This document shows positions 1 through 20,338 of a DNA stretch of 20,338 nucleotides, piece after piece. How positions within the stretch are numbered: the stretch's first letter is position 1; each line of letters begins with the position of its first letter. The DNA is taken from NCBI GenBank assembly GCA_038209745.1, contig JBBQXJ010000084.1, positions 1 through 20,338 on the forward strand, given 5' to 3'. Both the position numbers and the translations under genes were made by a program. This DNA is from Verrucomicrobiota bacterium (lineage in GTDB: Bacteria; Verrucomicrobiota; Verrucomicrobiia; Limisphaerales; CANJSG01). The notes under the pieces are model-generated. The model did no database searches. It saw only the letters and a program-made list of their open reading frames with translations, and was not told where the DNA came from.

Positions 1-206
1 TTGTAGACCAAACGGTGTTCGTCGGTGATCCGGCGGGACCAGTAGCCGGCCAAGGCGTGGCGCAGAGGTTCGGGTTTTCCGAGACCCTCGGAGGGGTTTC
101 GGGCGGCGTCCTTGATCAAGAGATTGATCCGTTTGAGAACCTTGCGGTCCTTTGCCAGCCAGAACTGGTAGTCCTCCCAAGCCTGGGCCGAGAAGACGAG
201 GTTCAT
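1..206 (-). CDS. yoeB: Txe/YoeB family toxin (3' end runs off the window)
   Basis: Not in the ORF track. Manual translation from ATG 206: MNLVFSAQAWEDYQFWLAKDRKVLKRINLLIKDAARNPSEGLGKPEPLRHALAGYWSRRITDEHRLVY, with the YoeB motifs GKPEPL and WSRRI..EHRLVY. The ATG overlaps the yefM stop (ATGA). Confidence 0.95.
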   Translation of the reverse strand, partial: MNLVFSAQAWEDYQFWLAKDRKVLKRINLLIKDAARNPSEGLGKPEPLRHALAGYWSRRITDEHRLVY

Positions 207-460
207 GACTCGAGATCGACCTTGCGGACCTTTCCTTTCCCGGCTTCCAGCGCGCTGACCGAGTCCATCAGCCGCTTGGCGTTCACCGGAGACCGCAGCA
301 GGTGCGCGGTTTCTTCCAGCGCTTCGAACTCCTCCAAGGACAGCATCACCACGGATTGGTCCCGGTTTCGGGTGATGATCACCGGGGCTCGATCCGAACA
401 GACCTGGTCCATCGTCGAGGCCAGGTTCTCCCGGGCCGCCGTATAGGTGATCGCCTTCAT
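203..460 (-). CDS. yefM: Phd/YefM family antitoxin
   Basis: 85 aa, MKAITYTAARENLASTMDQV...PVIITR...VVMLSLEEFEALEETAHLLRSPVNAKRL, a typical YefM directly upstream of yoeB. Confidence 0.96.
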   Translation of the reverse strand: MKAITYTAARENLASTMDQVCSDRAPVIITRNRDQSVVMLSLEEFEALEETAHLLRSPVNAKRLMDSVSALEAGKGKVRKVDLES

Positions 461-461
461 A

Positions 462-497
462 TGGACAGCAACCTGTCCAGTTCCGGTTGGATGTCAA
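462..497 (-). promoter_or_regulatory. yefM-yoeB promoter with palindromic operator
   Basis: Perfect TTGACA on the minus strand (497-492). Inverted repeat TGGACAG-caac-CTGTCCA (462-479) covers the expected -10/+1 region; the -10 itself is poor. Confidence 0.65.
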
Positions 498-596
498 TTC
501 TGGTGCGGAGCTCTTGGGCTGCGGTGGTGCCCAAGGCTTGGGGGAGGACGTTCGCAGAGCAGACTGGCCCGAAGTCTGAGCGCAGACTCCGGACGC

Positions 597-2003
597 TCAC
601 TTCGTCTCGCGCACGATCTTCAGCGCGCACTCGTTCAGATCATCGGGAATCCGGAAATGCACGGCACCTCCGGGATGGACGAGCGGCGGCGGTGTCACTT
701 CTCGGCCGTTGACCACATCGAGCCAAAGGACGCGGTAGTTGCCCTTCGGCAGATCGAGGGTGAAGGCAAACTTCGGCGCGCCCCTGAAGTAGGCGGCGTA
801 TTGTCGGCCGGTCTCCGCGAGCACCTGGCAGCGGGCGTCTTTCGGCAACGGTTCGCGGATGAGGTTGCGCGCGGGCTTCATCTTCACGAACTCGAAGCCG
901 TGGATGAAGTCCTTCAGCCGCTTGATCTGTTTGCGGAAGCCGGGATTGCCGCCGCCGGGTTGATCGGGCGGATATTGGAAAGTGCCGTCCTCGTGGCCGA
1001 CGGTGAACGAGTAGTCGAGGTTGTTGTAGAGACCGCCGCCGGCGAGGATGAACTCCCACGCTTCCATCCGATAATGGTCGTCCCCCGTGCCTTTGAAGCC
1101 GGTCTCGTTGTCGCCGATCACTTTGTTGAGGCCGTAGTTCAGGCCCACCGTCTCGGGCGGGTTGGCGTAGTGGAAGTTGAAGACCGAGACGGCCGGGTGC
1201 GGCTGCTCGATTTTCTTGGAGCCGTTCGCGATGTTCTGGGTGATGAGATGGCGATGCCGGAAACCCTTTTCCGCGTCGGTGATGACGTCCGCGATGTGGT
1301 GCTGCCATTCCAGGGTCACGCCGCCGAAATACGGTTCGTTGCAGATCTCGTAGCAGAGGTTTTCTGCGTCGCGCAGCTCGGCGACGATCTTCCTTACGAG
1401 TGCTTCCTGCACCGCGAGCAGGCCACCGTTCTTGTCCAAGGTATGGACGTCGTTCCGGCCGATCGCGCCGACGCCGTTGACGTTGTTGGCCGCGTTCATC
1501 GGGCTGAGCTTCCACTGGCTGTCCTCGTACATCGGGCAGAAGAGCGTGAACTCGACGACGACTCCGCGCCGACCCGCCTGGGCGACGAAGTCCTTGAGCC
1601 GCGCGAAGTAGGCCGGATCCCATTTCTGGAGATCGAACTTGTTCCCGCCGTTCGCGTAGCCCGCCTGGGCGCTCCGTGCCCACGGACTCAGCAAGCGCCC
1701 TTCCTTCGGCGCGAGCGTGTTCTCGGCGATGTTGAAGGCGCTCTGCGGCTCGGCATACGCGCCGCTGAACGTGCGGGTCAGGTTCAGTCCATCCGCTGCC
1801 AGCGCGTTGAGATACCGGACGTAGTCAAAGTCCGGATTGAGCACGGCACCGTAGTGCTCGCCGGAGGTGATGAGCACGGTCGGTTTGTCGTGGAAGCGGA
1901 AGTAGTGCGGGTTCTCCGGATGCAGGGAAATGGGCGCGGCGTGGAGGGCCGTCTGGGCGACGGCGACAAGCAGAAGACTTATGAGTGGTTTCATGGTTCG
2001 CAT
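597..2003 (-). CDS. Secreted putative glycoside hydrolase (clan GH-A/GH5-like TIM barrel plus C-terminal beta-sandwich)
   Basis: Signal peptide MKPLISLLLVAVAQTALHA (start may be ATG 1994), YEICNEP acid/base-like motif, FNFHY, GDNETG candidate nucleophile, beta-rich C-terminus. Substrate unknown. Confidence 0.75.
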   Translation of the reverse strand: MRTMKPLISLLLVAVAQTALHAAPISLHPENPHYFRFHDKPTVLITSGEHYGAVLNPDFDYVRYLNALAADGLNLTRTFSGAYAEPQSAFNIAENTLAPKEGRLLSPWARSAQAGYANGGNKFDLQKWDPAYFARLKDFVAQAGRRGVVVEFTLFCPMYEDSQWKLSPMNAANNVNGVGAIGRNDVHTLDKNGGLLAVQEALVRKIVAELRDAENLCYEICNEPYFGGVTLEWQHHIADVITDAEKGFRHRHLITQNIANGSKKIEQPHPAVSVFNFHYANPPETVGLNYGLNKVIGDNETGFKGTGDDHYRMEAWEFILAGGGLYNNLDYSFTVGHEDGTFQYPPDQPGGGNPGFRKQIKRLKDFIHGFEFVKMKPARNLIREPLPKDARCQVLAETGRQYAAYFRGAPKFAFTLDLPKGNYRVLWLDVVNGREVTPPPLVHPGGAVHFRIPDDLNECALKIVRETK

Positions 2004-2221
2004 CGTTTCAGCTCTGGAGAAAGAGGCATGGCTGGGTGCAATCCGGCCCCGCCCGGGGAACGCGCTGCCAGCAACCAGCTGACTCGATCGAACCGGAGTG
2101 AGCGCCTGGCGGGGGGACCCAGCCTACCGGGCGCAGGCCCGGTTCTGCGACCTGGCGCGGGCCACATCGACAGACGCCGGATGGATCCCGTCAGCGATTT
2201 CCACGGTTGAAGCCGGGTCCC

Positions 2222-2731
2222 TCACCACGTTCCGTCGGTCACGGCGGCGGTGATGTTGTGGGCGAGGTCGGCGGCGAGCAGGGGCACGGCTTGGCGTTCG
2301 GCGCTGGCCAGGTCGGCACCCACCCGGATGCTGGTGCGGCCGAAGACGGTGCGGGTGAAGTTGGTCTTGCCGGAGGAACGGTCTATGGCGGACACGTCGG
2401 CGAAGAGCTCCAGAGAGTAGTCCTGCACGGTAAGAGTGTCGTTCGCCCGGTAGGCGAGCTGGTTGCGTCTGAAGCGGGTGATGACGCCCGTGACGATGAC
2501 GTCGCCATCGCCCGAGGTTTCGAGGCGATAGGTGCCGTCTTGTTGAAGGGAGCGGCGCAACGAAGTGGACACGGCTTCGATCAGGCGCGGCTCCAGGGTG
2601 GCGTTGATGAAGGGGCGCACGGAGATCGAGCGCGCGCCGGCCTCGACCCCGTTCGACGGACCGAGGCGATAGCCGGCGCAGCCGACGAGGGCCAGACCGG
2701 AAACAGCAAAGAGGAGGGCGGCGGCGCGCAT
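2222..2731 (-). CDS. lptE: LptE-family LPS assembly lipoprotein
   Basis: Lipobox LVGC followed by AGYRLG; ISVRPFINATLEPRL; 169 aa; 2 nt downstream of bamD. Confidence 0.8.
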   Translation of the reverse strand: MRAAALLFAVSGLALVGCAGYRLGPSNGVEAGARSISVRPFINATLEPRLIEAVSTSLRRSLQQDGTYRLETSGDGDVIVTGVITRFRRNQLAYRANDTLTVQDYSLELFADVSAIDRSSGKTNFTRTVFGRTSIRVGADLASAERQAVPLLAADLAHNITAAVTDGTW

Positions 2732-2733
2732 GG

Positions 2734-3744
2734 TTACTTGACGGGTTCGGCAGCGGCGGGCGCCGGGGTGGCGGGTCGCTTCTGCTTGATCTGCTCGATC
2801 TTCGACCGCGCTAGGGAGGCATACTTCGACTGGGGATCACGCAGGATGGCTTCGTTGTAGTAGATCAGGGCGCCGTCCCAGTGCTTGTGCTTCTCGTAAT
2901 ACTTGGCCGTCGCAAACGCGCCCTTGGCCTGTTCGGCCCGGAGCGTCGCGATGAGCGTGCGCGCTTCGTTCACGCGGGCGTCGTTCGGAAAAATGGTGAC
3001 GAAGTCGGAGAAGGTGTTGATGGCGTCGCCGGCGATGTTCTGGTCGTAGTCCGCGGTGCGGGCCTGTTTCTGGTAGGCGAGGCCGGCCTTGAACAGCGCG
3101 TCGGCGGAGACGGTCGGCATGTCGCGGTAGCGGTCGGCGGCGCGGAGGTAGGCCTTCACCGCCAGCGGGTATTCCTTCTGCTTCTCGCGAGCGGTCCCGA
3201 TGTTCATCTGGGACGTCGGGGCGACGCTGCTGTAGGGACCGTTGCCGACGATCTTCGCATACATGTCCGCCGTCTTGTCCATGCTGGGGAAGAAGGGGAT
3301 GTAGCCCCAAAGCTTGAACCACTGGCCGCCGAGGAAGCGGTTGGCGATCTCGAACTGGCGCTGGAGGATCTCTTTCTGGTTCTCGAGCCTGGGATATTTG
3401 GTGAGGGCTTTCTGGTATTCGTTGAAGGCGCGCTCATCCTGCTTCTTCGCCTCGTAGGCGCGGCCGACGATGTATTGCGCCTGGGGGGCGAAATCGGAGA
3501 GGGGCCACGCGCTGACCACGCGGCGGGCGGACTTCAACGCGAGGCTGTAGTTTCCGCCGTCGAGCGCCTTTTGGGCGATCTCGAGCTGGTCCTTGGCCCG
3601 GTTGCGGCGCCACGAGCCTTCGCCTCCGTAGGTTTCGTAGGTCCAGCCTTCGCCCGGGCGATAGATGAGGGGGGCGGGCGACCGAAACGGGGTCACCATC
3701 AGCAGCAGCAAAGCCAGAGCCACGCGCACAGTCCAGCGGTTCAT
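2734..3744 (-). CDS. bamD: Outer membrane protein assembly factor BamD-like TPR protein
   Basis: TPR-like helices, DYDQ..A.DAI..F..F...FP, AKYYEK...W.GA.IYY; N-terminal signal peptide. ATG 3744 is preferred over the track's TTG 3762 because of promoter position. Confidence 0.85.
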   Translation of the reverse strand: MNRWTVRVALALLLLMVTPFRSPAPLIYRPGEGWTYETYGGEGSWRRNRAKDQLEIAQKALDGGNYSLALKSARRVVSAWPLSDFAPQAQYIVGRAYEAKKQDERAFNEYQKALTKYPRLENQKEILQRQFEIANRFLGGQWFKLWGYIPFFPSMDKTADMYAKIVGNGPYSSVAPTSQMNIGTAREKQKEYPLAVKAYLRAADRYRDMPTVSADALFKAGLAYQKQARTADYDQNIAGDAINTFSDFVTIFPNDARVNEARTLIATLRAEQAKGAFATAKYYEKHKHWDGALIYYNEAILRDPQSKYASLARSKIEQIKQKRPATPAPAAAEPVK

Positions 3745-3751
3745 TGGCCGG

Positions 3752-3781
3752 ACGGTAGTCAACGCCTTTGGCGGGGGTCAA
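3752..3781 (-). promoter_or_regulatory. Putative sigma70-type promoter for bamD-lptE
   Basis: TTGACC (3781-3776), 18 nt, TACCGT (3757-3752), 7 nt, ATG. Confidence 0.55.
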
Positions 3782-3853
3782 CTGGGGTTTCGGACCGATT
3801 GCGCCGCGCGACGGGGCGGCGCGGTGATTTCGGCGATTCCCGGCACTGCACCC

Positions 3854-3883
3854 TTGCACGCCGTGTCGTTCGGATCCTACCGT
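3854..3883 (+). promoter_or_regulatory. Putative sigma70-type promoter for GST-phoH
   Basis: TTGCAC (3854-3859), 18 nt, TACCGT (3878-3883); same -10 and spacing as the divergent bamD promoter. Confidence 0.5.
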
Positions 3884-3971
3884 CCCGCCGTGCCTGAAAT
3901 GGTGATCCACCATGGTGTCATGGACCGAGCCCTCGGTCGGCACTCCCCGTCAGCTCACCTCCCCCCGACGA

Positions 3972-4640
3972 ATGATCGATTTGATCCAGTTTCCCTGGAG
4001 CCCGTTCTGCCTCGTGCAACGGCGCATCCTGGAATTCGGCCGGGTGGCCTTCAAGGTGACCGACATCCCGAGCACCGACCGGTCGCTCGTGTGGCGGGTC
4101 ACCGGCGGCCAATGTTACGGGGTGCCCGTCGTGCGCGACGGACGGCGGGTTGTCTTTGAGTCCGGCGACGATTCGCAGGACATCGCCCGCCATCTCGACG
4201 CGCGTTTCTCGCTGGGTCTCTTCCCGGTGGAATGGGACGGCGTGCAGGAGATTCTCTGGCGCCACATCGAGAGCGAGATCGAGGGTCTCACCTTCCGCCT
4301 GAGCGACATCTACTGGGAGGAGCGCGTCCCGCCGGCGGAGGCCTGCGCCTTTCTGCGGCACAAGGAGCGCAAGTTCGGCCCGGGCTGCATCGACCAATGG
4401 CGCGCCGACGAGAAGCCGATGCTGAAGCGGCTCGCCCTGAAGCTGGAAGATTTTGAGCGCATGCTCGTGGCCCGTCCCTACTTGCTGGATGAACGCCCGC
4501 GCTTTGTCGATTTCGACCTCTGGGGCATGCTCGCCGAGCTGGAGGTCGTCGGTCACCACGACCTGCCCCGCCAACACAAGCGGCTCGCCCGCTGGTTCAA
4601 ACGCATGTCCACGATCCAACTGCCCGATCTCTCCGCGTGA
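3972..4640 (+). CDS. Glutathione S-transferase family protein
   Basis: MIDLIQFPWSPFC, cis-Pro GVPVV, ES..DSQDIARHLD, C-terminal YLL...P.FVDFDLWG. Start placed at ATG 3972, where the GST fold begins. Confidence 0.85.
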   Translation: MIDLIQFPWSPFCLVQRRILEFGRVAFKVTDIPSTDRSLVWRVTGGQCYGVPVVRDGRRVVFESGDDSQDIARHLDARFSLGLFPVEWDGVQEILWRHIESEIEGLTFRLSDIYWEERVPPAEACAFLRHKERKFGPGCIDQWRADEKPMLKRLALKLEDFERMLVARPYLLDERPRFVDFDLWGMLAELEVVGHHDLPRQHKRLARWFKRMSTIQLPDLSA

Positions 4641-5956
4641 AAAACTTCGTTCTCGATACCAACGTCCTCCTCCACGACCCCAACTCGATCCTCAACTTCG
4701 CGGCAAACCACGTCCTCATCCCCATCGAAGTCATCGAGGAAGTGGACCGGTTCAAGCGCGAGTCGTCCGAACTGGGACAGAACGCCCGCGCCATCGCCCG
4801 GCTGCTCGACAAGCTCCGCGAGCAGGGGAAGCTCAGCGTCGGCGTCACCCTCCCGAACGGCGGCAAACTCCGGATCGTCACCGACTCCGAGCCGCCCAGG
4901 GAAAGCGGGTCGAAGGCCGAGGCCAACGGCCCCATGACGGTGGACAACCTCATCATCCACCGTGCGCTCGATCTGAAGAAGGAGTCGCCCAAGATCCCCA
5001 CGATTCTCGTCTCCAAGGACATCAACCTCCGCATCAAGGCCGACGCGCTGGGTCTTTTGGCCGAGGACTACGAGAATGACCGCGTCAACCTCAGCGATCT
5101 GTATTCCGGGGTGCGGGAATTGCTCGTGCACCACGAAGCCGTCGCCAAGTTCCGCTCCTCCGGCGAGATGGAACTCCCGGCCGCCTCGATCTTCTACGCG
5201 AACGAATATCTTTCCCTCATCGACGAGGTGAACCCCAAGAAAACCGTCCTGGCCCGCGTCGACGCCTCCGGGAAACGCGCCATGGCGATCCTCGACGTCC
5301 GCGAAGGCGTCTGGGGCATCCGCCCGCGGAACCGCGAACAGCACTTCGCCCTCGACGCCCTGCTCGACGACCGCATCAAGCTCGTCACCCTCATGGGCAA
5401 GGCCGGCACCGGCAAGACGCTCATCGCCATGGCCGCCGGATTGAAACGGACCGTCACCGACCGCGAGTTCCGCCGCGTGGTCGTGGCCCGTCCCACCGTT
5501 TCCATGGGCCGCGAGATCGGGTTTCTTCCGGGTTCACTGGAGGAAAAGCTCGGCCCCTGGATGCAGCCAATCCACGACGCTCTCGAGATGTTGAGCGACC
5601 TGAACATGGGCCACGAACACCGCCGTTCGACCGACCTGATGCGCTCCGGGATGATCGTCGTCGAGGCCCTCAGCTACATCCGTGGCCGCAGCATCGCCAA
5701 CCAGTTCATGATCATCGACGAGGCGCAGAATCTCACCCCGCTGGAGGTCAAGACCATCGTCACCCGCGTTGGCAGCGGCACCAAGATCGTCTTCACCGGC
5801 GATCCCTACCAGATCGACAATCCCTACGTGGATTCCCAGTCGAACGGGTTCAACTTCCTCATCAGCAAGTTCAGGGGCCAGCCGCTTGCCGCCCATGTCG
5901 AACTGCAGAAGGGCGAACGCTCCGAACTCGCCGAAGTCGCCGCGAATCTGCTCTGA
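4637..5956 (+). CDS. phoH: PIN domain-PhoH family ATPase (PhoH2/YlaK-like)
   Basis: PIN motifs VLDTNVLLHDP and SKDINLRIKA; Walker A GKAGTGKT; IGFLPG, YIRGRS, IIDEAQN, GDPYQID. GTG start overlaps the GST stop (GTGA). Confidence 0.93.
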   Translation: MKNFVLDTNVLLHDPNSILNFAANHVLIPIEVIEEVDRFKRESSELGQNARAIARLLDKLREQGKLSVGVTLPNGGKLRIVTDSEPPRESGSKAEANGPMTVDNLIIHRALDLKKESPKIPTILVSKDINLRIKADALGLLAEDYENDRVNLSDLYSGVRELLVHHEAVAKFRSSGEMELPAASIFYANEYLSLIDEVNPKKTVLARVDASGKRAMAILDVREGVWGIRPRNREQHFALDALLDDRIKLVTLMGKAGTGKTLIAMAAGLKRTVTDREFRRVVVARPTVSMGREIGFLPGSLEEKLGPWMQPIHDALEMLSDLNMGHEHRRSTDLMRSGMIVVEALSYIRGRSIANQFMIIDEAQNLTPLEVKTIVTRVGSGTKIVFTGDPYQIDNPYVDSQSNGFNFLISKFRGQPLAAHVELQKGERSELAEVAANLL

Positions 5957-6153
5957 GCCGGAACGAGGTACTGGAAATGAACGGGGATCGCAGGCGCCCC
6001 GGATGCCGTCAGGAGCGTCCTGCGCCGGACCCGGACCCGTCCCCGGACACACCCGGCGGTCAATCGTTTCCTGCGCCTCCAGTGGATCGCGAGGGCGCGG
6101 TCCACTGCGCCCGGGGCGGGCACGCTCCCCCACCCCCACAGCTTCGTTCCTGC
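5957..6153 (+). mobile_element. MITE/REPIN-like palindromic element, copy 1 (197 bp)
   Basis: Ends GCCGGAACGA...TCGTTCCTGC (9/10 inverted), flanked by direct TGA at 5954-5956 and 6154-6156. Colinear similarity over its whole length to the reverse complement of 7094-7285. Confidence 0.8.
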
Positions 6154-6182
6154 TGAGCCGACAGCACCCGAACCGCCTTCGC

Positions 6183-7304
6183 TCAAAAGTCGATCAGCTC
6201 CAAATCGTCCAGCCAGAGCCTCATCGGTCCCACCCCGGTGAATTCGACGATCACCCGGTCCAACGCGCCGACAGGAAACCCTTTCAACTCGGCGAAACGG
6301 AAGAACCTCCGGGTCCAGTCGGGTCCGGCCGACACGGCTTCCGGGAAGATCGCCGTCACTTGGCGGTCCGTCCCGGCATCCGCCAGGGTCTCGATGCGGA
6401 CGATTCCATTGGTCGAATCGCTCCGCATCCACAGCGCGAATCCGGTGGCTCCGCCCGCTCCCGCACGAATGCCCCGCACCCGGGACGTGGCGACCGAGGC
6501 GGAGCGTAGGCCAGCGGGAATCTCCAGCAGCAACGCGTGCCCACTGCTCCGCCCACCCGCCACTCGCTGCACGGCGGCCCGTTCGTCCGACGACCTCCAG
6601 TTCCAGCTCCCTTCCTCGAATCCTTCCAGAAAAGTCGGCGGCGGCGCGGTCGGACTGGTCAGCTTGGTTTCGCGCGGACGACAGAGCCGCGCCGCCGAGG
6701 CGTTCGTTCGCCCGTCGGCGGCCACGATGGCGGCGAAATAGACGATGGGCTCGTCGAGATCCACCACGGGTAGGACCGCCTGCCAATGGGGCCCATGGGG
6801 GACCGCTGCGAGCTTCGACCAGTCCCGGGCCGGCCAATGCCCGGGACCCTCGGGGCTGAACCAAACGGCGGCGGAAAGGTCGTTCGTTCCATCAGAGCGC
6901 CAAGAGACGACCAAGCGCGAGCCGTCGGACGTGGCCGAAAGATCGACGAAAGGGTGATCGCCGACGGTCGAACCCGCTTCCTTTGGCCGGTCCAGCCGAT
7001 CCGCGACCCACTCGTCTGCCGGTGGCTCCGCACCTCGGGCCACGCTGCCCAGCAGCAACAGCCCCCACCCCAGCAACACGTTCCACCGTCTTAGCCGGAA
7101 CGATGCAGTTGGAATGGGGAGCGCGCCCGCCCCGGGCGCTGTGGACCGCGCCCTCGCGGTCCACAGGAGGTGCCCGAACCCATTCACCGGAGGGTGTATC
7201 CGGGCGCGCCCGGGTCCGGCGCGAGGCGCGCCGGACGGCAGCCGGGGCGGCTGCCGTCCCCGTGTTTCAACTGCATCGTTCCGGATTTGGGTCGTTGGTC
7301 TCAC
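6183..7304 (-). CDS. Secreted hypothetical protein with C-terminal carbohydrate-binding-like domain; start uncertain
   Basis: Signal-like LRRWNVLLGWGLLLLGSVARG-AE; C-terminal GFALWMRS...WTRRFFRFAEL...LWLDDLELI resembles galactose-binding-like CBM folds. Start inferred at GTG 7304, with the MITE read through in frame. Confidence 0.6.
   Translation of the reverse strand: MRPTTQIRNDAVETRGRQPPRLPSGAPRAGPGRARIHPPVNGFGHLLWTARARSTAPGAGALPIPTASFRLRRWNVLLGWGLLLLGSVARGAEPPADEWVADRLDRPKEAGSTVGDHPFVDLSATSDGSRLVVSWRSDGTNDLSAAVWFSPEGPGHWPARDWSKLAAVPHGPHWQAVLPVVDLDEPIVYFAAIVAADGRTNASAARLCRPRETKLTSPTAPPPTFLEGFEEGSWNWRSSDERAAVQRVAGGRSSGHALLLEIPAGLRSASVATSRVRGIRAGAGGATGFALWMRSDSTNGIVRIETLADAGTDRQVTAIFPEAVSAGPDWTRRFFRFAELKGFPVGALDRVIVEFTGVGPMRLWLDDLELIDF
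7094..7285 (-). mobile_element. MITE/REPIN-like palindromic element, copy 2 (192 bp)
   Basis: Perfect 17-bp terminal inverted repeat CCGGAACGATGCAGTTG (7095-7111) / CAACTGCATCGTTCCGG (7268-7284). Four internal perfect hairpins plus a 14-bp palindrome; left flank C-TTA-G. Confidence 0.85.
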
Positions 7305-7721
7305 GAACACCCCGCGACACTGCCGCATCGGCCGACGAGGACAATCATCGCCTCTCTTCAAGATAGAAAAAACCATCACAGGATCTAGTTGTAGCACAAA
7401 CTACTACATCGACCGGTTTGCTGTGCGTGAAAACGGTCATGGCACGGAGAGGAATCTGTCTGGCAAGTTTCGCCGTCACCTTGAATCGATGAAGAAGCAT
7501 CGGCCGGTCCTGTCGGCATCCATCCGGGGCACGCTGAAACCATGATCAACCAAACCCAACAAACCGGCGCGGAACGAAGCCACCGCTCGCGGCCGGAGAT
7601 CGCAGAGAGATCCTCCGGTGAGGGTCTGCTGGGTCCGGTCGACCTCCGTTTTGTCCCCTGTTTCGGTGCTACCATTTAATCCATTGCTCGGTAACCTCTT
7701 TCCAGATCCCAACCAAGAACC

Positions 7722-8561
7722 ATGAAAATGCGCGCGTATTATCCACCTCTCAATACCCGACATCGGACCTCGGGTTTCACCCTGATCGAGCTTCTCGTCG
7801 TCATCGCGATCATCGCGATCTTGGCCGGCATGCTGTTGCCCGCCTTGGCCAAGTCGAAGCAAAAAGCCCAGGGCATCTCGTGCGTCAACAACCTCAAGCA
7901 GCTGATGCTGGGTTGGACCATGTATTCCGCCGACAACGCCGACGGTTTGGTGCCCAGTGCCGGATTGGACAGCCTTGTTGCTGCCGCGAGCCCCACCAAG
8001 AACTACGGAAAACTGAATCAGTGGTGCATGGGCACGATGGACAGCATGCCGGGCGCGACCAACAGCCAGTTGATCAAGGATTCTCTGCTTTTTCCCTACA
8101 TCAACACGGTCGCCATCTACCGTTGTCCCGCTGATCGATCAACCGGTAATGGCGGGGCAGTCTATCCCAAAGGCGGCGCGGGATCGCCCCGAGTGCGCAG
8201 CATGTCGATGAACAACTGGATGAATCCGATCAATGCTTGGGCCGCGAACGACAACAAAGTCTTCAATTTCCGGAAAGCGTCCCACATCGGCCGGCCTGCA
8301 GACACTTGGGTGACACTCGACGAGAATCCGGCTTCCATCAATGACGGCTGGTTCGTCTGCGATCCGAAGAACAACAATTGGGTGGATATCCCGGCGACCT
8401 ACCATAACAACGCCAACGGAATTTCCTTTGCCGATGGCCACGCCGAAATCAAGCGGTGGAAAGACACCGCGGTTACCGGTATCGGAGCTGCAATCGGGGG
8501 AACGCCCAGAGATGGCCGCGTCGATCTGGGCTGGCTCCAGCAGCGTTCGACCTATCGTTGA
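7722..8561 (+). CDS. Prepilin-type N-terminal cleavage/methylation domain protein with H-X9-DG motif (DUF1559-like)
   Basis: [52 protein letters not shown]. Confidence 0.93.
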
Positions 8562-8593
8562 GACCGGTCAGGGGCAGCTTCGAAGTCCAAGTT

Positions 8594-8632
8594 AAACCGG
8601 CGGTTCGCCCTGCGAGCCGCCGGTTTTCTTTT
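8594..8632 (+). terminator. Intrinsic terminator, possibly bidirectional
   Basis: AAACCGGCGGTTCGC-cct-GCGAGCCGCCGGTTT (15-bp stem, one G-U) followed by TCTTTT, between convergent genes. Confidence 0.85.
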
Positions 8633-8661
8633 GTCCACGGACGAGGTCGCGGCGGGCCCGT

Positions 8662-9525
8662 TCACCCGAGCCCGAGCAACCGATTGGCCGGCTCGGGATC
8701 CCCCACATTGTCCTCCGCCAACATCGTCAGTTGATCCCCGGTCAGCGGCGAAGCTCGCCCCAAGATCCCCCTGATCACCGCCTCCATCAGTCCCGCCTGG
8801 ATCCGCGCCAACCCCATCGGCACATGGACATGGGCGCGCCGCGTTCCACCGAGAACCTCGCGCAGCAGCTCGTTCATTGTCACCCGTTTCGGCCCGCACA
8901 GGTCCAAGGTGAGGCCGATCGTGGCCGGCACCGCGAGAGCCCGGGAAAAAGCCTTCGCCACCTCTTCCACTTGGATCGGCTGCAAGAGCCGGGTGCCCGC
9001 TCCCATCACGGGGATGACCGGCGACCATCGGGCGATCCGTTGGAACGTCCTTTCAAACCCGCTGCCCGGTCCCAGCACCATGGAGGGTCGGAAGATCGTC
9101 CAGTCCAGTCCGCTGGCCCGCACCCGTTCCTCCGCCGCCCACTTGGACCGATGATACCGGGCGACGGCGTCGGGTCGCGTGCCTAGCGCACTCATCTGGA
9201 GCCAGCGACCGACCCCCGCCGCCTTGGCCGCAGCCAGCAGATCGCGGGTCGATTCGACGTGCGCCTTGGCGAACGTGTTGGTCCGCGTCTCGCTGATGAT
9301 GCCGATCAAATGCACGACCGCGTCCACGCCCCGGACCGCATCGTCCAGAGCCGCCGGGTCGTCGAAATCACCGCGAACGAGCTGGATCCCCGCTCCCGCC
9401 AAGTCCCGGGCGGCCGAACTCGCCGTGTCCCGCACCAACGCGCGGCTGGAATGGCCGTCCAAAGCCATTCGCCGCACGACGTGACCTCCGATGAAACCGG
9501 TGGCTCCCGTGACGAGGACGTTCAT
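8662..9525 (-). CDS. NAD(P)-dependent epimerase/dehydratase, atypical SDR (NDUFA9-like)
   Basis: MNVLVTGATGFIGG Rossmann motif, QMSALG, YHRSK, WTIFRPS, LQPIQVEEVA. True start is ATG 9525; the track's extension overlaps iscX. Confidence 0.9.
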   Translation of the reverse strand: MNVLVTGATGFIGGHVVRRMALDGHSSRALVRDTASSAARDLAGAGIQLVRGDFDDPAALDDAVRGVDAVVHLIGIISETRTNTFAKAHVESTRDLLAAAKAAGVGRWLQMSALGTRPDAVARYHRSKWAAEERVRASGLDWTIFRPSMVLGPGSGFERTFQRIARWSPVIPVMGAGTRLLQPIQVEEVAKAFSRALAVPATIGLTLDLCGPKRVTMNELLREVLGGTRRAHVHVPMGLARIQAGLMEAVIRGILGRASPLTGDQLTMLAEDNVGDPEPANRLLGLG

Positions 9526-9625
9526 TGGCCACCTTTCCCGGATGCTCCGGTTCGGCTCGGCTGTAGGCGGCGTGGGTCCATGAGGAATGGGTAGCGAATC
9601 GGGCGCCGGGTGCAACCGCGCATCC

Positions 9626-9654
9626 TTGACCGGCTCCGAAACCAGCCCTAGTCC
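9626..9654 (+). promoter_or_regulatory. Putative sigma70-type promoter for iscX-ridA
   Basis: TTGACC (9626-9631), 17 nt, TAGTCC (9649-9654), 6 nt, ATG 9661. Confidence 0.5.
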
Positions 9655-9660
9655 TACCGC

Positions 9661-9861
9661 ATGAAACTGACCTGGAAAGACCACGAAGAGATCGCGTGGG
9701 CGCTGTTGGACAAATTCCCCGATCAAGACCCGCTGAAGCTCAGCTTCCCCAAGCTGCACACGATGGTCACCGCGCTGGAGGATTTCGGCGACAAGCCCGA
9801 CGCCTCGAACGAGAAGGTTTTGGAGAACATCCAGATGGCCTGGTATGAGGAGACCAAGTAG
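9661..9861 (+). CDS. iscX: Fe-S cluster assembly protein IscX
   Basis: 66 aa acidic protein: LTWKD.EEIA..L....PD.DP..LSF..L...V..L.DF.D.P..SNEKVLE.IQMAW.EE. Confidence 0.93.
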   Translation: MKLTWKDHEEIAWALLDKFPDQDPLKLSFPKLHTMVTALEDFGDKPDASNEKVLENIQMAWYEETK

Positions 9862-9906
9862 CTCGCCGCCGCGAGGAGCCTTCCCAATCCCAATCGATCC
9901 CTAAAA

Positions 9907-10290
9907 ATGCCCACGAAAACCATCGTCCGCCCCGCCAACGCCGCCCCGCCCATCGGACCCTACAACCACGCCGTCCGGATCGGAGACGTGCTCTACACCT
10001 CCGGCCAGATCCCCATCGATCCTGCGACCGGCGAGCTCGTTCCCGGCGACATCACGGCCCAGACCGAGCGGGTCCTTGAAAATCTGAAGCTGATTCTCGC
10101 CGATCAAGGACTGGGCTTCGCCCACGTGGTCAAGAGCACCGTCTTCATGACCGATCTCGCGCAGTTCGCCGCGATGAACTTGGTCTACGCCACCCGCTTC
10201 GCCGAGAACGCGCCGGCCCGCTCCACCATCCAAGTGGCCGGCCTGCCCAAGGGCGCCAGCGTGGAGATCGAAGTGATCGCCCACTACTGA
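9907..10290 (+). CDS. ridA: RidA (YjgF/YER057c/UK114) family enamine/imine deaminase
   Basis: PIGPYNHAV, TSGQIP, VVKSTVF, MN.VY, PARSTIQVAGLPKGASVEIEVIA with the catalytic Arg present. Confidence 0.93.
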   Translation: MPTKTIVRPANAAPPIGPYNHAVRIGDVLYTSGQIPIDPATGELVPGDITAQTERVLENLKLILADQGLGFAHVVKSTVFMTDLAQFAAMNLVYATRFAENAPARSTIQVAGLPKGASVEIEVIAHY

Positions 10291-10350
10291 GCGGCCCGGA
10301 GAACTGGCCCGCATGGCCAGGCTGTCGCCCGCGAGCAGTGCGCTGACGCC

Positions 10351-10523
10351 GACGGTGGGGCCGTAGCTCACCGGCTCGGAGGCGGATAGGACGTCGCGGG
10401 CGCTCCCAAAGATCTCGCAGTCAGTGATGGCGATGGCCTCGGAGTCGTTGAGCTTGAGCCTGCGGGCGCGGGCGGTGGCGGTGACCGCCCGCATTTTTTC
10501 AGTCCGCGTGGGCTGAGATGCAC
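10351..10523 (-). pseudogene. ureA: Degraded urease gamma subunit fragment
   Basis: GTG 10523 gives (M)HLSPRGLKK; after a frameshift at the A6 run (10499-10494) it reads RAVTATARARRLKLNDSEAIAITDCEIFGSARDVLSASEPVSYGPT. This tracks the UreA consensus MHLSPRE.EKL...ARGLKLN.PEA.A.I..EI.EGARDG.SV.ELMSYG.T. Confidence 0.8.
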
Positions 10524-10689
10524 GGGCTTGGATTGAGGAGCGAGTTCCGGAAGACAGTCCTATGGGTGGCTTCCCGGGTCGGATTCGGAGGGTCGCGAGA
10601 CGGCCGGTGGACGGCGAGAAAATGATGCGACTTTTGTCGGCGAGATGCTATCAACCGCCCGCCGGTCCGGCGACCGGTCGCTACTCATC

Positions 10690-11367
10690 ATGCTTTCACT
10701 TATTCCCGGCTTTTTGGCCGGACTTCTCCATGTGGTGTCCGGGCCGGATCATCTGGCAGCCGTCGCACCGCTGGTGGTGAAGGACCGCCGGGTGGCCTGG
10801 GCGGCGGGGTTGCGCTGGGGGATGGGGCACGCGTCCGGGGTGGCGATCATCGCGGTGGCGGCGCTGCTGCTGCGGAACGTGCTTCCGGTGGAACACATTT
10901 CCTCATGGAGCGAGCGTCTCGTGGGAGTGTTGCTGATCGTGCTGGGCGTTTGGAGCTTCCGCGGCGCGCTGAAGAACCACATGCACACCCACGAACATCT
11001 CCACGACGGCGTCCGCCACATCCATATCCACACCCACACCGCAGGGCACGCTCCGGCCAGGGTTGGTCGCCATCTGCACCGCCATACGGCGTTTGGCATC
11101 GGCACGTTGCACGGATTGGCGGGAGGGTCGCACTTTCTGGCTTTGGTGCCGGCGTTGGCCTTGCCGACGCGCGGCGAAATGCTGGCCTACATTGCGGCCT
11201 ACGGGGTGGGAACGATCTCGGCGATGGCGGGTTTTTCAACCTTCCTCGGCTGGTTGACCCATCGGTTCGACTTGGCCGGAAACCGGGCGTATCGCGGGCT
11301 GATGTTCACCTGTTCGCTCGCGGCCGTCGGGGTGGGTGTTTTTTGGCTGACGGCGGGCGGCGAATAG
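10690..11367 (+). CDS. Nickel/cobalt transporter (UreH/SodT-like NiCoT relative)
   Basis: GLLHVVSGPDHLAAVAP, WGMGH, His-rich loop HMHTHEHLHDGVRHIHIHTH, GTLHGLAGGSH, about 6 hydrophobic segments. Start at ATG 10690. Confidence 0.85.
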   Translation: MLSLIPGFLAGLLHVVSGPDHLAAVAPLVVKDRRVAWAAGLRWGMGHASGVAIIAVAALLLRNVLPVEHISSWSERLVGVLLIVLGVWSFRGALKNHMHTHEHLHDGVRHIHIHTHTAGHAPARVGRHLHRHTAFGIGTLHGLAGGSHFLALVPALALPTRGEMLAYIAAYGVGTISAMAGFSTFLGWLTHRFDLAGNRAYRGLMFTCSLAAVGVGVFWLTAGGE

Positions 11368-11490
11368 TGGGCGGTTCGAGTAGGCGTCGTCATGTGTCCG
11401 ATTGGGCCACCGGCGAGCGGCAACCTTTTTCTCGCCAACCAGCGGACGGTTCCGTCATTTTCGCCCGTCGATCTGCGACGCATTGAAACT

Positions 11491-12813
11491 ATGGATTTGA
11501 AGCTTCCAACGCTCGGTGAAGGGGCGGATTCCGGCACAGTGGTGGCCATCCTCGTCAAAGAGGGCGACACCATTGCCAAAGGCCAGAACGTCCTCGAGCT
11601 CGAGACCGGCAAGGCCGTCTCGCCCATTCCCGCCTCTGCCGGAGGCAAGATCACCAAGATCACCGTCAGCGAAGGCCAGAAGATCTCGGTCGGCGCCGTG
11701 ATCCTCCAGATGGAGGGTGGTGCCGGTGAGGCTGCGGCTCCGGCTGCGAATCCTGCTGCCAAGGCGTCCGCGCCCAAAGCGGCCGGACCGGCCAAGAAGA
11801 GGACCGTCGCCGCCGCGCCCGTGGAAGAGGCGGGCGAAGTGGAGGGTCTCGACGAACCGTTCGACGACGAAACGCCGGTGCCTCCCGCGTCGCAGACGGT
11901 TCGTTGGATGGCCGACACGCTCGACATCGACCTGCGCGCGATTGGCGGTTCCGGCCAGGGCGGGCGCGTGACGACGGATGATTTCAAGGGCTACATTTCC
12001 CGGCTGCGTGGTTTCGCCGCCCGGGCCTTGGCTCCGAAGGCGGAAGCCGTCGCCGCTGCACCGATCAAGAAGACCACGCCGCTGCCGGACTTCGCCCAGT
12101 TCGGTTCGATCCTGAAGAAGCCGATGTCCAGCCTGCGCAAGGTCATCGCGCAGCGCATGGCGGAAAACGCGGCGACCATCCCGCACGTCACCCAGTTCGA
12201 GAGCGTGGACATCACGGATCTGATGGCGTTGCGCAAACGCCATATGGCGGCCTACGAGGCCAAGGGCGGCAAGCTCACGCTGACCTGCTTCGTCATCAAG
12301 GCGCTGACCCAAACGCTGAAGAAGTATCCCATCTTCAATTCGTCCGTGGACGAGGCGAACGAGGAGTTCATCCTCAAGGAATACATCAACATCGGCCTCG
12401 CGGTGGACACCGAGCAGGGCCTGTTCGTCCCCGTCATCAAGGACGCGGACAAGAAGGATCTCCTCACGCTCTCGAAGGAACTGGCCGACCTCGCCGTCCG
12501 CACCCGCGACCGCAAGATCACGGCGGCCGACTTGAGTGGTGGCTCGTTCACCATCTCGAACCAGGGCGCGATCGGCGGCGGCCACTACACCCCGATCATC
12601 AACAAGCCTGAAGTCGCCATCCTCGGCGTGGGCAAGGGCAGCTTCCAGGCGGTCGTCACCGACCCGAAGGCTGGCAAGATCGAATCGCGCCTGATGATGC
12701 CCATCGCGTTGAGCTACGACCACCGCGCCATCGACGGCGGCGACGCCGTGCGCTTCACGCAGGACTTGATGGCGGCCCTCGCGGCGCTGAACGACGACTC
12801 GCTGAAACTTTGA
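11491..12813 (+). CDS. 2-oxoacid dehydrogenase E2 (dihydrolipoamide acyltransferase, probably pyruvate dehydrogenase AceF/PdhC type)
   Basis: One lipoyl domain (ELETGKAV), Ala/Pro linker, peripheral subunit-binding domain (GSGQGGRVT), catalytic FTISN, PIIN.PEVAILG, SYDHRAIDG. Start at ATG 11491. Confidence 0.93.
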   Translation: MDLKLPTLGEGADSGTVVAILVKEGDTIAKGQNVLELETGKAVSPIPASAGGKITKITVSEGQKISVGAVILQMEGGAGEAAAPAANPAAKASAPKAAGPAKKRTVAAAPVEEAGEVEGLDEPFDDETPVPPASQTVRWMADTLDIDLRAIGGSGQGGRVTTDDFKGYISRLRGFAARALAPKAEAVAAAPIKKTTPLPDFAQFGSILKKPMSSLRKVIAQRMAENAATIPHVTQFESVDITDLMALRKRHMAAYEAKGGKLTLTCFVIKALTQTLKKYPIFNSSVDEANEEFILKEYINIGLAVDTEQGLFVPVIKDADKKDLLTLSKELADLAVRTRDRKITAADLSGGSFTISNQGAIGGGHYTPIINKPEVAILGVGKGSFQAVVTDPKAGKIESRLMMPIALSYDHRAIDGGDAVRFTQDLMAALAALNDDSLKL

Positions 12814-12844
12814 ACGGAGTGATGGAGTAACGGAGCACTGGAGT
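12813..12844 (+). repeat. Octamer tandem array (GGAG-N4)x4, left arm of an inverted repeat
   Basis: AACGGAGTGATGGAGTAACGGAGCACTGGAGT, with GGAG at 12816, 12824, 12832 and 12840. Confidence 0.9.
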
Positions 12845-12845
12845 G

Positions 12846-13388
12846 ATGATGGAAGGCAGTTACCGCAACCGAAACCGTGGCTACCAGCAACTGCGAGTCT
12901 GGCAGGACGCGACGGATTTCTATGCGATGAACTCACGGGTCTTCCGATCGTGGCCTTTCGAGCTGAAGAAAGTGGCTTCGCAGGCGATCGCTTCCGCCGA
13001 CTCCGTCCATCGCAATATTGCTGAAGGCTACGCACGTCGTTCTTTGAAGGAATACATTCAGTTCCTCTACATCGCGGCCGGCTCGTTGGCGGAATCCGTT
13101 TCCGGGTTCCATGCCTACGCCAAGGCCGAGCAAATCACGACCGCCCAGTTCGATGAGCTGAACACTCTGGCCTATAAACTTGAAAACGGACTCTTGCGGC
13201 TGATTGAAAGCTTGGAGCGCAAGAAGGCCGACGGCGATTGGGTTGACACGCTGGTCTTGAAGGACAGCAACGAAGCCTATGATCTGACCGAGACAGCCTC
13301 GCCGTCCCCGATCCGATACTCCAAGACTCCTTCTCTCCAGCACTCCGTTTCCCCCCTAGTTTTCCAACATGGACCCGATCAAAACTGA
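12846..13388 (+). CDS. Four-helix-bundle protein (23S rRNA IVP/Avd-like family)
   Basis: YQQLRVWQDA, SQ...SADSVHRNIAEGY.R.S.KEYIQFLYIA.GSL.E signature. Start is ATG 12846 or 12849; the 3' end overlaps lpdA by 20 nt. Confidence 0.9.
   Translation: MMEGSYRNRNRGYQQLRVWQDATDFYAMNSRVFRSWPFELKKVASQAIASADSVHRNIAEGYARRSLKEYIQFLYIAAGSLAESVSGFHAYAKAEQITTAQFDELNTLAYKLENGLLRLIESLERKKADGDWVDTLVLKDSNEAYDLTETASPSPIRYSKTPSLQHSVSPLVFQHGPDQN
13318..13349 (-). repeat. Octamer tandem array, right arm of an inverted repeat
   Basis: ACTCCAAGACTCCTTCTCTCCAGCACTCCGTT, with CTCC at 13319, 13327, 13335 and 13343. Its reverse complement matches the left arm at 25/32 without gaps. Confidence 0.9.
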
Positions 13389-14784
13389 AGTGGTTGTTCT
13401 CGGCGCCGGCCCCGGGGGCTACGCCGCCGCATTCTACGCCGCAGACCTCGGCAAAAAGGTCATCCTCGTCGAGCACGACAAGCTCGGCGGTGTCTGCCTG
13501 AACCGAGGCTGCATCCCTTCCAAGGCGTTGCTGCACGCCACGAAACTCATTGGAGAAGCCAAGCACGCGGCCACGTTCGGCCTCGGCTTCCAGGCACCGA
13601 CCATCGATCTCGACAAGCTCCGCGCCTGGAAGGATTCCGTGGTCGCCAAGAACAGCGGCGGCATCGCGGCTCTGGCGAAGATGCGCGGCGTGACCGTCAT
13701 CATGGGCAAGGGTTATTTCGAGGATTCCTCCACCCTCCGCGTCGAGACCGCCGAAGGCCAGCAGCGCGTTCAGTTCGAGAAGGCGATCGTCGCCATCGGT
13801 TCGCGTCCGGCCCTGCCCAAGGCTTTCGACCTCGGCAATCCCCGCGTGATGACCTCCACCGAGGCGCTGGAAGTGAACGACATTCCCGAGAATCTGCTCG
13901 TCGTGGGCGGAGGCTACATCGGCATGGAACTGGGCACCGTCTACGCGAACCTCGGCTCCAAGGTCACCGTGATCGAGGCGATGGACGGCATGTTGATGGG
14001 GGCGGATCCGGACCTCGTCCGGCCGGTGCAGCAGCTCGCGGCGAAGAACTTCAAGGAGCTCCGCTTCAAGGCCAAGGTCGGCAAGATGGCCACCAAGGGG
14101 AAGCAGATCCAGGTGGTGTCCGAATACAACGGCAAGACCTACGACGAGCTCTACGACCGGGTGCTGGTCTCCGTCGGCCGTGTGCCCAACGGCCAGGACG
14201 TCGGCCTGGAGAACACCAAGGTGGAGCGCGACGAAAAGGGCTTCATCAAGGTGAACGAAAAGATGGAGACGGCCGACGCGAACATCCTCGCCATCGGCGA
14301 TATCGCCGGCGGAATTCTTCTCGCCCACAAAGCCTCGAAAGAGGCGCGCGTGGCGGTCGAAACCCTCATCGGTGAACCGATGTCCAAGAAGGACAGCGCG
14401 ATCCCGGCCGTGGTCTTCACCGATCCCGAGATCGCGTGGGTCGGCCTGACCGAGACCGAAGCCAAGGCCAAGGGCATCGAAGTGAAGGTGGCCAAGTTCC
14501 CCTGGGCCGCTTCAGGACGGGCGCTGACCTACGACCGTCCCGACGGCGTGACCAAGATCATCGCCGAGCCGGGCACCGACCGGTTGCTGGGCGTCGGTAT
14601 CGCGGGCCACGGAGCGGGCGAATTGATCGCCGAGGCCGCGTTGGCCCTCGAAATGGGGGCGAACGTCAAGGACCTCGCCCTGACCGTGCATCCGCACCCC
14701 ACTTTGTCCGAAACGATCATGGAGGCGGCCGAAGTCTACTACGGCCACTCGGCCCACTTCTTCACGAAGAAGCCGGTCCACTGA
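13369..14784 (+). CDS. lpdA: Dihydrolipoyl dehydrogenase (E3)
   Basis: GAGPGGY, redox GGVCLNRGCIPSK, GGGYIG.E, HPHPTLSE. Confidence 0.97.
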   Translation: MDPIKTEVVVLGAGPGGYAAAFYAADLGKKVILVEHDKLGGVCLNRGCIPSKALLHATKLIGEAKHAATFGLGFQAPTIDLDKLRAWKDSVVAKNSGGIAALAKMRGVTVIMGKGYFEDSSTLRVETAEGQQRVQFEKAIVAIGSRPALPKAFDLGNPRVMTSTEALEVNDIPENLLVVGGGYIGMELGTVYANLGSKVTVIEAMDGMLMGADPDLVRPVQQLAAKNFKELRFKAKVGKMATKGKQIQVVSEYNGKTYDELYDRVLVSVGRVPNGQDVGLENTKVERDEKGFIKVNEKMETADANILAIGDIAGGILLAHKASKEARVAVETLIGEPMSKKDSAIPAVVFTDPEIAWVGLTETEAKAKGIEVKVAKFPWAASGRALTYDRPDGVTKIIAEPGTDRLLGVGIAGHGAGELIAEAALALEMGANVKDLALTVHPHPTLSETIMEAAEVYYGHSAHFFTKKPVH

Positions 14785-14858
14785 TTTTCCGGCGACGAAT
14801 TGCGTCGAAGGTCTGAAGCTGCCGCCGCGGCTTTGGACCTTTCGTTTATGAACCACCG

Positions 14859-17432
14859 ATGAACGCCGACCAAAGTTCCCAACTACGGGTGACGGTTGAC
14901 GGAAAGTTTCTTCGCCTGGGCGCGGAAAAATTCTGCATCAAGGGGGTCACCTACGGGCCCTTCGCCCCGAACGGCGCGGGCGAATTCTTCGCGTCGCCCG
15001 AGCAGACGCGGGCGGACTTCGATCTGATCCAGGAACTCGGCGCAAACGCGCTCCGGATCTACTACGCGCCGCCGAAGTGGTTCATGGACCTGGCGCAGGC
15101 GCGCGGGCTGAAGCTCTTGGTCGACGTTCCGTGGAACAAGCACCTTTGTTTCCTGGAGGAGAAACGGCACCGGGACGAAGCGATCGCGGCCGTGCGGAAG
15201 ACGGTGCAGGACTGCGGCGGACACCCGTCGGTGCTGGCTTTCAGCATCGTCAACGAGATCCCGGCCGACGTCGCCCGCTGGAGCGGAGCCGGCAAAATGG
15301 CCGAATTCCTAGACGAGTTGATCGAGGTCGCGAAAGCGTGCGATCCCGGTTGCCTGTGCACGATGGGGAACTACCCGCCCACGGAGTTCCTGCGGCCGCG
15401 CAACTTGGACTTCATGATGTTCAACGTCTATCTGCACCAGCAGAAGCCGTTCGAAAACTATTTGGCGCGGTTGCAGATGATCGCGGACACCAAGCCGTTG
15501 GTTCTCGGGGAGTTTGGGCTCGACTCCATCCGCGAGGGTGAGGCGCACAAGTGCGATGTGTTGGGGTGGAAGATCGAGACGGGCTTCCGCGGCGGCGTGG
15601 CGGGCGCGTTCGTCTATGCGTTCACCGACGATTGGTTCAAGGACGGGCGCCAGATCGACGACTGGGAGTTCGGCCTGGTCACCCGGAGCCGGGACCGCAA
15701 ACCGTCTTTCGAGACGGTGAAAGGGAAGTTCGCGCTGGCGCCGCGTTTCCCGCTGCCGTCCTGTCCGAAGGTCTCGGTCGTCGTGGCCAGCTACAACGGA
15801 GGCAAGACGCTGAGGGCCTGTCTCGAATCGCTCCAGAAGCTGAACTACGCGGATTACGAAGTGATCCTCGTGGACGACGGGTCCACCGACAATTCGCAGC
15901 AGATCGCGGCGGATCATCCGAAGGTCCGAAACCTCAAGCAGCCGAACTTGGGTCTGTCCGTCGCGCGCAACACGGGCATCCACGCGGCCACGGGCGAGAT
16001 CGTCGCCTTTACCGACTCCGATTGCCGGGCCGATGAAGATTGGCTGCACTATCTGGTCGGCGACCTGCTGAACTCACGGTTCACCGGGATCGGCGGCCAC
16101 AATTTCCTGCCGCCCGAGGATTCACCCACGGCCGCCTGCGTGATGGCGTCTCCCGGTGGCCCCGCGCATGTGATGCTGACGGACCGGATCGCGGAGCACA
16201 TTCCCGGCTGCAACATGGCCTTCTACCGATGGGCGCTGCTCGAGATCGACGGCTTCGATCCGATCTACCGGAAAGCCGGGGACGATGTGGACGTGTGCTG
16301 GCGGCTCATGCAGAAGGGCTACCGGATCGGGTTCAGCCCGGCGGGCTTCGTCTGGCACTACCGTCGCTCCACGGTGCAGGCGTATCTGAAACAGCAGCAG
16401 GGCTATGGCGAGGCCGAGGCGCTGCTCATCCGGAAACATCCCGAGTATTTCAACAGCGTCGGCGCCAGCATCTGGCATGGGCGGATCTACACCTCCGCCA
16501 AGCTAGGCGTGGAGACGCGCAAGCCGATCATCTACCACGGCGTCTTCGGCAGCGGCTTCTTCCAGACACTCTATTCGCCGCCGCCCACCATGGCGTTGAT
16601 GCTTACGACGACCCTGGAATACCACGTTCTGATCACCGTGCCGCTATTGGTGTTGTCGGTGCCGTTCCATGACTTTCTGCCGTTGGGCGTCGTTTCGGTG
16701 CTCGTTTCCTTGGCGACGTGCGTCGCCGCCGGGGCCCAGGCCGAGCTGCCGAGGACCAAGCGCCGTTGGTGGTCGAAGCCGCTGGTGGCGGTGCTGTTTT
16801 TCCTCCAGCCGATCTATCGCGGATTCGCCCGCTACCGGAGCCGACTGAGCCTGAAACAGACGCCGCCGGCCCCGGCCGGAGCCCAGCAGGCCGCCTTTCA
16901 GCTGAAAGAAAAGGGAGAGAACCTCGATGTGGTCGAATACTGGGCCGACCAATGGGTGGATCGGCTCGAATTCCTCGGCGCATTGCTCCATCGCTTGGAC
17001 GAGCAACGCTGGCAGAACAAGACCGATGCCGGCTGGAGCGAACACGACGTCGAGATCTATGGCAGCCGCTGGACCTACCTCCAGCTCACCACCGTGGCGG
17101 AACCCTACGGCGGCGGTCGCCAGCTGTTCCGCGTCCGGTTGGTGACCCGCTGGTCGCTGCTGGCGAACGTGGGTTTCTTCTCCGCCCTCGCCTTCGAGCT
17201 TCTCGTTATCGGTTTCGTGGGCAAGGCGTTCCCGTGGCTCTGGTTGATGCTGCTCCTGCAGGTGCTTTTCGCCTGGTTTCTGGAGGTGGAGCAGCGCGAC
17301 CTCCAGCGCCTGATCATCGCCATGATGGACGAGGTCGGCGGGCAGAAGGGGCTCTACAAGATCGACAAGGAATTCCGTCGGCTCAAGGCGGAGGGCAAGA
17401 CGCCCTCTCGGCTGGGGGGCGAAGCCAAATAG
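14859..17432 (+). CDS. Fusion of a clan GH-A (GH2-like) TIM barrel, a GT2 glycosyltransferase and a membrane domain
   Basis: N-terminal IKGVTY, ANALRIY, IVNEIP, LGEFG; central VDDGSTD, FTDSDC, GCNMAF, GDDVD; several C-terminal TM segments. Confidence 0.88.
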
Positions 17433-17512
17433 CGCGTCTCGACGGCTGTTTCCGGGCATTGTCGCCCGAGAAATTTGCTGAAAGCCCGGCCCACATTTTC
17501 ACCGCTGTTTCC

Positions 17513-18307
17513 ATGCGCCAATACCACGAACTGCTCCGCCTCGTGCTCGACTCCGGGAAGTTCCGCGAGGACCGCACCGGTGTGGGCACGTATTCGGTCT
17601 TCGGCGCGCAGACGCGGTTCCGCCTGTCGGATGGTTTCCCTCTGGTCACGACCAAGAAGTGCCATCTCAAGTCGATCGTCTACGAGCTGCTCTGGTTTCT
17701 TCGCGGCGAGACCAATGTCCGGTGGTTGCAGGAGCACGGCGTCACCATCTGGAACGAGTGGGCCGATGCGGATGGAAACCTGGGCCGGGTCTACGGGGCA
17801 CAGTGGTGCGATTGGCGGACGACCGATGGACGCTCCATCAACCAGATCGACGCGGTGATCGAGCAGATCCGGAAGAATCCCCACAGCCGCCGCCACATCG
17901 TCAGCGCCTGGAACGTCGGCGAGGTGGACCGGATGGCGTTGCCGCCCTGCCACGCTTTGTTCCAGTTCTTCGTGGAGGATGGCGCTCTCAGCTGCCAGCT
18001 CTACCAGCGGAGCGCGGACCTCTTTCTTGGGGTTCCCTTCAACATCGCGAGCTACGCCCTGCTCACGATGATGGTGGCGCAGGTGTGTGGCCTGAAGCCC
18101 GGCGACTTCGTCCATACTTTTGGGGATCTCCACCTCTACTCGAACCACCTCGAACAGGCGAAACTTCAGCTCACGCGCGAGCCGCGCCCGTTGCCGACGA
18201 TGATGATCAACCCGGTGAGGACGGGTCTCCATGAGTTCGTCTACGAGGACTTCTCGCTCGTCGGTTACGATCCGCATCCCGCCATCAAGGCGCCGATCGC
18301 GGTGTGA
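17513..18307 (+). CDS. thyA: Thymidylate synthase
   Basis: 264 aa from ATG 17513: [56 protein letters not shown]. Confidence 0.98.
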
Positions 18308-18703
18308 TGGACGGCTCAGCCCACCGCCGCGTTTCCGCCTCTTTTCCCCCTCCGATCCAAGGGCTCTGCCCGACTTCTGACCAGTAGTGCCCACATCGGC
18401 CGGGCTCGCTCCGAACCGAAGCCGGATCGGTTCGCAATCCTGCGATTCCGGCCTCAAGCCCCCGGCCCTCTCGCCGAAAATCTCGTTGCTGATCGCGGGT
18501 GTCGAACCCCGTGCAAGTCCCTCCGCGAAAGGGAAACGACAGATTTGTCGGATCCTTTCGCTCAGGACGAGCCCGGGCGGCTCGCTTCCCGCTATTGGCA
18601 CGAACAATGAAACGGCTCCAGTTCAACGATCCGCCAACGACGACGCTAGGACGACGGCGCATGGATCGTTCGACGTGTCTGGTGCCGGATGCGTGGATGT
18701 AAA

Positions 18704-20338
18704 ATGAATGTGATCCCTTGTGTGCGCCGCCGGCTTTTAGCGGCTTTCGGGTGGCTGTTTTTTGTGGGAACGCTCGCTGCGACCGCCGCCGAGATTCCCG
18801 GTGTCTGGTATGGTGCGCTCGCTTGGGGCGACTACGACAGCGACGGTCGGCCCGACCTCGTCGTGACCGGTTCCACCAACCAGTCGCCGGCCGACGGCAT
18901 CACCCAGATCTGGCGCAACACGGGATCCGGCTTCGTCGACATCAATGCCGGACTTCCGGGTCTGTCCCATAGCACGGCGGCGTGGGCGGACTACGATGGC
19001 GACGGCCGCCTCGACCTGCTCCTCAACGGATGGGACCGCAATGGCGTCCGGTTGACCCAGATCTGGCGCAACACGGGATCCGGCTTCGTCAACAGCGGTA
19101 TCGCGCTGCCGGGCACGTTCTGGGGATCGGTCGCGTGGGGCGACTTCGACAACGATGGCCGGCCCGACATCGTCCTGACCGGCTGGGACACGAACACGGT
19201 CCGCATCACCCAGATCTGGCGCAACACCGGTTCGGGCTTTACCAACATCAATGCGGGTCTGCCCGGGGTGGATTCCAGCGCCGTGGCGTGGGGCGACTAC
19301 GACAACGACGGACGCTTGGATCTGCTGCTGACCGGAACTTCTTCGTCCGGCGACATCTGTCAGATCTGGCGGAACACCGGATCCGGCTTCGTCAACGCGA
19401 ACATTCCATTGCCGGGCGTCAGTCTTGGCTCCGTCGCTTGGGCGGACTACGACGGGGACGGTCGGCTGGATCTGCTGCTCGCCGGCAATGCGGCTTTGGA
19501 CCGGATCACCCAGATCTGGCGCAACACCGGCTCCGGGTTTGTCGACAGCGGCATCGCGCTTCCAGGCGTCCAATACGCCGCCGTCGCCTGGGGTGACTAC
19601 AACAAGGATGGCCGTCCGGATATTTTGATCACGGGCGACACGGCCACCCAACGGGTTTCACAGGTGTGGGGCAACACTGGCTCTGGATTCACCAATGCGA
19701 ATCTCGTCCTGACTCCGGTTTATTGGGGATCGGTCGGTTGGGCCGATGTCAACGGGGACGGATGGATGGATCTCGCACTGACAGGCGATTCCTCCACGGG
19801 ACGAGTATTTCAAATCTGGCAAAATCCACCTCCGGTGCTCGCCCCGGGCGCGACGACCCTGGCGGCGAGCGGAGTGACCACCAGCGGAGCGGGGTTGAAC
19901 GGGACGGTCAACCCGAACGGGTTCGCGACGGGCTCCTACTTCGAGTATGGCACGACCACGGCCTACGGCTCTAAGACCGCGACCAACAACGCGGGCTCGG
20001 GATCGTCAGGGGTGGCGGTCAACTCAGGCCTAAGCGGACTCGGCTCCGGGACGTCCTACCACTACCGGGTGGTGGCGGTGAACGCCGGAGGCAGCGTCAA
20101 CGGAGCGGACCAGGGCTTCACCACGGGCGTGCCCGCCCCCAGCGCGACGACCCTGGCGGCGAGCGGAGTGACCACCAGCGGAGCGGTGCTCAACGGCACG
20201 GTCAATCCGAACGGGTTCGCGACGGGCTCCTACTTCGAGTATGGCACGACCACGGCCTACGGCTCCCAGACCGCGACCAACAACGCGGGCTCGGGATCGT
20301 CAGGGGTGGCGGTCAATGCGGGCCTAAGCGGGCTCGGC
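18704..20338 (+). CDS. Secreted FG-GAP/VCBS beta-propeller protein with FN3-like repeats (3' end runs off the window)
   Basis: Not in the ORF track. Signal peptide MNVIPCVRRRLLAAFGWLFFVGTLAATAA, seven W(G/A)DxDxDGxxD...QIWxN repeats, then 98-aa units ATTLAASGVT...LNGTVNPNG...FEYG...YHYRVVAVN...DQGFTT. The frame is open to the window end. Confidence 0.9.
   Translation, partial: MNVIPCVRRRLLAAFGWLFFVGTLAATAAEIPGVWYGALAWGDYDSDGRPDLVVTGSTNQSPADGITQIWRNTGSGFVDINAGLPGLSHSTAAWADYDGDGRLDLLLNGWDRNGVRLTQIWRNTGSGFVNSGIALPGTFWGSVAWGDFDNDGRPDIVLTGWDTNTVRITQIWRNTGSGFTNINAGLPGVDSSAVAWGDYDNDGRLDLLLTGTSSSGDICQIWRNTGSGFVNANIPLPGVSLGSVAWADYDGDGRLDLLLAGNAALDRITQIWRNTGSGFVDSGIALPGVQYAAVAWGDYNKDGRPDILITGDTATQRVSQVWGNTGSGFTNANLVLTPVYWGSVGWADVNGDGWMDLALTGDSSTGRVFQIWQNPPPVLAPGATTLAASGVTTSGAGLNGTVNPNGFATGSYFEYGTTTAYGSKTATNNAGSGSSGVAVNSGLSGLGSGTSYHYRVVAVNAGGSVNGADQGFTTGVPAPSATTLAASGVTTSGAVLNGTVNPNGFATGSYFEYGTTTAYGSQTATNNAGSGSSGVAVNAGLSGLG
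19848..20338 (+). repeat. 294-bp coding tandem repeat (FN3-like), at least 1.7 copies
   Basis: Units start at 19848 and 20142; 11 differences over the 197 comparable nt by manual count. Confidence 0.92.

What the first reader, a model, noticed from the sequence alone, without database searches (positions are those of the whole stretch)
12813..13388. Four-helix-bundle gene packaged between inverted repeats made of octamer arrays, inside the E2-lpdA operon
Seen: starting at the last base of the E2 stop codon is a 32-nt array of four GGAG-N4 units. An inverted array of four CTCC units (13318-13349) ends 19 nt before lpdA. The arms match 25/32 ungapped, the outer 9 nt perfectly, and all GGAG cores are kept while the N4 linkers vary. 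The enclosed gene has visibly more A/T-ending codons than its neighbours. Known: this family includes proteins encoded in Leptospira 23S rRNA intervening sequences (RNase III-excised stem-loops) and is structurally related to the nucleic-acid-binding pentamer Avd of DGRs; its function is unknown. Inference: this is a ~540-bp transposase-less cassette whose arms either pair in the mRNA to loop out the ORF (an mRNA intervening sequence) or provide periodic binding sites for the oligomeric protein. It could be an undescribed mobile or post-transcriptional regulatory module, and is the best candidate for a novel system here.
Basis: partly seen in the sequence, partly recalled or inferred. Interest (0 to 1): 0.82.

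Follow-up and report, generated by a model that had tools for sequence, protein, structure and literature searches.

The report
Repeat-armed four-helix-bundle gene cassette
A small gene of a very common but unexplained protein family, wrapped in two mirror-image runs of an 8-base repeat, sits as one inserted unit between two genes of a core metabolic operon; it is one copy of a widespread bacterial cassette design whose way of working is still open.

Summary
Four CTCC units (13318-13349) end 19 nt before lpdA. The arms match 25/32, and all 7 mismatches lie in the linkers.

The enclosed gene is a PF05635/TIGR02436 four-helix-bundle protein. It is an insertion: 21 of 29 related E2-lpdA junctions are 3-75 nt and empty. 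Others hold the same cassette, a deleted scar, a second PF05635 subfamily with 6-mer arms, or a hicA module. Relatives of this protein with the same TGGAGT arms sit at other sites in four genomes.

The design is general. In this order, 112 of 137 PF05635 genes have flanking inverted repeats above the control 95th percentile, mostly 7- or 8-nt arrays of 3-5 units, G-rich arm first.

My tests did not support a co-evolving RNA stem: there was no G·U excess and no unit-by-unit covariation. Conserved cores and gene-less arrays of the same unit elsewhere in the genome fit recognition-site arrays better. RNase III excision and DNA mobility remain open.

This scan has noted the same cassette kind on other DNA many times. 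I found no paper that links it to PF05635 outside rRNA.

The parts
11392..12813 (+). E2 (dihydrolipoamide acyltransferase) gene, upstream host gene; stop TGA 12811-12813
   Evidence: PF00198 264.8 bits, lipoyl and E3-binding domains; ORF list
12813..12844 (+). Left arm: four GGAG-N4 octamer units (G-rich arm). It carries TGA/TAA triplets and SD-like GGAG just before the start codons.
12846..13388 (+). Four-helix-bundle ORF (alternative starts GTG 12843, ATG 12846, ATG 12849). Pfam match covers nt 12888-13187. Predicted helices are aa 13-33, 38-63, 67-93 and 99-129.
   Evidence: PF05635 69.5 bits (cut-off 33.8); TIGR02436 73.9 bits (cut-off 24); 2gsc E 4.6e-8; AF2 model and Foldseek
13284..13388 (+). 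Read-through tail of the ORF. Relatives stop after ...SNxxYG, whereas this copy has lost that stop, runs through the right arm and overlaps lpdA by 20 nt. Probably not functional.
   Evidence: Orthologue ends; pLDDT <50 for aa 139-180; a 1-nt deletion at 13351 in two environmental contigs moves the stop to TAG right after the arm
13318..13349 (+). Right arm: four N4-CTCC octamer units (C-rich arm), inverted complement of the left arm, 25/32
13350..13368 (+). Residual native spacer before lpdA. It resembles the 21-22-nt spacer of the empty junctions in the same genus. It holds a C6 tract (13351-13356) with a length polymorphism.
13369..14784 (+). lpdA (dihydrolipoamide dehydrogenase), downstream host gene
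   Evidence: PF07992 200.3 bits, PF02852 138 bits

Best explanation
What is shown. 12813-13349 is one copy of a widespread cassette type. It is a PF05635 four-helix-bundle gene bracketed by inverted tandem arrays of a cassette-specific 7-8-nt unit, here TGGAGTnn. It was inserted as a unit into the roughly 20-nt E2-lpdA spacer. No promoter-like or terminator-like site was found around it, so it is probably transcribed with the operon.

What is inferred. The arms are primarily periodic recognition sites. The encoded protein, whose solved relatives crystallise with five chains and whose DGR relative Avd binds RNA, binds the repeated cores of its own arms on a single strand (transcript or ssDNA), roughly one unit per subunit. 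The two bound or partly paired arms close the roughly 470-nt loop. This would mask the gene's own GGAG/ATG start region, giving self-limitation. It would also bring the E2 stop next to the lpdA start, so the insert does little harm to the operon. Gene-less arrays of the same unit elsewhere in the genome would be by-products or further targets of the same recognition. How the cassette moves is unknown.
For: Insertion.
- 21 of 29 E2-lpdA junctions in relatives are 3-75 nt. These include 4 of 6 species of the same genus, with 21-22 nt.
- The same cassette sits at this junction in G010 (70% aa identity) and G027 (67%). An internally deleted scar is in G017.
- Relatives of the protein (55-64% identity) with TGGAGT/ACTCCA arms lie at other stop-to-start gaps in G046, G034 and G036.

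Generality.
- 5 of 6 paralogues in this genome have flank inverted repeats reached by 0.2-4.7% of 4000 controls (Fisher combined 4e-6).
- In 44 other genomes of the order, 112 of 137 cassettes exceed the control q95, against 41 of 992 controls. 93 of 137 exceed q99, against 10 of 992.
- In the 93, period 7 is best in 56 left and 61 right arms, period 8 in 22 and 20, and both arms share the same period in 79.
- Arrays have a median of 3.9 units and rarely reach 5 or more: 14 and 11 of 93.

Recognition rather than a co-evolving stem.
- All four cores are kept on both sides and all 7 mismatches are in the linkers.
- The true unit order pairs no better than permuted orders.
- There is no wobble excess in the sense strand.
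- 19 of 22 GCCGGAT arrays, the unit of the C12 paralogue's arms, stand alone without an inverted partner.

Unit goes with protein.
- The six paralogues are 24-39% identical and each has its own unit.
- The 48%-identical relative in G035 has TGGATTGn in both arms, a concerted one-base change.
- Relatives of the C12 protein (54-59% identity) have xGGAT-type units.
- Gene-less TGGAGT hairpins occur at 5 more loci of this genome.
- GGAG octamer arrays occur in 6 of 7 genomes that hold a close relative of the protein, against 10 of 54 without one.

Protein.
- The fold matches 2gsc with TM 0.90 and Avd chains of the DGR RNP with TM 0.79-0.86.
- Avd binds an RNA stem-loop in the DGR complex (passages of bioRxiv 10.1101/2023.10.23.563531).
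Against: No binding was tested, and the pentamer is inferred only from relatives.

The unit-protein link is leaky.
- G043 (54 hits), G049 (17) and G008 (5) have many GGAG octamer arrays but no close relative of this protein.
- G005 has 11 GCCGGAT arrays but no relative of the C12 protein, in an 85%-complete genome.
- After dropping genomes whose only hit is the arm itself or another unit type, the association is 4 of 7 against 10 of 54 (p 0.04, kin not independent).
- Shared units between a gene and its arms are also what plain common descent gives.

The permutation test has little power where units are near-identical.

One paralogue (C51) has no significant arms, and 25 of 137 surveyed genes do not pass q95.

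The arms can pair well (-36.7 kcal/mol) and the MFE fold pairs them, so a plain stem is not excluded.

Earlier notes of this scan that claimed base-by-base reading by the protein are marked 'part of it fell'.
Confidence: 0.45

Rival explanations
1. mRNA intervening sequence. The arms pair in the E2-4HB-lpdA transcript as a roughly 32-bp imperfect stem. RNase III cuts it, as in 23S rRNA IVSs, which releases the 4HB message and separates the E2 and lpdA mRNAs.
For: - The arms pair at 25/32 with -36.7 kcal/mol, and 0 of 1000 shuffles are as low. The MFE fold closes the loop.
- No promoter-like or terminator-like site lies in 11000-15000, so co-transcription is plausible.
- The genome has an RNase III gene at C3:20011-20394, 110.8 bits.
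- The Coxiella IVS has a 28-bp terminal stem around an S23p ORF and is cut by RNase III in vitro (passages of PMC4990558).
Against: - In 93 cassettes, wobble-type mismatches in the sense strand (181) are fewer than the opposite type (236).
- There is no unit-by-unit covariation between arms.
- The longest perfect run here is 9 bp, broken by 1-3-nt internal loops.
- The ORF reads through the right arm in this copy and in G035, so ribosomes would melt the stem.
- Most arrays of one resident unit stand alone (19 of 22).
- No RNA end data exist.
Confidence: 0.2
2. DNA-level mobile element of MITE type. The arrays are terminal inverted repeats used by an enzyme encoded elsewhere, or by hairpin/slippage-driven recombination. 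The 4HB gene is cargo, or an accessory, with no role at the arms. The gene-less hairpins are its miniatures.
For: - Filled, empty and scarred alleles occur at one junction.
- The same protein subfamily with the same arms sits at four or more different sites.
- A second PF05635 subfamily and a hicA module use the same junction.
- Five gene-less TGGAGT hairpins occur in this genome. Four lie in frame in variable loops of long ORFs, where same-genus orthologues are shorter.
- None of six other species of the genus has a close relative of the protein.
Against: - I saw no target-site duplication at the boundaries when comparing filled and empty junctions.
- There are no near-identical copies: the paralogues are 24-39% identical.
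- Cassette divergence (70% to G010) matches host divergence (LpdA about 71%, E2 62%). That fits long vertical residence with losses as well as it fits transfer.
- The model does not explain why each paralogue keeps its own unit, or why cores are conserved while linkers are free.
- No empty allele was seen in three environmental DNA runs, which is weak evidence.
Confidence: 0.25
3. No dedicated function. The arrays are slippage-prone simple repeats that grow in tolerant spacers and loops. Their inverted arrangement around small genes is a by-product, for example of quasi-palindrome correction.
For: - Arrays turn over quickly at the same protein loops in relatives.
- Unit numbers vary.
- Heptamer repeats are reported as abundant and unexplained in several phyla (passages of PMC4692102 and PMC4679880).
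Against: - 82% of one particular gene family is flanked by inverted arrays, against 4% of controls.
- The polarity is constant: the upstream arm has G>C in 81 of 92.
- The upper size is about 5 units.
- The whole cassette is conserved at 55-70% protein identity across families.
Confidence: 0.08

Closest known systems
ORF-bearing intervening sequences of 23S rRNA (Coxiella burnetii helix 45; Leptospira), encoding S23p
   Same: The protein family is the same (PF05635). The layout is the same: terminal inverted repeats closing a loop of about 430-540 nt that holds the ORF. The distribution is sporadic and transfer is suspected (passages of PMC4990558).
   Different: This copy sits between two protein-coding genes and not in rRNA; no Rfam match was found in 12500-13700. 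The arms are tandem octamer arrays with conserved cores, not a near-perfect unique stem. RNase III processing is unknown.
Heptamer repeat arrays of bacteria: GGGAATC in Xanthomonas with 70-75 convergent pairs (Rehm et al. 2015, PMC4692102); TAACTGA in Beggiatoaceae (MacGregor 2015, PMC4679880); heptamers in Nostoc (bioRxiv 10.1101/2022.06.06.494920); cyanobacterial STRR (recalled)
   Same: These are short 7-nt (here 8-nt) units, mostly about 4 per array. They are intergenic or lie in tolerated parts of genes. They often occur as convergent pairs, G-rich, and their partner protein is unknown (passages).
   Different: The passages I read do not mention PF05635, S23p or four-helix-bundle genes (0 occurrences). 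Here the arrays bracket such a gene, and the unit differs for each paralogue.
Avd, accessory protein of diversity-generating retroelements
   Same: The fold is the same: Foldseek TM 0.79-0.86 to 8ub7_B and 4dwl_D. Avd is a basic pentamer that binds a structured RNA element (passages).
   Different: There is no reverse transcriptase or template/variable repeat next to it; the neighbours are E2 and lpdA. Sequence identity is only 12-14%.
MITEs and in-frame palindromic elements such as Rickettsia RPEs (recalled, not from a call)
   Same: Gene-less hairpins of the same repeat family are scattered in the genome, some in frame inside conserved genes.
   Different: The copies share only the short unit, not a common full-length sequence. 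No transposase partner and no target duplication were seen.

Membership tests
PF05635 / TIGR02436 four-helix-bundle ('23S rRNA IVS protein', S23p) family | Profile match above the curated cut-off | tested here: met
   PF05635 69.5 bits against 33.8; TIGR02436 73.9 bits against 24
PF05635 / TIGR02436 four-helix-bundle family | Four-helix up-down bundle like XCC0516 / BT_0352 | tested here: met
   AF2 model with 4 helices and pLDDT 83-95 over the core. Foldseek 2gsc E 6e-5 with TM 0.90, and 2rld E 7e-4.
PF05635 / TIGR02436 four-helix-bundle family | Homopentameric ring | not tested
   Inferred only from 2gsc and 2rld, each listed with 5 chains. No complex prediction was run.
23S rRNA intervening sequence (IVS) | Inserted in a 23S rRNA helix | tested here: not met
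   It lies between E2 and lpdA. No Rfam family matched at E<=1 in 12500-13700.
23S rRNA intervening sequence (IVS) | Terminal complementary sequences that close the element into a stem-loop around the ORF | tested here: met
   25/32 arms, duplex -36.7 kcal/mol, and the MFE fold pairs them
23S rRNA intervening sequence (IVS) | Excision by RNase III | not testable with these tools
   An RNase III gene is present. The only RNA run held 5% of the words and gave no usable ends.
DGR accessory protein Avd | Encoded next to a DGR reverse transcriptase and template/variable repeats | tested here: not met
   The neighbours are E2 and lpdA.
MITE / non-autonomous transposon | Terminal inverted repeats and empty sites in relatives | tested here: met
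MITE / non-autonomous transposon | Target-site duplication and many near-identical copies | tested here: not met
   No duplication is visible at the boundaries. The paralogues are 24-39% identical. The gene-less hairpins share the unit only.

The most novel reading that the evidence does not exclude
PF05635 four-helix-bundle pentamers are the missing sequence-specific partners of the unexplained heptamer/octamer repeat arrays of bacteria (STRR, TAACTGA, GGGAATC and the like). Each paralogue recognises its own unit and is encoded between inverted arrays of that unit. The gene-less arrays in spacers, in protein loops and in rRNA (IVSs) are propagated or maintained through that recognition. This would be a protein-plus-repeat selfish system with no transposase.
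Probability: 0.25. Interest if true: 0.85.

Novelty: new variant of a known kind. Interest (0 to 1): 0.6.

Why it matters
Two old puzzles are involved. One is the function of the very large 'IVS protein / four helix bundle protein' family. The other is the origin of short-unit repeat arrays in many bacterial phyla. They meet in one compact, clonable object.

This locus is a clean case. Same-genus relatives have an empty site. Two other families carry an orthologous filled site. A scar exists, and the same junction also holds a different subfamily.

It suggests a simple cross-specificity experiment of paralogue against unit, which would give the family its first biochemical function. It also shows that such cassettes can live inside essential operons, here the 2-oxoacid dehydrogenase operon, without breaking them.

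Tried and rejected
- RNA duplex energy over long flanks (120 x 260 nt) did not separate cassettes from random positions in this 63% GC genome. Ungapped scoring with a -2 mismatch penalty was too harsh for degenerate arrays. I replaced both with a local alignment.
- Expression and processing could not be judged. One metatranscriptome run held 5% of the words. Its contig of 265 nt with 20 differences spans 12649-12913 in a relative. Contigs cannot show ends, so I draw nothing from it.
- Empty alleles in populations: none was seen in three DNA runs. The single 'skips 662' joint in X1 has a side of only 24 letters and probably comes from another organism. This is no evidence either way.
- The sense-strand wobble test and the unit-order permutation test were meant to show an RNA stem. 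Both came out null or contrary.
- Co-occurrence of GCCGGAT arrays with the C12-type protein was uninformative. Arrays occur only in this genus plus one hit elsewhere, and the protein's relatives elsewhere carry drifted units.
- The 520-nt insert at the junction in G009 (L032) is not this cassette. It holds other palindromes of 30-31 nt.
- Rfam found nothing. The promoter and terminator scans found nothing.
- Scan-notes lookup by sequence: no look-alike stretch was found.
- I considered an integron cassette and a toxin-antitoxin reading for the 4HB gene. Nothing supported them, and I ran no specific test for them.
Full report
OBSERVATION. The E2 gene (11392-12813; PF00198 264.8 bits) ends with TGA at 12811-12813. 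From 12813 run four octamers with GGAG at 12816, 12824, 12832 and 12840. On the far side of the ORF, CTCC lies at 13319, 13327, 13335 and 13343. The repeat finder reports arms 12813-12844 / 13318-13349, 32 nt and 78% complementary. The outer 9 pairs are perfect, and all 7 mismatches lie in the N4 linkers (read; binomial 0.008). The lpdA ATG (13369) follows 19 nt later.

The pattern is not chance. It has 2 hits in the window against none in 100 shuffles. It has 6 hits in the genome against 0.013 expected. The arm duplex is -36.7 kcal/mol against -17.4 +/- 3.4 for 1000 shuffles. The MFE fold of 12800-13370 pairs the arms, though the whole-fold z-score is only -1.64. GC3 is 0.69-0.70 in the ORF against 0.84 and 0.87 in the neighbours.

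THE GENE. The ORF matches PF05635 (69.5 bits, cut-off 33.8) and TIGR02436 'four helix bundle protein' (73.9 bits, cut-off 24). It also matches the solved XCC0516 (2gsc, E 4.6e-8). An AlphaFold model built on seven orthologues has helices at 13-33, 38-63, 67-93 and 99-129. It superposes on 2gsc (TM 0.90), on 2rld, and on Avd chains of the DGR complex (TM 0.79-0.86).

Relatives end at ...SNxxYG, before their right arm. This copy has lost that stop. It reads through the arm to TGA at 13386-13388 and overlaps lpdA by 20 nt. That tail is modelled as disordered (pLDDT <50). In two environmental contigs a 1-nt deletion at 13351 ends it at a TAG just after the arm. I read the tail as accidental.

IT IS AN INSERT. 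I fetched the lpdA locus of 30 genomes, and 29 show both genes.
- The E2-stop to lpdA-start gap is 3-75 nt in 21 of them. These include 4 of 6 species of the same genus, with 21-22 nt.
- Eight gaps are long.
- This genome has 558 nt.
- G010 (606 nt) holds the same cassette. It also starts right after a TGA and has TGGAGTnn / nnACTCCA arms.
- G017 (206 nt) holds an internally deleted remnant with arm relics.
- G030 and G039 (571 and 538 nt) hold a different PF05635 gene (45.9 bits for L019). The G039 copy looks frameshifted by eye and was not scanned. Their arms are 6-mer arrays.
- G002 and G004, of the same genus, hold a two-gene module with a HicA toxin domain (61 bits).
- G009 holds unrelated palindromes.
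- G027 also carries the cassette directly upstream of lpdA.

Close relatives of the protein exist in 7 of 61 genomes of the order, counting this one. Three of these sit at E2|lpdA. Those in G046, G034 and G036 (64, 61 and 55% identity) lie at other stop-to-start gaps with the same TGGAGT arms. The 48% relative in G035 has TGGATTGn in both arms. None of six other species of the genus has a close relative; the best match is 34% identical. Gene and arms therefore travel together.

Whether this copy is old with many losses or was re-acquired is open. Cassette identity to G010 (70%) is like that of LpdA (about 71%) and E2 (62%).

THE DESIGN IS GENERAL. The genome has six PF05635 genes, 24-39% identical to one another. 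By eye each sits between a stop and a start of co-directional genes, with arms of a different unit (no gene calling was done). Five of the six have flank inverted-repeat scores reached by 0.2-4.7% of 4000 random same-geometry positions. One (C51) does not, at 80%.

In 61 genomes of the order, 45 have the family. Of the 150 listed matches (91 more were not listed) I fetched all 140 non-own ones with enough margin to the contig start, and 137 could be scored.
- 112 of 137 exceed the 95th percentile of 992 shifted controls from the same loci (41 of 992 controls do).
- 93 of 137 exceed the 99th percentile (10 of 992 controls do).
- In those 93, the best period is 7 in 56 left and 61 right arms, and 8 in 22 and 20. 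It is the same in both arms in 79.
- Arrays have a median of 3.9 units, and 5 or more in only 14 and 11 of 93.
- The upstream arm has G>C in 81 of 92, and in 21 of 24 when one cassette is taken per genome. Because an inverted repeat reads the same on both strands, this means 'G-rich arm first' whichever strand is read.

HOW THE ARMS WORK: TESTS.
- (a) If a sense-RNA stem were selected, G·U-type mismatches should be favoured. They are not: 181 against 236 of the A:C type.
- (b) If each unit had to pair with its partner, the true unit order should fit better than permuted orders. It does not. The mean percentile is 0.52 in 52 usable cassettes (p 0.30). For this cassette the score is 18, against 14-22 for permuted orders, and 7 of 23 of those reach 18 or more. 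Power is low where units are identical.
- (c) Cores are conserved while linkers vary, both within and between arms.
- (d) The same units occur without a gene. TGGAGT hairpins lie at C1:124878, C33:27359, C33:43403, C39:33627 and C137:3967. Four of them are in frame in long ORFs. They sit in indel-rich loops where same-genus orthologues are shorter and other relatives carry other arrays.
- (e) GCCGGAT, the unit of the C12 cassette, forms 22 arrays, and 19 of them have no inverted partner.
- (f) Overall the genome has 101 array loci of period 7, 8 or 10, with 407 raw hits against about 23 expected.
- (g) GGAG octamer arrays occur in 6 of 7 genomes with a close relative of the protein against 10 of 54 without (p 0.0009). 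After removing trivial hits this becomes 4 of 7 against 10 of 54 (p 0.04). G043, G049 and G008 are clear exceptions.

READING. The following is shown: a PF05635 cassette with inverted unit arrays, inserted as a unit into an operon spacer, and one member of a very common design.

The following is inferred. The arms are arrays of a recognised unit rather than a co-evolving stem. The most economical partner is the protein encoded between them, because its relatives are ring oligomers and Avd binds structured RNA. Closing the loop would hide the gene's own GGAG/ATG region and bring the E2 stop close to the lpdA start. I give this 0.45.

RNase III excision (0.2) and a trans-mobilised MITE-like element (0.25) remain live and are not mutually exclusive with it. 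A neutral repeat by-product seems unlikely (0.08).

KNOWN AND NEW. ORF-bearing 23S rRNA IVSs share the protein and the stem-loop layout (passages of PMC4990558). Heptamer arrays, including 70-75 convergent pairs with mostly four units in Xanthomonas, are described but unexplained (passages of PMC4692102). MacGregor even proposed a mobile repeat-binding protein (passages of PMC4679880). [quoted passage not shown] None of the passages I read names PF05635.

Seven full-text searches found no paper that links such genes outside rRNA to inverted arrays. Subscription journals and supplements were not covered. Mazel's STRR work, RPEs and TRAP are recalled and come from no call.

This scan's own notes report the same cassette kind on other DNA many times: 1138 notes hold the search words. 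The notes include the G-rich-first rule and gene-less copies. One such note was later marked 'what was seen stands', and two with stronger claims were marked 'part of it fell'.

LIMITS. The genomes are mostly draft assemblies. Relatives are not independent. No gene calls were available. No RNA or binding data exist.

Noticed in passing
L008:2925-3361 (G002) and L012 (G004), same genus: The same E2-lpdA gap holds a two-gene module of 463-468 nt instead of the cassette. It has a small upstream ORF and a HicA-toxin-domain ORF (PF07927, 61 bits), with no obvious repeat arms. The junction is a hot spot for small selfish modules.
   Followed up: partly
G000: C18:52598, C18:58134, C26:13451, C26:15370, C32:44514 and 45108, C7:65569, C71:801 and about 25 more: A second, more abundant repeat family occurs. 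It consists of inverted arrays of a 10-nt unit (CACAGATnnA) forming hairpins with 70-490-nt loops, mostly non-coding. Two complete hairpins flank an ORF that looks like a GxxExxY / PD-(D/E)xK nuclease, by eye and recall and not scanned, at C32:44650-45100 on the minus strand.
   Followed up: partly
G000: C39:33622-33705, C137:3940-4000, C33:27355-27465, C33:43398-43500: Gene-less TGGAGT/ACTCCA hairpins lie in frame inside long ORFs. These look like a U32 peptidase, an Hsp70 and two RND pumps, by eye and not scanned. They encode peptides like TPxLQxSxTP. The sites are hypervariable loops where relatives carry other arrays, for example AATCCAG x4.5 in G008 and a 34-nt AT-rich palindrome in G001, G004 and G006.
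   Followed up: partly
G000: C39 about 33240-33300 (L177): The same U32-like gene holds a second in-frame hairpin made of AAGGCCG / CGGCCTT 7-mers. Same-genus relatives have a related but decayed sequence there.
   Followed up: no
L018, L019 (G039, G030) and L153, L171 of the survey: Cassettes whose arms have a 6-nt period (TCGTCC ... GAGGAC, or CTAATC-type units) are C- or pyrimidine-rich first. This is the reverse of the usual polarity, so they may be a distinct subclass.
   Followed up: no
L213 (G046:C72): The orthologue in G046 has an N-terminal extension that contains a nested CTCC-array hairpin in frame. Further TGGAGT hairpins lie beside the cassette.
   Followed up: no
window 13351-13356: C6 tract with a length polymorphism. 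Two environmental contigs (runs X4, X6) have C5, which ends the ORF at TAG 10 nt before lpdA instead of overlapping it.
   Followed up: yes
G000:C75:16535-17480: ATCCGGC x4 and GCCGGAT x2 lie 920 nt apart, C-rich first, around two minus-strand ORFs. This may be chance, given 22 such arrays in the genome.
   Followed up: no
L032:960-1510 (G009): The E2-lpdA gap of G009 holds 520 nt of non-coding DNA with two 30-31-nt palindromes and a 50-nt direct repeat. This is another kind of repeat insert at the same junction.
   Followed up: partly
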